In this document: positions 1-64,000 of the stretch, piece by piece | How positions within the stretch are numbered: the first letter of the stretch is position 1 | Layout: every line of letters begins with the position of its first letter | NCBI GenBank assembly: GCA_963735255.1 | Contig: CAVTKC010000003.1 | Coordinates: 12,995 to 76,994, forward strand | Length of the DNA stretch: 64,000 bases | Direction of reading: 5' to 3' | Origin: an uncultured Solirubrobacterales bacterium | GTDB lineage: Bacteria > Actinomycetota > Thermoleophilia > Solirubrobacterales > 70-9 | Position numbers and translations under genes: made by a program | The notes under the pieces: generated by a model | What the model was told of the DNA's origin: nothing | Databases searched by the model: none | What the model saw: the letters and a program-made list of their open reading frames with translations, nothing else

Positions 1-708
<708 letters not shown>

Positions 709-787
709 CGGTCAAGAGTAGCGATCAGGACCTTGCCCCGGGCGGGTAGCAGGCGTAGCATGGAAGCGAACCCACAAGGAGGCGCTC

Positions 788-1147
788 ATGCGGATAGAGA
801 TTCGGGGACGGAACGTCGAGATGACGGACGACCTGCGTGAGATGGTGCGGAAGCGATTCCAGCGCCTGGGCCGGCAAGTCTCGGCGCTGGCGACCCTCGA
901 GGTGGTGCTGTCGGAGGAGCGCAATCCTTCGATCGCCGACAAGCAGGTCGCCGAGGCGACCTTCTACCTCAAGGGTGTGACCCTGCACGCGCACGAGGCC
1001 TCGCCGGAGATGACGCACACCGTGCGCGAGCTGGCCGAGGACCTGCGGCGCCAGGTCAAGAAGCACCGGGAGCTGCGGCGCAAGCGCAGTCAGACCCGCC
1101 GCCTGGTCGACCAGATGCGGGGTCGACCGGCGGAGCTCCACCCTTAG
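788..1147 (+). CDS. hpf: Ribosome hibernation promoting factor / RaiA family (short form, 119 aa)
   Basis: ORF track MRIEIRGRNVEMTDDLREMVRKRFQRLGR...ATFYLKGVTLHAHEASPEM is the typical sigma54-modulation/RaiA fold signature. AAGGAGG lies 6 nt upstream of the ATG. Its position next to secA and comF is the usual actinobacterial neighbourhood. Confidence 0.85.
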   Translation: MRIEIRGRNVEMTDDLREMVRKRFQRLGRQVSALATLEVVLSEERNPSIADKQVAEATFYLKGVTLHAHEASPEMTHTVRELAEDLRRQVKKHRELRRKRSQTRRLVDQMRGRPAELHP

Positions 1148-1157
1148 CGAGCTAGGC

Positions 1158-1781
1158 TCAAAGGCGCCGGGCGAAAGTCACGGCGACCACGCGGGCGGCC
1201 CCGGCCGCCCGCAGAGCCTGCGCACAGGCACTCAGCGTCGCCCCGGTGGTGAGCACGTCGTCGATCAAGAGGACGCTGCGGGGAGCCACTCCCGTCGCCT
1301 CGATGCGCGGCGGCTGCCCAAGGCGCTCCGCTCGCCTGCGCCCGACCTGCCGCCGCGACCCGCGCCGCACCAGGCAGGGCTCGAGACAGGCATCGAGGCG
1401 CTCAGCCAGCGCCCCGGCCAGCTCCCCCGCCGGGTCGAACCCCCGGCGCCGCAAACGCGAGCGCGCCGGCGGCACCGGCACCACCACCCCACTCAGCATC
1501 TGCGCCGGCGCCAGCCACTGAATCCGGTCCGCCATCAGCTCGGCGACCGGCAGCAGCCGCCGGAACTTCAGCGCCGCGACCAGATCCCGCGCCACCCCCT
1601 CGTGCGAGGCCGAGGACCAAGCCCGATCGAGCCCCGGCGGCCCCTTCCCCAGCAACGGCTCCGCCGCCGCCAGCCGCCGCCCACAGCGGGTGCAGACAAC
1701 CGCCTCGGCCCGGCAGGCGCGCCCGCAGGCGGCGCACAGGGGCGGGGCGACGACGGCGGCGATTGCCTGCAAAACCTGCAT
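1158..1781 (-). CDS. ComF-family phosphoribosyltransferase-like protein
   Basis: N-terminal Cys4 (CAACGRAC...CTRCGRRL) plus the C-terminal PRTase motif VLLIDDVLTTGATLSACAQAL. Convergent with hpf. Confidence 0.8.
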   Translation of the reverse strand: MQVLQAIAAVVAPPLCAACGRACRAEAVVCTRCGRRLAAAEPLLGKGPPGLDRAWSSASHEGVARDLVAALKFRRLLPVAELMADRIQWLAPAQMLSGVVVPVPPARSRLRRRGFDPAGELAGALAERLDACLEPCLVRRGSRRQVGRRRAERLGQPPRIEATGVAPRSVLLIDDVLTTGATLSACAQALRAAGAARVVAVTFARRL

Positions 1782-1838
1782 CCGCCGATCCTCTGTGGGC
1801 CGGGCGCATGCGTGGCGCGCACAGTGCCAATTGTTTGA

Positions 1839-1985
1839 GGAGGGACCCGGATGTCCCCCGTGTGAATTGAGTCGCGCACCCTCACGGGTGCTGCTCCGGG
1901 AGATGGTGCGCGCCTATGGCGCGCAGAAGACAGATTGCATTTCGCCGCTGCGCGACATTCTCACGGGGGACATCCGGGTCCCTCC
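1839..1985 (+). repeat. Structured repeat, core family A, copy A1 (forward orientation)
   Basis: Perfect 24-bp arms GGAGGGACCCGGATGTCCCCCGTG (1839-1862) and CACGGGGGACATCCGGGTCCCTCC (1962-1985). They enclose a 99-nt core: TGAATTGAGTCGCGCACCCTCACGGGTGCTGCTCC...GTGCGCGCCTATGGCGCGCAG...GATTGCATTTCGCCGCTGCGCGACATTC. Confidence 0.85.
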
Positions 1986-2153
1986 ACCAACACTCGACAC
2001 CGGGACTTCACGGGTCGGTCGCCATTGAAGCTTCGGAGCTCCCAGCAAGCGACGCGCGGGGAGCTGATTCGCTCGAGGACGCCGCTGGGTTCGAGCGACT
2101 CCCGAGCCCCCGGTCGCGCTCGAGCAGCTTCAAAATCTGAGCGGCGTTCCGTT

Positions 2154-2303
2154 GGGAGGGTGATGGCGCTCCCCCGCAGGAATGTCGCGAAGCGGCGGAA
2201 ATGCAATCCGATTCCTGCCCGCCATAGGCGGGCAGCATCCCCCGGAGCAGCACCCGAAGGGTGCGCGACTCAATTCCAGCGGGGGAGTGTCACCACCCCT
2301 CCC
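2154..2303 (-). repeat. Structured repeat, core family A, copy A2 (reverse orientation; convergent with A1)
   Basis: The reverse complement reads GGAATTGAGTCGCGCACCCTTCGGGTGCTGCTCC..CTGCCCGCCTATGGCGGGCAG..GGATTGCATTTCCGCCGCTTCGCGACATTCC. Arms 2154-2177 and 2279-2303 are imperfect (1 bulge, 3 non-Watson-Crick positions). It lies 18 nt downstream of the frameshift-corrected stop of the ManC-like gene, in sense orientation. Confidence 0.85.
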
Positions 2304-2320
2304 TCGCCAAGCCCTCTCAG

Positions 2321-3324
2321 TCAGCCACGGAGACCGGCGATAGCACCGATCAACACCGAGCCCCCGGGGATCTGAGCCCCTGGCAAGGCAATCGTCTCCC
2401 GCAGCCTGCTGCCTGCCCCGATGCTGACCCCCGGCCCGATCACCGACGGCCCGTCGATCCGCACGTCGTCGCCGATCTCAGCCCCGTCCGCGATCAGTAC
2501 CGGCCCGGCCAGCGCACCCTCGTCGCCGGCGGGGGAGCCGCTGCGGTAGCCGTCGAGGAGCTCCCCTCGCGCTCGACCTCGACCGCCCCGCTGAGCGCGT
2601 CGAGGGTGCTCTCGCGCAGCTCCGTGAGGTTGCCGATGTCGTTCCAGTAGGCGTCGATCTCGTGCGAGTAGAAGGGCACGTCGCCGTCGAGCAGGCGCGG
2701 GAAGACGTCCATCGCCCAGTCGGCGAAGCCGGCGGGATCGCCGGGGCCGGCAGCTTTGCTGGTGCCGGGCGCGGGGAAGAAGTCGAAGATCTCCGAGCGA
2801 AACATGTAGATGCCGCAGTTGGCGAGGTCGGAGAGGGCCTCGGCCGGGTCGGGCTTCTCCTGGAAGCCCTGGATGCGGCCGTCGGCGCCGGTGATCGCGA
2901 CCCCGAACTGGCTGGTGTCGTCGACCCGCTTGGTCGCCAGCGTCGCGATCCCGTCGTGGGACTCGTGGAATTCGCGCATCGCCGTCAGGTCGAGGTCGGT
3001 GAGCGCGTCGCCGGAGATGATCAGGAAGGAGTCGCCGAGGAAACCGGCCGCGTTGCGGACGCCGCCGGAGGTGCCCAGCAGCTGCTCCTCGGGGCTGTAG
3101 GAGAGCTCGACGCCGAGCTGGGAGCCGTCGCCAAAGTGGGCTTCGATCAGCTCCGGGAACCAGTGCAGGTTGGCGATCGTCTCGGTGAAGCCGTGGCGGG
3201 CGAGCAGCAGCAGGATGTGCTCCATCACCGGCCGGTTCAGGACCGGCACCATCGGCTTCGGCATGTCGTAGGTGATCGGCCGCAAGCGGGTGCCCAGGCC
3301 GGCTGCCAGAACCATCGCCCTCAT
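2321..3324 (-). pseudogene. ManC-type NDP-sugar pyrophosphorylase (mannose-1-phosphate guanylyltransferase-like), frameshifted between the nucleotidyltransferase and LbH domains
   Basis: ATG at 3324 (ATGA overlap with the upstream stop) gives MRAMVLAAGLGTRLRPITYDMPKPMVPVLNRPVMEH... In that frame it ends at 2494 in junk (SSSTATAAAPPPATRV). A different frame then continues as GELLDGYRSGSPAGDEGALAGPVLIADGAEIGDDVRIDGPSVIGPGVSIGAGSRLRETIALPGAQIPGG (left-handed beta-helix) to a TGA at 2321-2323. One extra G in the run at about 2562-2566 restores the frame. Confidence 0.75.
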
Positions 3325-4337
3325 GCCGGCCCCATCGCTTCCTTCAGCCGCGTGATCGGCTCGATCGGCAGCGGGTCGACCCCGTGCGCGGCGGCGATCT
3401 CCAGCGAGACCAGGTCGCCCAGCATCGTCGCCCAGAGCAGACGGGCGACGCGGGTCTCCCCCGCGGTCTCGACGCTGACGGCGGTGGCGCCGCTGTCGGC
3501 GACCGCGGCGGCGGTCAGCTCGAGCCGGCGCCGTACCCGCGGGTGCTGATCGCGGTCGGCGAGGAAGACGCCGCCGAGGCCCTGGGCGGAATCCCAGCCA
3601 CAGATCTCGTTGTGGTCGGCCTCGGGCAGCTCGGAGAAGAAGGCGGGCAGCTTGGCGTTCTCGTTGACCTGGGTCTTCCAGCGCCGCGCCACCGCGGTGG
3701 TCAGGTCGGCGCCGTAGACGACGGGGTGGGAATCGCCGAGCTGGGCGGCGATCTCCTTGGCCCGCGCCCGCAACGCCTCGGTCTCGCGCTCGAGAAAGGC
3801 GGCGGCGGCATCGATCTCGGTATGGACCCGCGGCGCCGCCCCTGCCAGCGCCGCCACCTCGGCGACGGCGGTGAACATGTAAGCGACGGCGGCTCGGGGC
3901 TGGAAGATCCCCGGCAGCCCGACCACCGGCAGGCCGGCCGCGCGGGCGCCGTCGACCAGCGGCCCGCCGGTGCTGACGACGATGCGGCGGGCGCCGAGCG
4001 CCTCGGCGGCCTCGAAGCAGGCAAGCGTCTCCTCGGTCCCCCCCGAGTAACTGGAGCAGAGCACGGTCCACTCCGGGGTCGCCCAGCTCGGCAGCGCGTA
4101 GCCGCGCACGGTCACCAGCGGCCGGGTCAGGCGGTCGCCGAGGGCCGCCGCGGCGAGGTCGGCGCCGATCGCCGAGCCGCCCATGCCGCAGACCATCACC
4201 CCGGCGGCGTCGCCGGGCTCCAGGCGCGCCGATTCGATCCGCCAGAGGGCGTCGCGCAGCTGGTCGGGTATGCCGAGGACGTCGTCGATCATCGGAAAGC
4301 GGGGGTGGCGGTCATCTCTGGGCCGGAACTCTCTCAT
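3321..4337 (-). CDS. SIS-domain bifunctional phosphoglucose/phosphomannose isomerase-like protein
   Basis: VMVCGMGGSAIGADL...VLCSSYSGGTEETL...WKTQVNENAK...ELPEADHNEICGW are motifs of the PGI/PMI SIS family. Start is ambiguous: ATG at 4337 or ATG at 4292 (MIDDVLG). Confidence 0.8.
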   Translation of the reverse strand: MREFRPRDDRHPRFPMIDDVLGIPDQLRDALWRIESARLEPGDAAGVMVCGMGGSAIGADLAAAALGDRLTRPLVTVRGYALPSWATPEWTVLCSSYSGGTEETLACFEAAEALGARRIVVSTGGPLVDGARAAGLPVVGLPGIFQPRAAVAYMFTAVAEVAALAGAAPRVHTEIDAAAAFLERETEALRARAKEIAAQLGDSHPVVYGADLTTAVARRWKTQVNENAKLPAFFSELPEADHNEICGWDSAQGLGGVFLADRDQHPRVRRRLELTAAAVADSGATAVSVETAGETRVARLLWATMLGDLVSLEIAAAHGVDPLPIEPITRLKEAMGPA

Positions 4338-5298
4338 CCCGGGCGACTATCGCGCCGTCGAGCTCCGCTCCGGCCTCCACGGTAACGCCCCGGGCGAGGA
4401 TCGAGCCCCCGACCCGGGCGCCGTCGCCGACCTCACAGCCGTCGAGCAGGACCGAGTCGCGGACCTCGGCGCCGGCACCGATCCGGCAGCCGGGCGCGAT
4501 CACCGCGCGCGGCCCGATCGTCGCGCTGGTCGCGACCTCGGCGCCGGCACCGACCAGCAGCCCCGGCGCGGTCGGCCGCACCCGCGTCGCCACCCGCCCC
4601 TCGAGGATGTCCCAGCTCGCCTGCAGGTAGCGCTCGTGGGTGCCGATGTCCATCCAGTAGCCGTCGAGGCGCAGGGCGCAGAGGCCCTCGCCGACCAGGC
4701 GCGGAAAGACCTCGCGCTCGATCGAGACCTCGCGACCGGGCGGGATCAGGTCGAGAACCGAGCGCTCGAGGAAGTAGGCGCCGGCGTTGATCTCGCCTGG
4801 AACCGGCTCGCCGGTCTTCTCGACGAAGTCGAGGACACGGCCCTCGCCGTCGACCTCGACCAGCCCGTAGGCGGCCGAGTCCTCGACGGGATAGAGGGCG
4901 ATCGAGGCACGCGCCCCGCGCTCCTCGTGGGAGCGGATCAGGGAGGCCAGATCGAGGTCGGTGAGGACGTCGCCGTTGAGGGCGAGGAAGCGGTCGTCGA
5001 GGCGCTCGCCGAGCGCGTCGGCGGCGAAGCGAATCGCGCCGGCGGTGCCGCGGCGCTCCGGCTCGACGACGTAGGTCAGCCGCACCCCGGCGTGCTCGCC
5101 GTCGCCGAGGGCCTCGCGCAGCTCGTCCGGGAGGAAGCCGCAGGCGAGCACCGCCTCGGTGACGCCGTGGGCCGCCAGCCACTCGATCATGTAAGCGAGG
5201 AAGGGCCGGTCGACCAGGGTCAGCGCCGGCTTCGGCACGTCGTTGGTCAAGGGCCGCAGCCGCGTCCCCTCTCCCCCGACTAAGACGATCGCCTGCAT
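4312..5298 (-). CDS. ManC-type NDP-sugar pyrophosphorylase with C-terminal LbH domain (328 aa)
   Basis: MQAIVLVGGEGTRLRPLTNDVPKPALTLVDRPFLAYMIEW...GYWMDIGTHERYLQA, followed by hexapeptide repeats. The true start at 5298 lies inside the 753-aa track ORF, whose N-terminal extension is a GC-rich artefact. Confidence 0.88.
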   Translation of the reverse strand: MQAIVLVGGEGTRLRPLTNDVPKPALTLVDRPFLAYMIEWLAAHGVTEAVLACGFLPDELREALGDGEHAGVRLTYVVEPERRGTAGAIRFAADALGERLDDRFLALNGDVLTDLDLASLIRSHEERGARASIALYPVEDSAAYGLVEVDGEGRVLDFVEKTGEPVPGEINAGAYFLERSVLDLIPPGREVSIEREVFPRLVGEGLCALRLDGYWMDIGTHERYLQASWDILEGRVATRVRPTAPGLLVGAGAEVATSATIGPRAVIAPGCRIGAGAEVRDSVLLDGCEVGDGARVGGSILARGVTVEAGAELDGAIVARDERVPAQR

Positions 5299-5312
5299 CG
5301 TCCTAGTGCGTT

Positions 5313-6614
5313 TTAGGACGGCGCGCCGATTTCCTGCTTGGTGCCGATGCCCTCGTACTCGAACCCGGCCGCGCGCAATGCCTCGGGATCGAGGAAGTTG
5401 CGGCCGTCGACGAGCAGCGGGCGGGCCATCCGGCCGGCCGCCTCGGACCAGTCGAGCTCGGCGAACTCGCGCCACTCGGTGACGAGGACGACGGCGTCGG
5501 CGCCCTCGAGCGCCGCCAATGCCGAGTCGGCCATCTCGACCGAGCCGAGCAGTTCGCCGGCGCGCTCGCTGGCGACCGGGTCGTAGGCGACCACCTCCGC
5601 CCCCTCGCCCTGCAGGCGCGCCGCCAAGACCAGGCTCGAGGCCTCGCGCATGTCGTCGGTGTCGGGCTTGAAGGCGAGGCCGAGCAGCGCCACCCGCTTG
5701 CCCAGCAGGGAGCCGAGGTGGGCGCCGAGCTTGCCGACCACCCGCCGCTTCTGCAGCTCGTTGACCTCGATCACCGCGTTCAGCAGCTGGAAGTGGTAGC
5801 CGGAGTTGCCGGCCAGCAGCTTCAGCGCGGTCACGTCCTTGGGGAAGCAGGAACCGCCGTAGCCGATCCCGGCGCGCAGGAACGAGGAGCCGATCCGCTC
5901 GTCGAGCCCCATCCCGCGGGCGACCTCGCGGACGTCGGCGCCGACCTCCTCGCAGACGTTGGCGATCTCGTTGATGAAGGAGATCTTGGTCGCCAGGAAA
6001 GCATTCGAAGCGAGCTTGATCATCTCGGCGCTGGCGACGTCCGTGTGGAGGATCTCGCCGCCCAGCGGCTTGTAGAGGGATTCGACCGCGGCCGCGGCCT
6101 CCTCGTCGCCGGGGTCGGAGCCGATCACCACCCGGTCCGGGTTCTGGAAGTCGGCGACCGCCGTGCCCTCCTTGAGGAACTCGGGACAGGAGACGTAGGA
6201 AAGCCCGGGCATGTCGCGGCGGATCGATTCGCCGGTGCCGGCCGGGACGGTGCTCTTCATGATCAGCACGTGGTCGCTGTCGGCCGGCAGCTCGTCGACC
6301 ACGGCCCGCACCCGCGAGAGGTCGGCGTCGCCCGAGTACGTCGGCGGCGTATCGACGCAGACGAAGAGCAGGCGAGCGCCGTCGAGCAGCGCCGCCATGT
6401 CGGTGGTGAAGGTGAGGCGCTCGGCGTTGCGGCGGACCAGGTCCGCCAGCTCGGGCTCGTGGATCGTGACCTCCCCGCGGCCGAGCGAGTCGACCTTCTC
6501 CTGGAGGATGTCGCGGGCGATCACCGGGTGCCCGAGCTCGGCGAAGCAGGCCGCAGTGACCAAGCCCACCCAACCGACGCCTATGACCCCTACCGGCTCG
6601 CGCTGCTCGCTCAT
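5313..6614 (-). CDS. ugd: UDP-glucose/GDP-mannose 6-dehydrogenase family protein
   Basis: VGVIGVGWVGLVTAACFAELGH (Rossmann fold)...GGSCFPKDV (catalytic Cys motif)...AFKPDTDDMREA. Its start overlaps the LCP gene stop (ATGA at 6611-6614). Confidence 0.9.
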   Translation of the reverse strand: MSEQREPVGVIGVGWVGLVTAACFAELGHPVIARDILQEKVDSLGRGEVTIHEPELADLVRRNAERLTFTTDMAALLDGARLLFVCVDTPPTYSGDADLSRVRAVVDELPADSDHVLIMKSTVPAGTGESIRRDMPGLSYVSCPEFLKEGTAVADFQNPDRVVIGSDPGDEEAAAAVESLYKPLGGEILHTDVASAEMIKLASNAFLATKISFINEIANVCEEVGADVREVARGMGLDERIGSSFLRAGIGYGGSCFPKDVTALKLLAGNSGYHFQLLNAVIEVNELQKRRVVGKLGAHLGSLLGKRVALLGLAFKPDTDDMREASSLVLAARLQGEGAEVVAYDPVASERAGELLGSVEMADSALAALEGADAVVLVTEWREFAELDWSEAAGRMARPLLVDGRNFLDPEALRAAGFEYEGIGTKQEIGAPS

Positions 6615-8254
6615 TCCGCTTTCCTCCCTTGTTTCCGCTTCGGCTTTGGCACGATCACATCGGCGGAGCGTGCCATGCCGACCATCTGGTCGTTGGTCAA
6701 AGTCTGTAACAGGTCATTCGAGATCCAGTAGCTGTTTTCCCCGCGATGCCAGGCGATCATTTTGATCCGGTCGCCGTCGACGTAGATGTCGTAGTCGCGC
6801 CCGTGGATCGTCTTGGTCAGGCTGGGGTTGTTGAGGATCGGTGGATCTTCCCAGCCGCGGATCCCCTGCACCCCGAAGTAGTGGCTGCCGTCGTCGAGTT
6901 CGGCGACCGCGACCATCCTGTAGGCCGGGAAGCGGTTGCCGTCGTCGTCTTTGAGGTGGTAGACGCGCGGATCCTGGATGTGTTCGTAGGGGTTGCTTTC
7001 GACGAAGTGGGCCGCGGAGGGCAGTCGGGTCGGGTAGAAGATCGGGAAGCCGCCGCCGACCCTGCGCGCCGCCACCTCGGCCTCTGCTTCGCCGGCTTCG
7101 CGCGCCGGCACCAGGCCGTCGCTGCCCGGCGGCTTCGGCTTGGCGATGTGCGGTTTCGGCGCTTGCTTCGCCTTCTTCTTGCCCTTCGCCTTGTTCTTCT
7201 TCTTGCCTTCCTTTTCCTCGCCTTCGAGCGAGCCGCGGGAGCCGCCGCTGGCTTCGATCCCGAGGAACATGTTGACCGCTTCGTGGACCGCTTCCGGCGT
7301 CGTGTAGACGAAGCTCGGCCCGAGTTCGGCCGGGAAGTGGACCTCCTTGATCGAGGCGTTGCGCGAGGCGAGGAAGAGTTTCATCACCTGCAGCATCGTT
7401 TCCTTGTCATTGATGTCGGAGGTGGTGTATTTGGTGAAGATGTCGATCAGGCCGCTCTGGTCGAAGACCAGGTCCTGGACCGAGATCCGCTGGCGCGCGG
7501 CGCTGATGAAGTCCTGCTGGCGCGAGGAGCGGACGAGGTCGGTGTCCGTATGCCGATAACGCACGTACTGCAGCGCTTTTTTCCCGCAGAGCAGCTGATA
7601 TCCCGGCTGCACGTTGATTTCGGCGTACTGCTCGGAGGCCGGCAGGCCGGCATTGGAGTGGAAGTAGCGTTTGTCGACGTCGGTATAGACGCAGCCGATC
7701 GCGTAGACGGCGCGGACGAAGCCGAGGAAGTCGACGTTGACGACATGATTGATCGGCAGCCCGGTCAGCTGCTTGACCGTCTGCAGCGTCAGTTTGGGCC
7801 CGCCGTAGGAATACGCTTCGTTGAACTTGCCGGTCCCGTAGCCGGGGATTTCGACCTTGAGGTCGCGCGGGATCGACATCACCGCGATCGAACTGCGGTC
7901 CGGGTCCAGGCGCAGCAGGATCGTCGTGTCGGAGCGGCCGGGGTCTTCTTCGAATTCCGCCCCCGCCCGCTTGTCGGAGCCGAGAATGAGGATGTTCTGG
8001 GGAGCGCCGCCGTCGACCGTCGAGAGGTAGCCCTTGAGTTTGTTGCTGTAGACGTTGTTGTGCGAGAGCGCGTGGGCGATGCTGTCGAGGTAGACGAGGA
8101 TGCTGGTCGCGGTCGCCGCGGCGGAGACGGCGACGATCAGCAGCGAGGCGATCGTGAAGCGGAGCCAGAAGCGCTTCGGCTTCGGAGCCGGCTCGGGGTC
8201 GCCGGAGGGCGGCGGCTTCTTCGGTGCCCAGCCGGGCAACGGGGTCTCAGTCAT
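6611..8254 (-). CDS. LytR-CpsA-Psr (LCP) family cell-envelope glycopolymer ligase with a Lys-rich linker and C-terminal domain
   Basis: Likely start is MTETPL at 8254, followed by a TM helix. LCP core: NILILGSDKR...RSDTTILLRLDP...SIPRDL...NEAYSYGGP...INHVVNVDFLGF. Confidence 0.85.
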   Translation of the reverse strand: MTETPLPGWAPKKPPPSGDPEPAPKPKRFWLRFTIASLLIVAVSAAATATSILVYLDSIAHALSHNNVYSNKLKGYLSTVDGGAPQNILILGSDKRAGAEFEEDPGRSDTTILLRLDPDRSSIAVMSIPRDLKVEIPGYGTGKFNEAYSYGGPKLTLQTVKQLTGLPINHVVNVDFLGFVRAVYAIGCVYTDVDKRYFHSNAGLPASEQYAEINVQPGYQLLCGKKALQYVRYRHTDTDLVRSSRQQDFISAARQRISVQDLVFDQSGLIDIFTKYTTSDINDKETMLQVMKLFLASRNASIKEVHFPAELGPSFVYTTPEAVHEAVNMFLGIEASGGSRGSLEGEEKEGKKKNKAKGKKKAKQAPKPHIAKPKPPGSDGLVPAREAGEAEAEVAARRVGGGFPIFYPTRLPSAAHFVESNPYEHIQDPRVYHLKDDDGNRFPAYRMVAVAELDDGSHYFGVQGIRGWEDPPILNNPSLTKTIHGRDYDIYVDGDRIKMIAWHRGENSYWISNDLLQTLTNDQMVGMARSADVIVPKPKRKQGRKAE

Positions 8255-9338
8255 CGGCGAGCCGGTCCGGGATCGCCCGCAGGAACGATTCGAGCGCCTG
8301 CCGGTAGGTCTCCAGCGAAGAGACCGAGACCCACTCCCCGGGACCGTGGTGGCCGGCGCCGACCGGGCCGAACTCGACCGCGGGGACACCCACCCGCAGG
8401 AAGGAGACCGCGTCCGAGGCGCCGTCGCGACCGACGCTCATCGGCTCGCCGTCGTGGTGCGCCGTCGTCGACTCGCGCAGGCCGCGGACGAAGGGCGAGT
8501 CGCGGTCGACCGTGGCCGGCGGCCGTGTGAACAGCGGCGCCGCCTCGATCCCGGACAGGCCGCGCACTTCGGCCAGGATCGCGGCGGGGTCCTGTTCGGG
8601 CAGGTAGCGGATGTCGACGTCGATGACGCATCGGTCGGGCACCTTGTTCAGCGCGTCCCCACCCCAGATCCGGCCCAGGTTGATCGAGGGGCGATCGAAC
8701 AGCTCCGAGCTGTGCCGGGCAAACGGTAGCGACTCGATACTGCGGAAAACGTCGATCGCGTTGAGCACCGCGTTTTCGCCCAGCCATGGGGTCGCCCCGT
8801 GCGCCGCCGTCCCCCCCACCTCGAGCCGCAGCGCCAGCACCCCCTTGGCCTCGATCCCGATGTGCAGGTCGGTCGGCTCCCCGGTGATCGCGAAGTCGCC
8901 GGTGAAGCCGCTGTCGACGAGGTGGTCGGAACCGCGCTCGGCCTCCTCCTCGGACTCCTCGTCGCCGACGATCCCGAGCCGCACCCGCACCCCATCCTGG
9001 TCCCGCATCGCCGCCGCCACGACCAGCATCGCCGCCAGCGCCCCCTTCATGTCATAGGCCCCGCGCCCGTAAAGCTTGTCCCCCTCGACCCGCGGCTCGA
9101 ACTGCCCGCTGAGACCCGGAACGACGTCGAGATGACCGTGGAGAACGACAGTCGGCGCATCCGCCGGGCCCACTTCAGCCTTGATCACGGGTAGTCCACG
9201 GACCTCGTCCCGCTCCGCCTCGACCCCCCGCGCCTCGAGCCACCCGGTGACAAACGCAGCGCACTCCGAAATCGACTCCGGATCGACGGTCTCGTACCCG
9301 ATCAACTGCTCAGCAAGGGCAACCAGCTCCGAGCTCAT
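8247..9338 (-). CDS. M20 family metallopeptidase (ArgE/DapE-like)
   Basis: Begins MSSELVALAEQLIGYETV, with HGHLDVVP...GRGAYDMKG...GDEESEE...ITGEPT...HGPGEWV. The upstream part of the track ORF is judged non-coding. Confidence 0.85.
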   Translation of the reverse strand: MSSELVALAEQLIGYETVDPESISECAAFVTGWLEARGVEAERDEVRGLPVIKAEVGPADAPTVVLHGHLDVVPGLSGQFEPRVEGDKLYGRGAYDMKGALAAMLVVAAAMRDQDGVRVRLGIVGDEESEEEAERGSDHLVDSGFTGDFAITGEPTDLHIGIEAKGVLALRLEVGGTAAHGATPWLGENAVLNAIDVFRSIESLPFARHSSELFDRPSINLGRIWGGDALNKVPDRCVIDVDIRYLPEQDPAAILAEVRGLSGIEAAPLFTRPPATVDRDSPFVRGLRESTTAHHDGEPMSVGRDGASDAVSFLRVGVPAVEFGPVGAGHHGPGEWVSVSSLETYRQALESFLRAIPDRLADD

Positions 9339-9426
9339 CGTCGCCCTTGCCTTTCTTCGCCCACAGGGCGAATAAGGACAAACGCACTCCCCTCGCCCAC
9401 GCCCCGCGCGACGAGCGTCGCCAAGC

Positions 9427-9840
9427 TCATCCCTGAGCGATAGCGAGAAACGCCTCGGCCCGATCCCGATCTTTCTGGGCCCGCGCAAAATCGGCGCTGT
9501 CCTTCTCGTGCTCGGACAGCCGCTGCTCGGCGTCCGCCAGCTGCTCTTTCAGCTTGCCGGCATCGAGATCCTCGGGGGCGATCGCCTCCTCGACCAGGAG
9601 CCGGGCGCGGTTGCCGAACATCTGCAGCCAGCCGTGGGCCTGGGCGTAGCGCACGGTCTCGGAGTCGGAGACGTGCAGGCGCAGCTCGGTCGGCCGCAGT
9701 GCCGCCAGCAACGGCGCGTGGTTGGCGAGGATGCCGATTTCGCCGACCTCGGTGCGGGTCGAGACCTGCTGAACCTCGCCCTCGAAGACCTCCCCCTCCG
9801 GGGTCAGGACCTCGACGTCGAGTTTGTGGTCGGCAGCCAT
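9427..9840 (-). CDS. atpC: F1 ATP synthase epsilon subunit
   Basis: Last gene of the atp operon. LDVEVLTPEGEVFEGEV..ILANHAPLL is the typical epsilon N-terminal barrel. Confidence 0.93.
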   Translation of the reverse strand: MAADHKLDVEVLTPEGEVFEGEVQQVSTRTEVGEIGILANHAPLLAALRPTELRLHVSDSETVRYAQAHGWLQMFGNRARLLVEEAIAPEDLDAGKLKEQLADAEQRLSEHEKDSADFARAQKDRDRAEAFLAIAQG

Positions 9841-9849
9841 CGCAGCGTC

Positions 9850-12239
<2,390 letters not shown>

Positions 12240-12257
12240 GACGGAACCCGGACCTGA

Positions 12258-13874
<1,617 letters not shown>

Positions 13875-13891
13875 CGGGTGCTAGCTCCTCC

Positions 13892-14425
13892 TTACGCCGC
13901 GCTCGCGACGGTCTTTCGAAGTTTCTCCAGGCGACTGCGGATGCTCGCGTCCAGGACCATGTTGCCGACCTGCAGGACGATGCCGCCGAGGATGTCGTTG
14001 TCGACGCGACTGGACAGCTCGACCCCCTCGCCGGTCTGGCGTTCGACCTCTTCGCCGATCCGCTTGACCACGGCTTCGTCGAGGTCGACGGCGCTGGTGA
14101 CGGTGACGTCGAGGCGGCGGTTCTCCTTCTTCCAGAGCTCGTCGAACTCGCGGCGGATGCGGAAGATCTCCGGCATCCGGTGCTTCTCGATCAACAGCTC
14201 GAGGAAATTCGTCAACTCCGGCTCAGCGCCGGAGATCGCCCGCCCCAGGCCCTCCCGCTTGTCGGCGGAAGAGAGGTAGGGACTGAACAGGAACACCTGC
14301 AGTTCCTGGTTGCGGTCGACCGCGTCGGCGAACTGACCCAGCTGCGACTGCAGCGAGTCGAGCTTGCCTTTGTCCTTGCCCGCCTCGAAGAGGGCATCGG
14401 CGTATACGTGGGCGACCTCGGGCAT
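13892..14425 (-). CDS. atpH: F1 ATP synthase delta (OSCP) subunit
   Basis: Position between atpF and atpA. VAHVYADALFEAG... and the C-terminal GGIVLQVGNMVLDASIRSRLEKL. Confidence 0.9.
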   Translation of the reverse strand: MPEVAHVYADALFEAGKDKGKLDSLQSQLGQFADAVDRNQELQVFLFSPYLSSADKREGLGRAISGAEPELTNFLELLIEKHRMPEIFRIRREFDELWKKENRRLDVTVTSAVDLDEAVVKRIGEEVERQTGEGVELSSRVDNDILGGIVLQVGNMVLDASIRSRLEKLRKTVASAA

Positions 14426-15004
14426 CTAGTTCTTCTCCGCCCCCGAGAGCGAGGAGAAGTCGACCTCGGCGAGGGCCTCCTCGACGAGCCGCTTCTGGTC
14501 CTCGCCGGAGAGGCTCTTGCGGGTGACCTTCTCGGTCGCCAGCACGGTCAGATCGGCGACCTCGCCGCGAATCTGCTCCAGGGAACGCCGGGTCTCGGCT
14601 TCGATGTCGCGCTTCGCCTGGGAGACCAGCTCCTCGCGTTTCTCGCGGCCCGCCGCCGTGGCCTCGGCCTCGGCGGTCTCGGCCGCTTTGCGGGCGCGGG
14701 CCATGATGTCGTCGGCCTGCTCACGGGCCTCGGCCAGTCGCCCGCGGTACTCGGTCAGCAGCTCGTCGGATTCGCGGCGCTGCCGCTCGGCCGCGTCGAG
14801 CGACTCGGCGATCGTCTTCGCCCGTTTGTCCAGGGCCTCCTGGATTTTCGGGAAGGCGAGCTTGCTGAGGACCCACATCGTGAACCCGAACAGCACCAGG
14901 GTCCAGATCATCAGACCCAGGCCCGGGGAGACGAGGAAGCTGCCACCGCCTTCCTCGCCGTGCGCCTCTGCCGCCAGCGGAACTATGTAGCCGAGCAGCT
15001 CCAT
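14426..15004 (-). CDS. atpF: Fo ATP synthase subunit b
   Basis: A single N-terminal TM helix followed by a long charged coiled coil (AEAREQADDIMARARKAAE...). Position in the operon also fits. Confidence 0.9.
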   Translation of the reverse strand: MELLGYIVPLAAEAHGEEGGGSFLVSPGLGLMIWTLVLFGFTMWVLSKLAFPKIQEALDKRAKTIAESLDAAERQRRESDELLTEYRGRLAEAREQADDIMARARKAAETAEAEATAAGREKREELVSQAKRDIEAETRRSLEQIRGEVADLTVLATEKVTRKSLSGEDQKRLVEEALAEVDFSSLSGAEKN

Positions 15005-15008
15005 CTGC

Positions 15009-15275
15009 CTAGAGGAAGAAGGCGATGAGGCCGAAGATGAACGTGTAGAAGGCCACGGCCTCGGTCAGCGCGAAGCCGAGCCAGCGGATGCTCTGGAGCT
15101 CGTCTTTCATCTCGGGCTGGCGGGCGACCGACTCGATCTCCTTACCGAAGATGAAGCCGATGCCGATGCCGGCGCCGATCGAGCCGAGGCCCGCACCGAC
15201 ACCGAGGGCGATTGCCTTGCCGGCAGCTTCCACGCCTTCGTCAGAGACGGCGGCGACGACAGGGGACAGGTCCAT
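15009..15275 (-). CDS. atpE: Fo ATP synthase subunit c
   Basis: 88-aa two-helix proteolipid: GAGIGIGFIFGK...FALTEAVAFY (carboxylate Glu in helix 2). Confidence 0.95.
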   Translation of the reverse strand: MDLSPVVAAVSDEGVEAAGKAIALGVGAGLGSIGAGIGIGFIFGKEIESVARQPEMKDELQSIRWLGFALTEAVAFYTFIFGLIAFFL

Positions 15276-15293
15276 TTGAAAAGTGCTCCTTTT

Positions 15294-16274
15294 CTAGTGA
15301 CTGGCGGAGGTAGCTCCGCCGAGGTAGATGGCAGTGAGGGTCGAGAAGATAAATGCCTGCAGGGTCGCGATCAGGCCGACCTCGAGGATGAAGAAGAAGA
15401 AGGCGAGGGGGAAGGTGAGGGCTCCCAGCGCCGCGATCCCGAGCAGGACCGCGAGCCCGCCGCCCATGAAGAGCAGCAGCAGGTGGCCGGCGAGGATGTT
15501 GGCGAAAAGCCGGACGGAGAGGGAGATCAGGCGGGCGAAGTGCGAGATCGCCTCGATGATGAAGATGAAGCCCTTGGCGGCCGGGTTCATGTCCTCCAGG
15601 CCCGGCGGCAACCAGCTGGCGAGGTACTTGAAGAGGCCCTTGGCCCTGATCCCCTCGACGTGGTAGGAGACCCAGACGACCAGGGTCAGGACCAGCGGGA
15701 TCGAGAGGTTGGCGGTGGCGGCGTAGATCGCGAAAGAGGGGATTTCGAGCCCGAAGACGTTGACCGTGTGCTCGGTGTTGGTCGGCAGCGGAATGAACCC
15801 GATCATGTTCGAGAACCAGATCCAGAAGAAGAGGGCGGCGAGGAAGGGGAACCATTTACGCGCCATCTCCTTGTCCAGGCTGCCGCCGGCGATCGTGTTT
15901 TTGGTCATGTCGTAGGCGACCTCGATCGCGGTCTGGGTGCGGTTCGGCTTCTGCTGCATCCGCTTGGCGATCCAGACCATCACCCCGATCGTCAGGACGC
16001 TGGCAAGGAGCAGGTAGAAGACCGCCTTGTTGATGCTCATGTCGATGCCGGCAATGTGGATCGAGACCCACGGTTCGAGTTTGAACTCGTTCTGGGGCTG
16101 GAAATCTTCGTTTTTGCCCGAGCTGCCGAAGATCAGGAACATCAGGATCGCTACCGCGAAGTAGGCGCCGAGGCCGATGAAGACCTTGGCTTTGGTGCTG
16201 AGGCCGTTCTTGACGGCGTCGTCAGCAGCGAGCTCGACCGCCTCCGCGGTCGCCGGGGCTCCCTTCTCGGCCAC
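15294..16274 (-). CDS. atpB: Fo ATP synthase subunit a
   Basis: Polytopic membrane protein with LSVRLFANILAGHLLL (essential Arg motif). GTG start at 16274. Confidence 0.93.
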   Translation of the reverse strand: MAEKGAPATAEAVELAADDAVKNGLSTKAKVFIGLGAYFAVAILMFLIFGSSGKNEDFQPQNEFKLEPWVSIHIAGIDMSINKAVFYLLLASVLTIGVMVWIAKRMQQKPNRTQTAIEVAYDMTKNTIAGGSLDKEMARKWFPFLAALFFWIWFSNMIGFIPLPTNTEHTVNVFGLEIPSFAIYAATANLSIPLVLTLVVWVSYHVEGIRAKGLFKYLASWLPPGLEDMNPAAKGFIFIIEAISHFARLISLSVRLFANILAGHLLLLFMGGGLAVLLGIAALGALTFPLAFFFFILEVGLIATLQAFIFSTLTAIYLGGATSASH

Positions 16275-16651
16275 TATGCCCCCTGTCCCTCGGGCTCGCC
16301 GAAGAGGTGAGCCAGCCCCTGCGCGGCGAAGGAAATCGTGAACAGGACCAAGACCAGGACCGCGGCGGCGAGGCCGGCTTCACGTTCGCCAAGCAGGCCG
16401 ACCAGAAGGACCGCGGTCGCCATCAGCCAGACGCGGGCGAGCGTGGTCGCGCCGACGATGCCCATCGCCTTCTGGCGGTTGCCGGCCTTGAGCTCCTCCT
16501 GGGAGCGCTTGGCGGCCACCATCTGGATCCCGCGCTGGGCCAGCCAGGCGGCGGCGCCGACCGCGTAACCGAGCATGGGCAGCCCGCCCAGCAGAAAGAC
16601 TGCGAGAGCGACGGCCAGCAGCAGTAGGTCGACGTACTTGGGAGGAGACAT
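16274..16651 (-). CDS. AtpI-like small membrane protein (first gene of the atp operon)
   Basis: 125-aa hydrophobic protein directly upstream of atpB (stop and start share 1 nt). Assignment rests on position and hydropathy only. Confidence 0.6.
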   Translation of the reverse strand: MSPPKYVDLLLLAVALAVFLLGGLPMLGYAVGAAAWLAQRGIQMVAAKRSQEELKAGNRQKAMGIVGATTLARVWLMATAVLLVGLLGEREAGLAAAVLVLVLFTISFAAQGLAHLFGEPEGQGA

Positions 16652-16762
16652 AATCAGGAAAGGCTGAAAAACATTGCCCGGCTCGGGCGAGCGGGCGGAC
16701 TGGCGACTATATCCGAACCACCCCGGGAATGGCTTTGTGAAGCCACTTCGTGAGGGTTGCCA

Positions 16763-17881
16763 CTACCCCGGCGGGTCCAGCTCGATCGCCTCGAACTCAC
16801 CCGTCTCCGGGTTTATCCGCCCCCGGCGCAGCTTCAGGATCTCCAGCACGTAGACCAGGTAGACGCTGGCGGCGAGCGCCGCGATCAGCAATACCGCCAT
16901 CACCGCGGTCCAGAGCACGTCGAAATGCCCGTGGTTGTCGCTGTAGGGGACAAAGCGCAGGGCCAGCGCCAGCGCCGCCATCACCAGGGTCCAGGCGTAA
17001 AGATAGGCGACCGTGCGCCGCTGCGAGAAGCCGATGTTGGCCATGCGGTGGTGGAAGTGCCAGCTGTCCGCCTGGTAGATCGGCTGGCGGTATTTGAGCC
17101 GCTTGGCGACGACGAAGCCGGTATCGAGGATCGGCACCGCGAGCACGATCAGCGGGAAGGCGAGGGCGATCACCGCGTTCGTCTTCAGCGCCCCCTGAAC
17201 CGAGGCGGTCGCGAGCAGGAAGCCGAGCAGGTTGGAGCCGGTGTCCCCCATGAAGCTGGAGGCAGGCGGGAAGCCGTGGCGGAGGAAGCCGAGCGCGGCG
17301 CCGGCGGTCAATGCCGCCAGCACCCCGGCGGCGTTGCGTTCGAGCGAGAGCGCGATCGCGGCGAGCGTGATCGCGGCGATCGTGCAGACGCCGGCGGCGA
17401 GCCCGTCGACGCCGTCGAGGAAATTGATCACGTTGACCACGGCGACGATCCCCAGCACCGTCAGCGGGTAGGCGAGCCAGCCGAGCTCGAAGCCGCCGAC
17501 GAAGGGCAACGTGAGGTTGTCGACGCGGACGCCGGCCAGGACCGGGATCAGCGCCGCGCCGATCTGGCCGAGCAGCTTCGGCAGCGCGGAGACGCCGCGG
17601 ACGTCGTCGATGACCCCGACCGCGGCGATCGCCACCGCGCCGATCAGGATCGAGTGGCTCTGGCCGTCGCCGGGGAGCCAGATCCAGCCGGCCGCCTCGA
17701 CCGCGACCAGGATTGCCAGGCCGGAGAGGCGCGGCATCGGTTTGTCGTGCAGCCCGCGCGGCTTCGGCATGTCGATCGCGCCGACCCGGAAGGCCAGCTT
17801 CTCGGCGTAGGGAACGAGCAGCCAGGCGATCGCCGCGGCGGCGATGAAGGCGAGGACGGCGTCGGTGGTCGTCGGGCCCAT
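16763..17881 (-). CDS. wecA: MraY/WecA-family polyprenyl-phosphate N-acetylhexosamine-1-phosphate transferase
   Basis: Polytopic GT4-family protein: AVNVINFLDGVDGLA...FMGDTGSNLLGF. It occupies the rfe/wecA position upstream of the atp operon, as in mycobacteria. Confidence 0.88.
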   Translation of the reverse strand: MGPTTTDAVLAFIAAAAIAWLLVPYAEKLAFRVGAIDMPKPRGLHDKPMPRLSGLAILVAVEAAGWIWLPGDGQSHSILIGAVAIAAVGVIDDVRGVSALPKLLGQIGAALIPVLAGVRVDNLTLPFVGGFELGWLAYPLTVLGIVAVVNVINFLDGVDGLAAGVCTIAAITLAAIALSLERNAAGVLAALTAGAALGFLRHGFPPASSFMGDTGSNLLGFLLATASVQGALKTNAVIALAFPLIVLAVPILDTGFVVAKRLKYRQPIYQADSWHFHHRMANIGFSQRRTVAYLYAWTLVMAALALALRFVPYSDNHGHFDVLWTAVMAVLLIAALAASVYLVYVLEILKLRRGRINPETGEFEAIELDPPG

Positions 17882-17920
17882 GCTCAGTGCGCCCGGGGGG
17901 AGGAAACGGGCCGGTTCAGG

Positions 17921-18937
17921 CTACTTGGAGGGGCGGGCGGCGGCGAGTGCGCCCTCGACCAGGACGGCGGCATCGCGGGGGTCGCGGACCCCCGGCTCGG
18001 AGGTCCGCTTGCGCAGCTGCAAGGCCGCCGGGTCCTCGAGCACCCGCAGCCGCCCTGCCTCGATCAACGTCTCGTCGACCCCGCCCATGCGTCCGGTGAA
18101 GGTGGTGAAGACGGGGGTGCCGAGGGCGACGGCCTCGCGGTTCATCGTCCCCCCCGCGCTGACCACGAGGTCGGCGTAGGCGATCAGGCTCTGGGCGTCG
18201 ATCGCCCGCTCGGGGACGATCAGGCTGGCGGCGGCGAGCGCCCGCACCGCCTCCCCCTGGGCAGCGGTGCGCGGGATCACCACGGCCTGCGCCTCCGGCG
18301 CCGCCGCGAGCCGGTCGATCGTCGCCCCGTAGAGGTCGTTGCGCGCGTGGTACTCGGAGGTCTCCGGCGGCGGCCGCACGACCACGAGCACCTTCTCGCG
18401 ATCGAGCCCGAGCTCACCGAGCACGGCCGGATCCGGCTCGAACCCGTTCAGGTAGTACTCCTCCTTCAGCCCCGGGTAGCGGACCAGCTTCTTCCCCTTG
18501 ACCCCGAGCTTGGCCATGCGATCGAGCGGAATCGTCTCCGGCACCAGCACCCGCCGCGCCAACCGAAAGGCGATCTGCCGCTGCAACTGCGCGAACTCGT
18601 AGTCCTGCATCTGCACCGACGGGACCCGGAAACACGCCGAGACCAACGCAAGATCGACCGACCCGTGCGCGATCGCCAGCTGCGGCCGCCGCTCCCAGAC
18701 AATCCGCGCAAGCCGCGCCGACCGCCCCCCGAGCGCCCGCACCTTCCCGAACTTGGAACCGCCCCCGTGCTCACCGACGACCGTGTGCTCCATCCCAAGC
18801 CGGTCGAGAATCCCAACGGTCTGCCCGTACTCCCGCGCGGTGATGAACACCTCGTGCCCATCGGCTTCCAGCCGCTCGACAATCGGCCTCAGCACCAATG
18901 GGTGCGCGGCGGCGGTGCAATCGACCCAAACCAGCAT
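17921..18937 (-). CDS. DUF354-like GT-B fold protein (putative glycosyltransferase/epimerase-like)
   Basis: MLVWVDCTAAAHPLVLRPIVERLEADGHEVFITAREYGQT...VVSAGGTMNREAVALGTPV resembles the DUF354 family as I recall it. Function unknown. Confidence 0.55.
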   Translation of the reverse strand: MLVWVDCTAAAHPLVLRPIVERLEADGHEVFITAREYGQTVGILDRLGMEHTVVGEHGGGSKFGKVRALGGRSARLARIVWERRPQLAIAHGSVDLALVSACFRVPSVQMQDYEFAQLQRQIAFRLARRVLVPETIPLDRMAKLGVKGKKLVRYPGLKEEYYLNGFEPDPAVLGELGLDREKVLVVVRPPPETSEYHARNDLYGATIDRLAAAPEAQAVVIPRTAAQGEAVRALAAASLIVPERAIDAQSLIAYADLVVSAGGTMNREAVALGTPVFTTFTGRMGGVDETLIEAGRLRVLEDPAALQLRKRTSEPGVRDPRDAAVLVEGALAAARPSK

Positions 18938-18989
18938 CGGGCGACCCTAGCTATCGAAGGCGCCTCGAACCCTCGAGGATGGAGAGCCC

Positions 18990-20285
18990 CTAAACCGCGC
19001 TGGGCGTCAACTGCGGATACAACGGATACCGATCCATTAAAGCCCCGGTCCGGTCGCCCAGTTCCGCCTTCTGCGCCTCGAAGTCATCCCCAAGCGCGCC
19101 GGCGATAACCGCGGCGATCTCGCGCATGTCGTCCTCGCCCATCCCCCGCGTGGTCAGCGCCGGCGTCCCGATCCGCAATCCGGACGGGTTCATCGGCGGC
19201 CGCGGGTCGAACGGGATCGCGTTGCGGTTGACGGTGATCCCGACCTCATCGAGCCGGTCCTCGGCCGCCTGCCCGTCGAGCCCGGTCGGGGTCAGGTCGA
19301 CCAGGACCAGGTGCACGTCGGTGCCGCCGGTGAGAACCGGGATGCCGTCGGCTTCGAGGCCGGCGGCAAATGCCTGGGCGTTGGCGATCGTCTGCCGCTG
19401 GCGCGCGGCGAACTGCTCGCTGGCGGCGATCTTCAACGCCACCGCCTTGGCGGCGATGGTGTGCATCAGCGGACCACCCTGCTGACCCGGGAAAATCGCT
19501 TTGTCGACCGCTTTCGCGTGCTCCTCGCGGCAGAGGATCATGCCGCTGCGCGGGCCGCAGAGGGTCTTGTGGATCGTCGTCGTGACCACGTCGGCGTGCG
19601 GGACCGGGTTCGGGTGCTCACCGGCGGCGACGAGCCCGGCGAAGTGGGCCATGTCGACCATCAGCTTCGCCCCGACCGAGTCGGCGATCTCGCGGAAGGC
19701 GGCGAAGTCGAGCTGGCGCGGGTAGGCGGACCAACCGGCGACGATCAGCGCCGGCTTGTGCGCCGCGGCCAACTGCGCGACCTCGTCCATGTCGACCCGC
19801 AGGTCGTCGCGACGCACGTGGTAGGGGACCGGGTTGTAGAGCTTGCCGGAGACGTTCAGCTTCATCCCGTGGCTGAGATGGCCGCCGTGGTCGAGGGCGA
19901 GGCCGAGAATCGTGTCGCCGGGCTCGATCAATGCCATGTAGGCGGCGTTGTTGGCCTGGGCGCCGGCGTGGGCCTGGACGTTGGCGTGGTCGGCGCCGAA
20001 CAGCTCCTTGGCGCGGGCGATGGCCAGCTCCTCGGCGACGTCGACCTCCTCGCAACCGCCGTAATAGCGGCGGCCCGGGTAGCCCTCGGCGTACTTGTTG
20101 GTCAACACGGAGCCGACCGCGTCGAGCACCGCCTGCGGCACGAAGTTCTCCGAGGCGATCATCTCCAGGGTGCGCTGCTGGCGGCGCAACTCGCCGTCGA
20201 GGACGGCGCCGATCTCGGGATCGACCTCGGCCAGCGGCGCGGTTTGGAAGTTCTCGGGCAGCTCGCTCATCGGTCGGTCGACCAT
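18990..20285 (-). CDS. glyA: Serine hydroxymethyltransferase
   Basis: [40 protein letters not shown]...[15 protein letters not shown] (PLP Lys). Start is ATG at 20285 or 20270. The 774-aa track ORF has an artefactual N-terminus. Confidence 0.95.
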
Positions 20286-20312
20286 AGCAACGGCCCGGGA
20301 TATTCTGGCCGG

Positions 20313-21071
20313 GTGAGAGCACGCCTGACCGCACTCGCGCTGATCCTCGCCACCGGACTGCTCACCGCCGGCTCCGCCGCCGCGGAGGAGAACCCCTGCA
20401 CCGAGCCCGAAGCCCCGGAGCTGCTCTGCCCGAACCTGCGAATCGGCCCGCCGACCGACCTCTACGTCCAGGACGGCTACGGCCGCCGCCTGTTGCGGGC
20501 GACCAGCGACGTGCGCAGCCGCGGTCGCGGCCCGATCGAGGTGCGGGGCCGGCGCAACGGCCGCCGCTCGATGCGCACGACCCAGCGGATCTACCGTGTC
20601 GGCGGCGGCCACCTCACCGTGCCCAGCGCCGCCACCCTGCGCTTCACCGACGTCGGCGCCTACTTCGGCGGCGCCTACTGGAAGGTCCACCAGCTGGCCC
20701 GCTTCGAGCTGCGGCGGGCGACGCCGAGCGGCGAGCTCGGCGAGGTCGTCCGCACCAGCCCCAAGCTCAACTACTGCCTGCGTGACCTCGAGCGCACCCG
20801 CGCCGGCCGCCGCTCTCCCGACAACCGCCACTACCCCGGCTGCAACCAGAACCCGTTCCGCAAGCGCGTCACCCTCGGCACCTCGGTCGGCTGGTCGGAC
20901 ATCTACCCGGCCGACTACGACAAGCAGTACATCGACGTCGCCGGCCTGCGCGGCTGCTTCGCCTTCGTCATGACCGTCGATCCGGAGAACCTGCTGTTCG
21001 AGTCCGACGAGGACGACAACAGCTCCCGCCGCCTTGTCCGCCTGCCCTTCCGCGCCGACGCCGGCTGCTAG
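20313..21071 (+). CDS. Secreted lysyl-oxidase-like domain protein
   Basis: GTG at 20313, signal peptide [96 protein letters not shown] aligns by eye to the LOX catalytic domain (LPDL..[37 protein letters not shown]). Confidence 0.65.
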
Positions 21072-21718
21072 CCGAGCCCGACCGATTCGAGCACGCTCGC
21101 CAGATCCCCGGCGGAGAGGGCACCGTCGCGGACCACCTCCCAGCTGCCGTCCTCCTCGATCGTGGCGATGTCGACCACGGTCGAGGGCAATCCCGGCAGG
21201 GTGCCGGCGTCGATCACCAGATCGACGCGATCGAGGATCTCCGCCGGCACCTGCTCGACGCTGGCCGGAGCGAAGCGGCCGCTGAGGTTGGCCGAGGTCT
21301 GGAAGACCGGGCACATGGCGCCGGCCAGCGGCCCCGAGATGAGACGGATGCCGAGGCGGTCGATGTCTTCGCGACAGGCGAGCGGGTAGCGGTGTCCGTG
21401 GTTGGCGACGATCAGCGTCACCGGTCCCGGCATCAGAGCGCTGACCGCGGCGGCGGTGCGCGGGCCGAGGCCGGCGACGAGCTCGCGCATCGCCAGCGGC
21501 GAGAAGTACATCACCGCCGAGGATTTGCCCTCGTCGCGGCCCTTGAGGCGGTGGATGCGCGCGATCGCGGTCGCTTCGAGGGGATCGCAGGCGAGACCGT
21601 AGAGCCCGTCAGAGGGGAAGACCGCGACGCCGCCGGCGGCAATGCAGGTCTCCAATGCCTTGCGGGTAACCGAGGCAGCGCCGGCCTCGACCGCGACGAT
21701 TTGCGGCCCGCCGCTCAT
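21068..21718 (-). CDS. tsaC: L-threonylcarbamoyladenylate synthase (TsaC/YwlC/Sua5 family)
   Basis: [16 protein letters not shown]...[17 protein letters not shown]...[11 protein letters not shown]...PSTVVD. ATGA overlap with the prmC stop. Same synteny as Mtb Rv1301. Confidence 0.88.
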
Positions 21719-22560
21719 CGCTCTCCCACCACGACGCGCTCGATCCCGGCCAGGTCGCGGCGGCTCTCCGTCCGCGCGTAGCCGGCCTCGCGCAGCAGCT
21801 CGGCGACCGCGGGCGCCTGCCCCACCCCCAGCTCCAGCGCGAGCGCAGCCCTTGGCTCGGCCGCCTCGCGAACGCCCTCCGCCACCAGAGCCCGGATCGC
21901 GTCGAGCCCATCGGCACCGGCGAGCAGCGCCTCGCGCGGCTCCCACTGGGTGACCTCGGGCTGCAGCGAGGCCCAATCGCGCTCGGCGACGTAGGGCAGG
22001 TTGGCGACGATCAGGTCGAAGCTCTCGGCTGCCGGCAGCGAGCCTGGAAGGAAGCGGACGCGGTCGGCGAAGCCGAGGCGCTCGGCGTTGGCGCGGGCGA
22101 CGTCCAAAGCCGCCGCCGAAGTGTCGGTCGCGGTCACCTCGCAACTCGGAAGCTCGTCGGCGACAGCGAGGGCGATCGCGCCGGAGCCGGTACCGACGTC
22201 GAGCAGTCGCCGCGGTGCCCGCTCGAGCGCGAGTTCGACCAGCAGCTCGGTCTCCGGCCGCGGCACCAGCACCCGCCGGTCGACGGCGAGATCGAGATTG
22301 CGGAAGCCCTTGCGGCCGACGATGTAGGCGACCGGCTCGCGCCGCAGTCGCCGCCGCACCATCTCCCCGAACAGCCGGGCGGCCGGCGGCGCAACCTCCG
22401 CCCGCGGATCGGCAGCCAGAGTCGCCCGGTCGTTCCCGGTCGCCTCGGCCAACAGCACTTCAGCGTCCAGCCGGGGATCGGCAATCCCGACCGCCCGCAA
22501 TGCATCCGTGGCGGCGTCCAAAGCCTGTCTAGAGCTACTGGCGCGCGTCGTCAGATTCAC
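21715..22560 (-). CDS. prmC: Release-factor glutamine N5-methyltransferase PrmC/HemK
   Basis: REPVAYIVGRKGFRNLDL...LLDVGTGSGAIALAVA...DLIVANLPYV. GTG at 22560 sits immediately after the prfA stop. The catalytic tetrad reads NLPY rather than NPPY. Confidence 0.85.
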   Translation of the reverse strand: MNLTTRASSSRQALDAATDALRAVGIADPRLDAEVLLAEATGNDRATLAADPRAEVAPPAARLFGEMVRRRLRREPVAYIVGRKGFRNLDLAVDRRVLVPRPETELLVELALERAPRRLLDVGTGSGAIALAVADELPSCEVTATDTSAAALDVARANAERLGFADRVRFLPGSLPAAESFDLIVANLPYVAERDWASLQPEVTQWEPREALLAGADGLDAIRALVAEGVREAAEPRAALALELGVGQAPAVAELLREAGYARTESRRDLAGIERVVVGER

Positions 22561-22561
22561 G

Positions 22562-23626
22562 TCAGGCGACCGCGGCGGCCTCGAGCCGCTGTCGCTTCTC
22601 CTCGGCCGCCAACGCGTCGGTGAACTCGGAGAGCTCGCCACCGAGCACGCCATCGAGGTTGTGCGAGGTCAGCTTGATCCGGTGGTCGGTGACCCGGCCC
22701 TGGGGGAAGTTGTAGGTGCGGACCTTCTCCGAGCGCTCGCCGCTGCCGACCTGGGCCTTGCGCTCGGAGGCGATCTTCGCCTGCTGTTCGGCCAACTGGC
22801 GCTCGTAGAGCCGCGCCCGCAGCACCCGCATCGCCCGATCCTTGTTCTGCAGTTGCGACTTCTCGTCCTGCATCGAGACGACGATCCCGGTCGGTTTATG
22901 GGTGATCCGCACCGCCGAGTCGGTCGTGTTGACCGACTGCCCGCCGGGCCCCGAGGAGCGGTAGACGTCGATCTGGAGGTCGTTCTGATCGACCTCGACC
23001 TCGACCTCCTCGGCCTCCGGCAGCACCGCGATCGTCGCCGTCGAGGTGTGGATGCGACCCTGGGACTCGGTCTCCGGCACCCGCTGCACCCGGTGCGTCC
23101 CGCCCTCGAACTTGAAGACGGAGTAGGCGCCGTCGCCCTTGACGCCGAGGGTCACGTCCTTGAAGCCGCCGACCTCGGAGATCGACTGCGACAGAACCTC
23201 GGTCGCGAAGCCACGCTCCTCGGCGTAGCGGGTGAGCATCTTGTAGAGGTCGCCGGCAAAGAGAGCGGCCTCGTCGCCGCCGGTCCCGGCGCGGATCTCG
23301 ACGATCACGTTCTTGTCGTCGTTGGGGTCCCGCTCGACCATCGCCAGCCGGATCTCCTCTTCCAGCTCGGCTAGCCGCGCCGGCGCCTCCTCGACCACCG
23401 TGCGCAGCTCCTCGTCCTCACCCTCCTCGAGCAGCTCCCGCGCCCCTTCGAGGTCGTCCTTCAAGGTCATGTACTCGACCGCGAGCTCACGCGCCGGCTG
23501 CAGATCCCGGTACTCCCGCCCAACCTCCGCATACCGCTCCCGGTCCCCGATCACCGCCGGGTCCGACATCTGCTCCTCGAGCTCCGAAAACCGCGCCCGA
23601 ATCTGCTCCACGAGTTGCTCGATCAT
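22562..23626 (-). CDS. prfA: Peptide chain release factor 1
   Basis: RVQRVPETESQGRIHTSTATIAVLPE (PxT-type recognition region) and YRSSGPGGQSVNTTDSAVRITH (GGQ motif). Confidence 0.97.
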   Translation of the reverse strand: MIEQLVEQIRARFSELEEQMSDPAVIGDRERYAEVGREYRDLQPARELAVEYMTLKDDLEGARELLEEGEDEELRTVVEEAPARLAELEEEIRLAMVERDPNDDKNVIVEIRAGTGGDEAALFAGDLYKMLTRYAEERGFATEVLSQSISEVGGFKDVTLGVKGDGAYSVFKFEGGTHRVQRVPETESQGRIHTSTATIAVLPEAEEVEVEVDQNDLQIDVYRSSGPGGQSVNTTDSAVRITHKPTGIVVSMQDEKSQLQNKDRAMRVLRARLYERQLAEQQAKIASERKAQVGSGERSEKVRTYNFPQGRVTDHRIKLTSHNLDGVLGGELSEFTDALAAEEKRQRLEAAAVA

Positions 23627-23757
23627 CGCCAACAACCCTAGACGGCTGCAAACCAAGCAGGTCGGGGGACGCAGGGAGGGAGACAAGGGGAGCGCACTCC
23701 GGTGCGTGACCCGCGGTCGACCGACCGAGGACCCGAGATGCGCCGGTTTGCAGCCGT

Positions 23758-24771
23758 CTAAGCGACGATCTCGATGTGCTGCTGCTTTGCCGCGTCCTCG
23801 GGCGTCTCGCGCGCCAGGACCGCGTTCAGCGAGGCGATCGCCACCGCCAACTGCTCTTCGTCGGGCTCGCGGGTGGTCAGGTTCTGCAGCATCAGCCCCG
23901 GCCACATCACCGCCCGCACCCAGCGTTTGCTGCGGTTTTTGCCCGCCCACTTGATCACCTCATAGGAGAGGCCGGCGATCAGCGGGATGCCGAGGATCCG
24001 CGAGAGCACCAGCCAGTACCAGGCGGGCAGCCCGATCGGGGCGAAGACGAAGATCGCCAGCACCATCACGATCAACAGGAAGCTGGTCCCGCAGCGCGGG
24101 TGCAGGCGCGAGTAGAGCTTGGCCCGCGAGGGGATCAGCTCGTCTTCGGCCTCGTAGCAGGAGATCGTCTTGTGCTCGGCCCCGTGGTACTCGAAGACCC
24201 GCCGCAGGTCCGGCATTTTGCTGATCGCGAGGATGTAGCCGATGAAGATCGCGGTGCGCAGGATCCCCTCGACCAGCCAGAAGAGGAAGGGCGAGCCGAG
24301 CTGGTCCTTGATCAGGCTGGTCAAGCCGACCGGGACGACGAAGAAGAGGCCGACCGAGAGGGCCAGGGAGAGGGCGATCGTCAAGCCCCAGATCCAGCCG
24401 CCGATCTCTTCCTTCTCGCCCTCGTCGTCGTCCTCCATCTGGGCGTTGGCGGAGATCGCCAATGCCTTGAAGCCGATCTTCATCGACTCCCCCAGGGCGA
24501 CGACGCCACGGAGGATCGGCAGCCGCCAGAGCCGGTGGCGCTGGGCCCAGGGGACCAGCGTGTCGGACTCGATCTCGATCGCGCCCTCGGGAGTGCGCAC
24601 GGCAACGGCCCAGACCGCGACGCCCCGCATCATCACGCCCTCCAGCACCGCCTGGCCACCGACCGGCGCGTCGCGCTTGGCGACCAGCGCCCCGTCGGGC
24701 ATGCGAACAGGGTCTCCCCCGTTACCGGAGGAGACAGGGGGTGCTTGCGCCGAGCCCACTGGCGGGCTCAC
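23758..24771 (-). CDS. DUF1385 family membrane protein
   Basis: VGGQAVLEGVMMRG...YHGAEHKTISCYE...HPRCGTSF. The rpmE-DUF1385-prfA arrangement is typical. Confidence 0.85.
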   Translation of the reverse strand: MSPPVGSAQAPPVSSGNGGDPVRMPDGALVAKRDAPVGGQAVLEGVMMRGVAVWAVAVRTPEGAIEIESDTLVPWAQRHRLWRLPILRGVVALGESMKIGFKALAISANAQMEDDDEGEKEEIGGWIWGLTIALSLALSVGLFFVVPVGLTSLIKDQLGSPFLFWLVEGILRTAIFIGYILAISKMPDLRRVFEYHGAEHKTISCYEAEDELIPSRAKLYSRLHPRCGTSFLLIVMVLAIFVFAPIGLPAWYWLVLSRILGIPLIAGLSYEVIKWAGKNRSKRWVRAVMWPGLMLQNLTTREPDEEQLAVAIASLNAVLARETPEDAAKQQHIEIVA

Positions 24772-24774
24772 GGG

Positions 24775-24987
24775 TTACTTCCCGGCCCGGTGCTTGGCGG
24801 CGCGGCGCTGGAAGCGCTCGACGCGGCCACCGGTGTCGACCAGCTTTTGCTTGCCGGTGTAGAACGGGTGGCACTCGGAGCAGAGCTCGACATGCAGGTC
24901 GTCCTTGGTCGACCGCGTGAAGAACTGGTTGCCGCACGAGCAGTGCACGTTGGCAAGCGTGTAATCGGGGTGGATTCCTGCCTTCAT
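24775..24987 (-). CDS. rpmE: 50S ribosomal protein L31
   Basis: [27 protein letters not shown]...[24 protein letters not shown]. Confidence 0.97.
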
Positions 24988-25035
24988 TCTTCCTTCAGTC
25001 TAGAGAACTGGTCAAGCCGTGCCGATACCTCCCTG

Positions 25036-26560
25036 ATGGAGGCACACGCCACCGCAACCGGAGCCGCCCGCCACTCGGTCCTGCGCACCGTGATCGGGAT
25101 CGTGCTGTTCGGCGGCACCGCCCTGATCGTCATCGGCGATTGGCTCGGGATCGGCGGCGCCGGCTTCACCGACTTTCTCAATGGACCTCTGTACGACGCG
25201 GTCGTGGTCTCCGCCGGATTCGCCTGCCTGCTCAAAGCCGACGGGGCCGGCCGCGAGCGCAATGCCTGGCTGGCGCTCTCCGCGGCGATCCTCTTCTGGG
25301 GGGCATCCGAGATCTACTGGACCGCGGTCCTCCTCAACGACCCCTCGCCGCCCTACCCCTCGCCGGCGGACATCGGCTACCTCGCCTTCTACCCGCTGGC
25401 CGCGGCCGGGGTCGTGCTGCTGGTCCGCGCCCGCGCCCGCGAGCTCGACTGGCGACTGTGGATGGACGGGCTGATCGCGGCGCTGGGCACGGCCGCCCTC
25501 GGGGCCGCGCTGGTGTTCGAGTTCGTCGCCGATCACGCCGAGGGGGCGCCGCTGCAGGTCGCGACGACGCTCGCCTATCCGGTCGGCGACATCCTGATGC
25601 TGGCGCTGATCGTCGGCGTCATCGCCTTGACCCGCTGGCGCCCGGGAAAGACCTGGTCGCTGCTGCTGGCGGGGCTCGCCCTGCTCGCCGTCGCCGATGT
25701 CGCCTACACCCTGCAGTCGACCGACGCCAGCCTCCCCGCCGGCGACTGGATCGAACCGATCTACCTGCTCGCCGCGGCCTGTCTCGGGGCCGAGGGCTGG
25801 CAGGAGCGGGCGGACACGATCCAGCCGATGGCTCGTTTCGACGGCTGGCGCGAGCTGATGATCCCCGCCCTCTTCGCGACGGTGATGATCGCCCTCTTCG
25901 CGATGCAGTACTTCGATCACGCGTCGGGGCTGACCACCGCGCTCTGGGCGGCAACCCTGATCGCGATCATCGCCCGGCTCGGGATCAGCGTCCGCGAGAA
26001 CAAGCGCCTGCTGGAGCAGGTGCGGACCGACCCCTTGACCGGGCTCGGCAACCAGGGCCGGATGCAGGTCGACCTCGGCGCCAGCTGTGGTCGCGCCAAG
26101 GAGGAACCGGCAACCCTGGTGCTGCTCGACCTCAACGGTTTCAAGCGCTACAACGACACCTTCGGCCACCCCGCCGGCGACAAGATCCTCACCCAGCTCG
26201 GGCGCCAGCTGAGGGAGGCAGTCGGGGAGAACGGCCAGGCCTACCGGATCGGCGGCGACGAGTTCGCGGTCCTCGCCGCCGGCGGCGCGGCCGCGCAAGA
26301 GGAGATGACGAAGCGGGCCGCCGAAGCGCTGACCGCGCGCGGCAAGGGCTTCGAGCTGCAACGCCGCCTGGGGCACGGTCGCGATCCCCGGCGAAGCGGA
26401 CACCCCGGCGGCGGCGATGCAGCTGGCCGACGTGCGGATGTACGCGCAGAAGGAGTCGCGGCGCGGGTCGCGGCCGGAGCAAATCGAGATCCGGCGCGAC
26501 GACGATCCGGTCCGTTTAAGCGGCGCCCGCGACGGCGAAGCTCTCGAGCAGGGTCAGTAG
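25036..26560 (+). pseudogene. Polytopic membrane GGDEF diguanylate cyclase, frameshifted near its C-terminus
   Basis: ATG at 25036, then about 9 predicted TM helices. RTDPLTGLGNQ...LDLNGFKRYNDTFGHPAGD...YRIGGDEFAVL...GKGFEL follow, after which the frame degenerates (QRRLGHGRDPRRSG). The +1 frame continues with the expected GGDEF end WGTVAIPGEADTPAAAMQLADVRMYAQKESRR, stopping at 26558-26560. Deleting 1 nt anywhere within 26350-26373 restores the frame; the G run 26370-26373 is one candidate. Confidence 0.75.
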
Positions 26561-27190
26561 GACCTCGCTCACCTCGGCCCGGTCGCCGGGGTCCTCGGTC
26601 CGCGCCACCAGCATCGCCGCCTCGTCCAGCGCCCCCAGCAGCAGGTGCGCCATCGGTCGTACCGGCAGGTCGCGGATCTCGCCCGCCTCGATCGCCGCCG
26701 CCAGGCTCGCCTCGATCAGACCGAGCCCATTGGCGGCGCCGATCTCGCGCCAGCGATCCCAACCGAGCACCGCGGGCGCATCGTGCAGGGCGATCTGGCG
26801 CAGCTCCGGCTCCGCGCACTCGTCGAGGAAGGCCTCGATCCCGGCCTTCATCGCCTGCAATGGGCTTTCCAGCTCCGACCCGAGGACGATCCGCGCCACC
26901 CGCTCGGTCGATTCCGTCTCGAGCTGCTCGTAGGCGGCGTCGAGCAGGCCCGACTTGCCGCCGAAGTGGTGGTAGAGGGCCCCACGGGTGACCCCGGCGG
27001 CGCGGACGATCTCCTCGGTCCCCACCGCGTCGTAACCGCGCTCGGTGAAGAGGCGGCGGGCGGCGGCGATCAGGGCAGAACGAGTCGCCTCGGCACGTTG
27101 AGCCTGCGTGCGCCGCCCGCCAGACCCTGCATGGGAGCGCCGAGCGCTTGCGCTCGGCGCTTTTTTATCCCGGTCTGGATTTACATTCAT
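26516..27190 (-). CDS. TetR/AcrR family transcriptional regulator
   Basis: RSALIAAARRLFTERGYDAVGTEEIVRAAGVTRGALYHHFGGK is the TetR HTH signature. Confidence 0.92.
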   Translation of the reverse strand: MNVNPDRDKKAPSASARRSHAGSGGRRTQAQRAEATRSALIAAARRLFTERGYDAVGTEEIVRAAGVTRGALYHHFGGKSGLLDAAYEQLETESTERVARIVLGSELESPLQAMKAGIEAFLDECAEPELRQIALHDAPAVLGWDRWREIGAANGLGLIEASLAAAIEAGEIRDLPVRPMAHLLLGALDEAAMLVARTEDPGDRAEVSEVLLTLLESFAVAGAA

Positions 27191-27202
27191 ACAGTCTGTA
27201 TG
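27188..27202. promoter_or_regulatory. Perfect 7-1-7 palindrome CATACAGTCTGTATG in the divergent TetR/hydrolase intergenic region (candidate TetR operator)
   Basis: Read directly from the sequence. It overlaps the tetR start codon and lies 40 nt upstream of the hydrolase ATG, in a locally AT-rich stretch. Confidence 0.5.
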
Positions 27203-27241
27203 TTAGTTGACGTCAGCCAATCGATTCAAGCGGAGGCAATC

Positions 27242-28084
27242 ATGACCGGGAGCAGCGAGCGCAAAGAGATCGACCTACCAGCCGGAAGGATCCGCTACCG
27301 CGAGGCGGGCAACGGCAAACCGGTGGTCTTCGTCCACGGCTACCTGGTCGACGGGCGCCTCTGGGACGGTGTCGTCGATCGGCTCAGCGACCGCTTCCGC
27401 TGCATCGCCCCGGACTGGCCGATCGGCGCTCAGCAGATCGCGATGAAGTCCGATGCCGACCTCTCGCCCCCCGGCGTCGCCGCGATCATCGCCTCGCTGC
27501 TGGACCGGCTCGACCTCGAGGACGTGACGATCGTCGGCAACGACTCCGGTGGCGCGATGTCGCAGGTCCTGGTCACCCGCCACCCCGAGCGGATCGGGCG
27601 CCTGGTCCTCACCAACTGCGACACCTACGAGAACTTCCCGCCCGGGATCTTCAAGGCGATGCCGCCGCTGGCCAAGCTGCCCGGCGGGATGACCCTGCTC
27701 TCGCTCCCGTTTCGCTCCGCCGCGATCGCCCGCGCCGCCTTCAAGCCGTTCACGCGCAAGCCGATCCCGGCGGAGCTGGTCGCCTCCTGGATGAACCCGG
27801 GACTGAACGACAGCGGCGTCCGCCACGACCTCAAGAAGGTGACCGTGGGCATGAACAAGCGCTACACGCTCGAGGCCGCGGAGAAGCTGCGCGGCTCGCA
27901 GCTGCCGATCCTCTTCACCTGGGCCCCCGGCGACCGGCTCTTTCCGATCTCCGGCGCGGAACGACTCGCCGCCGACGCCGGCAACGCCCGCATCGTCGAG
28001 ATCCCGGACGCCGGGACCTTCGTCGCGCTCGACCAGCCGCAGCGCCTGGGCGAAGAGATCGCGGCCTTCGCCGGGGACGCCTAA
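27242..28084 (+). CDS. Alpha/beta-fold hydrolase
   Basis: GGAGG lies 5 nt upstream of ATG 27242. VVFVHGYLVDGRLW...IVGNDSGGAMSQ (nucleophile elbow G-x-S-x-G variant GNDSGG). Confidence 0.85.
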   Translation: MTGSSERKEIDLPAGRIRYREAGNGKPVVFVHGYLVDGRLWDGVVDRLSDRFRCIAPDWPIGAQQIAMKSDADLSPPGVAAIIASLLDRLDLEDVTIVGNDSGGAMSQVLVTRHPERIGRLVLTNCDTYENFPPGIFKAMPPLAKLPGGMTLLSLPFRSAAIARAAFKPFTRKPIPAELVASWMNPGLNDSGVRHDLKKVTVGMNKRYTLEAAEKLRGSQLPILFTWAPGDRLFPISGAERLAADAGNARIVEIPDAGTFVALDQPQRLGEEIAAFAGDA

Positions 28085-28258
28085 AAGCGAACAGGCGTTC
28101 CCAGAAGTTCGCAAAGTGCTGCTTTTTCGTCCGACCGGGCAGGGAATCTTCCTCGACCCCTACGAAGACGGAGAGCTAGTGGCCAAGCAGATCTTCGACC
28201 AGGCACGACCGAAAAGCACCATGGCACGGCAACTCGAAGAAGCTTTCGCGGGATGCGA

Positions 28259-28984
28259 TCAGTGGACCGTCGTCGCCGCACCGCCACGGCGCAGCAGTCT
28301 CGACTTCAGCCCCCGCCCCTCGAGCTCCTCGAGGATCCTCGGCAATGCCGCGGCGGTGCGGACCCAGGAGCCCGGCGCGCTGTAGTAGTCCGCGTCGTGC
28401 AGCAGCAGGATGTCGCCGGCACCGACGCCGGCGGTCAGCTTGCGCGCGATCGAGTCCGGCGTCGCGCGCCGCGTCCAGTCCCGCCCCCATTGCGACCACA
28501 GGACCGGGTGCCAACCGCGGCTGCGCACCGCGCGTAGGCCGATCGCGCTGAAGATCCCGTAGGGCGGCCGGTAGCGGCTCACCCCGCGCCCCGCCGCCTC
28601 CTCGATTGCCGCCACGGCGCGATCGCAGTCCGCCAGCAGCTGCCGGGGACCGAGCCTCAGCTGGTTGCGGTGGCGGTGGCAATGCAGCTCGACCCCGTGG
28701 CCGGCGGCGACGATCTCGGCGACCAGGGAGGGGCGGCGCTCGACCTGCTCGCCGGCGAGGAAGAAGGTCGCGACCGCGCCGGCCTCCCGCAACGTCTCCA
28801 GTACGGAGAGCGTGCCCTGGGGATGGGGACCGTCGTCGAAGGTGATGGCGACGCCGTCCTCCCCCTGCTGGCGCAACTGCACCGGTAGCGAGTTGCCGAC
28901 CGCCGGCACGACCGGTGCCAGCGCGGGGGTCGCGTAGGCGACGGCGGCCGTGGCGAAGCCGGCGCCGGCGACCCTGGCGATCAA
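28259..28984 (-). CDS. Polysaccharide deacetylase (NodB homology domain) with an N-terminal hydrophobic anchor
   Basis: VAITFDDGPHPQGT...GHGVELHCHRHRN...RYRPPYG...LLLHDAD. The proposed TTG start at 28984 overlaps the upstream stop (TTGA). The track start at 29149 would overlap the upstream gene by 169 nt. Confidence 0.75.
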   Translation of the reverse strand: MIARVAGAGFATAAVAYATPALAPVVPAVGNSLPVQLRQQGEDGVAITFDDGPHPQGTLSVLETLREAGAVATFFLAGEQVERRPSLVAEIVAAGHGVELHCHRHRNQLRLGPRQLLADCDRAVAAIEEAAGRGVSRYRPPYGIFSAIGLRAVRSRGWHPVLWSQWGRDWTRRATPDSIARKLTAGVGAGDILLLHDADYYSAPGSWVRTAAALPRILEELEGRGLKSRLLRRGGAATTVH

Positions 28985-31329
28985 GGAGCGGTGGACGCCG
29001 CCGGCTGAGGAGAGCTCGTGGCCGTGGCGGGCGCCTGCCCGGAGCCGGCCGCCTGCGCCGACGGTTCTTCCGCCTGAGCCGGGTCGTTCTCCTTGCCGAG
29101 GTGGATGCGGCTGGTCACCGGCTTCGCCACGGTCCACGGGCTCTCCCACTGGAAGATCGAAAGCGCCAGGACGATCAGCAAGGCGATGCTGGAGATAGCG
29201 ACGGCGACGCGCTCGGAGCGCAACCGCCAGACCGGTTGCGGCTTCACCCGCGGCCGCACGCTGAGCGCCCGCGAGGCGATCGAGGGCAGCGAGGCGAAGG
29301 AGGAGTCCGGCGAGCGGCGCTCACGGGTGACGTGGCGCAGGACCGACTCCAGCTCGTGCTCGGAGCGCGCCACCTCGGCCAGGCCGAAGCGCTCGAAGGC
29401 GGCGTTGTTGGCACGCAGATGACCGGCCGAGAAGCCGTAGGAGACGACGGGGCAGCCGCGGATGTGCGCCTCGAGCACGGTCAACCCGGCGGTTGCGTGG
29501 ATCATCGCGTCGGCCGCGGCCATCCAGTCGCTCATCTGCTCGGTGAAGCCGAGGATGCGAACCTGCTCGTTGTCGCTGAAGGTCCGCTCCAGCTTCTCAC
29601 GGGCGATCTCGTTGCGGCCGGTGATGCAGACGACCAGGGTGTCGTCGCCGGAGAGGGCCGACTTGATCGCCCCCTCGAGGTCGCCGACGCCCCAGCCACC
29701 GCCGGAGACGAGGACGATCCGGGCGTGGGCGGGAACGCCGAGTGCCTCGCGGGCGTCGCGACGGGTGCGCGGCATCAGGAAGTCGCGCGAGATCGGCGGC
29801 CGTACCCACTCGACGGTGCCCGGGCCGACCAGCTTCTCGACCTCCTCGATCGACTCCGGGTGGGTGACGTAATGCAGATCTACCCCCGGGTGGGCCCAGT
29901 AGCGCAACCCGGCAAGGTCCGTGATCGCCGACTGCACCGGGATCTCCAGGCGCCGGTTCTCCCGCAACATCCCGAGCACGGCGGTGACTCCCGGATAGGT
30001 CGAGATGACCGCGTCCGGTTCGTGCTCCGCGATCAGCTTCATCAGCCCGCGGGCGCCGATCAGATAACCGAGGTGGTGGAAGAGCCAACGAGCCGGCGCG
30101 AACTTCGTGATCAGCCAGTACTGGACGTCGAACAGCCAGGGCATCCAGCGGAAGGTCACCTTGGAGCCGTTGCGCAGGACGGCGGCGCAGATCTTCCCCA
30201 TCGCGTCGAGGCCGTTGGCGATTTCGACCTTCGCCTCGGGAACCTCTTCTTCGAGGTCGGCCTTGATTATCCGCGCCGGCAGATCGTGCCCCTCGCCGAT
30301 GTCGGCGGTGAGGATCAGGACCTTCGGATCGCTCTCGGTCGAGCGCGAGGCGCCGGCCAGCAGCGCGCCGGCGGCGTGTTCGTTGCCGTTCAGCGAGGGC
30401 TGTTTACCGGGGATCGGATCGGGCGGGCGGGTCGTGCCGCGCACCCACTCGACGTACTTCCTGACCCCTTCTTTGAAGCTCGTCTCCGCTTTCCACCCGA
30501 GCTCCTCGAGCGCGCGCTCGTTGGAGATCGACTTGCCCGGGAAGTCGCCGGGACGCGGGGGCGTATGGGTGATCTCGCAGGTATCGACGTTTTCCTGCAC
30601 CCGCTCGGCGATTTCGAGGATCGTCACGACCTCGTCGCCGGAGAGGTTGTAGGTGCGGCCGGCGGCCTCGGGCTTGAGCGCGGCGACGATCCCGTCGGCG
30701 AGGTCCTCGACGTAGATGAAGCTGCGGGTGGTGCTGCCGTCGCCGGCGATCGTCAGCGCCTTGCCTTCGAAGGAGAGGTCGGTGAACTTGGCGACGACGC
30801 CGGCGGCGCGGGCGCGCGGCCCGTAGGGGATGCCGAAGCGGAGCACGGTGCTCTCGAGGTCGTAGAGCTCGGCGTAGCCGGAGCAGTACGTCTCCCCCGC
30901 GAGCTTGGTCGCGGTGTAGAGGTGGCGCGGGGCCGGGATCGCGGTTTCCTCGTCGACCTCCTGCTCGACGCAATCGCTGTAGACCCAGGTGGTCGAGCCG
31001 TAGACGACGCGGCCGACCTTCGCCCGGCAGGCCGCCTCGAGCACGTTGAGGGTGCCGCGGGTGTTGACCTCCTCGGCCAACACCGGGTCGGCGAGGACGT
31101 GGCCGACGTCGGCAACCGCCGCCAGGTGGATGACGGCGTCGCAGTCGCGCATCGCCAGGTCGAGGTTGGCCGAGTCGGTGATGCTGCCGGTGAAGGTCTC
31201 GACCTCGAGCGGCGAGTGGTACGGCGAGGCGCTGAGGTCGAAGATGCGCGGCGTGTCGCCGCGGTCGAGCAGGCGGTCGACCACGTGGGAGCCGATGAAG
31301 CCCCCGCCTCCGGTTACCAGGACCCTCAT
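28981..31329 (-). CDS. Fusion protein: N-terminal NAD-dependent sugar epimerase/dehydratase (SDR), MGDG-synthase/GT28-type glycosyltransferase, then a C-terminal TM segment and Pro/Ala/Ser-rich tail
   Basis: MRVLVTGGGGFIGSHVVDRL...YTATKLAGE (SDR YxxxK). After a linker: KVLILTADIGEGHDLPARII...VISTYPGVTAVL...VLVSGGGWGVG...ATAGLTVLEAHIRGCPVV (MGDG_synth plus Glyco_tran_28_C-like). Then AVAISSIALLIVLALSIF. ATGA overlap with the degT stop. Confidence 0.8.
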   Translation of the reverse strand: MRVLVTGGGGFIGSHVVDRLLDRGDTPRIFDLSASPYHSPLEVETFTGSITDSANLDLAMRDCDAVIHLAAVADVGHVLADPVLAEEVNTRGTLNVLEAACRAKVGRVVYGSTTWVYSDCVEQEVDEETAIPAPRHLYTATKLAGETYCSGYAELYDLESTVLRFGIPYGPRARAAGVVAKFTDLSFEGKALTIAGDGSTTRSFIYVEDLADGIVAALKPEAAGRTYNLSGDEVVTILEIAERVQENVDTCEITHTPPRPGDFPGKSISNERALEELGWKAETSFKEGVRKYVEWVRGTTRPPDPIPGKQPSLNGNEHAAGALLAGASRSTESDPKVLILTADIGEGHDLPARIIKADLEEEVPEAKVEIANGLDAMGKICAAVLRNGSKVTFRWMPWLFDVQYWLITKFAPARWLFHHLGYLIGARGLMKLIAEHEPDAVISTYPGVTAVLGMLRENRRLEIPVQSAITDLAGLRYWAHPGVDLHYVTHPESIEEVEKLVGPGTVEWVRPPISRDFLMPRTRRDAREALGVPAHARIVLVSGGGWGVGDLEGAIKSALSGDDTLVVCITGRNEIAREKLERTFSDNEQVRILGFTEQMSDWMAAADAMIHATAGLTVLEAHIRGCPVVSYGFSAGHLRANNAAFERFGLAEVARSEHELESVLRHVTRERRSPDSSFASLPSIASRALSVRPRVKPQPVWRLRSERVAVAISSIALLIVLALSIFQWESPWTVAKPVTSRIHLGKENDPAQAEEPSAQAAGSGQAPATATSSPQPAASTAP

Positions 31330-32264
31330 TGCGCCTCCTTGCCCAGAGCCGCCTCGCGGCTCTCCGGGCGGTAGTAGAGCGGCACGCACCAGTGGTTCTC
31401 GGCCACCCAATCGGTGTTCGGCAGGTCGTCGTGCCGCCCCATGATCCGATGGCAGGGCTGGTCGTAGACGCGGCCGGTGGACTTCTCGATCTGCTCGAAG
31501 ACGATGTACTTGTAGAAGCCCGAGGTCATGCCGTCCGGGAGTTCGAGGCGGGCCGGGTGGACCGGGTCGAGGTGCTCGCGGGCGTACTCGTTCTTCCAGG
31601 CGACGATCTCCTCCATCCGTTCCGCCTGGACCAAAGCCAGGGCGGCGGTGAACTCGCTCATGCGGAAGTTGAGGCCGTCGACCTCGTGCTCGAACTTGCC
31701 GTAGTTGCGGAACTTGGAGGCGAACTCGATCAGCTCCTCGTTACCGGAGACGAGCACGCCACCCTCGCCGGTGGAGACGGTCTTGGTCGCGTAGAGCGAG
31801 AAGACGCCGGCGTCGCCGAAACCGCCCGGCTTGCCGCCCTGCCAGTCGGCGCCATGAGCGTGGGCGCAGTCCTCGAGCAGGAAGATCTCGTGCTCGCGGC
31901 AGTAGGCGGCGATGCGCTCGGAGTCGAAGGCGATGTGGCCGCCGATGTGGACGAGGATCGCGGCCCGCGGCTTGTGCCGCTCGGCCTTGCGCTCGAAGTC
32001 CTCGAAGGACATGCAGAGGTCCTCGCGGTTGCAGTCGACGAACTCGACCGTGGCACCGGCGCCGATCGCGGCCAGCGGCGTCGCCATGAAGGTATTGGAG
32101 GGACAGAGCACGGTCTCCCCCTTGACCCCGGCGAACTCGAGCGCGGCCAGGGCTCCCCCGGCCCAGCTCGAGAGGCCGAGGCTGGGCAGGCCGTTCCACC
32201 GCGCCCAGCGGTTCTCGAAGGCCTCGAGCTTGGCGCCCTCGGACCACTGCTCGGAGTCGAGCAC
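31326..32264 (-). CDS. DegT/DnrJ/EryC1/StrS family PLP-dependent sugar aminotransferase (start uncertain)
   Basis: VLCPSNTFMATPLAAIGAGATVEFVDC...EDCAHAHGA...FSLYATKTVSTGEGG (PLP Lys). A protein-like sequence (KFAIGFDHRDRSRLFELWTE) continues in frame upstream of GTG 32264. There is no ATG/GTG/TTG back to the stop at 32415-32417. Confidence 0.8.
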   Translation of the reverse strand: MLDSEQWSEGAKLEAFENRWARWNGLPSLGLSSWAGGALAALEFAGVKGETVLCPSNTFMATPLAAIGAGATVEFVDCNREDLCMSFEDFERKAERHKPRAAILVHIGGHIAFDSERIAAYCREHEIFLLEDCAHAHGADWQGGKPGGFGDAGVFSLYATKTVSTGEGGVLVSGNEELIEFASKFRNYGKFEHEVDGLNFRMSEFTAALALVQAERMEEIVAWKNEYAREHLDPVHPARLELPDGMTSGFYKYIVFEQIEKSTGRVYDQPCHRIMGRHDDLPNTDWVAENHWCVPLYYRPESREAALGKEAQ

Positions 32265-32480
32265 CTCGGTCCAGAGCTCGAAGAGCCGGGAGCGATCACG
32301 GTGGTCGAACCCAATCGCGAACTTGGTCGCGTCGGGCCGGGTTGTCTCTGCGGACCCTACGATGGCTCCTTGGTGAGAGTGGCGGGGGCGGCGCTTCGGC
32401 GGGAAGTTGACTGGTTATTCGCCGAAGGCGGGCGCAAGGCTAGCAGCGAAACCGGACTCGATATCCCTCCTGGACGAAGT

Positions 32481-33344
32481 TCAATCCCCCGTGTGCGCGG
32501 AATCGATCACGGCGCCGACGACCTTGGAGCCGGCAAGCAGGGTCGTGCCGGCGATCGCGACCGCCATGAACCCGACCAAGGCGGCACCGTCGAGCGGGGT
32601 CGTCGACCAGCGCTCTTCGAAGATCAGCGGCGCCAGGACGACCGGCACCAGGACCTGGACCGCGAACATCACCGGCGCCACATGGGTCGCCGGGCGGTGC
32701 TGCAGGGCGCTCATCTCGCTCAGCAGCGCCAATGCCTCCGAGGCGAGCGCGGTCGCCAGCCAGGCGACCGCGACCAGTAGTGCCCCCGCCGCCAGCTCGT
32801 CGGTCAGGAGCTTGCTGGCGATCGCGGTCCAGGCGTAGCCGAAACCGGCGCTGAGCACGGCCACGAAGCCGACCGCGGTGCGCCGCCTGCGCAGCGCGTA
32901 GGGAGCCGCGATCGGGATCGCCACCAGGGCCAACGCGATTGCGATCGCGAGGGTGCCGGCGTGGTCGGTGGTGCGCTCGGGCGCGGCCCAGGCGACCCCG
33001 GCGACCCCGGCGACGATCGCCCCCACGGCGACGAACTCACGGCGACCCGGAGCCTCCCCCAGCTTCGTCGCCCCGAGCCAGAGCAGCACGATCAGGCCGC
33101 TGACCAGGCACGGCTGAACCACCGTCAGCGGCGCCAGCAGCAGCGCCACGATCTCCAGCGGCCAGCCCAGCAGCCCCAGCGCCGTCGCTCCCAGCCACTT
33201 CCGGTTCCGCACCAGCTTGCCGATTAGAGAAACCCGCAGCGAGTGCTCGTGCGGCACATCCCGCGCCTCCAGCGCCTGCAGCGCGATCGAGGTGTTGTAA
33301 AGGCAGGAGGCCCCTACGGCCGCGAGTATCCCGAGGGCGAGCAC
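32481..33344 (-). CDS. Polytopic membrane protein, DMT/NIPA-like (about 9 TM helices)
   Basis: Hydropathy pattern and weak resemblance to the EamA/NIPA (DUF803) families. No specific motif recognised. Confidence 0.5.
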   Translation of the reverse strand: MLALGILAAVGASCLYNTSIALQALEARDVPHEHSLRVSLIGKLVRNRKWLGATALGLLGWPLEIVALLLAPLTVVQPCLVSGLIVLLWLGATKLGEAPGRREFVAVGAIVAGVAGVAWAAPERTTDHAGTLAIAIALALVAIPIAAPYALRRRRTAVGFVAVLSAGFGYAWTAIASKLLTDELAAGALLVAVAWLATALASEALALLSEMSALQHRPATHVAPVMFAVQVLVPVVLAPLIFEERWSTTPLDGAALVGFMAVAIAGTTLLAGSKVVGAVIDSAHTGD

Positions 33345-33374
33345 GCCGCGACGATACCCGCCGCGGGAAGAGAC

Positions 33375-33572
33375 TCAGTGAAGGCGCCGGCCTGACTCGT
33401 CGAAGTGCGTGATCACCCAGGAGCTTGCGTAAGAAGTGAGGACTAATGGCACGATCACTGCCAGGAAAAGCACCGAGGTGTTAGCTCCGAGCGCTGCCAA
33501 GCCCAGGAAGGCGACTGCCTCCACGGTTATCCCTAGGAGAAAGATGAAGACGATCATCCTCGCCTGCGTCAC
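33375..33572 (-). CDS. Small two-TM membrane protein (60-65 aa)
   Basis: MIVFIFLLGITVEAVAFLGLAALGANTSVLFLAVIVPLVLTSY. GTGA overlap with the upstream small ORF. Locally lower GC. Confidence 0.45.
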   Translation of the reverse strand: MTQARMIVFIFLLGITVEAVAFLGLAALGANTSVLFLAVIVPLVLTSYASSWVITHFDESGRRLH

Positions 33573-33790
33573 GGAGACAGCCTATCGATCATTGCAGACA
33601 AAAGCATTACAACGAGGCCGAGCGCGCTGCCGGCCAAGCCGCCGACCACAGTCGCTCGCCGGGTCCGCTCCTCGGTTGCACCTTGCAACACGGACGGCGC
33701 ATGGCCGACGAATCCGCCGACCGCGATCAGTCCGGCCGCCAGACCGACGAGCGTTGCAAAGTCGCTGACGATCGAGCCGATGACGAGCAT
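33569..33790 (-). CDS. Small two-TM membrane protein (73 aa)
   Basis: MLVIGSIVSDFATLVGLAAGLIAVGGF...VVGGLAGSALGLVVMLLSAMI. Tandem with and overlapping the next small ORF. Confidence 0.45.
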   Translation of the reverse strand: MLVIGSIVSDFATLVGLAAGLIAVGGFVGHAPSVLQGATEERTRRATVVGGLAGSALGLVVMLLSAMIDRLSP

Positions 33791-33857
33791 CGGCCAAGCC
33801 TAGGAGGCGCGAGCACACAGCTGTCGCGCGCAACGCGCCAACTGTGTCGGGGAAGGC

Positions 33858-35561
33858 TCAGGTCTCCTGATACAGGGGCCCGTCGCCGCCCTCGGGCAGC
33901 GTCAGCCGGCCGCCCTTGGCGGTGATCGCGCCGCACTGGACGCAGTTGGAGGCGGTGACGTGGACGTCGACCTCGGCGGCCTGGCTCTCGAGCTGGTCCT
34001 CGGGGATCTCGTAGACCTGGGCCGGGCACATCGAGACCCAGGTCTGCGCGACCTCGCGCGGGACCCGGCTCTGGATGCGGACGTGGTTGGGCGCGTCGTC
34101 GCGGGTGGCGTTGCCGGAGAGGAAGACCGAGTCGAGCTTGTTGAAGGTCAGCTCGTTGTCGGCTTTGACGTAGGTGTCGCCGGCTTTACCGAGGTTCATC
34201 TCGACCTCGGAGTCGTGCTCCTGCTTCCAGTGGCCGCCGGGGAAGTTGCCTTTGGTGATCGTCATCGCGGAGGCGATGCCGCCGCCGACGAAGAAGCCTT
34301 TGGAGAAGGGCTGGCGCATGTTGCGCGATTCGTAGAGGTCCTTCTCGATCGCCGACTTGTGGATCTTCTCGTCGTAGGCCTCGAAGTTGACCGCGTCGAT
34401 GTCCTGCTTCAGCGCGTCGACAATCGTCTCCGCCGCGTACATCCCCGCGTGCATCGCGTAGTGGACGCCCTTCAGGGTCGGCACGTTGACCATGCTGGCG
34501 GCGTCGCCGGCGACCACCATTCCCGGCACGGCGAGGCGCTTGGGCATCGCGAAGTAGCCGCCGGAGGGGATCGTCTTGGCGCCCCAGGCGACGCGCTTGC
34601 CGCCATCGAGCAGCTTCTTGATGAAGGGGTGGGTCTTCAGCAGCTGCAGGGCGTCGTGGACGGAGAAGGTGGCGTCGGTGTAGTCGAGGCCCGCGACCAG
34701 GCCGATGCAGAGCTTGTCCTCGCCCATCGGGTAGATGAAGCTGCCGCCGAACTCGTTGAAGCGCGGCGATTTGCGCAGGGGCCAACCCATCGTGTGGATC
34801 ACCCGGTCGAGCGGCTCCTTCACCTCCCAGACCTCTTTGACCCCAAGCTCCCACCGCATCGGGTCGGCGCCGTGCATGTCGAAGTAGTCGTAGGCGGCGT
34901 AGGTGAGATGGCCGACGGTTCCCTCGGCCAGCACGGTCGCCTTGGCGACGACGTCGGAACCGGGCTCGAAGTTGCCGAGCTCCTGTCCCTCCTTGCCACG
35001 GCCGCGGTCGCCCGAGCGGACGCCCCGTACCACGCGATCTTCAACCAGAAGTTTGGTGGCAGCCGTCTCGGAGAGGATGTAGACGCCGGCTTCCTCGGCT
35101 TTGTCGGCGAGGAAGCGGCCCAGTTTCGAGACCGAGGTGACGTAGTTGCCGTGGTTCTTGAAGTTCGGCGGCATCGGCTTCAGCGGCAACGCCGCCTTCG
35201 AGGTCAGCAGGTAGACCGCGTCCTTGGTCACCTCCTGGTAGACCGGCCACTCGTCCTTCGGCAGGTCCGGGAACAGCTCTTCCATCGCCGAGGGCTTCAT
35301 GTTGGCCCCGGAGAGCAGGTGCGCTCCGGCGACTTTGCCCTTCTCGATCACGGCAACGGGCACTTCGCCCAGCTTCTCGGTCAGCTCCGGCTCGTTCTCC
35401 AGGAGCTGCATCACTTTGTTCGCACAGGCGAGACCGGCGGGCCCGCCGCCGACGATCGCGACCCCCACCTCGATCCGCTCGTCCGCCGGATCGGTCGGGG
35501 GACCGATCACCGTGGCGGAATCGAACGGCGGTGGGAACTCGCTGGGAGCGACGGCGGGCAC
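33858..35561 (-). CDS. Electron-transfer flavoprotein:quinone oxidoreductase (ETF-QO, FixC/FixX-type fusion)
   Basis: VGVAIVGGGPAGLACA (FAD)...VLAEGTVGHLT... and a C-terminal ferredoxin-like CPAQVYE...ASNCVQCGAITAKG. GTG at 35561 lies 5 nt after the etfA stop. Confidence 0.88.
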   Translation of the reverse strand: MPAVAPSEFPPPFDSATVIGPPTDPADERIEVGVAIVGGGPAGLACANKVMQLLENEPELTEKLGEVPVAVIEKGKVAGAHLLSGANMKPSAMEELFPDLPKDEWPVYQEVTKDAVYLLTSKAALPLKPMPPNFKNHGNYVTSVSKLGRFLADKAEEAGVYILSETAATKLLVEDRVVRGVRSGDRGRGKEGQELGNFEPGSDVVAKATVLAEGTVGHLTYAAYDYFDMHGADPMRWELGVKEVWEVKEPLDRVIHTMGWPLRKSPRFNEFGGSFIYPMGEDKLCIGLVAGLDYTDATFSVHDALQLLKTHPFIKKLLDGGKRVAWGAKTIPSGGYFAMPKRLAVPGMVVAGDAASMVNVPTLKGVHYAMHAGMYAAETIVDALKQDIDAVNFEAYDEKIHKSAIEKDLYESRNMRQPFSKGFFVGGGIASAMTITKGNFPGGHWKQEHDSEVEMNLGKAGDTYVKADNELTFNKLDSVFLSGNATRDDAPNHVRIQSRVPREVAQTWVSMCPAQVYEIPEDQLESQAAEVDVHVTASNCVQCGAITAKGGRLTLPEGGDGPLYQET

Positions 35562-35566
35562 GGGTC

Positions 35567-36541
35567 TCAGCTGCCCTTCTTCGCCTTGATCGCCTCGGTC
35601 AGCTTGGGGACGATCTTGTGTAGATCGCCGACCACGCCGAGGTCCGAGAACTCGAAGATCGGCGCATTCGGGTCCTTGTTGATCGCGAGGATGTTCTCCG
35701 AGTTCTGCATCCCGACCTTGTGCTGGATCGCCCCGGAGACGCCGGCGGCGAGGTACAGCTTCGGCGCCACCGTCTTGCCGGTCTGGCCGATCTGGGCGGC
35801 GTAGGGGTACCAACCGGCGTCGACGACCGCGCGGGTCGCGGCGACGGCGCCGCCCATCGACTCGGCCAGTTCCTCGGCCAGCTCGAAGCCCTCTTTGGCT
35901 CCGAGGCCGCGGCCACCGCCGACCAGGATGTCGGCATCCTCGATGTTGACGTCGGCCCCGCGCTGCTCGCCGCGCTGCACCAGGGTCGCCTTCGACGACC
36001 AGGCGGAGAGCTCGACGTCGACGTCGACGACCTCAGCCGTGCCACCGCTCTCCTTCGCGTCAAACGCATTGAGGCGGCTGATGATGATCCCGGGCTCGCT
36101 GACGTAGCCGACGTCGGCGATCTCGGAGTCCTGCAGGATCGGGCGCTCGACGACAAGCTTGCCGTCCTGCACCTTGACGTTCGTGACCTCCATCGTGACC
36201 CCGGCGTTGAGGCGGGCGGTCAGACCGGCCCCGATCTCGAAGCCGAGCAGGCCGCCGCCGAAGAGGGCGTAGGAGATGCCGTTCTCGGTGATGACCTTGG
36301 CCATCGCGTCGACGATCGGCTGGGCCAGGCCCTCGGGCACCGACTTGGCCCGGTAGACCTTGGCCGCGCCCCAGTTGCCGAGCGAAGCAGCGGCGTCGTC
36401 GGCGACGTCGCCGACGACCAGGGCCGCAGCCTCGCCGCCGATTTCGCCGGCCAGCTTGGCGGCCTCGGAGATCGCTCCGAGCGAGTTCTTGTTGAAGTTG
36501 CCCTCGTCGTCGTGGAGGGCGTAAACCAGGATGCCTGCCAT
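35567..36541 (-). CDS. etfA: Electron transfer flavoprotein alpha subunit
   Basis: ILVGGGRGLG...LYLAAGVSGAIQHKVGMQNSENILAINKDPNAPIF. Confidence 0.95.
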   Translation of the reverse strand: MAGILVYALHDDEGNFNKNSLGAISEAAKLAGEIGGEAAALVVGDVADDAAASLGNWGAAKVYRAKSVPEGLAQPIVDAMAKVITENGISYALFGGGLLGFEIGAGLTARLNAGVTMEVTNVKVQDGKLVVERPILQDSEIADVGYVSEPGIIISRLNAFDAKESGGTAEVVDVDVELSAWSSKATLVQRGEQRGADVNIEDADILVGGGRGLGAKEGFELAEELAESMGGAVAATRAVVDAGWYPYAAQIGQTGKTVAPKLYLAAGVSGAIQHKVGMQNSENILAINKDPNAPIFEFSDLGVVGDLHKIVPKLTEAIKAKKGS

Positions 36542-37333
36542 CTAGATCAGCTTCCTCTCGTCAAGCCAGGCGACGATCTTTTCGACCGTCTCGTTGGTGT
36601 CCTCGTCCTCGATGATCTCGCCGGCCACCTTGGCGGGGGGCGGGTTGAGCGCGAGGACCTTGGTCTTGGAGCCGGACTCGCCGACCATGCCGCCGTCGAT
36701 GCCGACGTCCGCGGTCGCCTTGGTGTCGAGCGGTTTCTTCTTCGCACCCATGATCGCCTTCAGGCTCGGGTAGCGCGGCTCGTTGATCGCGTCACCGACG
36801 CTGATCACCGCGGGCAGCTCGATCTCGACGGTGTCGTAGCCGTACTCGGCCTGACGCTCGCAGCGGAGCTTGCCGTCGTTGACGTCGATCTGGATCACCT
36901 GGGTCAGCGAGGGCATCTGCAGGTGGTCGGCTACGACGGCGCCGATCGTGTAGCACTCGCCGTCGTCTGACTGCTGGCCGAGCAGGACCAGGTCCGGGCT
37001 CTCGGACTCCAGCACCTTGGCCAGCGAGTAGCCGGTGGCGCAGACGTCGGAACCCTGCAGGGCATCGTCGGAGAGGTGCACCGAGCGATCGGCGCCGAGC
37101 GCCACCGCCTTATGTAGGGCGCGGACGGCGGAGCCGGGACCCATGGTGACGGCCACAACCTCCTCGACCGGGATTGCCCCACCCTCCTTGATCTGCATGG
37201 CCGCCTCGAGGGCGTGCGTATCGAAGGGATTGAGGTTTTTCTCGCCGCCACGGTCCAGGCGCATCGTGCTTGGGTCGATGCGCTTCTGAACTGCGGCGTC
37301 CGGAACCTCCTTGACCAGGACGCAGATCTTCAA
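36542..37333 (-). CDS. etfB: Electron transfer flavoprotein beta subunit
   Basis: MKICVLVKEVPD...NPFDTHALEAAMQIKE...DLVLLGQQSDDGECYTIGA. Confidence 0.95.
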   Translation of the reverse strand: MKICVLVKEVPDAAVQKRIDPSTMRLDRGGEKNLNPFDTHALEAAMQIKEGGAIPVEEVVAVTMGPGSAVRALHKAVALGADRSVHLSDDALQGSDVCATGYSLAKVLESESPDLVLLGQQSDDGECYTIGAVVADHLQMPSLTQVIQIDVNDGKLRCERQAEYGYDTVEIELPAVISVGDAINEPRYPSLKAIMGAKKKPLDTKATADVGIDGGMVGESGSKTKVLALNPPPAKVAGEIIEDEDTNETVEKIVAWLDERKLI

Positions 37334-37426
37334 GTGAAGCCTCCTTGGAAACGATTCTCAGGTGGTGCGGGCGGCGATTTGCGCCTCGCGGGCCGGTTGC
37401 GGCCGGGCATGTTATCGGTTGCGAGC

Positions 37427-37449
37427 GACTGGTTGATTGACCAGTCAAT
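37427..37449. promoter_or_regulatory. Overlapping palindromes GACTGGT-TGATTG-ACCAGTC and ATTGAC-CA-GTCAAT upstream of etfB
   Basis: Read directly from the sequence, about 95-115 nt upstream of the etfB start. Candidate operator for a fatty-acid/acyl-CoA responsive regulator. Confidence 0.4.
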
Positions 37450-37479
37450 CGGGCGGATAGTACCCGGTTGCGTCGGAGG

Positions 37480-37905
37480 TTATTCGCCGCGCGCGTGGCG
37501 CTCGGTCGCACCGGCGCGGATGAAGTCGACGATCTCGTCAGTGCCGGCGCCCGGGGTGAAGACCTCGGCGACCCCGAGCTTCTTCAGCTCGGGGATGTCG
37601 TCGGCCGGAATCGTGCCGCCGACGGTGACGAGAACGTCGTCGACGCCCTGCGCGGCCAGCAGCGCCACCACTTTCGGCACCAGCGTCATGTGGGCGCCCG
37701 AGAGAATCGAGAGGCCAACCGCGTCGGCGTCCTCCTGGATCACCGTCTCGGCGATCTGCTCCGGAGTCTGGTGCAGGCCCGTGTAGATGACCTCCATGCC
37801 GGCGTCGCGCAGCGCGCGGGCGATGATCTTGGCGCCGCGGTCGTGTCCGTCCAAGCCGGGCTTGGCGACGACGACGCGGATCTTGCGGGCGGTTACGGCC
37901 TCCAT
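37480..37905 (-). CDS. Acyl-CoA (methylmalonyl-CoA-type) mutase small subunit, B12-binding domain
   Basis: [36 protein letters not shown] (DxHxxG cobalamin motif)...GLSILSGAH. Confidence 0.92.
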
Positions 37906-37929
37906 CAGCCGCGGAGCGTAGCGCCCCGC

Positions 37930-39552
<1,623 letters not shown>

Positions 39553-39561
39553 GGGAGAAGT

Positions 39562-40350
39562 CTAGGGCCGCCGGCCGAAGCGGCGTGGGGGCGGCGGCCT
39601 GCGGCGGGCGGCGACCCGCGAGGCCCCGAGGCCGGCGAAGGTCGCCAGCAGGGTCACCGCGAGGGCGAGCAGGCGGCGGCCGAGGCGCTCGAAGCGCAGC
39701 GTCTGCCAGCCCTCCTCCTTGGCGATCGCCGCCAATGGCGGGTCGGGGTTGACCGCGACCGGGTTGCCGACCGCGCGCAGCATCGGCAGGTCCGAGAGCG
39801 AGTCCGAGTAGGCGTAGGAGGCGTCGAGGTCGATTCCATGGCGCTCGGCGAAAGCCTCCATCGCCTCGACCTTGCCGGGGCCGTAGACGAAGGGACCGTC
39901 GAAGCGGCCGGTGTAGCTGCCGTCGGCGTCGACCTCGTAGCGGGTGCCGATGCCGCCCTCCATGCCAAGCACCCGGGCCAGGGACTCGACCACGCCGTTG
40001 CCGGCGGCGCTGACGATGAAGGTGGCGCGGCCGGCGTCCTGGTGGGCGTGGACCTCGGCCAGCATCTGCGGGAAGACCCGGGGCAGGATCGCCGCCATCA
40101 CCTCGGGCTCCATGCGCTCGAACGTCTTCGCCGGCACCCCGCGGATCAGCTCACGGGCGGCCCGCAGCACGTCGCCGGTGCGCTCGTCGGTGGTCCCGCG
40201 CAACCGATAGTGCAGGTGCTCCACTCCCCAGCGAGCGAGCTGGCCACGGCTGACGATCCCGTGCTGGGAGGCGACGCGGGCGAACTGCATCCCCGAAGAC
40301 CCCGCCATCAGGGTCTTGTCGAGGTCGAAGAACGCCGCGCCGCGGCCCAT
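39562..40350 (-). CDS. HAD-IB family hydrolase (SerB-like) with a C-terminal TM segment
   Basis: AAFFDLDKTL (DxD nucleophile motif)...FIVSAAG...YSDSLSDLPML, then LLALAVTLLATFAGLG. Confidence 0.82.
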   Translation of the reverse strand: MGRGAAFFDLDKTLMAGSSGMQFARVASQHGIVSRGQLARWGVEHLHYRLRGTTDERTGDVLRAARELIRGVPAKTFERMEPEVMAAILPRVFPQMLAEVHAHQDAGRATFIVSAAGNGVVESLARVLGMEGGIGTRYEVDADGSYTGRFDGPFVYGPGKVEAMEAFAERHGIDLDASYAYSDSLSDLPMLRAVGNPVAVNPDPPLAAIAKEEGWQTLRFERLGRRLLALAVTLLATFAGLGASRVAARRRPPPPRRFGRRP

Positions 40351-40352
40351 CG

Positions 40353-41537
<1,185 letters not shown>

Positions 41538-41653
41538 CTACTGCCTTTCTTCTGCAGGGGTAGTCGGTCGATCGGGTGGGCGCTGGCGCCGGTCGCTGAC
41601 GATACCGACAGCATTCCGGAGCCGAGTCGAGGCGATGCGTAGACTCGCGCCCG

Positions 41654-43084
41654 ATGAAGGTCTTGGTCAGTAAATCCGAGCCGCTCGAGGCGGACGCCGG
41701 CCTGGTCGTCGTCGGTCTCCACGAGGACGGCACGCTGCCCGCCGCGATCGCCGAGCTCGCCGGCGCCGGCGACGCCAAGGGGGGCTTCAAGAAGAGGCTG
41801 CTGCTGCACGCCGGCGATACCCGGATCCTGGTCATCGGCCTCGGCAAGCGCGACGACGCCGGCACCGAGCGGCTGCGGATCGCGGCCGCGCTGGCGGCCA
41901 AGGAGGCGACGCGACTCGAGCTCGTGTCCCTGGCTTGGGCGCTGCCCGAGCCCGGCGACGACGCCGCGGCGGAAGCCGTGGTCACCGGCACGATCCTCGG
42001 CGCCTACCGCTTCGACCGCTTCAAAGGCAGCGCCCACGACGACCCGGCCACGCCGCGGCTCGAATCGTTGACCCTGCTGGCGCCGGAGGGCGTCGCCGCG
42101 GCGGCCGAGACGGCGCGCGTCTACAGCGAAGCGCAGAACCGTGCCCGCGACCTCCAGAACACGCCCGCCAACGTCGCCACGCCGAGCTTCCTCGCCGCCC
42201 GCGCCGAGGCGATCGCCGGCGACCACGACGCCATCACCGTCGACGTGCTCGGGCCCGAGCAGATCGCCGCCAAGGGGATGGGCGGGCTGGTCGCGGTCAA
42301 CCGCGGCGGCGGCGAGCCCTCGCGGCTGATCGTCCTCCGCTACGCCGGTGGCGGCTCCGGGCCGACCCTGGGCCTGGTCGGCAAGGGGGTCACCTTCGAC
42401 ACCGGCGGCATCTCGCTCAAGCCCGGAGCCGGGATGCAGGAGATGAAGTTCGACATGTCCGCCGCCGCGGCGGTGCTGGAGGCGGTGGCGGCGATCGCCG
42501 AGCTCGGCCTCGCGGTCGACCTCGTCGCCGTCATCCCCTCGACCGAGAACATGCCCTCGGGCTCGGCGATCAAGCCCGGCGACGTCATCACCCAATACAA
42601 CGGCACGACAGTCGAGGTCAACAACACCGATGCCGAGGGACGGCTGATCCTCGCCGACGCCCTCGCCTACGCGGTCGAGCTCGGCGCCGAGCGGATCGTC
42701 GACCTCGCCACCCTGACCGGCGCCGTCGTCATCGCCCTCGGCTCCACCTACGCCGCGGTCATCGCCAACGACGACGAGCTCGCCGCCGCGGTCGCGCGGG
42801 CCGGCGAGGAGAGCGGCGAGCTGACCTGGCGCCTCCCTCTCCACGACGAGTTCAAGGCGCTGATGAAGGGGACCGTCGCCGACCTCTCCAACCTCGCCTC
42901 GAAGCGCAAGGCCGGCACGATCACCGCCGGCGCCTTCCTCGAGGAGTTCGTCGACAAGACGCCCTGGGCGCACGTCGACATCGCCGGCACCGCCTGGGAC
43001 GTCGGCCGCGAGTACACCGGCAGCGACGGCAGCGGCTACGGCGTCCGCCTGCTGGTCGAGCTGGCCCGCCACCAGTCCGCCTAG
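41654..43084 (+). CDS. pepA: Leucyl aminopeptidase (M17)
   Basis: GKGVTFDTGGISLKP...NTDAEGRLILADAL...DIAGTAW. Confidence 0.95.
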   Translation: MKVLVSKSEPLEADAGLVVVGLHEDGTLPAAIAELAGAGDAKGGFKKRLLLHAGDTRILVIGLGKRDDAGTERLRIAAALAAKEATRLELVSLAWALPEPGDDAAAEAVVTGTILGAYRFDRFKGSAHDDPATPRLESLTLLAPEGVAAAAETARVYSEAQNRARDLQNTPANVATPSFLAARAEAIAGDHDAITVDVLGPEQIAAKGMGGLVAVNRGGGEPSRLIVLRYAGGGSGPTLGLVGKGVTFDTGGISLKPGAGMQEMKFDMSAAAAVLEAVAAIAELGLAVDLVAVIPSTENMPSGSAIKPGDVITQYNGTTVEVNNTDAEGRLILADALAYAVELGAERIVDLATLTGAVVIALGSTYAAVIANDDELAAAVARAGEESGELTWRLPLHDEFKALMKGTVADLSNLASKRKAGTITAGAFLEEFVDKTPWAHVDIAGTAWDVGREYTGSDGSGYGVRLLVELARHQSA

Positions 43085-43656
43085 CCGCCGCCGAGAATCA
43101 TGCAGGTCGCCGTGCCGGTGGCGAGCAATTTGCCGCTCTCGGCCGCGGTCAGCGTTGCCTCCGCCGTCGCCTGTTTGCGCCCGCGGTAGAGGACGTTCGC
43201 CTCGCAGAGAACGCGGCCGGTGTCGCGGGTGATCGGCCGCACGTACTTGGCCTCGAGGCCGAGCGAGGTGTAATGGGTGCCGACCGGCAGGGTCGTGTGA
43301 ACGGCACAGCCGAGCGCCGAGTCGAGCAGCGTCGCCGCGTAACCGCCGTGGACGACGCCGATCGGGTTGTAGTGCTCCTCGCCCGGCAGGCCCTCGAAGA
43401 CGACCCTCCCCTCCTCCAGCTCGACCGGCCGCAGCTGCATGGTCACGGCGATCGGCGGCGGCGGCATCCGTGCCTCGACGATGGCGGTCATGTACTCCAT
43501 CCCGGACATCGCGGCCCCCTCGGCAGCGGTCGCGACCGGGTCCTGCCAGGTCAGAGTCCGGGTGCGCGCGGTCTCGGGATTGGCTGCGGCGAAGCCCTCG
43601 GCGACATCGGCGGCGGTCGTCGCCGCGTCGGCGAGGACGGGGGCGTCCGGGCTCAT
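43081..43656 (-). CDS. PaaI/hotdog-fold thioesterase family protein
   Basis: NPIGVVHGGYAATLLDSALGCAV...ATGTATC is the PaaI-type motif. ATG at 43656. Convergent 4-nt overlap with the pepA stop. Confidence 0.8.
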   Translation of the reverse strand: MSPDAPVLADAATTAADVAEGFAAANPETARTRTLTWQDPVATAAEGAAMSGMEYMTAIVEARMPPPPIAVTMQLRPVELEEGRVVFEGLPGEEHYNPIGVVHGGYAATLLDSALGCAVHTTLPVGTHYTSLGLEAKYVRPITRDTGRVLCEANVLYRGRKQATAEATLTAAESGKLLATGTATCMILGGG

Positions 43657-43831
43657 CTGGAGACCGCCCTCCCACCGGCGGCGGTGCGCTCGGCGGGCCG
43701 GGCGCCGCCTCGGTAGTGCAGGTCCGCGGTGATCTCCGCCTGGCTGATCGCGATCCGCGGGGCCTTTGAGCGGTGGTTGTGCCGGTGTCGTGGAATCAGC
43801 CTCATTGGTTGCCTCCGTTCGGCTGGTGCAC

Positions 43832-43897
43832 CATGGTTTTATCAAGCAACTGTGCTCTGCGGAAGCCTATATCAGTCAGTTGCTTGATGCAACCATG
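43832..43897. promoter_or_regulatory. Long inverted repeat CATGGTTttATCAAGCAACTG - 24 nt - CAGTTGCTTGATgcAACCATG upstream of and overlapping the 5' end of hxlR
   Basis: Read directly: 19 of 21 positions are complementary, with a perfect 12-bp inner part. Lies in the lower-GC divergent region between the thioesterase and HxlR. The right arm contains the alternative start ATG 43895. Confidence 0.55.
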
Positions 43898-43915
43898 TGT
43901 GCGAAGATCACACCG

Positions 43916-44404
43916 ATGCTGCGCCGCGACTATCCGAACCAGCTCTGCTCGATCGCCAACTCGCTGGAGGTGATCGGCGAGCGCTGGTCGCTGCTGATCG
44001 TCCGCGATGTCTTCAACGGCAACCGCCGCTTCGGTGAGCTGCAGAGCTCCCTCGGGGTCGCCCGCAACGTGCTCGCGGCGCGGCTGCAGCGCCTGGTCGA
44101 GGAGGACATCCTCGAGCGTCGCCAGTACCAGGACAGCCCGCCCCGCTACGAGTACTTCCTGACCGACAAGGGCCTCGACCTCTGGCCGACCCTGATCGCA
44201 TTGCTCAACTGGGGCGACCGCTACTCCCCCAGTCCCGGCGGCCCGCCGAAACTGATCCGGCACAAGGTCTGCGGCGGCCACGTCAGCGAGCGCGGCATCT
44301 GCGAAGAGTGCGGCCAGGTGCTGCAGGCCCGCGACGCGATCCAGATCCCCGGGCCGGGCCGGGTCGCGGCGCTGGCCGCGGCCGGCACGGGCAAGTCCGC
44401 TTAG
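43916..44404 (+). CDS. HxlR family winged-helix transcriptional regulator
   Basis: CSIANSLEVIGERWSLLIVRDVFNGNRRFGELQSSLGVARNVLAARLQRLVEEDILER..YEYFLTDKG. Start at 43916 or 43895. Confidence 0.88.
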   Translation: MLRRDYPNQLCSIANSLEVIGERWSLLIVRDVFNGNRRFGELQSSLGVARNVLAARLQRLVEEDILERRQYQDSPPRYEYFLTDKGLDLWPTLIALLNWGDRYSPSPGGPPKLIRHKVCGGHVSERGICEECGQVLQARDAIQIPGPGRVAALAAAGTGKSA

Positions 44405-44943
44405 CCCTTCTCCCTTTCCCCCCGCGCCCGTTCCCTCTGCACGTCGGCGATGACGATGTACTCCTCGACCATCAGCCTGTCCTTGGGACGGTTGGCAGCG
44501 CGCTTCATCGCAATCAGGTGGTCGAGCGACGCGACGCGAACAGGGACTCCGTGAACCTCCATCTCCTCCGCTGCGCTTAAGAGCTCGTCGAACGAGCGAA
44601 TCCCGGCCACGTCAGCAAGGACGTCCAGATCTCCGTAAGGGGTGATGAAGGTGAAGTTGGCCCCGTTTTCGATCGTCTGCTCATCGAGGTGAAAGGTCAA
44701 GTCCGGTGGCGCTCCCCGCAGACGAACGCCGATCTCTTCCAGCGCGGCGACGAGCCTGGACACGTTGGCGCGGCTGCGGGCGTAGACGACATCCAGGTCG
44801 TAGCTCGGATAGGTAGAGCCTCGCGCAATCCCCGCCATTCCACCGATCAGGACAAACTCGACGCCATGGCGCACGAGTGGCTCCAGCAGCCTCGGCAGTT
44901 CTGGAGCCTGCTGTGGAAGTGACCGATCGGTCATCCCGACCAT
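44401..44943 (-). CDS. Minimal nucleotidyltransferase (Pol-beta superfamily) protein, toxin-antitoxin-like partner of the upstream XRE gene
   Basis: VLIGGMAGIARGSTYPSYDLDVVY (G-x-A..D-x-D NTase motif)...SLDHLIAMKRAANRPKDRLMVEEY. Overlaps the XRE gene by 13 nt. Confidence 0.7.
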   Translation of the reverse strand: MVGMTDRSLPQQAPELPRLLEPLVRHGVEFVLIGGMAGIARGSTYPSYDLDVVYARSRANVSRLVAALEEIGVRLRGAPPDLTFHLDEQTIENGANFTFITPYGDLDVLADVAGIRSFDELLSAAEEMEVHGVPVRVASLDHLIAMKRAANRPKDRLMVEEYIVIADVQRERARGEREKG

Positions 44944-45263
44944 CCAGGCCGCTTTGGATTGGGACTCATCCCGATCACCTGGTTCGCGAAGGCGATGCCG
45001 TAATCGAGGCGTTGAGACGGGCTGCGTCTCAGCGCCGATTCGTTCAGCGTGCGATCGATCCCGAAATCGCGCACCTCGGAATCCAAGGCGAGTTCCTCCC
45101 CTAGGAGGTAGAGCAGCTCACGAAGGGTCTCGATCGATGGCGAGACGCGGTCGCGCTCGATGCGGGAGATCGCCGACTGGGTGGTTCCCGCTCGGACAGC
45201 CAGTTCGTGCTGGCTGACCCCATGTCGATCGCGGACTTCCTTAAGTAGCCGTCCTGGTGACAT
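44931..45263 (-). CDS. XRE-family helix-turn-helix protein (110 aa)
   Basis: LKEVRDRHGVSQHELAVRAGTTQSAISRIERDRVSPSIETLRELLYLLG. Confidence 0.88.
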   Translation of the reverse strand: MSPGRLLKEVRDRHGVSQHELAVRAGTTQSAISRIERDRVSPSIETLRELLYLLGEELALDSEVRDFGIDRTLNESALRRSPSQRLDYGIAFANQVIGMSPNPKRPGWSG

Positions 45264-45300
45264 AGAAGAAATATAGCTTATTTGTACTTATTTAATATTC
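45264..45300 (-). promoter_or_regulatory. AT-rich promoter/operator region of the XRE-NTase cassette
   Basis: On the minus strand: AAATAAG-tac-AAATAAG (direct repeats 10 bp apart, 45277-45293). A TATATT -10-like hexamer ends 6 nt before the ATG, which suggests a leaderless mRNA. This is the most AT-rich stretch in the window. Confidence 0.5.
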
Positions 45301-45345
45301 GCTATGCATTTTCGGTCACCCCCTCCCCTTCTCTTCGCGCTAGCG

Positions 45346-45361
45346 TTGGCTGCACAGCCAA
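45346..45361. promoter_or_regulatory. Perfect palindrome TTGGCTG-CA-CAGCCAA upstream of the aldehyde dehydrogenase gene
   Basis: Read directly from the sequence, 31 nt upstream of ATG 45392. Confidence 0.35.
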
Positions 45362-45391
45362 AAGGGTGAGCGAGAGTTGAGGAGGAAGGTC

Positions 45392-46828
<1,437 letters not shown>

Positions 46829-46832
46829 GGGG

Positions 46833-46895
46833 GCGCCGTGGGGGGAGGCACCTGCGAGCGAGGTCTACGTTCTCGGTACCTCCCCCCACGGCGCT
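46833..46895. terminator. Long GC-rich hairpin (20-bp stem with 1 mismatch, 23-nt loop) after the ALDH stop: an 'empty' version of the repeat stems
   Basis: GCGCCGTGGGGGGAGGCACC (46833-46852) pairs with GGTACCTCCCCCCACGGCGC (46876-46895). Starts 5 nt after the stop. No U-tract. Confidence 0.5.
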
Positions 46896-46923
46896 CGAGC
46901 TCCAGCGCAAATAGGGTGACGGC

Positions 46924-48069
46924 GTGAACTTCGAGCTCAGCGACGAGCAGAGACTGCTGCGGGACACGGTTCGCGACTTCGCGCGGCAGGAGGTCAAGCC
47001 GGTGGCGGAGGAGCTGGACCGGACCAAGTCGTTCCCCTACGAGATCGTCGCGAAGCTCGGCGGGCTCGGGCTGATGGGGATCCCCTTTCCGCAGGAGTAC
47101 GGCGGCGGCGGGGCCGACACGCTTTCTTATGTGCTGGCGGTCGAAGAGCTGGCGCGGATCGACTCCTCGGTCTGCATCACGATGGCCGCCCATACCTCGC
47201 TGGGGACGATGCCGATCTATCTCTGGGGCAGCGACGAGCAGAAGGCCGAATGGCTGCCGCGGCTGTGCAGCGGCGAGCGCCTCGCCTCCTTCGGGCTGAC
47301 CGAGCCGGAGGCCGGCTCCGACGCCGGCAACGTCCGCACCACCGCCAAGCTCGGGGACGGCGAGTGGACCGTCAACGGCGCCAAGCAGTTCATCACCAAC
47401 GCCGGCACCGAGATCTCCGGCTGCGTCTCGATCACCGCCGTCACCGGCGAGAGCAACGGGCGCAAGGAGGTCTCGAACCTGATCGTCCCGGTCGGCACCC
47501 CCGGCTACGAGATCGGCGAGGGGTACCGCAAGATGGGCTGGAACGCGTCCGACACGCGGCCGCTCGCGTTCGAGGACTGCCGCCTGCCCGAGTCGGCCCT
47601 GCTCGGCCGCCGCGGCGAGGGCTTCAAGAACTTCCTCCACATCCTCGACGGCGGCCGCATCGGGGTCGCCGCGATGGGCGTCGGCCTCGCCCAGGGCGCC
47701 CTCGACGAGGCGATTGCCTACGCCAAAGAGCGCCAAGCCTTTGGCCAGCCGATCTCCAAGTTCCAGGCGATTCAGGCCAAGATCGCCGACCTCTCGGCCC
47801 AAATCGAGGCGGCCCGCCTGCTGACCTGGCGGGCGGCGCTGGAGAAGGACGCCGGCCAGTCGTTCACCCTCACCGCCGCCCAGGCGAAGCTGATCACCGG
47901 CCGCCTCGCCGTCAAAGCGACCGAGGAGGCGGTGCAGATCCACGGCGGCTACGGCTTCATCGAGGAGTACCCGGTGTGTCGGTTCTACCGGGACGCGAAG
48001 ATCCTCACGATCGGCGAGGGGACGGATGAGGTCCAGCAGATGGTGATCGCGCGGCAGTTGGGCTGTTAG
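46924..48069 (+). CDS. Acyl-CoA dehydrogenase
   Basis: FPYEIVAKLGGLGLMGIPFPQEYGG...FGLTEPEAGSD...QIHGGYGFIEEYPVCRFYRDAKILTIGEGT. Confidence 0.95.
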   Translation: MNFELSDEQRLLRDTVRDFARQEVKPVAEELDRTKSFPYEIVAKLGGLGLMGIPFPQEYGGGGADTLSYVLAVEELARIDSSVCITMAAHTSLGTMPIYLWGSDEQKAEWLPRLCSGERLASFGLTEPEAGSDAGNVRTTAKLGDGEWTVNGAKQFITNAGTEISGCVSITAVTGESNGRKEVSNLIVPVGTPGYEIGEGYRKMGWNASDTRPLAFEDCRLPESALLGRRGEGFKNFLHILDGGRIGVAAMGVGLAQGALDEAIAYAKERQAFGQPISKFQAIQAKIADLSAQIEAARLLTWRAALEKDAGQSFTLTAAQAKLITGRLAVKATEEAVQIHGGYGFIEEYPVCRFYRDAKILTIGEGTDEVQQMVIARQLGC

Positions 48070-48074
48070 TCGGC

Positions 48075-48230
48075 GGGAGCGGGACGGGGACCTTCTCCCC
48101 CGTTGAATTGAGTCGCGCACCCTTCGGGCGCGGCTCCGGATGTTGGTGCGCGCCTATGGCGCGCAGATATCGGATTGCATTTCCGCCGCTTCGCGACATT
48201 CACGGGGGAGGAGGTCCCCGTCCCGCTCCC
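48075..48230 (+). repeat. Structured repeat, core family A, copy A3 (forward; sense to the ACAD gene, starts 5 nt after its stop)
   Basis: Arms GGGAGCGGGACGGGGACCTTCTCCCCCGT (48075-48103) and ACGGGGGAGGAGGTCCCCGTCCCGCTCCC (48202-48230) form 29 bp with a single T:G position. Core: TGAATTGAGTCGCGCACCCTTCGGGCGCGGCTCC..GTGCGCGCCTATGGCGCGCAG..GGATTGCATTTCCGCCGCTTCGCGACATTC. Confidence 0.88.
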
Positions 48231-48366
48231 CAACGCAGAGCCCGGGAACGGCCGACCAGCCCCGCATCGAGTGTCGAGCAGTGGCTTAGCTCCAGCGCTA
48301 GCTTCCCCAAGGAGGGGCAGCAACGATTCACCACGAGTCACGGGTGCGGTTGCCCTGCGGCTGCCG

Positions 48367-48519
48367 GGGCGGAGTCGGGTGCGTGGCTGGGGGAATGTCG
48401 CCGCAGGCGGCGGAAATGCAATCCGGTATCTGCGCCGCGGCAGCGGCGCACCGACATCCGAGCTAAGCCCCGAAGGGGCGTGCTCGCCAATTCCCCCAGC
48501 CACGCACCCGACTCCGCCC
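48367..48519 (-). repeat. Structured repeat, core subfamily B, copy B1 (reverse; sense to and abutting the histidine kinase stop codon)
   Basis: Perfect 27-bp arms GGGCGGAGTCGGGTGCGTGGCTGGGGG (48367-48393) and CCCCCAGCCACGCACCCGACTCCGCCC (48493-48519). Reverse complement of the core: GAATTGGCGAGCACGCCCCTTCGGGGCTTAGCTCGG..TGCGCCGCTGCCGCGGCGCA..GGATTGCATTTCCGCCGCCTGCGGCGACATTC. Confidence 0.88.
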
Positions 48520-49371
48520 TCACGCCGACTTCAACGTGAACCGCACCCGCGTCCCCGGATGCCCGTCCTCGAGCCAGATCCGCCCCCCGTGCGCTTCGAC
48601 GATCGCCCGGGAGATCGCCAGGCCGAGGCCGGCACCGTCCTCGCCGCGCGAGTCGTCGCCGCGGTAGAAGGCCTCGAAGACCCGCTCGCCGGAGCCGGCG
48701 GGCACTCCCTCACCGTCGTCGGCGACCTCGACCTCGACGTCGCCGCCGGCCGGCCGGGCGCGGACGGTGACGCTGCCGTCGGCGGGGGTGTGGCGAATCG
48801 CGTTCTGGATCAGGTTGAAGAGGACCCGCTGCACCTTCTCGGCGTTGGCCTCTGCCAAAACGTGTCCGGCGGGCAGGTCGGCGGCGATCCGCACACCGCG
48901 CTCGGCCGCCGGCGCCCGCATCGCCGCCACGGTGTCGCCGATCAGGTCGCCGAGCTCGACCTGGCGCATCGTCCAGGAAATGTCCCCGGCCTCGATCCGC
49001 GAGAGCTCGAAGAGGTCGTCGATGAGGTCGCTGAGGACGGCGACGTGGGTGCGGATCTCCTTCAGGTAACGGTCGCGGGTCTCCCCCGTCGCGACCCCGT
49101 CATCGATCGACTCGACCAGCAGCCGCAGCGAGGCGAGCGGCGTGCGCAGGTCGTGCGAGGCCGCCGCGACCAGCTGGCGGCGCGCCTCCTCGATCTGCCG
49201 CCGCGAGCGCTCCTCCATCGCCAGCCGCACCGCCAGCGCCGTCGCCAAGGCGGCGCCGACCGCGGCCAGGACGGCGAGCAGGATCTGGTCGGCGCCCATC
49301 CGGCCGGGCACCGCGACCGCGGCAGCACCGGCGAGGAAAGACGCGACGGCGATGACGAGGGCGCGCTTCAC
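48520..49371 (-). CDS. Sensor histidine kinase, intramembrane-sensing type (two N-terminal TM helices, no extracytoplasmic domain or HAMP)
   Basis: AAASHDLRTPLASL (H-box)...LIQNAIRHTP (N-box)...DDGEGV..GAGLGLAISRAIVEAHGG (G-boxes). Confidence 0.9.
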   Translation of the reverse strand: MKRALVIAVASFLAGAAAVAVPGRMGADQILLAVLAAVGAALATALAVRLAMEERSRRQIEEARRQLVAAASHDLRTPLASLRLLVESIDDGVATGETRDRYLKEIRTHVAVLSDLIDDLFELSRIEAGDISWTMRQVELGDLIGDTVAAMRAPAAERGVRIAADLPAGHVLAEANAEKVQRVLFNLIQNAIRHTPADGSVTVRARPAGGDVEVEVADDGEGVPAGSGERVFEAFYRGDDSRGEDGAGLGLAISRAIVEAHGGRIWLEDGHPGTRVRFTLKSA

Positions 49372-50066
49372 GGCCGCAACCTGTAGCCGACACCCCAGAC
49401 CGTCTCGATGAAGCGCGGTTCGTCGGGGTCGTCGCCGAGCTTGGCGCGGAGCCGGCGGACGTGGACGGTGACGGTGCTGGTGTCGTTGAAGTACGGCTCG
49501 CCCCAGACCGATTCCATCAGCTGGTCGCGGGAGTAGACGCGGCCGGGGTGCTCGGCGAGATAGGCGAGCAGGTCGAACTCGCGCATCGTCAGCGACAGCT
49601 CCGCGCCGTCGAGCAGGACGCGGCGGCTCGCCGGCTCGATCCGCAGCGCCCCGTGGACGATCGGCGGCGCCTCGGAGTCCGGCGGCGAGACCCGGCGCAG
49701 CACGGCGTCGACGCGGGCGACCAGCTCGGCGGGCGAGAACGGCTTGACCACGTAGTCGTCGGCGCCCCGGCGCAGGCCCACCAGCCGGTCGGACTCCTCG
49801 CCACGCGCGGTCAGCAGGATCACCGCGATCCGCGGCCCCGGGCGCTCGTGCAGGCGGCGCATCACCTCGATCCCGTCGATCCCGGGCAGCATCAGGTCGA
49901 GCACCACGAGGTCGGGGTGGTGCTCGTCGGCCAGGCGCAGCGCCTCGGGACCGCTGGCGGCGCGGTGGGTCTCGTAGCCCGCCCGCTCCATGTAGCGGCC
50001 GACGACGTCGAGGATCGTCGGCTCGTCGTCGACGACCAGGACCGCGCCCTTGGAGGAGTCCGCCAT
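49368..50066 (-). CDS. OmpR/PhoB-family response regulator
   Basis: VLVVDDEPTI...DLVVLDLMLPGIDG...DDYVVKPFSP...IETVWGVGYRL. 4-nt overlap with the HK start. Confidence 0.93.
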   Translation of the reverse strand: MADSSKGAVLVVDDEPTILDVVGRYMERAGYETHRAASGPEALRLADEHHPDLVVLDLMLPGIDGIEVMRRLHERPGPRIAVILLTARGEESDRLVGLRRGADDYVVKPFSPAELVARVDAVLRRVSPPDSEAPPIVHGALRIEPASRRVLLDGAELSLTMREFDLLAYLAEHPGRVYSRDQLMESVWGEPYFNDTSTVTVHVRRLRAKLGDDPDEPRFIETVWGVGYRLRP

Positions 50067-50103
50067 CGCCGCGATTGTCGCGCTCGCGCCGACGGACTCG
50101 CGG

Positions 50104-51861
50104 CTAGCCGAAGGTGAAGGCATATCCCTCCACCCCGCTTTCCGGCTTCAGGGTGAGGACGTGCCGGCCAACGGCGGGGAGGTCGACGAGGTTGTAGAGG
50201 CGGTGCGCGGAGACCGTGACGGTGCCGTCCTCGACATCCGCGCCGGCGTCGGCGGCGGCGATCGGCTTGCCGTCCAGCAGCACCTTGACCCGGCGCTCGC
50301 GCCCGGGCGAGCCCAGCACCAGATAGACACGGCGGGCACCGAAGTCGAGGTCGAGCGAGGCGCCGCCGGCCGCGGTCGCCGAGTCGAGCGCGATCCGCCA
50401 GTTGCCGCGGAAGGCGAATTCGCTTTCCCCCAGTCCATCCGGGGCACTGAAGTCGTGGGTTCCCGGCGACAGTTCGGGGTTGGTGAAGCGTTCGGCCCGG
50501 GCGGCGCCGAGGTAGGTCTCCGGCGTGGTCACCGTCGCCGAGGGAGCGACCGCGTGCACGCTCGTCTCCTTCGCCCCGACCTTGTCGCCGGCTTCGGCCA
50601 ACAGCTCGCGGATCACCTTCTCTTTCTCCCCGTATTCGCCCTCGCCGAAGTGGGCGTAGCGGACGCGGCCGCGGGCATCGATGAAGTACTCGGCCGGCCA
50701 GTACTGGTTGCCGTAGGCGTTCCAGGTCGCCTGTTCGTTGTCCTGGGCGACCGGATAGCGGATCTCGTTTTCGCGGATCGCCGCTTCGACGTTGCCGGCT
50801 TCGCGCTCGAAGGGGAACTCCGGCGTGTGGACGCCGACGATCGTCAGCCCGTCTTTGCGGTAGCGCGCGTCCCAGGCCTTCAGGTAGGGAAAGGTGCGGA
50901 TGCAGTTGATGCAGCTGTAGGTCCAGAAGTCGACGAGGACGACGCGGCCGCGCAACGAGGCGAGGCTGAGCGGGCGATCGCCGGGGGTGTTGAACCAGCG
51001 CTCGTTGCCGACGAATTCGGGCGCCTCGCCCAGCACCGGCAGGCCGGAGTTCGGACCGGCGCCGGGGTCCTGAGGGGAGATGCTCGCCGCCCGGGCACCG
51101 ATGCCGTGGGCCGAGCCGCCGCGGATGTCGGCCAGCGCCGTCTGCGCGGCGGCGGTGTCCTCGAGCCCTTCGCTGGGATTGACGAGGAAGCCCGGCAGGT
51201 CGCTGGCGATCCGGTTCTGGAAGCGGATGTCGTAGTTGCCCAGCATCGCCAGGGCGACGACGACCATCACCGCGCCCATCGCGACCTGCAGGCCGACGCC
51301 GCGCCGGGCCAGCGGCCGGACCACGCGGCGGCCGCCGAGCATGAGGAAGTAGAGGACGACCGCGGAGCCAATCCCGTAGCTGAGGGCGACGGCGAGGCGA
51401 CCGGTGCTGAACGACTGCGAAGCCGAGACGGTGATGACCCCGGCCAGGATCGGGCCGGCGCAGGGCGCGTAGACGAGCCCGAGGCTGGCCCCCACGGCGG
51501 TCCCCGACCAGAAACCGTCGCCCTTGCCCTGCGCCACCCCCGCCCGGCTCGCGAACTGACTCATCCAGGCCTCCAGCCGGGCGGCGAGCGGCGGGATCAT
51601 CAACGTGATCCCGAAGCCGAGCAGGACGACGATCGCCAGCTTGCGGAGGAAGTCGTTGGGCAGCCCGAGGGCGGAGATCACGTAGACCAGCGCGACCGTG
51701 GCGAAGGTGAACGACACGGCCAGGCCGGCGACGATCCCGAGCGGCCGCCGGCGGCCGCCGGTCGCGCCCGCTGAGAGCGCGATCGGCAGCACCGGCAGCA
51801 CGCAGGGCGACAGCGCCGTGGCGGCGCCGGCGACAAAGCCGAAGAGGATCAGCAGGGCCAT
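50104..51861 (-). CDS. DipZ-like fusion: CcdA/DsbD-type thiol:disulfide transmembrane transporter, thioredoxin-like (TlpA/redoxin) domain, and a C-terminal beta-rich domain
   Basis: TALSPCVLPVLP and VYAPCAGPIL (the two CcdA Cys motifs). VLVDFWTYSCINCIRTFP (CxxC Trx). C-terminal NWRIALDS...VYLVLG. Same architecture as Mtb DipZ as I recall it. Confidence 0.85.
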   Translation of the reverse strand: MALLILFGFVAGAATALSPCVLPVLPIALSAGATGGRRRPLGIVAGLAVSFTFATVALVYVISALGLPNDFLRKLAIVVLLGFGITLMIPPLAARLEAWMSQFASRAGVAQGKGDGFWSGTAVGASLGLVYAPCAGPILAGVITVSASQSFSTGRLAVALSYGIGSAVVLYFLMLGGRRVVRPLARRGVGLQVAMGAVMVVVALAMLGNYDIRFQNRIASDLPGFLVNPSEGLEDTAAAQTALADIRGGSAHGIGARAASISPQDPGAGPNSGLPVLGEAPEFVGNERWFNTPGDRPLSLASLRGRVVLVDFWTYSCINCIRTFPYLKAWDARYRKDGLTIVGVHTPEFPFEREAGNVEAAIRENEIRYPVAQDNEQATWNAYGNQYWPAEYFIDARGRVRYAHFGEGEYGEKEKVIRELLAEAGDKVGAKETSVHAVAPSATVTTPETYLGAARAERFTNPELSPGTHDFSAPDGLGESEFAFRGNWRIALDSATAAGGASLDLDFGARRVYLVLGSPGRERRVKVLLDGKPIAAADAGADVEDGTVTVSAHRLYNLVDLPAVGRHVLTLKPESGVEGYAFTFG

Positions 51862-51864
51862 GGC

Positions 51865-52035
51865 TCAGTGCATCGCCGGGCCGTGCTCCATCGCGTGGCC
51901 GTGGTGCTTCATCGCGTGGCCGTGGTGCTTCATCGCGTGGCCGTGCTTCTTGGCGGCGCTCGCGCCCGTGCCGCCGAAGGCGACCAGCCCGAAGACCGCC
52001 ACCGCCGTGATCGTCAATGCCCTTCTCAACCGCAT
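51865..52035 (-). CDS. Small secreted His/Met-rich peptide (56 aa), first gene of the DipZ two-component operon; NOT in the supplied ORF track
   Basis: Manual translation: GGAAGGAGcaag-ATG MRLRRALTITAVAVFGLVAFGGTGASA|AKKHGHAMKHHGHAMKHHGHAMEHGPAMH-TGA. It has a signal peptide, three HGHAM(K/E)H repeats plus a degenerate fourth (HGPAMH), a strong RBS, and its stop lies 3 nt before the dipZ ATG. Confidence 0.7.
   Translation of the reverse strand: MRLRRALTITAVAVFGLVAFGGTGASAAKKHGHAMKHHGHAMKHHGHAMEHGPAMH
51889..51948. repeat. 21-nt tandem repeat CATCGCGTGGCCGTGGTGCTT x2 plus a 3-nt-shorter third unit (encodes the HHGHAMK repeats)
   Basis: Read directly from the sequence. In-frame repeats lie inside the small peptide gene. 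Confidence 0.85.
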
Positions 52036-52119
52036 CTTGCTCCTTCCGTGGGAGGTCCGTTAGCCGCCCAAGCTAGAAAGGAAATGTGACGAGGAGAGAA
52101 ACGGCGGCGGCGCGGCGGA

Positions 52120-52524
52120 TCAGTCGGCGATCGGCGAGGCGGTGACCGCGGCGGCGGCCCGCCCGGCGACCTCCGCTGCGCGCCCGACGCTCTCGTCGGC
52201 GCCGAAATGGGCGCAGATCGCCAGCTCGTGCTCGCGCCGCAGCGGCCGCGTCGGGTCGACCGCCGGCGCCGCCTTCAGCGCACCGCCGTCCTCCGCGACC
52301 CAGACCCCGAAGGCCGCGCCCGCGCAGCTGCGCAGCGGCACCGCGACCAGCTTGGTGTTGCGCCAGCGGCCGAGCTTGGCGATCAGCCAGGCCGGCTCGC
52401 CGCTCTCGGCGTCGACGAAGAGTCCCGCGACCTCGCCGACCCCCTTGGCGCCGAGATCCCGGACCTCGGCGCCGATCCAGGCCCGGGCCTCGCCCAGCGA
52501 GGGCATCGCCGCGGCCTCAGCCAT
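52120..52524 (-). CDS. PRC-barrel domain protein
   Basis: GAEVRDLGAKGVGEVAGLFVDAESGEPAWLIAKLGR...VAVPL resembles PRC-barrel proteins. Overlaps the meaB stop by 8 nt. Confidence 0.6.
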   Translation of the reverse strand: MAEAAAMPSLGEARAWIGAEVRDLGAKGVGEVAGLFVDAESGEPAWLIAKLGRWRNTKLVAVPLRSCAGAAFGVWVAEDGGALKAAPAVDPTRPLRREHELAICAHFGADESVGRAAEVAGRAAAAVTASPIAD

Positions 52525-53479
52525 CGACCTGCCGCTCCAGCAGCTCGCCGGCGGCGGTCGCCGGGTCGAGCTCGCGCCGCACCACCCGCTCCAGCAGCTC
52601 CGCCGTGCGCGGGTCTTCCGCCGCCGTCGCTTCGAGCTTGCGCCGCATCCGCGAGGTCGCGATCCCGAGCACCTCGCTGCGCAGGTTGCGGGCGCGGCGC
52701 TCGGCCAGGGTCCCCCGCTCCTCGATGAATTCGCGATGGGCGGCGATCTGCTCCGCCAGCTCCTCCACCCCCTCTCCGCGCGAGGCCTCGGTGCGCAGGA
52801 TCGGCACCTTCCAGCTCTCGGGGTCGTGGGAGAGGGCCAGCACGCCGCGCACCTCGCGCACCATCGTGTCGGTCATCGGGTGGTCGGCCTTGTTGACGAC
52901 GATCACGTCGGGGATCTCCATCACCCCCGCCTTCAAAGCCTGGATCGAGTCGCCGGAGCCCGGCATCAGCGCCAGCACGATCGTGTCGGCATGGTCGACG
53001 ATGTCGATCTCCGCCTGACCGACGCCGACGGTCTCGATCAGGACGTCGTCCTTGCCGGCCGCGTCCATCACCAGCGCCACCTGCAATGCCGCCTCCGAGA
53101 GACCGCCGAGGGCGCCGCGCGAGGCCATCGAGCGGATGAAGACGCCGGGGTCGAGGAAGTGGTCGGAGAGCCGCACCCGGTCGCCGAGCAGGGCGCCGTG
53201 GGTAAAAGGGCTCGAGGGGTCGATCGAGAGCACCGCGACCGCGCGGTCGGTCTTGCGCAGCTCCGCCGTCAGCGCCCCGATCAGGGTGCTCTTGCCGACC
53301 CCTGGCGGGCCGGTGAAGCCGACGATCCGGGCCTTGCCGGTGCGGGGGTAGACCTCGCGCACCAGCTCCCAGCCCGCCGGGTCGTCGGACTCGATCAGCG
53401 TGATCGCCCGCGCCAGGGCGCGCTTGTCGCCGGCAATGAGGCGCTCGGCGAGCGGTGCGGATTTGGCGACGTCGGCCAC
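52517..53479 (-). CDS. meaB: Methylmalonyl-CoA mutase-associated G-protein chaperone MeaB/ArgK
   Basis: GFTGPPGVGKSTLIGAL (P-loop)...IETVGVGQAE...VVNKAD. GTG start at 53479. Confidence 0.92.
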   Translation of the reverse strand: MADVAKSAPLAERLIAGDKRALARAITLIESDDPAGWELVREVYPRTGKARIVGFTGPPGVGKSTLIGALTAELRKTDRAVAVLSIDPSSPFTHGALLGDRVRLSDHFLDPGVFIRSMASRGALGGLSEAALQVALVMDAAGKDDVLIETVGVGQAEIDIVDHADTIVLALMPGSGDSIQALKAGVMEIPDVIVVNKADHPMTDTMVREVRGVLALSHDPESWKVPILRTEASRGEGVEELAEQIAAHREFIEERGTLAERRARNLRSEVLGIATSRMRRKLEATAAEDPRTAELLERVVRRELDPATAAGELLERQVDG

Positions 53480-53496
53480 GGGCGGGCCAGTCTAAA

Positions 53497-54156
53497 GTGC
53501 GGCCCGCCGTGATCCGCTTCCTCGTCCGCCACCGGATGCTCAACCATCGCTATGGGCTGCTGCTCTGGCGCTACTCGTGGCGGCGGCTGCTGACCCGGGC
53601 CGGGCGGCGCTGGCGCACCGACGGCTTCGTCTTCCTCGGCCGCCGGCTCGAACTGCAGATCGGCGACAAGGCCGAGATTCGCTTCGGCCGCTTCGTCTGG
53701 ATCGGCGACGGCTCGAAGATCCGCTGCCACGAGGGCGAGGTCGAGATCGGGGCCAAAACGGTGATGGGCCAGGAATGCACGATCTCCGCCTACCAACGGG
53801 TGCGAATCGGTGCCGAGTGCGTGATCGCCGACCGGGCGATGTTCATCGACTTCGACCACGGCGTCGTCGAGGTCGAGCGCCCGATCCGCCTCCAGGGCAT
53901 CTACATGCGCGACGTCGAGGTCGGCTCCAACGTCTGGATCGGCTACGGCGCCTGCGTCCTGCGCGGCGTCAGCGTCGGCGACAACGCGATCGTCGGCACC
54001 AACTCGGTGGTGACCAAGGATGTGCCGGCGAACGCGGTGGTCGGAGGCATCCCGGCCCGGATCATCCGCATGCGCGACGCGCCGAGCGAGCTGCGCTGGC
54101 CGGACCCGGTCGAGCCCGACCCGGCGGCGCACACCACGCTGCAGCCCCCTGGTTAG
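53497..54156 (+). CDS. Left-handed beta-helix (hexapeptide) acyl/acetyltransferase
   Basis: IGDGSKIRCHEGEVEIGAKTVMGQECTISA...VGSNVWIGYGACVLRGVSVGDNAIVGTNSVVTKDVPANAVVGGIPAR. Start is GTG 53497 or 53509. Confidence 0.8.
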   Translation: MRPAVIRFLVRHRMLNHRYGLLLWRYSWRRLLTRAGRRWRTDGFVFLGRRLELQIGDKAEIRFGRFVWIGDGSKIRCHEGEVEIGAKTVMGQECTISAYQRVRIGAECVIADRAMFIDFDHGVVEVERPIRLQGIYMRDVEVGSNVWIGYGACVLRGVSVGDNAIVGTNSVVTKDVPANAVVGGIPARIIRMRDAPSELRWPDPVEPDPAAHTTLQPPG

Positions 54157-54185
54157 GGACCGGCGCCCCGGGTACAGGGTCGGCC

Positions 54186-54623
54186 ATGCCCGACTCCGAA
54201 GAGAAGCTCGACGAGAAAGAGGCGGTGAAGCGGCTCAACGCCGCCCTCGCCCTGCAATACCGCTCTGCCCTCCAGTACTCGCTCGCCGCGGCCAGCCTGC
54301 GCGGGATCGAGGCGCAGGCGCTGAGCGAGAAGCTGACCGGGTTCGGCGACGAGGAGCTGAGCGACGCCCGCCGACTGATCGAAAAGATCGTCTCCTTCGA
54401 GGGCGAGCCGACGACCGAGGTCGCCGCGCTGCGCTTCGACACGGTCGCCGAGGACGCCATCCGCTGGCTGGTCGAATGCGAGGAAGAAGCCGTCGACACG
54501 CTGCAAGAGGCAATCGAGCCGACCGGCCGCGAGGGACGCTCGGAGGCACTCGAGCACCTAATGGAGCATCTGATCTTGCGCAAGCAGCATCAGGTGGACT
54601 TCCTCAGCCGCGCGATCGCTTAG
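54186..54623 (+). CDS. Ferritin-like superfamily protein (bacterioferritin-like four-helix bundle, 145 aa)
   Basis: AVKRLNAALALQYRSALQY...EELSDARRLIEKIVSFEGEP...ECEEEAV...EALEHLMEHLILRKQH. The helix pattern resembles Bfr, with only some di-iron ligands recognisable. Confidence 0.6.
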   Translation: MPDSEEKLDEKEAVKRLNAALALQYRSALQYSLAAASLRGIEAQALSEKLTGFGDEELSDARRLIEKIVSFEGEPTTEVAALRFDTVAEDAIRWLVECEEEAVDTLQEAIEPTGREGRSEALEHLMEHLILRKQHQVDFLSRAIA

Positions 54624-54662
54624 CCGCTGGGGGCCACTGGCCAGAGGGGCGGACCGATCGAG

Positions 54663-54698
54663 TTGCGCCTTTGGGTTCTGGCGCAACCCAAAGGCGCA
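54663..54698 (+). terminator. Hairpin after the ferritin-like gene, with two mutually exclusive pairings
   Basis: TGCGCCTTTGGGTT (54664-54677) pairs with AACCCAAAGGCGCA (54685-54698), 14 bp. Alternatively GTTGCGCC (54663-54670) pairs with GGCGCAAC (54680-54687). No U-tract. Confidence 0.4.
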
Positions 54699-54786
54699 GT
54701 TCACCTGAGCGCGACCGGCGAATGATCAACCTGGCGCACCCTCATAGAGACGATCCGTGCCCTCGGGTCCAGCGGAGGCGGCCAAT

Positions 54787-54932
54787 GAGGGGTCCGGTCG
54801 TCCTCCATTCGAATGTCGCGCAGCGGCGATATGCAATCTGTCTCCTGCGCCGCGGCAGCGGCGCACCAACACCCGAGCTAAGCGGCGCAGCCGCGTGCTC
54901 GCCAATTCGAATGGAGGACGACCGGACCCCTC
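54787..54932 (-). repeat. Structured repeat, core subfamily B, copy B2 (solo, reverse orientation)
   Basis: Perfect 24-bp arms GAGGGGTCCGGTCGTCCTCCATTC (54787-54810) and GAATGGAGGACGACCGGACCCCTC (54909-54932). Reverse complement of the core: GAATTGGCGAGCACGCGGCTGCGCCGCTTAGCTCGG..TGCGCCGCTGCCGCGGCGCA..AGATTGCATATCGCCGCTGCGCGACATTC. Confidence 0.88.
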
Positions 54933-55113
54933 CCCCACCAGCCTCAACTCAAGCAACCCCACCGAGGCGCATCGCTGCAATTCCTCTTGCGCGCCCTCTC
55001 GTCACCGAGAGTTTTTGTCTGTAGACGCATAGATTCCGCCCCACGTGCTTCGGCGGGTGGCCCGCGACGGAGCTTTTCCTGTCTCGAATCAGTCGAATTC
55101 GGCTCGGAGGAGC

Positions 55114-55392
55114 ATGCCGCCCGTGGATATCGCCGCTCGTTTTGGGGACAATTTGGTCCGCTGTCGCAAGCAGACCGGGCTCTCTCAGGACGAGCTCAGC
55201 GTGCGTGCCTCGGTGCACCGGACCGAGATCAGCCAGCTCGAGCGCGGGCTGCGGATCGCCCGCATCGACACCCTGATCAAACTCGCCGGCTCGCTGGAAA
55301 TCTCGACGACCGAGCTGCTGGCCGGGATGTCGTGGGAGCCGGGCGGCACCCGCCTCGGCAAGTTCCGCCCGGACGACCCGAGCTGGAACTAG
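55114..55392 (+). CDS. XRE-family helix-turn-helix protein (92 aa)
   Basis: GGAGGAG RBS, then MPPVDIAARFGDNLVRCRKQTGLSQDELSVRASVHRTEISQLERGLRIARIDTLIKLAGSL. Confidence 0.85.
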   Translation: MPPVDIAARFGDNLVRCRKQTGLSQDELSVRASVHRTEISQLERGLRIARIDTLIKLAGSLEISTTELLAGMSWEPGGTRLGKFRPDDPSWN

Positions 55393-55394
55393 CC

Positions 55395-56591
55395 TCAGGC
55401 GGGGTCGAGCTTGGCGCCGGCGAGATCGGCGTAGACCGCCGCGGTCTGCTCGGCGACGTCGCCCCAGTCGAAGCGGCGCAGGTGCTCGTAGGCTTCGGCG
55501 ACGAGGCGGCGCCCGAGCTCGTCGTCGGAGAGGACGCGGATCGCCACCTCGGCCAATGCTTCGGGATCGTGGGCGCGGAAGCGCAACCCGGCCTCCTCGT
55601 GCGGGACGACCTCACGCAGGCCGCCGGTGTCGGCGACGATGCAGGGACAGCCGGAGGCCATCGCCTCGAGCGCGACCAGGCCGAAGGGCTCGTAGATCGA
55701 GGGGACCACGGTGAGGTCGGCGATCCGGTAGAGCGAGTGCAATACGTCGTCGCCGATCCAGCCGAGGAATGTGCCGTGCTCCATCAGGCCCAGCTCCTCG
55801 GCCTGGCGGTGCAGCTCGGCCTCGTGGGTGCCGGAGCCGGCGACAAGGAAGCGCGTGTTCGGCTCCGCTTCCAGTACCCGCGGCATCGCCTCCAGCGCCA
55901 GCTGGAAGCCCTTCTCGTAGACCAGGCGTCCAATCAGCAGGACCAGCTTCTGGTCCGGCGCCGCGAACTCCGAACGCATCCGCTCCAGCTCGGCCGGGTC
56001 CTGGGCCGGCAGGTCGTCGGGGTCGATCCCGTTGGGGATGACGCTGATCCGCTTCTCGGCGACGCCGAAGATGTCGGCGATCTGCTCGCGCATGTAGTGG
56101 CTGCAGGCGATGACCCGCTGGGATCGGTTCGTGATCCAGCGCTCGACCCCGTGGATGTAGGTCTGCGGGTGCTTGTCGACCCAGCCCTGGTGGCGCCCGT
56201 ACTCGGTGGCGTGGATCGTCGTCACCAGGGGTGCTTCGAAGCGCTTGGCGAGGTGGTCGCAGGCGTTGGCGACGAGCCAGTCATGGCCGTGGACGAGGTC
56301 GAAGTCGTAGCGGTCGCCGAGCTCGACCCCGGCGGCGAGCATGTCGGAGTTCATCCGCTCGACCCAGGCGACGAACTCGCCCAGATCCGTGGGCCGCTTC
56401 GGCTCGCGGATGCGGTGGACGACGACGCCGCCCGAGCGCTCTTCGGCGGGCGACTCCTCGCCGCCGCGGGTCAGCACGTGGACCTCGACCTCGCGTTCGA
56501 CCAACGCCTCGGAGAGCTTGCGGACGTGGCGGGCGAGGCCGCCCTCGATCAGCGGCGGGTACTCCCAGGACAGAATCAGGACGCGGATCAT
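55395..56591 (-). CDS. GT4-family alpha-glucosyltransferase (glycogen-synthase-like; Rv3032-like)
   Basis: MIRVLILSWEYPPLIEGGLARHV...HGHDWL...GRLVYEKGF...PSIYEPFGLVALEAMASGCP (E-x7-E). Confidence 0.88.
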   Translation of the reverse strand: MIRVLILSWEYPPLIEGGLARHVRKLSEALVEREVEVHVLTRGGEESPAEERSGGVVVHRIREPKRPTDLGEFVAWVERMNSDMLAAGVELGDRYDFDLVHGHDWLVANACDHLAKRFEAPLVTTIHATEYGRHQGWVDKHPQTYIHGVERWITNRSQRVIACSHYMREQIADIFGVAEKRISVIPNGIDPDDLPAQDPAELERMRSEFAAPDQKLVLLIGRLVYEKGFQLALEAMPRVLEAEPNTRFLVAGSGTHEAELHRQAEELGLMEHGTFLGWIGDDVLHSLYRIADLTVVPSIYEPFGLVALEAMASGCPCIVADTGGLREVVPHEEAGLRFRAHDPEALAEVAIRVLSDDELGRRLVAEAYEHLRRFDWGDVAEQTAAVYADLAGAKLDPA

Positions 56592-56602
56592 CGTCAGCGG
56601 CG

Positions 56603-58009
56603 CTAGGGCTCCAGCAAAGGAGCGAGGCTCAAATCCGGGGCGAGTGATCGCATACGCGGGGTGGCTGCGCCGGAGTCTATGGCCTCCAAGAGCGCGCCCG
56701 CGTGGTCCGTCGCCCGCTGGTAGGCGTAATCGCCCGCCTGGCCGCGCTTGTCGAGGAAGGCCCAGTCGCTCGCCTGCGCCGCCAGCAGCTCCCGCGCCGC
56801 GCGCGCCGCGGCGTCGCCGCGCAGGCCGCCGGAGAGCGCCCGCAGGAGCCGCAGCTCCAGCCGCCGGGCACCCCAGGCGAGATCGGCAACCGGGGGTGAG
56901 TCCCAGGTCCCGAAGTCCTTGTCCTCGCCCCAGCTGGACGCGTGCAGCTCGCGTTCGACCGGCTCGTGCTCGGCCAATGCCCGCGGCACCGTGACCGGCC
57001 GCACCCCGGCCGCCTCGGCGCCCTCGAGGACGGCCCGCAGCCAAACCGGGCCCTCCGACCACCAGTGGCCCAGCAACTCGGTGTCGATCGCGAAGACGAG
57101 CAGGCCGCGGCGCTCGCCGGCGCCGGCGTACTCGCGCAGGCGGGCGGCGGCGGCGGCGAGGAACTCGCCGGCCTGGCGACGAGCGGCGGCCTCCGCGGCA
57201 GCCGGGTCGTACGCCCCTCCGCCCACCTTCCAGAGGCGCAGGCCGCGCAGCGATTTGCCGGCGAACTGGGCGTGCGCCGGGTCGGACGGGTAGCCGTCGA
57301 GGGCCCAGAGCCAGCCGATCGACTCCCAGTCGATCGGCAGCGCCACCGGCCCGGCCGCCGTCCGCACCGGCGCCAATGCCTGCAGCGGCGCCTCGTGGGC
57401 GCTCTGGTCGACGCAGAACCAGCGCACGCCCGCCTCGGCCAGGCGCCACTCCAGGCCGGGTGCGTAGGCGCACTCGGGCAGCCAGAAGCCGCCGTCCCAA
57501 CCGAAGCGCCGGCGGTGCGAGCGGATGCCGGCGTCGAGCTGCAGGCGCTGGCCCTGAGGCGTCGCCAGCAGCGGCAGCACCGCGTGCGTGGCGGAGGAGG
57601 CGGCAAGCGCCACCCGGCCCGCGGCGGCCGCGCTCTGGAAGGCCAGCAACGGGTCGCCGTCGGTCGCGTCGAGGAGCTCGAGGGCGCGGCGGTAGCGGGA
57701 GAGTTCTCCTTCGGCGGCGGGCCGGCACTCGACCGGCACTTCCGGCAAATCGGCCTCGGCGGCGCCGATCCGCCACTCGACCAGGAAGCGCCGCAGCCGC
57801 TCCCGCACCCCGGGGTCCTCGAGCTGGTCGGCGAGCACCGGGGTGACGGTCAGGGTCAGGTCCCGCGCCACGTCCAGCACCGGCAGGTAGGAGCGGATGA
57901 CCGCGTCGAACAGCCACTCCTCGCCGAACGGGTAGGTCCCGAAGCCCTCGACATAGGGCATGTGAGAGTGGAGGACGATCGCCAGATCGCCGACCGTGCG
58001 CTCAGGCAT
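56603..58009 (-). CDS. GH57-family protein (DUF1957 1,4-alpha-glucan branching-enzyme-like; Rv3031-like)
   Basis: LAIVLHSHMPYVEGFGTYPFGEEWLFDAVIRSYLPVL...FWLPECAY...AIDTELLGHWW. Confidence 0.85.
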   Translation of the reverse strand: MPERTVGDLAIVLHSHMPYVEGFGTYPFGEEWLFDAVIRSYLPVLDVARDLTLTVTPVLADQLEDPGVRERLRRFLVEWRIGAAEADLPEVPVECRPAAEGELSRYRRALELLDATDGDPLLAFQSAAAAGRVALAASSATHAVLPLLATPQGQRLQLDAGIRSHRRRFGWDGGFWLPECAYAPGLEWRLAEAGVRWFCVDQSAHEAPLQALAPVRTAAGPVALPIDWESIGWLWALDGYPSDPAHAQFAGKSLRGLRLWKVGGGAYDPAAAEAAARRQAGEFLAAAAARLREYAGAGERRGLLVFAIDTELLGHWWSEGPVWLRAVLEGAEAAGVRPVTVPRALAEHEPVERELHASSWGEDKDFGTWDSPPVADLAWGARRLELRLLRALSGGLRGDAAARAARELLAAQASDWAFLDKRGQAGDYAYQRATDHAGALLEAIDSGAATPRMRSLAPDLSLAPLLEP

Positions 58010-58799
58010 GACAGACGGCGAGGAAGTCCAGCGCCGCGTCGAGGTTCCCTTTCTGGAGAGCGAAGTCGGAGGCGGCGATCGCCGGCGTGAAGCGGTCGTA
58101 GAAGGGCTTGGTCAGGCCGAGGCGCTTGTGCACGCTGTCCCAGCCGAGCTTGATCGCGAGCTCGTGGACGCGCAGCTTGCGGGCGTGGAAGAGGCCGAAC
58201 AGCTCGACCCGGCCGAAGTGGCCCTCGCAGAGGGCGCGGAACTCCTCCGCCCGGTACTCGTGCAGGTGCCAGGGGTTGTCGGACTTCTCGGCCCCGGGGG
58301 GCGCCAGCGTCAGCAGGTTCGGGGTCGAGACGTAGGCGACCCCACCCGGCGCCAGCATCGATTTGAAGTGCTCGAGGATCGCGCCGGCGTCGGCGACGTG
58401 CTCGATCGTCTGCAGGAAGACGACGGCGTCGCAGGGCTCGGCGAAGCTCTCGACCAGGTCGCGCTCGAAGCGCAGATTGGGGCTGGTGTAGCGCAGCCGC
58501 GCGTGCTCGTGCGCCTCCGGGTTGGCATCGACGCCGACGACCGCGGCGGCGTTGCCGGCGAGCACGTTGGAGCCGTAGCCCTCGCCGCAGGCCATGTCGA
58601 CCACCCTCAGGCCGCCGACCCGGGCCGCGATCCACTCGTAGACGACGAGGTGACGCCGGTACCAGTAGTTCTCCTCGGGCACGTCGGGCAGCGTCCGCTC
58701 GCCGGTCAGCGGCAGCGGTGGCACTCCGGGGGGCTGGTTCAGCTGCAGGTACTCCTCCGGCACCCCAGGGACGCTATTGGGGCGTCCCGCTCCGTGCAT
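58002..58799 (-). CDS. Class I SAM-dependent methyltransferase (Rv3030-like position)
   Basis: RVVDMACGEGYGSNVLA (motif I)...DAVVFLQTIEHV. 8-nt overlap with the GH57 start. Confidence 0.85.
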   Translation of the reverse strand: MHGAGRPNSVPGVPEEYLQLNQPPGVPPLPLTGERTLPDVPEENYWYRRHLVVYEWIAARVGGLRVVDMACGEGYGSNVLAGNAAAVVGVDANPEAHEHARLRYTSPNLRFERDLVESFAEPCDAVVFLQTIEHVADAGAILEHFKSMLAPGGVAYVSTPNLLTLAPPGAEKSDNPWHLHEYRAEEFRALCEGHFGRVELFGLFHARKLRVHELAIKLGWDSVHKRLGLTKPFYDRFTPAIAASDFALQKGNLDAALDFLAVCHA

Positions 58800-58828
58800 T
58801 GCGCCTTTCCGCGTAAAGTTCCGCGCCG

Positions 58829-59749
58829 ATGCCAGCCTCCCCGACCGCCACGCCGGAGCACATCAAGGACGTCAACACCCGCTACCACGACGCCGCTGCC
58901 GACGAATACGACGCCAAGTGGGGCATCGACTTCGGCGACACCGGCCAGGAGCAGGTGCGGCTGAAGCTGATCAAGGCGCTCGGCGGCCAACGCGGCCGCT
59001 CTTTCGGCGACGCCCTGGAGATCGGCTCCGGCACCGGCTACTTCTCGCTCAACTTGGTTCAGCTCGGCGTGATCGAGCGGCTGACCGCGACCGACATCTC
59101 GCCGGGGATGCTGAAGCGGCTCGCCGGCACCGCCGAGGAGCTCGGAATCGCCGGCGTCACCACCGTCGCCACCGAGGCCGAGACGCTCCCCTTCGCGGAC
59201 GAGAGCTTCGACCTGGTGCTGGGCCACGCCGTCCTCCACCACATCCCCGACCTCGACCGCGCCTTCGCCGAATTCCGCCGCGTCCTCCGCCCCGGCGGCA
59301 TGATCGCCTTCGCCGGCGAGCCCTCGCGTTACGGCGACCGCCTGGCGGCGCTGCCGAAGCGAGTGGGGATGCTCGCCGCCCCCGCCTGGCGGCGCCTGAC
59401 CGGGGCCCGCGAGCGCGCCGTCGCCGAGGCCGACCTCTCCAACGGCCACTCGCTGGAGGGCGAGGTCGACGTCCACGCCTTCGCCCCCGCCGACCTGCGC
59501 CGCCTGTTGCGCGACGGCGGCTTCGAGCACCGCCACGTCGGCGGCGAGGAGCTGCTCTCCAACGCCTGGGGCTGGGGCCTGCGCACGGTCGAGTCGACCG
59601 CCGAGCCCGACTCGGTCTCCTGGGGTTGGCGCAACTTCGCCTTCCGCAGCTACATCGCCCTGCAGAAGGTCGACACCAAGGTGCTCGAGCCCTACCTCCC
59701 GGCCGAGCTCTTCTACAACCTGCTGGTCTCCGCAAGAAAACCGGCCTAG
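58829..59749 (+). CDS. Class I SAM-dependent methyltransferase (Methyltransf_11-like), divergent from the MT-GH57-GT4 operon
   Basis: ALEIGSGTGYFSLNL (motif I)...FDLVLGHAVLHHIPD...LRPGGMIAFAGEP. Confidence 0.85.
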   Translation: MPASPTATPEHIKDVNTRYHDAAADEYDAKWGIDFGDTGQEQVRLKLIKALGGQRGRSFGDALEIGSGTGYFSLNLVQLGVIERLTATDISPGMLKRLAGTAEELGIAGVTTVATEAETLPFADESFDLVLGHAVLHHIPDLDRAFAEFRRVLRPGGMIAFAGEPSRYGDRLAALPKRVGMLAAPAWRRLTGARERAVAEADLSNGHSLEGEVDVHAFAPADLRRLLRDGGFEHRHVGGEELLSNAWGWGLRTVESTAEPDSVSWGWRNFAFRSYIALQKVDTKVLEPYLPAELFYNLLVSARKPA

Positions 59750-59792
59750 TTGATTCGCGGTGACCGTCGCAGGTTCTCTGGCCTCGGAGGGC

Positions 59793-59920
59793 TGAGGGAG
59801 GGTGCGGGTGTCCCTCTCCCTTGCTGGGATTTTCGCCAGAACAACTGAGTCCGTCCGAGGTGGAGCTCTCGGGCGAAAATCAGGACGCCGCGCGTCCGAG
59901 GGACACCCGCACCCTCCTCA
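59793..59920 (+). repeat. Structured repeat, core family C, copy C1 (forward)
   Basis: Arms AGGGTGCGGGTGTCCCTC (59799-59816) and GAGGGACACCCGCACCCT (59898-59915) are perfect; TGAGG(G) and CCTCA extend them with 1 bulge. The core contains the inner 10-bp stem GATTTTCGCC...GGCGAAAATC. Confidence 0.85.
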
Positions 59921-60033
59921 CGCTTCGAGATCGCTCCAGCTCACGAGGAGCCGGAGGATCGGCGCTCTCAGCTCAAAGGAGCCGCGGCTTGGGCGCTCTT
60001 AGCTGAACTGCCGTACTTCGCGACGCTTGCGTT

Positions 60034-60158
60034 GGGAGGGGTCGGGCACCTCTCGTACGAGCGGCGTCCGATTTTCGCCCGAGAGGCCTCCCTCGGACGG
60101 CCGTTAATAGTTCCTGGCGAAAATCCCAGCGAAGGTAGAGAGGTGCCCGACCCCTCCC
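60034..60158 (-). repeat. Structured repeat, core family C, copy C2 (reverse; convergent with C1)
   Basis: Perfect 21-bp arms GGGAGGGGTCGGGCACCTCTC (60034-60054) and GAGAGGTGCCCGACCCCTCCC (60138-60158). The reverse complement of the core aligns along its full length with C1 (GCTGGGATTTTCGCCAG..CCGTCCGAGG..CTCTCGGGCGAAAATC.GGACGCCGC). Confidence 0.85.
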
Positions 60159-60188
60159 CCACCCAGCCTTCGAAGTACGTCGTCCTGA

Positions 60189-61313
60189 TCAACCCCGCCC
60201 GAACCGCGCGCGGAACAGCTTCACCTTGGAGTCGATCCCCTTCAGCCGCCGCTCGCCGATGTACGTGTAGTCGAAGTCCTCCTCGGCGGCGCCTTTGACC
60301 GACTCGTCGACGACGACGCTGCCGGGCCGGGCGACGCCGGTGATGCGGCTGGCGAGGTTGACCGGGCGGCCGTAGTAGTCGCCCGACTGCGGCAGTACCG
60401 GGCCACAGGCGAGGCCGGCTCGCAGCCAGGGGAACTCGTCGCCTTCGGCCTCGGCGGCGTCGATCAGGTCCAGGCTCGCCGCCAGCATCGGCTCGGCTTC
60501 GGGCGAGACGAACATCACCGCGTCGCCGATCGTCTTCACCAGCCGCACCGGCGGCTCGGCGACGGCGCTGGCCATCTCCTCCAGCCGGCCGGCGACCATC
60601 CCCAGCTCCTCCGGTGGGATCTCCTCGCCCAGCCGCGTGAACTCGACCAGGTCGGCAAAGCAGACGCTGAGGGTGGCGGTGCCGCCGATCTCCCCCGAGG
60701 CGAGGTCGGCGGTGGCGATCACGTCACGGCGGATCTGCTCGAGCATGTTCGCCTGCAGCGCGTGGACGATGGTCGGCCCGACCAGGGGCATCATGAACTC
60801 GGCCGCCGCGGCGAAGCGCAATGCGAGGTCGCGCTCGCTGTCGCCCGGCTGAGCCACGGTGCGGATGACCAGCTCGCGGTTGGCCTCGGCGATGCGGGCG
60901 GTGCCCATCCCGATCGTGCGCGCCACCTGCAGCATCCCGTCCTCGGGCAGGCCGGCATCGCGGAAGGCCTTCATCCGGCGCGCCGCCTCGAGGTCCGCCT
61001 CGGTCCCGCGCGGTTCGTCGGGGTCGGTGTAGGGGACACCGAGGGCTGCACTGAAGCGTCGTAGCTGGTCGAGGTCGATGCCGACGATCTCGGCGATTTC
61101 CCGCGCCGTGTAGCGCCGCCCCTCCCCGGCCAGCGCCCGCTCGACCGGCAGCAGCGCCAGACGCCCCGCCTGCACCGCCGCCCGCAGCTCCTCCAGCGGC
61201 ACACCCTCCGCGGTCAGCTCCCGCAGCAGGGTCGCGCGGGCCGCACGGGCATCGGGGTCGAGGTCGTCGAGCAGCCCCTCCGCCGCGAAGTCGATCTCAG
61301 GGGTGGCGCCCAC
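60189..61313 (-). CDS. Class III adenylate/guanylate cyclase with an N-terminal regulatory domain
   Basis: LSVCFADLVEFTRLGEE...VKTIGDAVMFVS...GDYYGRPVNLASRI. GTG at 61313 was chosen to avoid overlap with GGT. The N-terminal domain is reminiscent of the Rv1264-type regulatory domain (from memory only). Confidence 0.85.
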   Translation of the reverse strand: MGATPEIDFAAEGLLDDLDPDARAARATLLRELTAEGVPLEELRAAVQAGRLALLPVERALAGEGRRYTAREIAEIVGIDLDQLRRFSAALGVPYTDPDEPRGTEADLEAARRMKAFRDAGLPEDGMLQVARTIGMGTARIAEANRELVIRTVAQPGDSERDLALRFAAAAEFMMPLVGPTIVHALQANMLEQIRRDVIATADLASGEIGGTATLSVCFADLVEFTRLGEEIPPEELGMVAGRLEEMASAVAEPPVRLVKTIGDAVMFVSPEAEPMLAASLDLIDAAEAEGDEFPWLRAGLACGPVLPQSGDYYGRPVNLASRITGVARPGSVVVDESVKGAAEEDFDYTYIGERRLKGIDSKVKLFRARFGRG

Positions 61314-61332
61314 GAGCGCATTCTTGCGCTCC

Positions 61333-62837
61333 TCAGGCGTAGGCGACGGCCCCGCCGCGGCGTGGGTCGCCACCACCGCTGAGCGCGCCGCTGGCCGGGT
61401 CACGCGCCACCGCCTGCACACCGCCGAAGAAGAGGTTGACTTGGGGCCGGCGGGCGACCGCGAAGCCGCGCGCCTCGAGCCGGGCCAGTGCCGCCTCGTC
61501 GATCCCCGGCTCCGCCTGGACGACGCCGTCCTCGAAGTGCAGGCGCGGCGCCTCGATCGCCGCGTCGACCGGCAGCCCCTGCTCGACCGCGCGCACGACC
61601 GTCTGCAGGATCGCCGAGCGGATCCGGTTGGAGCCGGCGCTGCCGACCCCGAGCACGATCTCGCCCTCGCGCAGGACCACCGTCGGCGCCATCATCGAGG
61701 GCACGCGGCGGCCGGGCTCGATGCTGTGGAAGCCGAGCGGGTTGAGGTCCTCCTCGCCGAGCATGTTGTTGAGGATCACCCCGGTCCCCGGCACGAGAAC
61801 GCCGGAGCCGGAGCCGTTGGAGCAGGTGACCGCCGCGCACATCCCGTCGGCGTCGAGAACCGAGATGTGCGTGGTCGAGCCGAGCAGGTCTCCGGCGGCG
61901 AGGTCGAGACCGGCCGGATCGAGGAAGCTCGCCTCCATCCCCTCCTCGTAAAGAGCTTCGGCGAACTCGATGCCGCGGCGGCGGTTGGCGGCATCCATCG
62001 CCGCGACCAGTTGCTCCGGCCCACTCTCGGGGCCGAGCCGCTCCAGCAGGCCAAGGCAGAAGGCGATCAGGATCCCGCCCGAGGAGGGCGGCGGGTTGGT
62101 CAGGACCTCGCAGCCGCGGAAGGGGGCGCGGATCGGCTTGCGCTCGAGCGGCTCGTAGGCGGCGAAGTCGCCGCGGCCGAGGCTCCCCCCGTTGGCGCTG
62201 ACGAACTCGCTCAGGGCGGCGGCGACCTCACCGTGCTGGAACGGCTCCGCCCCCTCGGCGCCGAACCTTTCCAGCGCCTCCGCCAGTTCCGGGAAGCGGA
62301 ACGTGTCCCCCTCCCGCAGCGGCCTACCGCCCGGCGCGTAGAGCCGCGCGTCCCGGCCAGCCGATCGTGGATCGGGGCCAGGATCTCGAGGATGTAGGCC
62401 TGCTCGGCGTTGACCGGGGCACCCTCGCGGGCGAGGCCCACCGCCGGCCCGATCAGGTCCGCGAGCGGCACCGAGCCGAAGCGCTCCAGGGCCCGCTCCA
62501 GACCCACCGCCGTCCCCGGCACCCCGCACGAGGCCGGGCCGACGTAGAACGTCTGCACGGTCTCGGCGTCGAACTGAACCGGCACCGGCGCCAGCTCGGT
62601 TCGCCGCTCGATCCCGTCGAGGCCCGGGGCGGCGACGAAGAAGTCGATCAGCGCCGTCTCCTCGCCGCGGTGGACGATCATGTAGCCGCCGGCGCCGAAG
62701 CCGGTCAGCGGGCTCTCGACGGCGAAGGAGGCGAGCACGGCTCCGACCGCGGCGTCGACCGCGTTGCCGCCCGCGCGCAGCACGCCGGCGCCGGCCTCGG
62801 CGGTGAGCGGATGGCCGGCGGCGACAACCCCGTTCAT
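61333..62837 (-). pseudogene. ggt: Gamma-glutamyltransferase family protein (no signal peptide), frameshifted
   Basis: N-terminus in one frame (MNGVVAAGHPLTAEAGAGVLRAGGNAVDAAVG...AYILEILAPIHDRLAG, then junk). C-terminus in another frame (DARLYAPGGRPLREGDTFRFPELAEALERFG...LLGSTTHISVLDADG [catalytic Thr]...SGGGDPRRGG). The junction is at the minus-strand GGG run (plus CCC 62352-62354). One extra G restores ..LAGDARLY.. Confidence 0.8.
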
Positions 62838-62851
62838 CGGGCGGGGCTCGT

Positions 62852-64000
62852 CTAGCCGGGGAGGAACTCTGGGACGTCGATGCCGAGCTCGCCGCCGCGC
62901 TGCTGGGGCTGCGGCGGACGGCCGCGGCCGGTGTCTTTGGTGCGGCGGATCGTCGGCTCGGCGGCGCGGCGCGGCGCCTGCTGGCGACCGTCGAAGCGGG
63001 TGGCAACGACGGTGACCCAGATCTGGTCGGAGAGCTCGTCGTCGACGTTGGCGCCGAAGATGATGTTGGCGTCCGGGTGGGCGGCCTCGCCGACCACCTT
63101 GGCGGCCTCGGAGACCTCGACCAGCGAGAGGTCGGAGCCGCCGGTTATCGAGAGCAGGATCGCGCGGGCGCCGTCCATCGAGGTCTCCAGCAGCGGCGAG
63201 GAGATCGCTTTCTCGGCGGCGAGGATGGCGCGCTCGTTGCCATGGGCCATGCCGATCCCGAGCAGCGCCCGGCCGGCGTCGGACATGATCGTCCGCACGT
63301 CGGCGAAGTCGAGGTTGATCACGGCGGGCAGCGTGACCAGGTCGGAGATGCCCTGCACGCCCTGGCGCAACACGTCGTCGGCGACCTGGAAGGCCTCGAC
63401 CATCGAGGTCTGCTGGTCGAGCACCTCGAGCAGGCGGTCGTTGGGGACGACGATCAAGGTGTCGACCTCGGCCGCCAGCTCCTCGATGCCCTTGTTGGCC
63501 TGGGTGCCGCGGCGGTTGCCCTCGAAGGTGAACGGCTTGGTGACGATGCCGACCGTGAGCGCGCCGACCTCGCGGGCGAGGCGGGCGACGACCGGCGCAG
63601 CGCCGCTGCCGGTACCGCCGCCGGCGCCGGCGGCGACGAAGACCATGTCGGAGCCCTTGAGCAGGCGCTTGATCTTGTCCTGCTCCTCGAAAGCCGAGCG
63701 GTGGCCGACCTCGGGGTCGGCACCGGCGCCCAACCCCCGCGTCTGCTCCTCACCGATGTGCACGGTGATGTCGGCGACACAGAGCTGCAGCGACTGAAGA
63801 TCCGTATTGACGGCCATGAACTCGACCCCGGGAATCCGCGCATCCACCATCCGGTTGACCGCGTTCACCCCGGCACCACCCACGCCCACCACTTTGATCA
63901 CAGGCTGGTGCGGCTCCCCGCTCCCCGGCGGCTCATAGGCAGGCTCCTCGCGCCCATAGCGCGGATTGGCCGTGGAAAAGTCCTCGCTGCGCCCCCTCGG
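62852..64000 (-). CDS. ftsZ: Cell division GTPase FtsZ (start undetermined; frame stays open to the right edge)
   Basis: IKVVGVGGAGVNAVNRM...GAGGGTGSGAAPVVA (tubulin signature)...NLDFADV. GTG at 63901 is possible, but the frame is open to 64000 (..FSTANPRYGREEPAYEPPGSGEPHQPVIKV). Confidence 0.93.
   Translation of the reverse strand, partial: PRGRSEDFSTANPRYGREEPAYEPPGSGEPHQPVIKVVGVGGAGVNAVNRMVDARIPGVEFMAVNTDLQSLQLCVADITVHIGEEQTRGLGAGADPEVGHRSAFEEQDKIKRLLKGSDMVFVAAGAGGGTGSGAAPVVARLAREVGALTVGIVTKPFTFEGNRRGTQANKGIEELAAEVDTLIVVPNDRLLEVLDQQTSMVEAFQVADDVLRQGVQGISDLVTLPAVINLDFADVRTIMSDAGRALLGIGMAHGNERAILAAEKAISSPLLETSMDGARAILLSITGGSDLSLVEVSEAAKVVGEAAHPDANIIFGANVDDELSDQIWVTVVATRFDGRQQAPRRAAEPTIRRTKDTGRGRPPQPQQRGGELGIDVPEFLPG

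Follow-up and report, generated by a model that had tools for sequence, protein, structure and literature searches.

A hairpin-bounded, probably mobile non-coding repeat in genomes of Solirubrobacterales-type actinobacteria

Bacterial hairpin repeats and the doublet under study

REP sequences, BIMEs, and REPINs are non-coding palindromic repeats found downstream of genes, where two inverted copies usually flank a short spacer. The REP itself has a conserved sequence of about 35 nt, and its hairpin is thought to protect the upstream mRNA. In REPINs the copied unit is the doublet rather than the single repeat, the two repeats pair mutually, and the enzyme, RAYT, is known. The Correia/NEMIS, ERIC, RUP, and SMAG elements are hairpin-forming, MITE-like intergenic repeats of 100–160 bp in 3′ or inter-cistronic positions; they form long hairpins when co-transcribed and affect RNA processing or stability. 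In these elements, the terminal inverted repeats (TIRs) are conserved in sequence within a genome and target duplication is usual. The ITRs of parvoviruses/AAV and the palindromes of Streptomyces telomeres are inverted terminal modules of about 150 nt, in which a long outer stem surrounds small hairpins. Their fold is T- or Y-shaped and is formed by the strand that reaches the terminus with its 3′ end. Both types of module are ends of linear replicons with known Rep or terminal-protein machinery. Integron attC sites are recombination hairpins located 3′ of genes, in which structure is kept while sequence varies and one strand is preferred; they have conserved outer boxes, a variable center, and extrahelical bases. 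Within actinobacteria, the Mycobacterium-restricted TRIT is a terminator-like repeat at gene termini (PMC3152330). It is a lineage-restricted multi-copy hairpin, tightly placed relative to stop codons and lacking a classical U-tail; being palindromic, it is usable in both directions.

The unit described here occupies positions 1839–2303 of the window, by which we mean the whole 64,000-nt stretch of DNA analyzed. It consists of two inverted modules of about 150 nt, the 3′ sides (tails) of which are turned toward an AGCT-rich spacer of about 100–220 nt between them. Like REP-type repeats, it is a non-coding inverted pair situated behind genes, and, as in REPINs, the inverted repeats and the spacer are copied as one; the role proposed for its stems recalls that of REP hairpins. 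However, each module is a self-contained hairpin of 150 nt, its stem being private to the copy and its four-way core conserved, the stems of the two partners are unrelated, and the ends do not pair with each other. The unit is small, non-coding, multi-copy, and sharp-edged against unrelated flanks, as MITEs are (loci L001/L030 and L027/L070/L110), but TIRs conserved in sequence within a genome were not found. Unlike in the Correia/ERIC type, the terminal stems are hypervariable, the center is conserved, no duplication was seen, and the unit is a pair of hairpins. With attC sites the unit shares the location 3′ of genes, a structure kept despite varying sequence, and a favored strand, but the distribution of variability is the reverse of that in attC, with a variable outer stem and a conserved center; neither an integrase nor a cassette array was seen beside the copies, which do not have the make-up of attC sites. 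Its inverted modules of about 150 nt, in which a long outer stem surrounds small hairpins, may be likened to the AAV ITRs and Streptomyces telomeres, but the unit is chromosome-internal and lacks both a flip/flop of the core and an associated protein. TRIT shares with it the lineage restriction, the placement at stop codons, the lack of a U-tail, and the use in both directions that we propose for the stems, but TRIT is short with a conserved stem and lacks the multi-helix core, the obligate doublet, and the AGCT-rich spacer.

Structure of the modules and the spacer

The left module, A1 (1839–1985, + strand), scored 149 bits with the covariance model. Its outer stem, P1, is a perfect helix of 24 bp formed by GGAGGGACCCGGATGTCCCCCGTG (1839–1862) and positions 1962–1985. 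The stem encloses a core (1864–1960) that runs from GAATTG to GACATTC and contains the hairpin P4 at 1906–1924. The right module, A2 (2154–2303, – strand; 129 bits), is inverted, with the core at 2180–2276 and P4 at 2216–2234 (+ strand numbering). The cores of A1 and A2 are 85% identical. An earlier sequence-only reading of this DNA had recognized the perfect 24-bp stem of A1 and the reversed orientation and common family of A2, and both observations stand. The same reading proposed A2 as a control for how an unmaintained stem decays. The defects of its outer stem are real (one bulged G, two A:C mismatches, and one G:T), but, since these mismatch types are close to those typical of the family, A2 is not a clean control.

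The two modules are separated by a spacer of 168 nt (1986–2153) with four AGCT cores, TTGAAGCTTCGGAGCTCC and GAGCAGCTTCAA among them. It also contains the short hairpins that had been noticed before, such as TCGCTCGA (2068–2075) / TCGAGCGA (2090–2097). On the left, the doublet is flanked by a comF-like gene with a phosphoribosyltransferase domain (1158–1781, – strand). A1 lies upstream of this gene and on the opposite strand, with its outer end 58 nt from the start codon (1781). On the right is a ManC-like nucleotidyltransferase gene with NTP_transferase and hexapeptide domains (2321–3324, – strand), frameshifted near 2560–2600, whose stop codon (2321–2323) and the nearest base of A2 are 17 nt apart. 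The location of A1 antisense to the comF-like gene and of A2 just past the frameshift-corrected ManC-like stop was thus read correctly from the letters.

The general layout of the module was derived from an alignment of 133 copies. The outer stem P1 comprises 23–27 bp and is near-perfect, while its sequence varies from copy to copy; it is closed by an invariant GAAU/AUUC. Inside P1 follow a UGA junction strand, the stacked helices P2/P3, P4, a single strand GAUUGCAU(U/A)U, and the mini-hairpin P5. The core is therefore a conserved four-way junction with the conserved motifs GAAUUGA, GAUUGCAU, and ACAUUC. The sequence of P2/P3 is swapped wholesale among subtypes (GUCGC..GCGAC, CACCCC..GGGGUG, and GCACC..GGUGC). 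In an ungapped arm-to-arm comparison, P1 positions are Watson-Crick paired in 95%–99% of copies; most of them show three or four kinds of pair, and only the outer end is biased in sequence (GGGAGG.../...CCUCCC). Stem sequences drift at an approximately neutral rate while base pairing is maintained.

The helices are backed by compensatory covariation. Both-side changes were found in 39 of the 45 consensus pairs, and 95.7% of the cells were paired, compared to 73.0% in column shuffles and 37%–49% when the partners were slid. The sequence-only reading had rested on P4, termed hairpin 2, which reads TGCGCGCC-TAT-GGCGCGCA in A1 and TGCCCGCC-TAT-GGCGGGCA in A2 (+ strand). Here the pair G1909:C1921 of A1 is C:G in A2, and the equivalent pair among the 133 copies is G:C in 110, C:G in 18, and unpaired in one, so the compensated G>C/C>G change is borne out by the family. 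The adjacent pair is G:C in 90 copies and C:G in 42. Uncorrelated substitutions in the two hairpin halves, which the sequence-only reading had named as counter-evidence, were not what the copies showed. The covariation score was 0.554 compared to 0.138 for shuffles and at most 0.098 for slid controls.

Two features, scarce wobble pairing and a strand asymmetry of mismatches, are at odds with a simple RNA motif on the sense strand. G:U pairs occupied only 38 of 3,843 cells in the outer stem and 6 of 2,114 in the core when the modules were read as drawn, and in the complementary orientation they made up only about 2%. Among isolated interior mismatches in 65 non-redundant stems, A:C/C:A occurred 24 times and G:T/T:G three times (p ~5e-5). 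The ratio of A:C to G:T mismatches was 20:1 in copies past a stop codon, 21:1 in those far from genes, and 4:0 in those facing a gene start. A transcription-linked mutation bias was rejected as the cause, since the asymmetry is the same in any orientation of the neighboring genes. The excess of A:C over G:T on the drawn strand means that the complementary strand is the wobble-tolerant one (G.U or G.T), and this strand runs outwards from the spacer at both ends of the doublet. In a perfect stem the two strands have the same arms, so P1 would fold equally in transcripts of either direction; only the core, and not a perfect P1, differs between the strands. The sequence-only reading implies an RNA motif of the "sense" strand as drawn, which is doubtful given G:U at about 1% or less and the 24 to 3 ratio of mismatches.

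Spacers are distinguished by their motif content. The density of AGCT is 21.9 per kb in spacers and 4–5 per kb in coding and other intergenic DNA; for AAGCTT these values are 5.3 and 0–0.07 per kb, an enrichment of about 100-fold, which has no explanation in the reading of the doublet as a mobile unit. The AGCT motifs are dispersed, without a fixed distance to the stem. The G+C content of spacers is lower (63%), and typical spacers contain no open reading frames. Spacers could be aligned only among orthologs or paralogs and not between unrelated loci, and their median fold z-score was –0.43; on these grounds, the spacer was rejected both as a conserved sequence and as a structured RNA. Scanning of positions 1700–2450 revealed no sigma-70-like promoter. 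A TANNNT –10 signal, searched near the modules in either orientation and at any distance, gave no peak (17 hexamers in 136 × 120 nt). Mycobacterial RNase E cleaves 5′ of C after a purine (PMC10641625). This rule is too loose for the specific 100-fold enrichment of AAGCTT, and AGCUU as an RNase E site is a weak idea only.

Whether the doublet folds into a super-hairpin had been asked in the sequence-only reading. Such a structure was predicted for A1–spacer–A2 on the two strands (–310 and –317 kcal/mol) but is not a general feature. The window's other doublet of this family, B1–spacer–B2, gave two local hairpins, and a super-hairpin was predicted only where the partner copies happen to be similar; as a family property it was rejected.

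Occurrence, copying, and placement of the family

Five copies of the family were found in the window by BLAST, nhmmer, and the covariance model. With 125–149 bits and E values of 1e-26 to 5e-32, they are far beyond chance, and the assignment of A1 and A2 to one family made in the sequence-only reading is confirmed. B1 (48077–48228, + strand) begins about 8 nt past the stop of an acyl-CoA dehydrogenase gene, and B2 (48366–48520, – strand), with another core subtype, lies directly against the stop of a histidine-kinase gene; the pair is the other doublet of the A1/A2 family (family 1). The fifth copy, C (54784–54935, – strand), has no family-1 partner. A plain perfect hairpin of 14 bp (54661–54701), about 83 nt away on the tail side of C, is its likely heterotypic partner. 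A further convergent doublet (59795–60160), with modules at 59795–59919 (+ strand) and 60032–60160 (– strand), has a second core family, an outer stem in the style of family 1, and a spacer with AGCT. The outer stems of the five copies all differ and share only the short GGGAGG.../...CCTCCC bias.

An exact core-pattern scan of one genome per species yielded at least 117 loci, and iterated nhmmer on these loci and the window increased the set to at least 184 copies. Among the matches listed, nearly all MAGs were labeled Solirubrobacterales, Conexibacteraceae, Thermoleophilia, or unclassified Actinomycetota, and the family is, as far as sampled, confined to Solirubrobacterales-type actinobacteria. 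Complete chromosomes that carry the family include OY970074.1, OY969915.1, OY969802.1, and OY969794.1. Flanking genes of the window are 87%–93% identical in amino acid sequence to those of OY970074.1 and CAWFIM01, to which the window genome is closely related. Phage origin was rejected, as a search of viral contigs gave no match to the family. Comparison of the whole window with Rfam at gathering thresholds returned no matches, and at a relaxed E value the region 1700–2450 gave only chance-level ones, far below the threshold. A literature search on repeats in Solirubrobacterales found nothing relevant. The repeat family is undescribed so far.

The convergent doublet is a recurrent arrangement, as expected from the two doublets of the window. 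Of 62 adjacent pairs of copies, 61 were convergent (tails facing), one was tandem, and none was divergent; core-to-core distances within doublets were mostly 150–250 nt. Convergence is not a by-product of gene orientation, since single copies between tandem genes were found in both orientations (14 sense and 11 antisense) and 21 of 53 doublets also lie between tandem genes. Partner cores are 76% identical, compared to 63% for random pairs, while the outer stems of partners resemble each other no more than those of random pairs do. The doublets are therefore not recent inverted duplications, and this origin was rejected. Among 31 singles, a stem of at least 15 bp was present on the tail side in eight cases and on the head side in none. 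Three apparent singles on one chromosome (L027, L070, and L110) have in common the module, its tail rich in AGCT, and a terminal hairpin of another kind, GGCGCCCCTCCCCAAAAC...GUUUUGGGGAGGGGCGCC; these three are therefore heterotypic doublets. Genes between widely spaced copies, named by eye from their translations, included GNAT-like and O-methyltransferase-like genes and genes for membrane proteins. Since these genes look ordinary, such copies are two separate units on either side of a gene, and the idea that long "spacers" carry a transposase or cargo was rejected; no transposase or other mobilizing enzyme was found among these genes by eye.

The whole doublet, including the spacer, is a repeated unit in at least two MAGs, which answers a question posed in the sequence-only reading. 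Loci L001 and L030, which one MAG carries on separate contigs, match at about 96% identity for some 530 nt, with flanks that are unrelated; the similarity extends from outer stem end to outer stem end, including the 215-nt spacer, and collapses at both edges. In another case, the spacers of L080, L107, and L115 from one MAG are 86%–89% identical to each other. An empty site is provided by L023, in which about 75 nt separate comF from the ManC-like gene, instead of the 465-nt doublet of the window. The edges in this comparison are exact, from GGAGGG (1839) to CCCTCCC (2303). No target-site duplication was evident at the A junctions relative to L023 or at the L001/L030 junctions, these being few junctions. 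The reverse situation was found at window positions 9340–9427, which are empty, while L091, L067, L079, and L106 carry a single copy there. In L091, L079, and L067, where the junctions were read, this copy starts exactly 2 nt past the stop codon, and at the same site L011, L024, L040, and L007 appear to bear a doublet, judging from nhmmer calls and gap sizes. Such sharp-edged paralogs, together with the orthologous site that lacks the unit, point to mobile DNA, a possibility that the sequence-only reading had not raised. For copy C, a filled/empty comparison was uninformative and was discarded, because the difference from L017 is a 760-nt indel including a gene.

Units are also retained over long times. 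One doublet site is common to eight species. The A1 core is about 90% identical to its ortholog in L092, compared to about 75% for the neighboring intergenic DNA, and of 25 stem positions about eight differ, nearly all of them compensated, with one mismatch left in L092. The persistence of perfect stems at old orthologous sites would not be expected of a purely selfish immobile element. At the B site, the outer stem of the window is recognizably related to that of L017, while several core hairpins differ, for which conversion by a paralog is a plausible cause.

Of 129 copies, 92 (71%) lie past a stop codon on the same strand, with a median gap of 14 nt; 71 are within 60 nt, and some overlap the stop codon by 1–3 nt. 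Doublets are located between convergent genes in 31 cases, between tandem genes in 21, and between divergent genes in one. Their placement is almost exclusively promoter-sparing, past stops and mostly between convergent genes. The fold-constrained strand is the complement of the strand following the upstream gene, which speaks against a simple model of a proximal 3′-UTR hairpin. A canonical Rho-independent terminator was considered and rejected: a G+C-rich hairpin past the stop is present, but the U-tract is absent. No T-tract follows the stem; T is the rarest base at tail positions 4–10, and the first 10–15 nt of the tail are A/C-rich. A terminator scan of positions 1700–2450 found just one unrelated small site.

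Possible nature of the unit

Within genomes, complete units have been copied to sites that are unrelated, and orthologous sites differ in whether they have the unit at all and in whether it is single or double. Whole-doublet copies with sharp ends, together with the empty site in L023, suggest a dispersed and probably mobile non-coding unit. The view of the locus is thereby widened: what had been seen as an RNA motif with a compensatory change probably represents the termini of a mobile repeat unit bounded by hairpins. On balance, we favor the explanation that the doublet is a non-coding MITE/REPIN-like repeat of about 465 bases, nearest among known systems to REPINs/BIMEs and to hairpin-forming repeats such as Correia and ERIC, and that the stems of its bounding hairpins also serve as stem-loops at transcript ends. 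A trans-acting enzyme would recognize the conserved core and the hairpin shape and move or copy the unit. The requirements of this enzyme might account in part for the maintained pairing, as might template switching or conversion from one arm to the other. Against this explanation stand the outer stems, which differ in sequence among the copies of one genome, whereas a classical transposase recognizes conserved TIRs. The same holds for the unrelated partner stems, for the junctions compared, at which no target duplication is visible, and for the ordinary genes between widely spaced copies, none of which looked like a mobilizing enzyme. The 29-bp G+C-rich stems could fold alike in RNA of either strand and would act as long 3′-end stem-loops without a U-tract, ending or protecting transcripts on both sides. 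Actinobacterial 3′-end stem-loops are reported to be long and often to lack U-rich tails (PMC13613805); the location and shape of the modules match these reported 3′ ends and recall TRIT, from which we infer a transcript-end or insulating role. Such a role would explain the long-term retention of the unit at orthologous sites with maintained pairing.

Other explanations account for parts of these observations. Possibly, although we consider it unlikely, the doublet is a non-autonomous mobile element of a new type, with multi-branched, ITR-like ends that are recognized by their shape and the conserved junction, not by terminal sequence, and with hairpin-dependent movement. An HUH-type or other structure-specific enzyme might act on the strand with its 3′ end at each terminus. 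Movement of this kind would enforce complementarity of the arms, and so both the private perfect stems and the strand-asymmetric mismatches would be explained. The strong covariation in all helices and the conserved junction nucleotides could instead reflect selection for a structured RNA that acts in cis and has the sequence of the GAATTG...GACATTC strand (for example, a 3′-UTR element, a protein-binding platform, or a small ribozyme), its spread being incidental. The position of 71% of the copies past a same-strand stop, at a median of 14 nt, and retention at orthologous sites in up to eight species agree with such an RNA. However, G:U accounts for about 1% or less in the drawn orientation, the mismatches favor the other strand by 24 to 3, and singles in tandem contexts have no orientation preference (14 sense and 11 antisense). 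Furthermore, the flanking genes are functionally unrelated, which makes a pathway-specific regulator unlikely, and both the tail-to-tail doublets in tandem contexts and the copying of whole doublets would be left unexplained. We therefore regard a cis-acting RNA as improbable.

The fact that the wobble-tolerant strand is read from the spacer outwards at both ends and in every gene context would suit modules that are small RNA genes read outwards. The doublet would then be a divergent pair with a shared regulatory spacer, its AAGCTT palindromes serving as operators and the outer stem by the neighbor's stop as a two-way terminator. The exclusively tail-to-tail arrangement and the lower G+C content of the spacer (63%), with its strongly enriched palindromic motif, are in line with this. 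Yet no TANNNT –10 signal and, in the 1700–2450 scan, no promoter were found, the AGCT motifs occur at no set distance from the stem, and G:U pairs amount to only about 2% even in the outward orientation. Many near-identical genes with private stems would also be unusual, and small RNA genes thus seem quite improbable. An immobile site acting at the DNA level, either an invertible switch, in which the inverted cores flip the spacer, or a cruciform replication or segregation signal, appears highly improbable. Two inverted repeats of about 100 nt around a spacer of about 125 nt would suit it, as would purely Watson-Crick pairing, which is expected if both DNA strands must fold. On the other hand, partner cores are only about 76% identical, some partners belong to another subtype or family, and many units are single. 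No recombinase gene was found nearby, no oriented promoter was detectable in the spacer, and the strand asymmetry of mismatches speaks against a symmetric cruciform.

These results have a methodological side, since "textbook" compensatory changes were found here in a DNA repeat almost devoid of wobble pairs; covariation alone is no proof of a strand-specific functional RNA. The family has no Rfam entry, and current annotation tools would mis-annotate or ignore it. If the mobility of the unit is based on hairpins, it would represent a new way of recognizing the ends of an element. If the hairpins define transcript ends, the family could be used to learn how transcripts are ended and insulated in high-G+C actinobacteria lacking U-tract terminators. 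The repeat family shapes many intergenic regions in a widespread, uncultured order of soil bacteria.

A second core family and an empty site

Hairpin modules of a second core family form a convergent doublet at 59795-59919 (+) and 60032-60160 (-), with the same architecture as the first family. The outer stems are long and private, beginning with GGGAGGG/GGGGAGG, and the spacer of approximately 113 nt contains AGCT. The conserved core is unlike that of the first family and reads ..GCTGGGATTTTCGCCAG..CTCGGGCGAAAATC... Weak relatives were found at the loci L082, L020, L113, and L053.

The interval 9340-9427 represents an empty site: in related species, a single copy or a doublet is located immediately 3' of the orthologous stop codon. 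At this position, the window sequence is G-rich (GGGGCGTGGGCGAGGGGAG) and includes a small hairpin; this may be a remnant.

Plain hairpins and the surroundings of copy C

Two intergenic regions contain long, plain perfect hairpins, of 22 bp at 46832-46895 and of 14 bp at 54661-54701. The latter is located about 30 nt downstream of a small ORF (54186-54633), labelled ferritin/Dps-like by eye on the basis of its translated sequence, and faces the tail, i.e., the 3' side, of copy C (54784-54935, -); it looks like the heterotypic partner of this copy, a hairpin of a different type completing the doublet. Comparison of window 54157-55045 with locus L017 revealed an indel of approximately 760 nt, which holds the ferritin/Dps-like ORF, the plain hairpin, and copy C.

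Genes adjoining the A and B doublets

The hpf gene (+, ending at 1147) and the comF-like gene (-, ending at 1158) converge within 788-1781, and the 10 nt between their stop codons leave no space for a terminator. A transcript from hpf would run antisense across comF, and A1 (1839-1985, +) would be the first hairpin that it meets. The gene for a ManC-like nucleotidyltransferase (2321-3324, -) requires a frame change near 2560-2600, to join the NTP_transferase part to the hexapeptide-repeat C-terminus. The gene is either a genuine pseudogene or has been misassembled.

Directly beyond the B doublet, window 48520-50123 contains a histidine-kinase gene and a neighbouring gene, presumably encoding its response regulator. 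Both genes are missing in the orthologous locus L017, where the B-site doublet is immediately followed by a homolog of window 50104-51861.

Contents of the spacers

In the long spacers (215-223 nt) of L001/L030 and L080/L107, two pairs of loci each from one MAG, the centre is occupied by a further perfect hairpin of 17-20 bp, the third of the unit (e.g., TTCCGGTGCGCTTTATG...CATAAAGCGCACCGGAA).

Some species have, between two inward-facing modules, a small gene that is often of lower G+C content (L058 651-1227, L085 6181-7666, L033 6060-6700, and L045 1767-2497). Named by eye, these genes encode a 73-aa membrane protein, O-methyltransferase-like and GNAT-like proteins, and a 235-aa membrane protein. 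At orthologous loci, no more than a short spacer or a single copy is present. Genes may insert preferentially into the spacer region.

Follow-up and report, generated by a model that had tools for sequence, protein, structure and literature searches.

We found that the gap between two convergent genes at positions 48075-48519 of the window (the whole stretch of 64,000 nucleotides analysed here) is filled by two members of a genome-scattered, non-coding repeat of uncultured soil actinobacteria, which is apparently undescribed. The family is real and widespread, its structure covaries and its doublet is duplicated between loci; the spreading unit is the doublet, in which two self-folding modules of about 150 bp keep a fixed convergent orientation around a variable, AGCT-rich spacer. 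We consider it probable that this is a dispersed, non-autonomous composite repeat of the REPIN/BIME kind, which folds as single-stranded DNA (ssDNA) and whose stems are kept paired by templated correction or turnover. The folding is most likely that of ssDNA and not that of an RNA terminator.

The doublet lies between an acyl-CoA dehydrogenase (ACAD) gene (46924-48069, + strand; Pfam, orthologues at 92-96% identity) and a histidine kinase gene (48520-49371, - strand; HisKA and HATPase_c in Pfam), so that the left module, A1, begins 5 nt past the ACAD stop codon and the right module, B1, adjoins the histidine-kinase stop codon. A sequence-only reading had described a convergent doublet between these two stops, and Pfam confirmed both genes while both stems were present. 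Each of the two convergent modules is about 150 nt long (146-156 nt in the family), with a closing stem (P1) of about 30 bp and a core of about 95 nt, in which two variable hairpins (H1 and H2) are joined to a nearly invariant 3' segment (GATTGCAT..CGCCGC..GCGACATTC). A1 (48075-48230, +; inverted repeat, fold and covariance model) starts with the P1 5' strand (48075-48108, +; inverted repeat and fold), consisting of 29 variable nt, an unpaired T and a conserved GAAT, and continues with H1 (48110-48136, +; fold), whose stem covaries and whose sequence varies across copies, H2 (48139-48171, +; fold), which is TGCGCGCC-TAT-GGCGCGCA with an outer stem, the almost invariant 3' core GGATTGCATTTCCGCCGCTTCGCGACATTC (48172-48201, +; pattern matches and invariant columns), and the P1 3' strand (48198-48230, +; inverted repeat and fold). 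Within the 3' core lie the short-stemmed H3 with its GATTGCAT loop region, the hairpin H4 (CGC-TTC-GCG), and an ATTC that pairs with GAAT. The arms of A1 (48075-48103 and 48202-48230) are 29 nt long and 97% complementary, with a single T:G; the fold has an MFE of -117 kcal/mol with P1 paired throughout, and the covariance model scored 147.9 bits.

The spacer of 136 nt (48231-48366, no strand assigned) opens with the C/A-rich 3' tail of A1 and is a member of the unit duplicated between loci; family spacers vary in length and sequence and are enriched in AGCT(T/C)C motifs. B1 is inverted (48367-48519, -; inverted repeat, fold and covariance model), with arms at 48367-48396 and 48490-48519 that are 30 nt long and 100% complementary (GAAT/ATTC counted in), an MFE of -117.6 kcal/mol and a covariance-model score of 130 bits. 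Stems of 29 bp with one T:G and of a perfect 27 bp had been proposed from the sequence; the first was found as described, and the second is indeed perfect but reaches 30 nt with GAAT/ATTC. The arms of A1 and B1 differ, and only the conserved cores are mutually complementary, for example over 29 nt in the window.

The core pattern matched exactly five copies in the window (1839-1985, +; 2154-2303, -; 48075-48230, +; 48367-48519, -; 54787-54932, -) and none in 100 shuffles, and the covariance model recovered the five at 130-151 bits, so that the recurrence of the core at 1839-1985, 2154-2303 and 54787-54932 that had been noticed by eye was recovered by both approaches. The first two copies form a second A/B-family doublet (1839-2303; covariance model) with a 169-nt spacer, flanked by the 3' end of an NTP-transferase gene on one side and the start of a comF-like gene on the other, both genes on the - strand; a placement between divergent genes was rejected, as Pfam and orthologues give a co-directional context. 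The copy at 54787-54932 (-) is a single A/B-family module with a 28-nt inverted repeat at 100% and a score of 133.5 bits. The covariance model also detected a weaker, diverged convergent doublet absent from the sequence-only reading, at 59793-59929 (+) and 60023-60161 (-), which we assign by covariance model and arm type to a sister family, C (59797-60158, with modules at 59797-59917, +, and 60034-60158, -); its arms are GGGAGG..CCTC as in A/B, its core is distinct (GGGATTTTCGCC...GGCGAAAATC), and its neighbours are convergent methyltransferase and adenylate cyclase genes.

A scan of related genomes with a count of copies, which the sequence-only reading had proposed, found the core pattern in at least 117 stretches from at least 75 assemblies, nearly all Solirubrobacterales metagenome-assembled genomes (MAGs), and a profile search collected 192 copies. 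The family occurs in at least 75 species-level MAGs of Solirubrobacterales, and all copies come from MAGs. About 75% of the fully covered copies (126/167) sit in doublets. Among the 68 pairs of neighbouring copies less than 700 nt apart, 66 are +/-, two are +/+ and none is -/+, which makes the convergent arrangement a property of the doublet itself. The 44 doublets whose context was classified lie between convergent (21), co-directional (19) or divergent (4) genes, and many copies begin 0-30 nt past a sense-strand stop codon; gene 3' ends are the main places where copies are tolerated. The suggestion that each element is in sense orientation to the gene it follows holds for the doublet at 48075-48519 but fails as a family-wide rule, given the 19 co-directional and 4 divergent doublets. 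Clustering of the ORFs within 400 nt of modules gave housekeeping families only (M20 peptidase, atpC, ilvC, cupin, sigma factor, ACAD), and copies are retained with invariant core motifs at orthologous sites in 6-11 species, including sites downstream of ilvC and atpC. The viral contigs, phage records and plasmid records that were searched contained no match to the family, and there is therefore no sign of phage or plasmid origin.

In an alignment of 122 copies, 40/50 pairs had double-sided changes, and the paired cells amounted to 93.9%. The covariation score was 0.539, compared with 0.145 in shuffles (0/500 reached 0.539) and about 0.09 in slid controls, which confirms the compensatory changes reported by eye in five copies. 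In the same 122 copies, 26/30 pairs of P1 covary, double-sided changes occur in 8/8 pairs of H1 and in 6/7 pairs of H2 (98% of H2 cells paired), and the inner 27 P1 pairs are perfect in 40 copies. Mean pairwise identity is 93% in the 3' core versus about 49% in the arms. The arms had been taken as copy-specific; they are in fact of fixed length and homologous across copies, with the consensus GGGAGG-nn-C(C/T)GG-nnnn-CCTC-nnnn-GAATTG, in which the variable positions covary.

Between orthologues at the ilvC site the arms share 69% identity, compared with 80% at codon third positions, and arm-to-arm mismatches number 0-1 in 5/6 species. Double changes are of transversion type in 60% of cases, and those of the GC<->CG type outnumber the transition type. 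The covariation and the pairing at the ilvC site bear out the earlier view that the structure is actively maintained and is not that of a passively decaying MITE. Moreover, templated maintenance fits the P1 data better than selection alone, because the ilvC arms outpace third positions and yet remain complementary. We suggest that, once the hairpin is extruded, a templated DNA process would keep its arms Watson-Crick complementary; template switching, imperfect-palindrome correction and arm-to-arm conversion are candidates, and frequent replacement by new copies may add to the arm pairing.

Which strand and which nucleic acid fold was addressed by mismatch types and loop identity. In the inner P1 cells there are 20 G·U and 52 A·C (G·U accounts for 0.7% of the cells in the inner stem), or 48 A·C versus 20 G·U as cluster-level events (p = 0.0009), and in the 75 copies that are read into by a sense gene the inner stem has 6 G·U and 29 A·C. 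Along the forward strand, the triloops with a C:G closing pair comprise 141 of the form C(TNC)G and 9 of the form C(GNA)G; seen from the complementary strand, the 141 become C(GNA)G. Loops of the d(GNA) type closed by C:G form very stable DNA hairpins (PMC3201870). The scarcity of G·U relative to A·C, together with the C(GNA)G loops on the complementary strand, argues against a forward-strand RNA; the selected folded form would be the ssDNA that complements the 'forward' core, and not mRNA. We infer the ssDNA form from these two statistical asymmetries in the sequences, and an RNA of the reverse strand would yield the same wobble bias.

These data bear directly on the alternative that the module acts at the RNA level, as a cis-acting 3'-UTR element of the preceding gene with its structure selected on the transcript, whether it ends transcription as a factor-dependent or U-less terminator, blocks 3' exonucleases or is cut by RNase III, roles described for REP, ERIC and Correia elements. 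The position of many copies just past a sense stop codon and the enrichment of doublets between convergent genes (21/44) agree with it, the perfect 30-bp stem is a plausible dsRNA substrate, and co-transcription with effects on mRNA stability is known for many bacterial repeats that lie at the 3' ends of genes (PMC3184786). The arms read GGGAGG...CCTCCC in both orientations, so the stem would form from either transcribed strand. However, no T-tract follows the stems, no terminator-like site was found at 47800-48800, and the 3' flank of modules has 5-15% T; single copies in callable co-directional contexts number 6 sense and 6 antisense, and every co-directional doublet has one antisense half immediately upstream of the next gene. 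The wobble counts in sense-read copies and the loop-identity constraint, which lies on the opposite strand, also speak against it, and compensatory change held by purifying selection would be expected to go more slowly than the divergence of the arms, which exceeds that of third codon positions. A terminator or 3'-UTR RNA module, one of two candidate explanations in the sequence-only reading, is therefore unlikely in our view as the primary explanation, and any effects on transcripts, such as a hairpin at an mRNA 3' end, would be incidental or the result of later co-option.

An independent small-RNA gene in each module, with its own promoter, would account for the compact multi-hairpin fold with conserved unpaired nucleotides, and the wobble bias would suit an RNA of the complementary strand. 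Against this, we found no sigma-70-like promoter near the doublet, TANNNT averaged only 0.07-0.09 occurrences per copy in the flanking 90 nt at either end, without a positional peak, and a terminator tail was absent. Rfam gave zero matches over the whole window at the gathering score and, for the doublet at E <= 10, generic long-hairpin matches only, far under the gathering score; the sequence-only reading had likewise matched it to no named Rfam, REP or MITE family. We find this explanation hardly credible.

The evidence for dispersal is of two kinds. On two contigs of one MAG (L001 and L030), doublets of about 520 bp including the spacer are 90-98% (about 95%) identical while their flanks are about 40% identical, and in another MAG one doublet subtype occurs at at least four loci with unrelated flanks. 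The second kind is a comparison of filled and empty orthologous sites, a check already suggested from the sequence, and filled as well as empty sites were found among relatives: at the NTP-transferase/comF site no copy is present in L125 and L126, L128 and the window have a doublet, and the site is degenerate in L127; the site downstream of ACAD is empty in L121-L123 and holds a different variant in L118. Syntenic filled, degenerate and empty sites are presence/absence differences, for which gain and loss are alike possible. No target-site duplication was detected, since the longest direct match between a copy's own flanks was 3.20 nt for doublets and 3.05 nt for singles, compared with 3.17 and 3.20 nt for permuted flanks; with arms that vary between copies as well, the family does not show the conserved terminal inverted repeats and target-site duplications of an ordinary MITE, a pattern that would have undermined the earlier view.

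A host chromosomal DNA site at gene ends, possibly cruciform, for a nucleoid protein, topoisomerase or recombinase is another explanation, modelled on the binding of BIMEs by gyrase and IHF, in which conservation reflects host function and not mobility. In its favour, the core motifs hardly vary over at least 75 species, and copies persist at orthologous sites downstream of ilvC and atpC. The orientation of copies does not depend on transcription, spacers repeatedly contain palindromic AGCT-type motifs, and the modules are enriched between convergent genes, the places at which positive supercoils would build up. Orthologous persistence with invariant core motifs could equally fit a host function. 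Nevertheless, duplex binding leaves the covariation of variable positions and the strand-asymmetric loops unexplained, close relatives have empty syntenic sites, the recent duplication of a doublet within a genome resembles proliferation, and there is no known candidate protein, so we judge the host-site model to be quite improbable.

The sequence-only reading had also considered a mobile cassette inserted into, or substituted for, hairpins between genes. In the version considered here, small core cassettes would enter the loops of existing host hairpins such as terminators, and the stems would derive from the target. One point in its favour is that the GGGAGG..CCTC arm type encloses several cores that are unrelated to one another (families A/B, C, D, E and F), which means that cores behave as exchangeable modules, and some arm pairs of this type enclose loops of only 16-24 nt. 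However, the arms belong to the element, being of fixed length, sharing a consensus across copies and running contiguously into the core GAAT/ATTC, and modules travel whole, arms and spacer together. The empty sites in L125 and L126 have, by eye, no GGGAGG..CCTC hairpin, and the mutual complementarity of doublet flanks was no higher than that of permuted flanks, on which ground insertion into pre-existing hairpins was rejected. Such cassettes are very improbable.

Under the preferred reading of a REPIN/BIME-like repeat folding as ssDNA, the invariant unpaired core segment would be the putative recognition site of a trans-acting, structure-specific enzyme, for which a RAYT-like HUH/Y1-type transposase is the obvious candidate. 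A jackhmmer search with E. coli RayT against ORFs of at least 70 aa in the window, the 117 loci and L118-L123 (about 1 Mb sampled) returned only a spurious match (E = 0.014), and no transposase or HUH gene was seen in this sampled DNA. We also considered a transposase between separated modules, and rejected it because the spacers of L083 and L019 carry ordinary genes (methyltransferase, membrane protein). A GTAG tag looked suggestive by eye in one subfamily and was rejected family-wide: in a position-specific profile of 85 copies no GTAG stood at a fixed position and the 5' flank was merely G-rich and A-poor, and GTAG, GGTA and TGAG occurred in a minority of these copies at positions that were not fixed.

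A bolder proposal, which we put forward only tentatively and think doubtful, is that these elements are a new class in Actinomycetota of vertically persistent, self-correcting ssDNA hairpin replicators, with a common GGGAGG..CCTC scaffold, interchangeable cores A/B-F, a non-RAYT docking protein for each core and stems that re-template themselves. If it were true, it would imply a REPIN-like partnership between host and element, new enzymology and a built-in palindrome-perfecting mechanism. The REPIN/BIME-like reading, if true, would extend the REPIN/BIME lifestyle, that of an inverted-doublet replicator resident in the genome for long periods, to a deep, uncultured actinobacterial lineage with small genomes (about 2.5-3 Mb), in an architecture that greatly exceeds any REP in size and complexity. 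With its hundreds of copies and several orthologous series, the family makes an unusually clean natural data set in which one can ask how drifting long palindromes stay perfect, by templated correction or by selection. Should the invariant core turn out to be where a new structure-specific DNA enzyme acts, that enzyme would be interesting for its mechanism and perhaps for biotechnology. In practice the modules break assemblies and prompt false ORF calls in high-GC MAGs, and they should be masked or modelled when terminators and small RNAs are annotated in Solirubrobacterales genomes.

Several known systems resemble the modules in part. In integron attC sites one strand is recognised as folded ssDNA, structure is conserved above stem sequence, and the site lies just after a stop codon, all of which recall the proposed one-strand fold, the primacy of structure and the position after a gene stop in the modules. 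The modules differ in having a conserved centre and a variable stem, the opposite of attC, in being scattered as lone doublets among housekeeping genes with no cassette arrays or integrase among the neighbours, and in that no R''/R' core-site motif (GTTRRRY) was noticed by eye beside them. Parvovirus ITRs and Streptomyces telomere fold-backs form T/Y-shaped ssDNA folds of about 125-150 nt, with a long stem, hairpins with GNA-type loops and an unpaired tail, and in AAV the stem is re-copied from itself. The modules share the long stem around small hairpins with GNA-type loops, plus the unpaired tail, but they are internal to the chromosome and not termini, Rep or terminal-protein genes were not seen, and the orientation of the core to the tail is fixed, with no flip/flop (66/68 close pairs convergent).

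ERIC, Correia and RUP elements are similar in size (100-160 bp), in terminal inverted repeats flanking a core, in long stem-loop folds and in lying at the 3' ends of genes. The conservation of ERIC extends across genera, a spread that the present family shares, and bacterial MITEs are flanked by target-site direct repeats (PMC3184786), whereas the modules have neither a target-site duplication nor a TA flank. In MITEs the inverted repeats are conserved transposase-binding sites; in the modules they vary (about 49% identity) and covary, with only GGGAGG, GG and CCTC conserved between copies in the arms, and the dispersed unit is the doublet and not the single element.

A REP is 20-40 nt long, whereas each half here is a self-contained multi-hairpin module of about 150 nt, about five times larger; REPIN halves pair together, whereas each module folds on itself and partner arms do not pair. 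REPINs are mobilised by RAYT, which was not found in the roughly 1 Mb sampled. REPs are usually species-specific, whereas the unpaired core segment here is the most conserved part and is common across an order-level clade; furthermore, the modules combine different cores with one arm type, and singles are conserved as well as doublet members, with no difference, unlike REP singlets, a comparison weakened because the sample was picked by core motif. One end of a REP carries the conserved tetranucleotide GTAG or CGTC (PMC3733652), and a GTAG at a fixed position is absent from the modules. On the other side, both are extragenic and of high copy number, in both, what replicates is an inverted doublet whose spacer is less conserved, and neither shows a target-site duplication, which REPs are known to lack. 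In Pseudomonas fluorescens SBW25, 61% of REPs are in doublets, compared with about 75% of the Solirubrobacterales copies; inverted doublets are over-represented among REPINs, which can form a hairpin in ssDNA or mRNA and in which compensatory changes are common (PMC3116915), and both hairpin potential and compensatory changes are shared by the modules. Long vertical persistence is described for REPINs (bioRxiv 10.1101/2021.07.10.451892), which is matched by the presence of modules at orthologous sites across species. The resemblance to REPIN/BIME organisation first noted from the sequence holds, and in the orientation and duplication of its doublets this remains the closest known organisation.

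Two convergent, hairpin-closed elements occupy 48075-48519, as the sequence-only reading had described, and Pfam agrees with it on the flanking genes, acyl-CoA dehydrogenase (ACAD, stop 48069) and histidine kinase (stop 48520). The left inverted repeat has arms at 48075-48103 and 48202-48230 (29 nt, 97% complementary), the right one at 48367-48396 and 48490-48519 (30 nt, 100% complementary), and a third inverted repeat of 29 nt (48161-48189/48407-48435) reveals one core as the inverted counterpart of the other. Both units fold as one long closing stem (P1) with a multi-hairpin core (MFE -117 and -117.6 kcal/mol). The core pattern GATTGCAT-N2-3-CGCCGC-N2-6-GCGACATTC had exactly five matches in the window and none in shuffled sequence, and these are the five family A/B copies proposed earlier, at 1839-1985 (+), 2154-2303 (-), 48075-48230 (+), 48367-48519 (-) and 54787-54932 (-). 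A covariance model also recovered a diverged convergent doublet at 59793-60161, bringing the total in the 64-kb window to three doublets and one single copy.

In an alignment of 122 copies, from which anatomy and pair counts were taken, 93.9% of cells were paired on the consensus structure and 40 of the 50 pairs showed double-sided changes (P1 26/30, hairpin 1 8/8, hairpin 2 6/7). The covariation score was 0.539 versus 0.145 in column shuffles, none of which came up to it in 500, and fell to about 0.09 when the structure was slid by 1-3 columns, which bears out the compensatory changes first noticed in the internal hairpins. Cores were indeed better conserved than arms (3' core 93% identical between copies, arms ~49%), but the arms are not the unrelated, copy-specific sequences that they had been taken for: their length is fixed at about 25 bp beyond the conserved GAAT/ATTC, and they have a common consensus, GGGAGG-nn-C(C/T)GG-nnnn-CCTC-nnnn-GAATTG, with its mirror image on the 3' side. 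Forty of the 122 copies were free of mismatches over 27 inner stem pairs. The flanks are G/T-rich at 5' and C/A-rich at 3', and there is an excess of AGCT(T/C)C motifs at 10-25 nt past the stem as well as along the whole of the doublet spacers.

A profile search of all sampled DNA gave 192 copies; neighbours less than 700 nt apart were oriented +/- in 66 cases, +/+ in 2 and -/+ in 0, and 126 of the 167 fully covered copies lay in doublets. Doublets occurred between convergent (21), co-directional (19) and divergent (4) genes, thus their convergent layout does not depend on gene orientation. Single copies in callable co-directional contexts were 6 sense versus 6 antisense. Co-directional doublets place one half after the upstream stop and the other, antisense, directly before the next start codon, such as between atpC and an M20 peptidase gene (about 11 species) or NTP-transferase and comF in the window.

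Two independent asymmetries point away from a forward-strand transcript. In the inner stem, A·C occupied 52 cells (48 cluster-level events) versus 20 cells (20 events) for G·U (p = 0.0009), and in the 75 copies read into by a sense gene the counts were 29 and 6; each forward-strand A·C corresponds to a G·T on the opposite strand. Moreover, C:G-closed triloops on the forward strand were C(TNC)G in 141 cases (TTC 63, TGC 55, TAC 17, TCC 6) versus C(GNA)G in 9, so that the same 141 loops are C(GNA)G on the complementary strand, where a d(GNA) loop with a C:G closing pair is a very stable DNA hairpin (PMC3201870). The stem register rules out c(UNCG)g tetraloops. The wobble bias could also come from an RNA of the reverse strand, but no sigma-70-type promoter and no -10-like motif was found on either side of the modules (TANNNT 0.07-0.09 per copy, with no positional peak). 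On these statistical grounds, the most economical reading would be that the complementary strand folds as single-stranded DNA.

The pairing of the stems was compared between species downstream of ilvC, where six of them have a doublet whose first module begins 10-20 nt past the stop codon. Among these orthologues, identity was 95% at codon positions 1+2, 80% at third positions and 69% in the arms, and five of the six species had only 0-1 arm-to-arm mismatches; in a close trio of loci from relatives (L056, L058, L082), 3-5 arm differences per pair were almost all compensated. Compensatory evolution under purifying selection is expected to be slower than neutral and to pass via wobble intermediates. 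G·U made up 0.7% of inner-stem cells, and GC<->CG or GC<->TA double changes, which have no wobble intermediate, were 60% overall and 93% in hairpin 2. Since arm divergence exceeds that at third codon positions, G·U is rare and most double changes lack a wobble intermediate, we infer that a templated DNA process keeps the arms paired. One arm might serve as the template for copying or correcting its partner, as in template switching at an imperfect palindrome, and replacement by fresh copies could contribute.

Dispersal was evident in loci L001 and L030, two contigs of one MAG, where a ~520-bp doublet including its spacer is 90-98% identical and the flanks ~40%; another MAG has this subtype at four or more loci, and it occurs in more species still, in every case between unrelated flanks. 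Filled and empty orthologous sites, a comparison that the earlier reading had proposed, were both found in the syntenic series PGI/NTP-transferase/site/comF/S30AE/secA, in which every state was seen: empty in the relatives' loci L125 and L126 (93 and 68 nt), degenerate in L127 (left module without its 3' arm, right module only an outer-arm remnant), and a doublet with a ~20-nt spacer in L128 and a 169-nt spacer in the window. The window NTP-transferase gene looks frameshifted at about 2321-2520 (- strand): the Pfam-domain frame stops at 2494, and the conserved C-terminus (..AQIPGGSVLIGAIAGLRG*), which aligns to 331-336-aa orthologues, is encoded in a different frame, with its end ~18 nt short of module A2, the copy adjoining this gene; either an assembly indel or a real pseudogene would account for it. 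Downstream of ACAD, there was no intergenic space in L121-L123, a single module of a different variant in L118, and none in L119 and L120. A lower-GC 257-aa gene without a Pfam domain directly follows ACAD in these last three loci, which are from close relatives (L118 3682-4520). After this gene, L118 has a decayed second copy of the final ~60 nt of ACAD and then the single module, an arrangement that hints at insertion of a gene beside the repeat at the 3' end of ACAD. In the window, ~4 kb (histidine kinase, response regulator and another gene) separates ACAD from the PRC/MeaB genes that abut it in L121-L123. No target-site duplication was present at the copies, and a search for a transposase found none between or near modules.

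A long-inverted-repeat scan of the same DNA revealed more families with the same arm type and unrelated cores. The sister family C doublet of the window (59797-59917 (+) and 60034-60158 (-), within 59.8-60.2 kb) is convergent, has perfect GGGAGG..CCTC arms of 20-21 nt and a core different from A/B with an internal inverted repeat (GGGATTTTCGCC/GGCGAAAATC), sits between convergent methyltransferase and adenylate cyclase genes, and has relatives in L020, L053, L080 and L110. Family D is a ~78-bp hairpin with a short conserved core, CAAAACGCTCGGCGGGAGCCTCGCTTGAGTGTTTTG (L027 4777-4854, L050 3895-3970, L070 2079-2158, L107 2708-2783 and 5575-5649, L117 1085-1162 and 6334-6409), and arms common with A/B occur in families E (L012, L021, L038, L100) and F (L075, L095). 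The arms therefore behave as a common scaffold and the cores as exchangeable modules, which upholds one part of the suggested mobile cassette; the other part, insertion into a pre-existing hairpin, is unsupported since the complementarity between the two flanks of a doublet was no higher than with permuted flanks.

Other hairpins were observed in the same material. The 122-nt element at 23639-23760 has a 16-bp perfect closing stem (TAGACGGCTGCAAACC/GGTTTGCAGCCGTCTA) and a core, ..GGACGCAGGGAG..GCG..GACCGA.GAC..GAGATGCGCC, that recurs with other stems (L025 5522-5625, L087 833-933, L076 1189-1293, L096 6765-6867); it had no Rfam match at E <= 1 and has the look of a further family of hairpin-closed structured repeats, or else of an undescribed RNA. 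A hairpin just upstream of the ACAD start (46833-46894; 20-nt arms, 95% complementary, 22-nt loop), with similar ones sharing the loop CCTGCGGGCGAGGT.T.CGTTCTCGG (L103 6634-6695, L017 1059-1125, L087 7929-7990), may be a cis-regulatory element or operator. The AT-richer palindrome CATGGTTTTATCAAGCAACTG/CAGTTGCTTGATGCAACCATG at 43832-43897 (21-nt arms, 90%, 24-nt spacer), in surroundings of ~70% GC, also looks like an operator. About three tandem copies of a 21-nt repeat, CATCGCGTGGCCGTGGTGCTT, at about 51880-51960 (- strand) would encode a short histidine-rich peptide repeat. Three MAGs have a ~113-nt hairpin-closed conserved element (L008 3800-3912, L019 307-420, L090 3444-3558; arms ~20 nt, core ..GAAACGTCTTGTACTTTTTCG...CGAAAAAGTTAAGTG..) with no relation to family A/B, which may be an RNA.

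In one scan of species-representative genomes, at least 117 stretches in 75 assemblies matched the core pattern among the matches listed, nearly all from MAGs of uncultured Solirubrobacterales, with a few under the labels Thermoleophilia, Conexibacteraceae, Actinomycetes or Actinomycetota. The sole listed match outside Actinomycetota, L086 (JBLMYD010000126.1, 24001-24304), covers the final 304 nt of a contig from a "Chloroflexota" MAG, and probably reflects an error of binning or assembly and not horizontal spread. Proteins from the Solirubrobacterales MAG set match the window ACAD at 92-96% identity, which places the window in this clade; several complete chromosomes with the repeat in that set are only 2.4-3.0 Mb. 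Family A/B had no match in Rfam, a check that the earlier reading had called for, nor in the viral contigs, phage records and plasmid records searched, and nothing was found in the literature on repeats in this clade. The family is apparently undescribed and represents a variant on a known kind of bacterial interspersed repeat.

The original observation thus held, and its interpretation in part. Best supported from sequence comparison is that family A/B would be a REPIN/BIME-like, non-autonomous, dispersed composite repeat whose halves are large self-folding modules acting as single-stranded DNA hairpins. A host role may exist alongside, with the modules serving as mRNA 3'-end hairpins or as a protein's DNA site, and invariant core motifs have persisted at orthologous sites, an argument that they are still being read by something. 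Unusual are the very long stems, which stay perfect although their divergence exceeds that of third codon positions, the strand-specific DNA-type loops and the modular cores. The finding would gain in interest if a new enzyme or self-templating mechanism were demonstrated. Family A/B belongs neither to the intrinsic terminators nor to an Rfam family, and unlike a classical MITE it has no target-site duplication and no conserved terminal repeats. REPs are not known to make target-site duplications, and family A/B likewise has none. Membership in REP/REPIN is not established, because unit size, the GTAG tag and pairing between halves differ from that system, and no RAYT was found in the sampled loci and the window. 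Long persistence is also described for REPINs (bioRxiv 10.1101/2021.07.10.451892), and they resemble family A/B in that the inverted doublet is what replicates, the spacer is conserved less well, compensatory changes occur and the position is extragenic (PMC3116915).

Follow-up and report, generated by a model that had tools for sequence, protein, structure and literature searches.

A predicted exported His/Met-heptad peptide at the head of a dipZ two-component operon, a candidate soft-metal sponge of Solirubrobacterales

The locus described here raises two questions: is the short open reading frame that immediately precedes dipZ a gene, and what would an exported peptide built of His/Met heptads do beside a disulfide reductase and a two-component system? 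The frame lies at 51865-52035 of the window (the whole 64,000-nt stretch of DNA that was analysed, from an uncultured Solirubrobacterales bacterium) on the minus strand, as do all features given below unless the plus strand is named. It encodes 56 residues, and its translation is identical to the one quoted in the first-pass annotation. A Shine-Dalgarno-like sequence, GGAAGGAG (52040..52047), was read directly upstream and is separated by 4 nt (caag) from the ATG at 52035; GAAGG(A/G)G is kept at this position in the orthologues of the gene. Residues 1-27 (MRLRRALTITAVAVFGLVAFGGTGASA; 51955..52035) have the n/h/c structure of the classical signal peptide that had been claimed, with three Arg in the n-region, a hydrophobic core (hydropathy maximum of 2.55, residues 9-19) and an A-S-A cleavage motif, and this region is conserved among 24 small homologues. 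The 56-aa product would be exported by the Sec pathway and cut after A-S-A, a site placed by the A-x-A rule. A Tat signal was considered and ruled out, the RR pair not being conserved (RK and RQ in homologues).

The predicted mature peptide of 29 residues (AKKHGHAMKHHGHAMKHHGHAMEHGPAMH; 51868..51954) contains 10 His, 4 Met, 4 Lys and no Cys. Its length and its four Met are as first described, and the earlier figure of about 38% His has to be lowered to 34%, next to 14% Met. The in-frame 21-nt tandem repeats of the same annotation were recovered by Tandem Repeats Finder at 51883-51945 (21-nt unit, 3.0 copies, 97% matches, score 119), each of the three encoding one heptad H-G-H-A-M-K-H. A comparison of repeat copy number had been suggested, and both the number of heptads and the length of the His run do differ among orthologues, the copy number in the family changing by single-heptad steps. 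The frame ends with the stop codon TGA (51865..51867), followed by gcc and the ATG of dipZ, exactly the 3-nt gap reported. Pfam, NCBIfam and PDB searches with the peptide gave no match (for Pfam and NCBIfam even at E<=10), and a profile of 79 family members found nothing above threshold in the same databases; designed heptad coiled coils, at E>=0.2, were the sole PDB matches. AlphaFold2, run on the single sequence, placed a low-confidence helix in the mature part (block-mean pLDDT 59-67; whole model 70.4), and the released 29-mer would be Cys-free, cationic and probably disordered. A second copy of the peptide was looked for elsewhere in the source genome and none was found. The description of the gene as unannotated holds for the track of open reading frames of at least 60 aa but not beyond it: the exact protein is already present in the NCBI and ENA gene-call sets, and calls for it or its orthologues, made by several pipelines, exist in NCBI, ENA, JGI and Logan data. 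One cluster at 90% identity that contains the peptide also lists SecD fragments; this was treated as a clustering artefact and was not used.

The first question can be answered from the pattern of substitution. Start, frame and stop are kept in seven orthologous genes, every indel among the orthologues is a multiple of three, and variable columns fall on codon positions 1, 2 and 3 in the numbers 26, 18 and 37. The median pairwise dN/dS is 0.30 in the peptide frame; the five remaining frames give values of 0.55-2.7. The stretch 51865-52035 is a real gene under purifying selection on its amino-acid sequence, in the peptide frame only, and it is the open reading frame, not just the DNA, that is conserved in relatives. 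Because selection and conservation reside in that frame, the repeat-bearing plus-strand open reading frames at 51698-52063 and 51868-52089 are antisense shadows, as the first-pass annotation had supposed. The gene is tightly joined to its neighbour. The source dipZ has no separate Shine-Dalgarno sequence, and this, together with the 3-nt gap, makes translational coupling from peptide to dipZ likely; the junction in relatives is either a gap of 3-4 nt or an overlapping TGATG, and relatives that have no peptide gene carry GGAAAGG before dipZ. Such coupling is also what would be expected if the peptide had no function as a protein and the frame were a cis-acting leader that sets dipZ expression; alternatively, the frame could have arisen by chance on the antisense strand, high-GC genomes being rich in such frames. 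We consider both variants very improbable, given the selection on amino acids in one frame only, a signal peptide and a repeat chemistry that are kept across 146 proteins, and the existence of homologues transcribed divergently from dipZ, which cannot serve as leaders. A leader peptide of the his-operon type was ruled out by the conserved signal peptide, the divergent arrangements and the absence of biosynthetic genes nearby. A RiPP precursor was likewise ruled out, with no modification genes nearby, a conserved signal peptide and, again, divergent arrangements.

The peptide belongs to a larger family, uncharacterised and represented by neither a Pfam nor an NCBIfam model, which is defined here. 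A profile search with both its peptide and its lipoprotein forms (E<=1e-3) returned at least 146 proteins, and the 121 that were inspected comprise 97 lipoproteins and 24 small non-lipoproteins. The typical repeat of the lipoproteins is an [A/S]-M-K-H-E-G-x heptad; across the family the spacing between Met residues has its mode at 7 and, relative to Met, Lys occupies position +1 in 64%, His +2 in 69% and Glu +3 in 60%. The peptide shares with the family its profile similarity, heptads with M-K-H after a signal peptide and adjacency to dipZ and the genes of the response regulator and the histidine kinase; its close homologues score from E 3e-22 to 5e-7. Its GG-S-G aligns with the lipobox GG-C-G of the lipoprotein signal peptides, and the small forms are nested among lipoprotein forms in the DipZ tree. 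Judged from this alignment and tree, the peptide is a shrunken, de-lipidated derivative of the Solirubrobacterales heptad-repeat lipoprotein family. The most distant relatives, lipoproteins with GDAMKKD heptads, contain Met but no His, and Met is the only repeat residue universally conserved across the family and this distant tail. A library-wide profile search gave 91 clusters at 50% identity, and nearly all members seen come from Solirubrobacterales; a contig scan with a narrow alignment found five species, all of them uncultured Solirubrobacterales MAGs. The hosts are abundant, uncultured soil Solirubrobacterales, and the practical weight of the system is modest for now.

Linkage of the peptide to DipZ and a two-component system, proposed from this single locus, proved to be general. 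DipZ adjoins in 21 of the 21 places examined, and the regulator and the kinase follow wherever the length of the contig allows. This holds over three gene arrangements, among them same-strand (gaps of 3-50 nt) and divergent ones, and at least four different flanks. The converse is not true, most congeners keeping dipZ, regulator and kinase without the peptide. In nine of the ten congeners with no peptide gene at dipZ, nothing in the whole genome matched the family with more than 24 bits, where positive controls reach 48-70 bits, and the gene is therefore accessory or dispensable.

A promoter/operator-like motif of 34 nt, GTTTCTCTCCTCGTCACATTTCCTTTCTAGCTTG (52069..52102), lies some 35 nt upstream of the peptide ATG and is nearly identical in 14 of 14 aligned loci that bear the peptide or the lipoprotein. 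It is kept across genera, including loci whose upstream genes are unrelated, and a related motif stands directly before dipZ in relatives without the peptide. Within it, TAGCTT at 52075-52070 fits the actinobacterial TANNNT -10 element. The position of this motif supports the earlier proposal that the peptide gene is the first gene of the operon, ahead of dipZ, the regulator and the kinase. No further site was found in the source genome, so that no regulon, of metals or otherwise, can be read from the motif. A simple scan for sigma-70 promoters and terminators found no sigma-70 consensus and nothing else of relevance.

The DipZ-like protein (50104..51861; 585 aa) consists of a CcdA/DsbD-type membrane domain, a TlpA/ResA-like thioredoxin domain with C-I-N-C and a C-terminal Thioredoxin_10 domain, with Pfam matches that are all above cut-off (PF02683, 4.5e-8; PF00578, 4.5e-13; PF08534, 1.6e-11; PF17991, 1.2e-36). 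Reading of the sequence located the two Cys of the DsbD_TM domain in SPCVLP and YAPCAGP and the CxxC of the thioredoxin domain, so that the features that define a DipZ are all present. The OmpR/PhoB-type response regulator (49368..50123; Pfam Response_reg 1e-31, Trans_reg_C 2.7e-32) likely starts at 50066, 37 nt after the dipZ stop. PhoB and MtrA are its best NCBIfam similarities, and with 172.8 bits it falls short of the cut-off of 279.2 of the heavy-metal subfamily TIGR01387. Regulator and kinase alike lie below the heavy-metal subfamily cut-offs and resemble PhoB, MtrA or WalK types at least equally. The histidine kinase (48520..49371; 283 aa) has two transmembrane helices, judged by eye from hydrophobic stretches, which enclose an outside loop of 8 residues (VPGRMGADQ) and are directly followed by HisKA (from residue 63) and HATPase_c, both recognised by Pfam. 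With two helices, a loop of at most about 10 residues and no extracytoplasmic or HAMP domain, it fits the intramembrane-sensing type. All 13 different orthologues that were read show the same loop pattern, P-x-x-M-G-x-x-Q, whether the peptide is present or not.

We propose that the exported Met/His-heptad peptide is a soft-metal sponge, the accessory output of a self-contained DipZ/two-component module, and we give this reading about an even chance. The repeats (M-x-H, H-x-H, M-x-x-H) would form a multi-site sponge or buffer outside the membrane, for which Cu(I)/Cu(II) would be the best candidates and Ag(I), Zn(II) and Ni(II) also possible ligands. DipZ, made from the same transcript, would export reducing power to its outside thioredoxin domain and keep cysteines outside the cytoplasm in the reduced state where metals would otherwise catalyse their mis-oxidation. 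The two-component system would turn its own operon on, and the peptide would be an output of the module and no obligatory part of the sensor. Binding of copper or of another soft metal is plausible from the composition of the tail, which contains three M-x-H, three H-x-M, three H-x-H, two M-x-x-H and four HxxxM motifs and no HxxM. After the predicted cut, rule-based as it is, 21 of the 24 small homologues start with A-x-H, an ATCUN-like motif for Cu(II) or Ni(II). The clade of the source genome starts with A-K-K-H, with His at position 4 and not at the ATCUN position 3, so that the idea fails for this clade unless cleavage occurs one residue later. No recognised copper gene was found in the operon or in its neighbourhood in the window; a CopC-CopD gene lies 3.7 kb downstream in one related locus. 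A free 29-mer could diffuse away from a monoderm cell. Its net positive charge may retain the peptide on the anionic wall.

His-rich exported stretches also bind Zn or Ni, as in ZinT and the ZnuA loops, and several metals therefore remain candidates. It can accordingly be asked whether the ligand is a different one altogether, the peptide serving to acquire or store Zn(II) or Ni(II) or to bind haem. His makes up 34% of the tail, with H-x-H motifs, and Zn proteins are known that have exported stretches of the HGH type. Repeats rich in His bind haem elsewhere; moreover, c-type haem has His and Met as its axial ligands, and DipZ bears a CcdA-type domain, proteins of the CcdA type having a role in cytochrome c maturation. 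We nevertheless hold a ligand of this kind to be quite improbable: Met, which is unneeded for Zn or Ni, is kept in every repeat, the module contains no transporter or haem gene, and relatives have separate CcdA-only and ResA-like matches elsewhere that would serve cytochrome c maturation.

Since Met is the sole universally conserved residue and distant relatives have no His, an oxidant sink would suit the repeats equally well, and this is the main rival of the metal sponge. The exported Met, with His and Lys, would be oxidised by hypochlorite or reactive species instead of the envelope proteins, in the manner of MrpX/BcrX, and DipZ would repair cysteines in parallel or supply an exported methionine sulfoxide reductase by which the peptide is regenerated. 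Among curated families, similarity of any kind was confined to TIGR02953 ('pentapeptide MXKDX repeat protein'): of 79 family members, 20 gave a match at E<=1 (the best at 6.5e-6), with 23.3 bits for a HAMKHH-type peptide, the best of five sequences scanned singly. Its characterised relatives are periplasmic Met-rich hypochlorite scavengers, co-transcribed with a reductase and a dedicated sensor (PMC4436054, PMC8315932). Met is invariant in every repeat, through the whole family and its distant tail, the outside loop of the kinase has an invariant Met, and in Salmonella the responses to copper stress and to chlorine stress overlap (PMC13201067). However, every family member stays below the 41-bit cut-off of TIGR02953, the peptide itself has no match even at E<=10, and its repeat is an M-K-H heptad and not an M-x-K-D-x pentapeptide. 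Its 14% Met and 34% His compare with 20% Met and 44% charged residues in MrpX, for which His is unmentioned (PMC4436054), and its partner is DipZ and not MsrPQ. The source genome (88% complete) has neither MsrA nor MsrP (PF01625 and PF00174 absent) and only a cytoplasmic MsrB; the MsrA proteins of relatives have no signal peptide, MsrP is absent in five of six carriers, and a search of the source genome and the carriers for an exported methionine sulfoxide reductase was negative. Methionine sulfoxide is not reduced by a thioredoxin domain on its own, and we regard the sink as unlikely.

The short loop of the kinase invites a further hypothesis, namely that the peptide or lipoprotein is the ligand antenna of a three-component sensor, its metal-bound or oxidised form touching the kinase loop or DipZ. 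Accessory lipoproteins are known for other actinobacterial kinases (LpqB-MtrB, CseA-CseC, HbpS-SenS), the kinase here has an outside loop of only 8 residues and no sensor domain, the peptide gene is always within the same module, and in its ancestral form the product is anchored in the membrane beside the kinase. Against this, most congeners keep dipZ, regulator and kinase with an identical loop while lacking the peptide genome-wide, so that signalling cannot depend on it, and the kinase of one divergent arrangement, at 435 aa, has room for a sensor domain of its own. A role as co-sensor is thus distinctly unlikely. A more elaborate version of the sponge would be an undescribed extracytoplasmic copper circuit of monoderms, in which the sensor-less kinase acts together with DipZ and the peptide or lipoprotein. 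The His-rich, ATCUN-like N-terminus would capture Cu(II), the outward-facing thioredoxin domain of DipZ would reduce it, the M-x-H heptads would retain the resulting Cu(I), and the invariant kinase loop P-x-x-M-G-x-x-Q would read the loaded or oxidised state. This circuit is speculative and, as a whole, rather improbable; if true, a ribosomal, unmodified peptide, released or at the cell surface, would buffer copper in the manner of a chalkophore and in connection with thiol chemistry.

Returning to the metal sponge as the favoured reading, it would, if true, provide a monoderm actinobacterial counterpart of the Gram-negative His/Met sponges SilE, PcoE and CopM, one connected to a disulfide reductase of the DipZ type and to a kinase without a sensor domain. 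The family forms a natural series, from acidic lipoproteins that are tethered, through cationic 29-mers that are free, to clean absence of the gene, useful for the study of soft-metal binding or oxidant scavenging by short unmodified peptides and of the role of DipZ in actinobacteria.

The closest known systems share parts of this design. SilE and PcoE are disordered periplasmic sponges whose His and Met motifs are the ligands of Ag and Cu (PMC5008109). Like the peptide, they are exported, Cys-free and rich in short His/Met repeats, are expected to be disordered without metal, are encoded beside a two-component system and form an accessory, non-enzymatic part of envelope defence. They have no detectable homology to it (no Pfam or NCBIfam match, even at E<=10). 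SilE has about 120 aa with paired HxxM/MxxH helix motifs, whereas the peptide has 29 aa in a strict heptad with M-x-H/H-x-H spacing, including two MxxH and no HxxM; SilE and PcoE are partnered by an RND/P-type efflux set, the peptide by the DipZ reductase of a monoderm actinobacterial host. MrpX and BcrX (PMC4436054, PMC8315932) resemble the peptide as small exported repeat proteins in which each repeat contains a single Met, next to Lys and charged residues, and they share a transcript with a redox-repair system of the envelope and with a regulator dedicated to envelope stress. That regulator is an ECF sigma/anti-sigma pair instead of a two-component system, and a pentapeptide with MsrPQ takes the place of the His-rich heptad with DipZ; the weak TIGR02953 profile similarity concerns part of the family and not the peptide itself. 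The copMRS operon of Synechocystis begins with the Cu-binding protein CopM and carries its own two-component system (PMC4335983). CopM is thus, like the peptide, a periplasmic or extracellular product of the first gene of a two-component operon, but it is folded and of a different family, with no DipZ, and the peptide has no Pfam match. In E. coli CueO, a Met-rich insert that binds Cu(I) (residues 379-398, about 20 residues) contains five M-x-H, compared with three M-x-H plus three H-x-H in the peptide; this insert, like the MDH-type repeats of CopA/PcoA, forms part of a large enzyme, the peptide is free, and the motif chemistry alone is shared. DsbD-type reductases are tied to copper tolerance by the Scs system, ScsB/ScsC-CueP of Salmonella (PMC10907172). 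They are so tied in E. coli as well, where cutA2 is dipZ/dsbD. As proposed for the module described here, a DsbD-type reductase acts there with an envelope copper-handling protein within a single stress response; CueP is a folded, Cys-containing substrate of its reductase, whereas the peptide, having no Cys, is ruled out as a substrate of DipZ.

The gene at 51865-52035 (minus strand), proposed by the first-pass annotation to encode a His/Met-rich secreted peptide, is confirmed, its frame, start and stop being kept in orthologues. It translates as MRLRRALTITAVAVFGLVAFGGTGASAAKKHGHAMKHHGHAMKHHGHAMEHGPAMH, and the minus strand across 51600-52300, read directly, contains cacGGAAGGAGcaagATG. The proposed in-frame repeats are borne out by Tandem Repeats Finder, which reports a 21-nt unit in 3.0 copies at 51883-51945 (97% matches), and the 3-nt spacing to dipZ is equally correct, the peptide stop being followed by gcc and the ATG of a 585-aa ORF (50104-51861, minus strand). 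The His share of about 38% was an overstatement, as 10 of the 29 residues in the predicted mature part are His (34%). The description 'unannotated' holds for an ORF track of at least 60 aa but not for the NCBI and ENA gene-call sets, which contain the exact protein. The 585-aa ORF is DipZ-type since it carries DsbD_TM, AhpC-TSA/Redoxin and Thioredoxin_10 domains; an OmpR-type response regulator (RR, 49368-50123) and a 283-aa histidine kinase (HK, 48520-49371) follow it on the same strand, and a 134-aa PRC-barrel protein (52120-52524) is encoded upstream of the peptide gene. At this locus dipZ lacks a separate Shine-Dalgarno sequence, which makes translational coupling to the peptide gene probable. 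The 90%-identity cluster of the 56-aa peptide (P0001) has a 219-aa 'SecD' fragment as representative and includes other SecD-named fragments, probably a clustering artefact of the collection.

An almost invariant 34-nt motif, GTTTCTCTCCTCGTCACATTTCCTTTCTAGCTTG (also given as GTTTCTCTCCTCGTCACATTTCCYTYCTAGCKTG), is located at 52069-52102 (minus strand) and recurs ~35 nt ahead of the start codon in each of the 14 aligned loci, across genera (the window and, in relatives, L002, L005, L009, L014, L053-L056, L058, L060, L061, L068 and L069). Peptide-less loci have a related GTCATCTCCTCGTAATC just ahead of the dipZ Shine-Dalgarno, of the form GTCAT-N6-GTAATC, a direct repeat 11 bp apart. The 34-nt motif probably combines the operator of the regulator with a -10 element. 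Because it precedes the peptide gene where this is present, and its related form precedes dipZ where the peptide gene is absent, the peptide gene sits between the putative promoter/operator and dipZ, at the head of the operon. A genome scan found the motif once in the window's genome, so the two-component system seems to control its own operon alone.

When repeat peptides were sought beside dipZ in relatives, the gene for the peptide or its lipoprotein counterpart adjoined dipZ in 21 of the 21 places with a readable neighbourhood, with RR and HK also beside it wherever the contig is long enough. The genes are either on the same strand, with gaps of 3-50 nt or overlapping TGATG, or, in another family of the order (L034, L059, L070), divergent from dipZ, and the flanks vary (MeaB/PRC-barrel, methyltransferase, Na/H exchanger, fatty-acid desaturase). 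Such constant adjacency through several arrangements and flanks is strong evidence that the peptide and dipZ-RR-HK form a functional module. In several related genomes (G012:C3:180565-182314; G001:C8/C9; G011:C171; G005:C20; G031:C5) DipZ is matched by two pieces that overlap or adjoin and are read in different frames, which indicates a frameshift, pseudogene or assembly error in dipZ.

A word-indexed search returned seven proteins built like the peptide and 55-65 aa long, and DNA was recovered for six orthologues of its gene. In all of these the start and frame are kept and the stop falls 2-4 nt ahead of the dipZ ATG; length differences are whole codons only, and variable alignment columns number 26/18/37 at codon positions 1/2/3. 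Median pairwise dN/dS, 0.30 for the proposed frame, rises to 0.55, 1.15 and 2.0 when the three antisense frames are read and to 1.3 and 2.7 for the two shifted frames of the sense strand. The ORF, and not just its DNA, is thus conserved in relatives, and the plus-strand ORFs at 51698-52063 and 51868-52089 are shadows, as had been supposed. This selection on the protein, together with the divergent arrangements, makes a purely cis-acting leader ORF exceedingly unlikely. Three Arg, a hydrophobic core whose mean hydropathy reaches 2.55 and the motif A-S-A make up the N-terminus of the peptide; its cleavage site is predicted by the A-x-A rule. Tat export is ruled out because the Arg-Arg pair is not conserved, homologues showing RK and RQ; the sequences point to Sec as the export route.

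Three states occur upstream of dipZ within the genus: the small peptide; a lipoprotein of 82-111 aa with a GGC lipobox and A-M-K-(H/G/D)-(E/D) repeats; or nothing, with a PRC-barrel gene ~80 nt from dipZ. A profile built from both peptide and lipoprotein forms retrieved 146 proteins, 121 of which were inspected. Lipoproteins account for 97 of the 121, with a Met-Met spacing overwhelmingly of 7, lengths rising in seven-residue steps (80, 87, 94, 101) and preferred residues, counted from Met, of A/S (-1), K (+1, 64%), H (+2, 69%), E (+3, 60%) and G (+4, 54%); the other 24 are small non-lipoproteins of two kinds, HGHAMKH (as in the window) and HAMKHH...KKGK. The GG-S-G of the peptide aligns with the GG-C-G lipobox, and in the DipZ tree small forms are nested among lipoprotein-bearing operons, the first branch of the clade being a lipoprotein operon; from this, the small peptide looks like a shortened, de-lipidated derivative of the lipoprotein. 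Lipoprotein ectodomains are acidic (D 11%, E 9%, K 9%) and free peptides cationic (K4/E1 in the window peptide, up to +8 in the HAMKHH kind), a charge that may keep the free peptide on the anionic wall of a monoderm. The repeat region shows fast evolution of the slippage type in one sub-clade (P0010, P0029, P0045, P0060), where the middle heptad is replaced by 6-8 consecutive His (GKHHHHHHHGHAM).

The family is small and narrow in distribution: a library-wide search of 1.84 billion representatives yielded 91 clusters (50% identity). The HGHAMKH type occurs in five other species representatives among 185,579, all 'uncultured Solirubrobacterales' MAGs, and the small-peptide profile has strong matches in just 3 of 301 Solirubrobacterales genomes. 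Among the weak matches of the library search are GDAMKKD-type heptad lipoproteins without His from other lineages; P0138, P0151, P0195, P0210 and P0212, of this build (GDAMKKD/GDAMKKE), bridge the peptide family and the MXKDX type in composition. At L017, from genome G028 in another family of the order, dipZ is immediately preceded by a gene for a PF03640 protein (Lipoprotein_15, described as 'secreted repeat of unknown function'; E 5.7e-14) that contains C-Y-G-E-C and a short N-terminal segment, AAMK...GGAM, and P0207 has AMKKD repeats fused to a PF03640 domain, which hints at a wider link among Met-repeat segments, PF03640 and DipZ.

Ten congeners keep dipZ-RR-HK with no peptide or lipoprotein gene at dipZ, and in nine of these genomes no score against the family exceeds 24 bits anywhere (positive controls 48-70 bits). 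The tenth, G010, has a 36.7-bit match within a 328-aa frame (G010:C2:412193-412414), far from its peptide-less dipZ operon; this frame could represent some larger protein that includes an AMK-repeat segment. The HK N-terminus consists of two hydrophobic helices with VPGRMGADQ between, directly followed by HisKA; its eight-residue outside loop (49285-49308, minus strand; kinase residues 22-29; equivalents in L002-L012) reads P-x-x-M-G-x-x-Q in 13/13 different orthologues, peptide present or not, and His often neighbours the Met. In this sensor-less kinase the loop motif may serve to bind metal or to supply an oxidisable residue for sensing. Given the genome-wide absence in congeners and the unchanged loop, the peptide is an accessory of the module and not a required sensor part, and its dispensability renders a co-sensor role improbable.

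Copper catalyses wrong disulfides in exported proteins, and E. coli cutA2 is dipZ, a DsbD-type reductase linked to copper tolerance. We propose that the peptide would act as an extracytoplasmic soft-metal sponge and that DipZ, made together with it, would be a thiol-repair enzyme; with tail chemistry and the DipZ/copper context combined, this is the best-supported mechanism, albeit one we judge about evenly balanced. The tail is Cys-free and contains M-x-H, H-x-M and H-x-H three times each and M-x-x-H twice. Five M-x-H in ~20 residues were counted in the Met-rich insert of E. coli CueO, which a passage of PMC5008109 cites as binding Cu(I), and SilE/PcoE is a disordered periplasmic sponge with His and Met motifs as silver/copper ligands (PMC5008109). 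After the predicted cut, 21/24 small homologues begin A-x-H, an ATCUN-like Cu(II)/Ni(II) motif, and the window's clade A-K-K-H. The Scs system links DsbD-type reductases with copper tolerance (PMC10907172), and copMRS, in which CopM comes first, offers a precedent for a two-component operon headed by a copper binder (PMC4335983). Near these modules a single recognised copper gene was seen, a CopC-CopD fusion at L058 (12765-14285, plus strand), 3.7 kb downstream of a lipoprotein-dipZ-RR-HK operon, with an FMN reductase-like gene, tatA and two unknown genes between. The earlier suggestion of a metal-binding peptide is partly supported by the M-x-H/H-x-H tail and DipZ context, but against it stand the lack of a copper gene within the peptide-dipZ-RR-HK module, the RR score of 172.8 bits versus a heavy-metal subfamily cut-off of 279.2, and the loss of His in the distant family tail. 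A further point against it is that His-rich exported stretches serve Zn and Ni too; binding of Zn, Ni or haem by this peptide appears very doubtful.

The main rival reading, a sacrificial Met sink for oxidants, a non-recycled form included, is possible but unlikely. Among curated families, similarity was seen to TIGR02953 alone ('pentapeptide MXKDX repeat protein'), whose characterised homologues MrpX (Azospira) and BcrX (Brucella) are exported Met-rich peptides that scavenge hypochlorite by sacrificial oxidation, are re-reduced by co-transcribed MsrPQ and stand with it under an ECF sigma factor (PMC4436054, PMC8315932). Membership in TIGR02953 is ruled out: no family member reaches its 41-bit cut-off, the window peptide has no match, and the repeat is a His-rich heptad, not a pentapeptide. 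The recycling enzyme is also missing, as the window's genome has neither MsrA nor MsrP and only a cytoplasmic MsrB, and in six carriers the MsrA N-termini are cytoplasmic-type and MsrP is absent in 5/6. The peptide is an exported His/Met repeat of the putative 'sponge' type, from an undescribed family. Its architecture of repeat peptide, envelope reductive system and dedicated sensor is analogous to that of MrpX/BcrX, but its partner is DipZ where theirs is MsrPQ. What is new is the invariant pairing, seen in soil actinobacteria that are uncultured, of the peptide with DipZ and a two-component system of intramembrane type.

Follow-up and report, generated by a model that had tools for sequence, protein, structure and literature searches.

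Two hairpins, C1 on the left and C2 on the right, lie between convergent methyltransferase and adenylate cyclase genes and together make up a single composite palindromic repeat of about 430 bp (approximately positions 59780-60188 of the 64,000-nucleotide stretch from an uncultured Solirubrobacterales bacterium, here called the window). This repeat probably belongs with the non-autonomous mobile palindromes of the REP, BIME, REPIN and MITE type, and it is a member of a large, so far undescribed superfamily of non-coding repeats that occupy intergenic sites in Solirubrobacterales (class Thermoleophilia). Because the doublet formed by the two hairpins is present in some close relatives, absent from others and found again in unrelated gene contexts, its behaviour is that of a DNA element that is mobile or duplicative and non-autonomous.

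Nearly all interspersed palindromic repeats whose biology has been worked out (REP, BIME, REPIN-RAYT and Correia) come from Proteobacteria and Neisseria. With the doublets, a soil order that is little studied and for the most part uncultured seems to have an abundant counterpart of its own. Their two-level build (arms into hairpins, hairpins into doublets), interchangeable families and clean signal of concerted evolution make them a useful natural system for asking how genomic palindromes stay perfect and what enzyme moves them. The doublets also create or remove intergenic space between convergent genes and break metagenome-assembled genomes (MAGs), and covariation screens would mistake the hairpins for structured RNAs unless a wobble test is used.

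Structure of the C doublet and its family

The earlier note on this DNA had described two hairpins with a shared core between convergent genes, and the stems, cores, inner helix and flanking genes were all found at the positions it gave (Table 1). The cores of C1 and C2 share 83% identity (z = 24 for their local alignment, against shuffles), and the spacer measured between the perfect stems is 116 nt (113 nt by the limits of the earlier note). By our own base-composition estimate, 64 kb of DNA at 70% G+C should contain about 1e-4 perfect 20-bp inverted repeats lying within 150 nt. The fold z-scores of C1 and C2 ranged from -6.8 to -7.8, and 0 of 200 shuffles folded equally well. Two of the window proteins have no exact database record, and the orthologous loci were reached via homologs.

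Table 1. Positions of the C doublet, its parts, its flanking genes and the other hairpins of the window
Feature	Position	Strand	Details
A/A doublet	1837..2304		A(+) 1837-1987, A(-) 2154-2304; between tandem comF-like and NTP-transferase genes
Small-loop hairpin, family G	46833..46894		16-20-bp stem, ~28-nt loop, 5' arm GCGCCGTGGGGGGAGG
A/B doublet	48075..48519		A(+) 48075-48230, A/B(-) 48367-48519; different core family, same superfamily
Single A-type hairpin	54787..54932	-	Perfect 28-bp stem; inside ~390 nt missing from the ferritin-HTH gap of L120 and L122
Class I SAM-dependent methyltransferase gene	58829..59749	+	Pfam Methyltransf_11, E = 4e-26; orthologs 86-93% identity
Possible 13-nt target duplication, left copy	59737..59749	+	AAAACCGGCCTAG; methyltransferase 3' end including stop codon
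Left terminal segment of C doublet	59780..59796	+	ggCCTCGGagggctga; homologous to ACCTCGGGCCGyt before hairpin 1 in L120, L121, L112, L098
Hairpin C1	59797..59917	+	Perfect 20-bp stem P1 59797-59816 / 59898-59917, GGAGGGTGCGGGTGTCCCTC, around 81-nt core
C1 P2	G59823, C59824, G59826, G59827 pair with C59888-C59891	+	
C1 P3	59828-59837 / 59872-59881	+	Inner helix GATTTTCGCC/GGCGAAAATC
C1 apical domain	59838-59871	+	Contains GTCCGTCCGAGG
C1 3' bulge	59882-59887	+	AGGACG
C1-C2 spacer	59918..60033		31-nt tandem repeat 59946-59976 / 59977-60007, 77% identical
Hairpin C2	60034..60158	core on -	Perfect 21-bp P1 60034-60054 / 60138-60158, GGGAGGGGTCGGGCACCTCTC, around 83-nt core
C2 P3	60070-60079 / 60116-60125	-	Inner helix GATTTTCGCC/GGCGAAAATC
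Right terminal segment of C doublet	60159..60188	-	ccacccagccttcgaagtacgtcgtcctga; homologous to ...CTCGAAGCAAG..CGTCCTG after hairpin 2 in L120, L121, L112
Adenylate cyclase gene with Ad_Cy_reg domain	60189..61421	-	Start codon uncertain; orthologs 374-387 aa
Possible target duplication, right copy	60190..60203	+	CAACCCCGCCCGAA; now encodes adenylate cyclase C-terminus

Using a covariance model (R1), we collected 62 copies of family C from about 30 Solirubrobacterales assemblies, the comparison sequences other than the window being MAG or metagenome assemblies, in which repeats are prone to assembly error. The model scored C1 at 117.9 bits and C2 at 106.4 bits, both copies belonging to its seed alignment. 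A scan of the collection with the P3 arms alone found about 50 Solirubrobacterales copies, which have GCTGG, AGGACGCCGC and a G-rich P1 in common, all features outside the search pattern; the R1 set includes 13 copies that do not match the P3-arm pattern. Up to seven copies occur in a single MAG (JACDGU01; L007, L026, L030 with two, L074, L082 and L091).

The fold of family C is a rod: P1, a 4-bp P2, a 10-bp, A/T-containing P3 whose 3' bulge, (A)GGACG-CCGC, is conserved, and a tip that varies. Pairing was found in 97.9% of cells, compared with 85% after shuffling and 45-55% after sliding, and two-sided changes were found in 263 cells (57 expected), as in the P3 pairs GCTATTCGC/GCGAATAGC and CGTTTTCGC/GCGAAAACG. 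In P1, changes on both sides occurred in 17 of the 19 pairs; 13 of the 19 are GC- or CG-dominated and conserved, and about six positions vary with compensation. P2, P3 and the bulge are conserved across the order, and invariant unpaired nucleotides stand beside the covarying helices. The mismatch spectrum of family C is DNA-like: among 2042 cells there were 13 G·U/U·G, 19 A·C/C·A and 28 other mismatches, so that despite strong covariation G·U was not in excess of A·C on either strand, which indicates that G·U is not tolerated.

The view that the C core has no relation to the core of the A/B doublet was borne out, since all local alignments between them gave z of 2 or less against shuffles in both orientations. 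Family C is thus a true second core family in the same architecture as A/B, and R1 matched the A hairpins weakly, via their stems (E = 5e-4 to 0.7). The common G-rich hairpin framework proposed for differing cores was also recovered: a stem framework (GGGAGGG / GAGGGG ... GGGTGYCCC) is common to hairpins with unrelated loops, those of families C, D and J and partly A, and one stem consensus, GGAGGGTCGGGTGCCCCT, closes the unrelated loops of C, D and J. The stems are not private to each copy as had been thought, being variants of the family consensus, and the stem of C1 recurs unchanged in the ortholog L120. The 5' arms contain 46-61% G; that the G-rich arm always lies on the left of the plus strand is trivial, because a perfect palindrome reads the same 5' arm on both strands.

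The sample contains about nine loop families, and family A has UUCG-like loops. The window holds seven large hairpins and one small-loop hairpin in 64 kb, and close relatives hold none to four per 21 kb, with none in L122. The A/B doublet fills the gap between the stop codons of an acyl-CoA dehydrogenase gene and a histidine kinase gene. The family G hairpin is kept at the orthologous site in L121 (827-885), and its relatives serve as partners in C doublets (L079 7687 and L101 3369).

Pairing in a convergent doublet, described in the earlier note, proved to be a general rule. Of 60 C copies, 44 had a strong partner hairpin within 330 nt on their 3' side, compared with 2 of 61 on their 5' side. 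The partner may come from any family, and the combinations found were C-C, A-A, A-C, C-A, D-C, D-D and C with small-loop hairpins.

Filled and empty sites and concerted evolution

What close relatives have or lack was shown to be the doublet as a whole, neither a single hairpin nor a core. The gap between the methyltransferase and cyclase genes is filled in the window, L120 and L121, while the two genes overlap without a doublet by 37 nt in L123, 37 nt in L124 and 4 nt in L122 (87-93% protein identity), so that with the window included the C doublet is present in three and absent in three of the six close relatives. The site of the A/B doublet is empty in L120 (TAG CCC TCA) and filled with different stems in L121, and L120 and L122 both lack the insert in the ferritin/HTH gap. 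Orthologous sites with and without an insert were thus found at three loci. The way in which they are distributed over the relatives requires either precise loss or repeated gains, which counts against a mobile element.

The doublet units are 370-450 bp long, contain no conserved open reading frame and are dispersed over three unrelated gene contexts. C doublets with the same terminal sequences lie beside a Ham1-like gene (L112) and beside sugar-transferase/AsnB genes (L098), and in the alignment homology between doublets from different gene contexts begins at the left terminal segment (59780..59796). The outer ends, ACCTCGG... and ...GAAGCAAG, are common to five C-C doublets whose stems vary. 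In one MAG, two A-C doublets are about 80% identical, and their homology stops at the hairpin feet. Since copies within a genome are 70-85% identical rather than near-identical, no recent burst is visible, which also counts against a mobile element.

Whether insertion duplicated the target at the C doublet is ambiguous. In the empty site of L123, one stretch of 12-13 nt (CAAACCCGCCTGA) aligns with both flanks of the window insert, and a 13-nt direct repeat flanks the C doublet in the window, but none was found in L120 or at the acyl-CoA dehydrogenase/histidine kinase site. The sequences examined contained no parent insertion sequence for the C doublets, and about 0.5 Mb of genome pieces (8-21 kb each) showed no single-copy RAYT (Y1 HUH) gene flanked by repeats. 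The only transposase seen at the loci examined, an IS481 nested in the L121 spacer, is unrelated to the hairpins: it inserted independently and has inverted repeats and a CCTAGC duplication of its own.

We then compared cores and stems. Core identity was 83-85% within a doublet and 72-79% between orthologs, whereas stem identity for hairpin 1 was 95-100% between orthologs and 67% between doublet partners. The appearance of a shared core with a private stem arises because the cores are homogenised within the doublet and each stem is inherited separately, and it is better explained by concerted evolution of the inverted cores in one doublet. Between the window and L120, identity was 72% for the cores, 51-59% for the poorly conserved spacer and 81% for third codon positions. 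A doublet at a fixed locus was thus shown to diverge faster than synonymous sites while the family consensus persists across the order.

Each half of a doublet is a 120-150-bp hairpin with inverted G-rich, REP-like arms (GGGAGGG-NNN-GGGTGYCCC) around a family-specific structured spacer. The active form is probably the hairpin folded in single-stranded DNA, which an enzyme would recognise in trans; by analogy, a RAYT/HUH-like protein is the obvious candidate. After insertion, the close inverted repeats would be kept complementary by templated repair or gene conversion. Conversion of arm with arm inside a hairpin and of core with core across the doublet could produce the perfect copy-specific stems and the near-identical cores. 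As a by-product, transcripts entering from either side would meet a very stable RNA hairpin, which probably insulates or stabilises the 3' ends of convergent genes.

A further proposal is possible and is made tentatively. In Actinomycetota the doublets may form a new class of mobile but non-autonomous elements: the folded single-stranded DNA core and the G-rich arms would be read by a probably domesticated enzyme, and two tail-to-tail hairpins of any family would form the transposable unit. Alternatively or in addition, the cores may represent a functional RNA fold that is new. The conserved unpaired nucleotides, the UUCG-like loops of family A and the order-wide conservation of P2 and P3 would fit a functional RNA equally well. 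Literature searches for repeats in Conexibacter or Solirubrobacter and for MITEs of actinobacteria found no description of such repeats. At the gathering score the whole 64-kb window gave no Rfam match, and local E-value scans gave chance-level matches to long hairpins of the miRNA or VA type alone (E > 0.001).

RNA function, loop cargo and chance

It was considered that the hairpins may be cis-acting RNA elements in neighbouring mRNAs, serving as bidirectional factor-assisted terminators, 3'-end stabilisers or RNase III sites in the manner of REP stabilisers and mycobacterial TRITs, and kept by selection at each locus. We regard this as rather unlikely. C1 and C2 form very stable folds on both strands, a symmetric doublet offers a "sense" hairpin to transcription from either side, and P2, P3 and the bulge are kept across the order, but G·U pairs are not favoured over A·C (13 against 19), which counts against an RNA role. 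Many copies adjoin stop codons, and the small-loop hairpin at 46833-46894 is kept at its orthologous site in L121. On the other hand, stop-codon distances vary, some copies lie 25-35 nt from a start codon, and close relatives carry overlapping genes in place of the element. Orthologous cores also diverge faster than third codon positions. The terminator scan found one weak terminator-like motif (0.4 expected), in which TGATTTTCG follows a GC hairpin on the strand antisense to each C core, but P1 has no U-tract after it. The TRITs nevertheless set a precedent, being a palindromic element confined to one genus and conserved in sequence that lies at gene ends (PMC3152330).

Gene context bears on the same question. 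The location between convergent genes, stressed in the earlier note, holds for the C site of the window and fails as a rule for the family, whose sites lie between tandem genes in 20 cases, convergent genes in 14 and divergent genes in 9; sites between divergent genes (9 of 43) count against the cis-acting RNA reading. True singlets (about five sense to three antisense) follow no clear orientation rule, which also counts against the cis-acting reading. An apparent bias of single copies toward the sense of the upstream gene (about 14 to 4) was set aside, because most of these "singles" have a partner from another family or sit at a contig end.

In the modular model of the earlier note, a common hairpin chassis existed beforehand and interchangeable structured cores were inserted into its loop as cargo. 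The shared framework and the free combination of families in doublets stand, but cargo insertion and private stems do not, and we find the model unlikely as a whole. In its favour, the consensus GGAGGGTCGGGTGCCCCT is shared by the unrelated loops of C, D and J, and similar G-rich stems with short loops of 22-30 nt exist. The hairpin beside comF (the NTP-transferase/comF site) is A-type in the window and C-type in L017, which carries an A(+)/C(-) doublet at the site orthologous to the A/A doublet (1837..2304), and C1 shares an identical stem with hairpin 1 of L120 while the cores are 72% identical. However, the empty orthologous sites lack the whole doublet, stems included, and among the hairpins examined no identical stem was found both with and without a core. 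The differences between the window and L120 cores are spread along alignable sequence and track the partner hairpin, as gene conversion predicts, and heterotypic doublets stay unhomogenised. A separate idea, that the window A hairpin beside comF keeps a C-type ancestral stem, was dropped, since the likeness (GGAGGGAC..GGATGTCCCC) lies within the general arm consensus.

That the cores encode trans-acting small RNAs, or form a new class of self-cleaving ribozyme, with the variable P1 simply closing the fold, is very unlikely. Invariant unpaired nucleotides beside covarying helices would suit such genes, and multicopy dispersal is typical of some ribozyme classes. But the promoter scan found no sigma-70-like site, there is no room for a promoter where a hairpin abuts a stop codon, and the cores show no wobble tolerance, have no Rfam relative and occur in both orientations relative to the flanking genes. 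A chance palindrome, or the purely local duplication that the two C copies in the 64-kb window might by themselves suggest, can be dismissed with near certainty given 62 copies in about 30 assemblies, up to seven of them in one MAG, and fold z-scores of about -7. A mobile palindromic repeat is the reading that we retain.

Comparison with known palindromic elements

Integron attC sites lie downstream of genes, act as single-stranded DNA folded into hairpins of 60-140 nt, and conserve structure above sequence. The Solirubrobacterales hairpins probably act in a similar folded form and likewise conserve structure more than sequence. Unlike attC sites, they show no R/L boxes (GTTRRRY) or extrahelical-base pattern in the alignments and no integrase context, they form convergent pairs instead of same-orientation arrays, and their centre rather than their ends is conserved.

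The "Tuberculosis Rho-independent terminator" (TRIT) is a short single hairpin that overlaps stop codons and is found in more than 100 copies near gene termini (PMC3152330). Like TRIT, the hairpins are actinobacterial, lineage-restricted, sequence-conserved, palindromic and bidirectional, and lack a canonical U-tract (PMC3152330). TRITs have neither a large conserved loop nor the doublet organisation of the Solirubrobacterales hairpins, and no presence/absence turnover has been reported for them. The Solirubrobacterales hairpins also differ from an intrinsic terminator in having no T-run after P1 and from TRIT in having no fixed stop-codon position.

In Correia repeat-enclosed elements the inverted repeats are constant between copies, and the transcribed repeats fold into RNase III-type hairpins (PMC2649163). 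As in Correia elements and MITEs, inverted repeats of 20-30 bp surround a conserved core of about 50-100 bp, and the elements are dispersed and polymorphic between strains (PMC2649163); like MITEs, the units are small (less than about 500 bp) and non-coding. They differ from Correia elements in that about six stem positions vary with compensation, no consistent TA duplication is seen, the hairpins form convergent pairs and no parent insertion sequence was found.

The BIMEs of E. coli are mosaic clusters of inverted REP/PU units with specific linkers that bind IHF or gyrase. The doublets resemble them in combining palindromic subtypes in alternating orientation with characteristic linker lengths, in intergenic positions and often at 3' ends, but the Solirubrobacterales units are about four times longer, have branched or rod-like interiors and number just two per cluster.

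A REP unit is a 20-40-nt imperfect palindrome after a conserved GTAG-type motif, and the REPINs of the REP-RAYT system in Pseudomonas and Enterobacteria are extragenic, multicopy and non-coding, with inverted arms and a spacer that fold in single-stranded DNA or RNA (PMC3116915, PMC8266576). Like REPINs, the Solirubrobacterales hairpins have inverted, conserved G-rich arms around a 70-100-nt spacer, compensatory changes that keep the hairpin, insertion/excision polymorphism and long persistence in the lineage. In both systems doublets are over-represented relative to singlets, although here whole hairpins pair, one level above the REPIN doublet. Unlike REPINs (50-110 nt), the hairpins are 120-150 nt long, they have no GTAG-type or equivalent invariant 5' tetranucleotide, and the arms are not themselves palindromes. 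The host belongs to Actinomycetota, not Proteobacteria, and no RAYT was seen in the 0.5 Mb. The spacer is itself conserved, structured and family-defining, and there is a second pairing level, in which two whole hairpins stand in obligate convergent orientation. Overall, the Solirubrobacterales doublets most resemble the proteobacterial REP/BIME/REPIN repeats, but their build is unusual.

Structure and pairing of the C1 and C2 hairpins

The hairpins C1 and C2 are located in a window with a G+C content of about 70%, whose proteins have homologs in Solirubrobacterales according to source names. Both hairpins contain the inner helix GATTTTCGCC/GGCGAAAATC (P3) inside the closing stem (P1). The cores inside P1 are 83% identical (alignment z = 24 versus shuffles), and the fold z is about -7 for each hairpin, with 0 of 200 shuffles as good. 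The coordinates, inverted-repeat closure and common core described in the earlier note were all as placed, and its proposal that the core is unrelated to that of the A/B hairpins agrees with alignment against shuffles, which found no similarity (z ≤ 2) in either orientation.

Coordinates of the hairpins and neighboring features (window positions unless another locus, L, is named)
Feature	Position	Strand	Description
C1	59797-59816 / 59898-59917	core +	Perfect 20-bp inverted repeat enclosing 81 nt
C2	60034-60054 / 60138-60158	core -	Perfect 21-bp inverted repeat enclosing 83 nt
Class I methyltransferase gene	stop 59749	+	Flanks C1/C2
Adenylate cyclase gene, with regulatory domain	stop 60189	-	Flanks C1/C2
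Tandem repeat in C spacer	59946-60007		31-nt units AGGAGCCGGAGGATCGGCGCTCTCAGCTCAA / AGGAGCCGCGGCTTGGGCGCTCTTAGCTGAA, 77% identical; small GAGC..GCTC hairpin per unit
A/A doublet	1837-2304		Neighboring genes tandem, not convergent
Family E hairpin	23639-23760		16-bp perfect stem TAGACGGCTGCAAACC, 90-nt loop
DUF1385 gene	23758-24774	-	Stop codon in 3' arm of family E hairpin
Family E hairpin, L042	2234-2358	reversed	Homologous loop, different stem (CCTGAGGGCGTGGGACC)
Inverted repeat	43832-43897		A/T-rich 21-nt arms CATGGTTTTATCAAGCAACTG ... CAGTTGCTTGATGCAACCATG, 24 nt apart
Small-loop hairpin	46833-46894		16-20-bp stem, ~28-nt loop (tgcg.gcg...ctc.gt.ctc); between acyl-CoA dehydrogenase and aldehyde dehydrogenase genes
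Orthologous site, L121	827-885		Small-loop hairpin kept, stem changed
Terminator-like hairpin	54664-54698		14 bp; separate from nearby A-type hairpin
Single A-type hairpin	54787-54932 (within 54625-55016)		28-bp arms; core inverted versus spacer-like flank cagcctcaactca (cf. cagctcaactca in L017)
D-D doublet, L091	1304-1741		Homotypic; longer spacer, ~175 nt
IS481-family element, L121	11130-12205	transposase -	Ends TGTAG...CTACA; CCTAGC duplication
Gene overlap, L123 and L124	10885-10921		37 nt each, no doublet
Gene overlap, L122	10918-10921		4 nt, no doublet

The consensus fold of family C is a rod composed of P1 (at least 19 bp, in places with 3-5 additional subfamily-specific pairs, TAC/GTA, CCCAT/ATGGG or CGCGC/GCGCG), P2 (4 bp, GC-GG/CCGC, with a GC-to-CG switch in 8 copies), P3 (10 bp), a 3'-side bulge, (A)GGACG, and a variable apical domain (GCCGTCCGAGG in the window's subtype). 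Among 62 copies, standard pairs filled 97.9% of cells, versus 85% when shuffled and 45-55% when the partners were slid; 21 of the 33 pairs had changes on both sides, and 263 cells were changed on both sides versus 57 expected. P3 also covaried in copies found by the covariance model rather than by pattern (GCTATTCGC/GCGAATAGC, CGTTTTCGC/GCGAAAACG). The A/B family has the same architecture, with compensatory change in 26 of 37 pairs (15 copies).

The mismatch spectrum in family C (13 G·U/U·G, 19 A·C/C·A and 28 other) was not RNA-like. Since G·U was found 13 times and A·C 19 times, wobble is tolerated no more than the opposite-strand wobble mismatch. The pairing is preserved in the DNA itself or through a process that does not respond to RNA folding energies.

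Distribution of family C and its doublets

The initial scan, using a pattern of the two P3 arms only and one genome per species, returned at least 119 loci. About 50 loci among the matches listed, all from Solirubrobacterales, Conexibacteraceae or Thermoleophilia assemblies, shared features outside the pattern: GCTGG 5' of P3, AGGACGCCGC 3' of P3 and a long G-rich closing stem. The covariance model R1, built on 51 copies with C1 and C2 in the seed alignment, matched 62 copies in about 0.48 Mb. Of these, 13 deviate from the exact P3-arm pattern (75-125 bits), including both hairpins of L120 and both of L121, syntenic loci of close relatives that were absent from the model. Other genomes, nearly all MAGs, were compared as 8-21-kb pieces; several MAGs had 4-7 copies each on separate contigs. 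With 62 copies inside and outside the window, in many assemblies, the merely local duplication considered in the earlier note is not what was found. The window scans gave no Rfam match for family C, and the literature search found no published description of its hairpins.

The 10-nt P3 arms GATTTTCGCC/GGCGAAAATC also form the closing stems of other, unrelated short hairpins, found repeatedly within Promicromonospora (40-nt units; L045, L065, L071, L084, L105), within Tardiphaga and relatives (L004, L050, L062, L081; Tardiphaga loops GAGAGGTGC...CACCTTTC) and within one Flavobacteriaceae MAG (L023, L037, L097). They are probably small, independent families of repeats or terminators.

The unit here is the doublet. 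A strong partner hairpin (stem of at least 12 bp, at most 1 mismatch, within 330 nt of the core) was present on the 3' side in 44 of the 60 C copies with enough flank, and on the 5' side in only 2 of 61. Partners belonged to family C in 12 doublets, to A in 8, to D in 2 and to other large-loop families in 2, or were small-loop hairpins; their orientation was always convergent, and all three window doublets obeyed this rule. The convergent hairpins of the earlier note are thus general, but its convergent genes are not: 43 scorable sites, defined at most loci by a rough GC3-based ORF filter, comprised 20 tandem, 14 convergent and 9 divergent contexts. The small-loop hairpin at 46833-46894 belongs to the family that partners C in L079 and L101, and the GCCGTCCGAG motif found in the apical domain of C1 and C2 also occurs in the D loops of L091.

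Turnover and concerted evolution

We fetched five syntenic loci from relatives with 87-93% methyltransferase identity. The C-C doublet fills the methyltransferase/cyclase gap in the window, L120 and L121. In the doublet-free relatives the two convergent genes overlap without a gap and the C-terminal tail of the cyclase differs by lineage; therefore, repeat gain or loss rewrites the last 5-15 cyclase residues. The IS481 element of L121 is nested in the doublet spacer, leaving the hairpins about 1.1 kb apart, and the 31-nt tandem repeat of the window's C spacer is not conserved in the spacers of L120 and L121.

Other sites also varied. The A/B doublet site between the acyl-CoA dehydrogenase and histidine kinase genes reads TAG-CCC-TCA in L120, and in L121 it is occupied by an A/A doublet whose stems are quite different; the NTP-transferase/comF site holds A/A in the window versus A/C in its ortholog L017; and the window's ferritin/HTH gap exceeds those of L120 and L122 by about 390 nt. 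The C-C doublets beside Ham1-like (L112) and sugar-transferase/AsnB (L098) genes are homologous along their full length, including the termini ACCTCGG... and ...GAAGCAAG..CGTCCTG, and two A-C doublets in one MAG are about 80% identical, with homology ending at the hairpin feet. The window's C doublet is bordered by a 13-nt direct repeat, a possible target-site duplication, which has a single counterpart at the empty sites; no such flanking repeat was found in L120 or at the acyl-CoA dehydrogenase/histidine kinase site.

At the methyltransferase/cyclase locus, core identity within the doublet was 83% in the window, 84% in L120 and 85% in L121, and that between orthologous hairpins was 72-79%. 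Hairpin 2 stems were 77% identical between the window and L120, and partner stems within the window's doublet 67%. P3 is GATTTTCGCC in both window hairpins and GCTATTCGCC in all four hairpins of L120 and L121. The inverted cores thus appear to exchange sequence, while each stem "sees" only its own opposite arm. Concerted evolution explains the shared core and private stem. For the whole doublet as ssDNA, the predicted preferred fold is one long foldback pairing C1 with C2 (-133.6 kcal/mol, z = -11.7), which would be the geometry required for core exchange.

Nature of the repeat

The best-supported reading is that the doublets are a non-autonomous mobile palindromic repeat acting as folded ssDNA. 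The main rival, a cis-acting RNA (terminator, stabilizer or RNase III site), is plausible as a secondary consequence and has precedents in TRITs (PMC3152330) and Correia elements (PMC2649163). However, orthologous divergence exceeds that of third codon positions (72% identity for cores and 51-59% for spacers versus 81%), and the family C consensus is nonetheless retained across the order. This combination marks a repeat family that copying or conversion keeps renewing, rather than a functional RNA tied to one locus.

The stems bear on the earlier note's modular system. Most P1 positions are conserved in family C, with about 6 variable and compensated, and the hairpin 1 stem is 95-100% identical between the window and L120 (C1 stem, 21 of 21). 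The 5' arms of the different families share a high G content (46-61%), and most of them begin with GGGAGGG or GAGGGG. The arm GGAGGGTCGGGTGCCCCT is identical around three unrelated loops, C (L036), D (L074, L082) and J (L029), so the stems are not private as claimed; the A-type stem GAGGGGTCCGGTCGTCCTCC at 54787 recurs in L011, L017, L068 and L104. The proposal that cores enter a pre-existing hairpin framework fits the common arms and how freely the families combine, but no case of such entry was found.

Family E is a further family with a conserved loop and different stems, and its window hairpin had no Rfam match. The loop of the A-type hairpin at 54787-54932 looks as if flipped between its arms. 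The inverted repeat at 43832-43897, conspicuous at 70% G+C, looks like an operator site.

The small sample holds about nine loop families (A, C, D, E, F, G, H, I and J; loops of 22-120 nt), and each hairpin can be seen as a family-specific spacer between two inverted REP-like arms. The doublets best fit a mobile repeat of the REP/BIME/REPIN/MITE kind, which a putative enzyme may mobilize by analogy with RAYT and REP (PMC3116915, PMC8266576).
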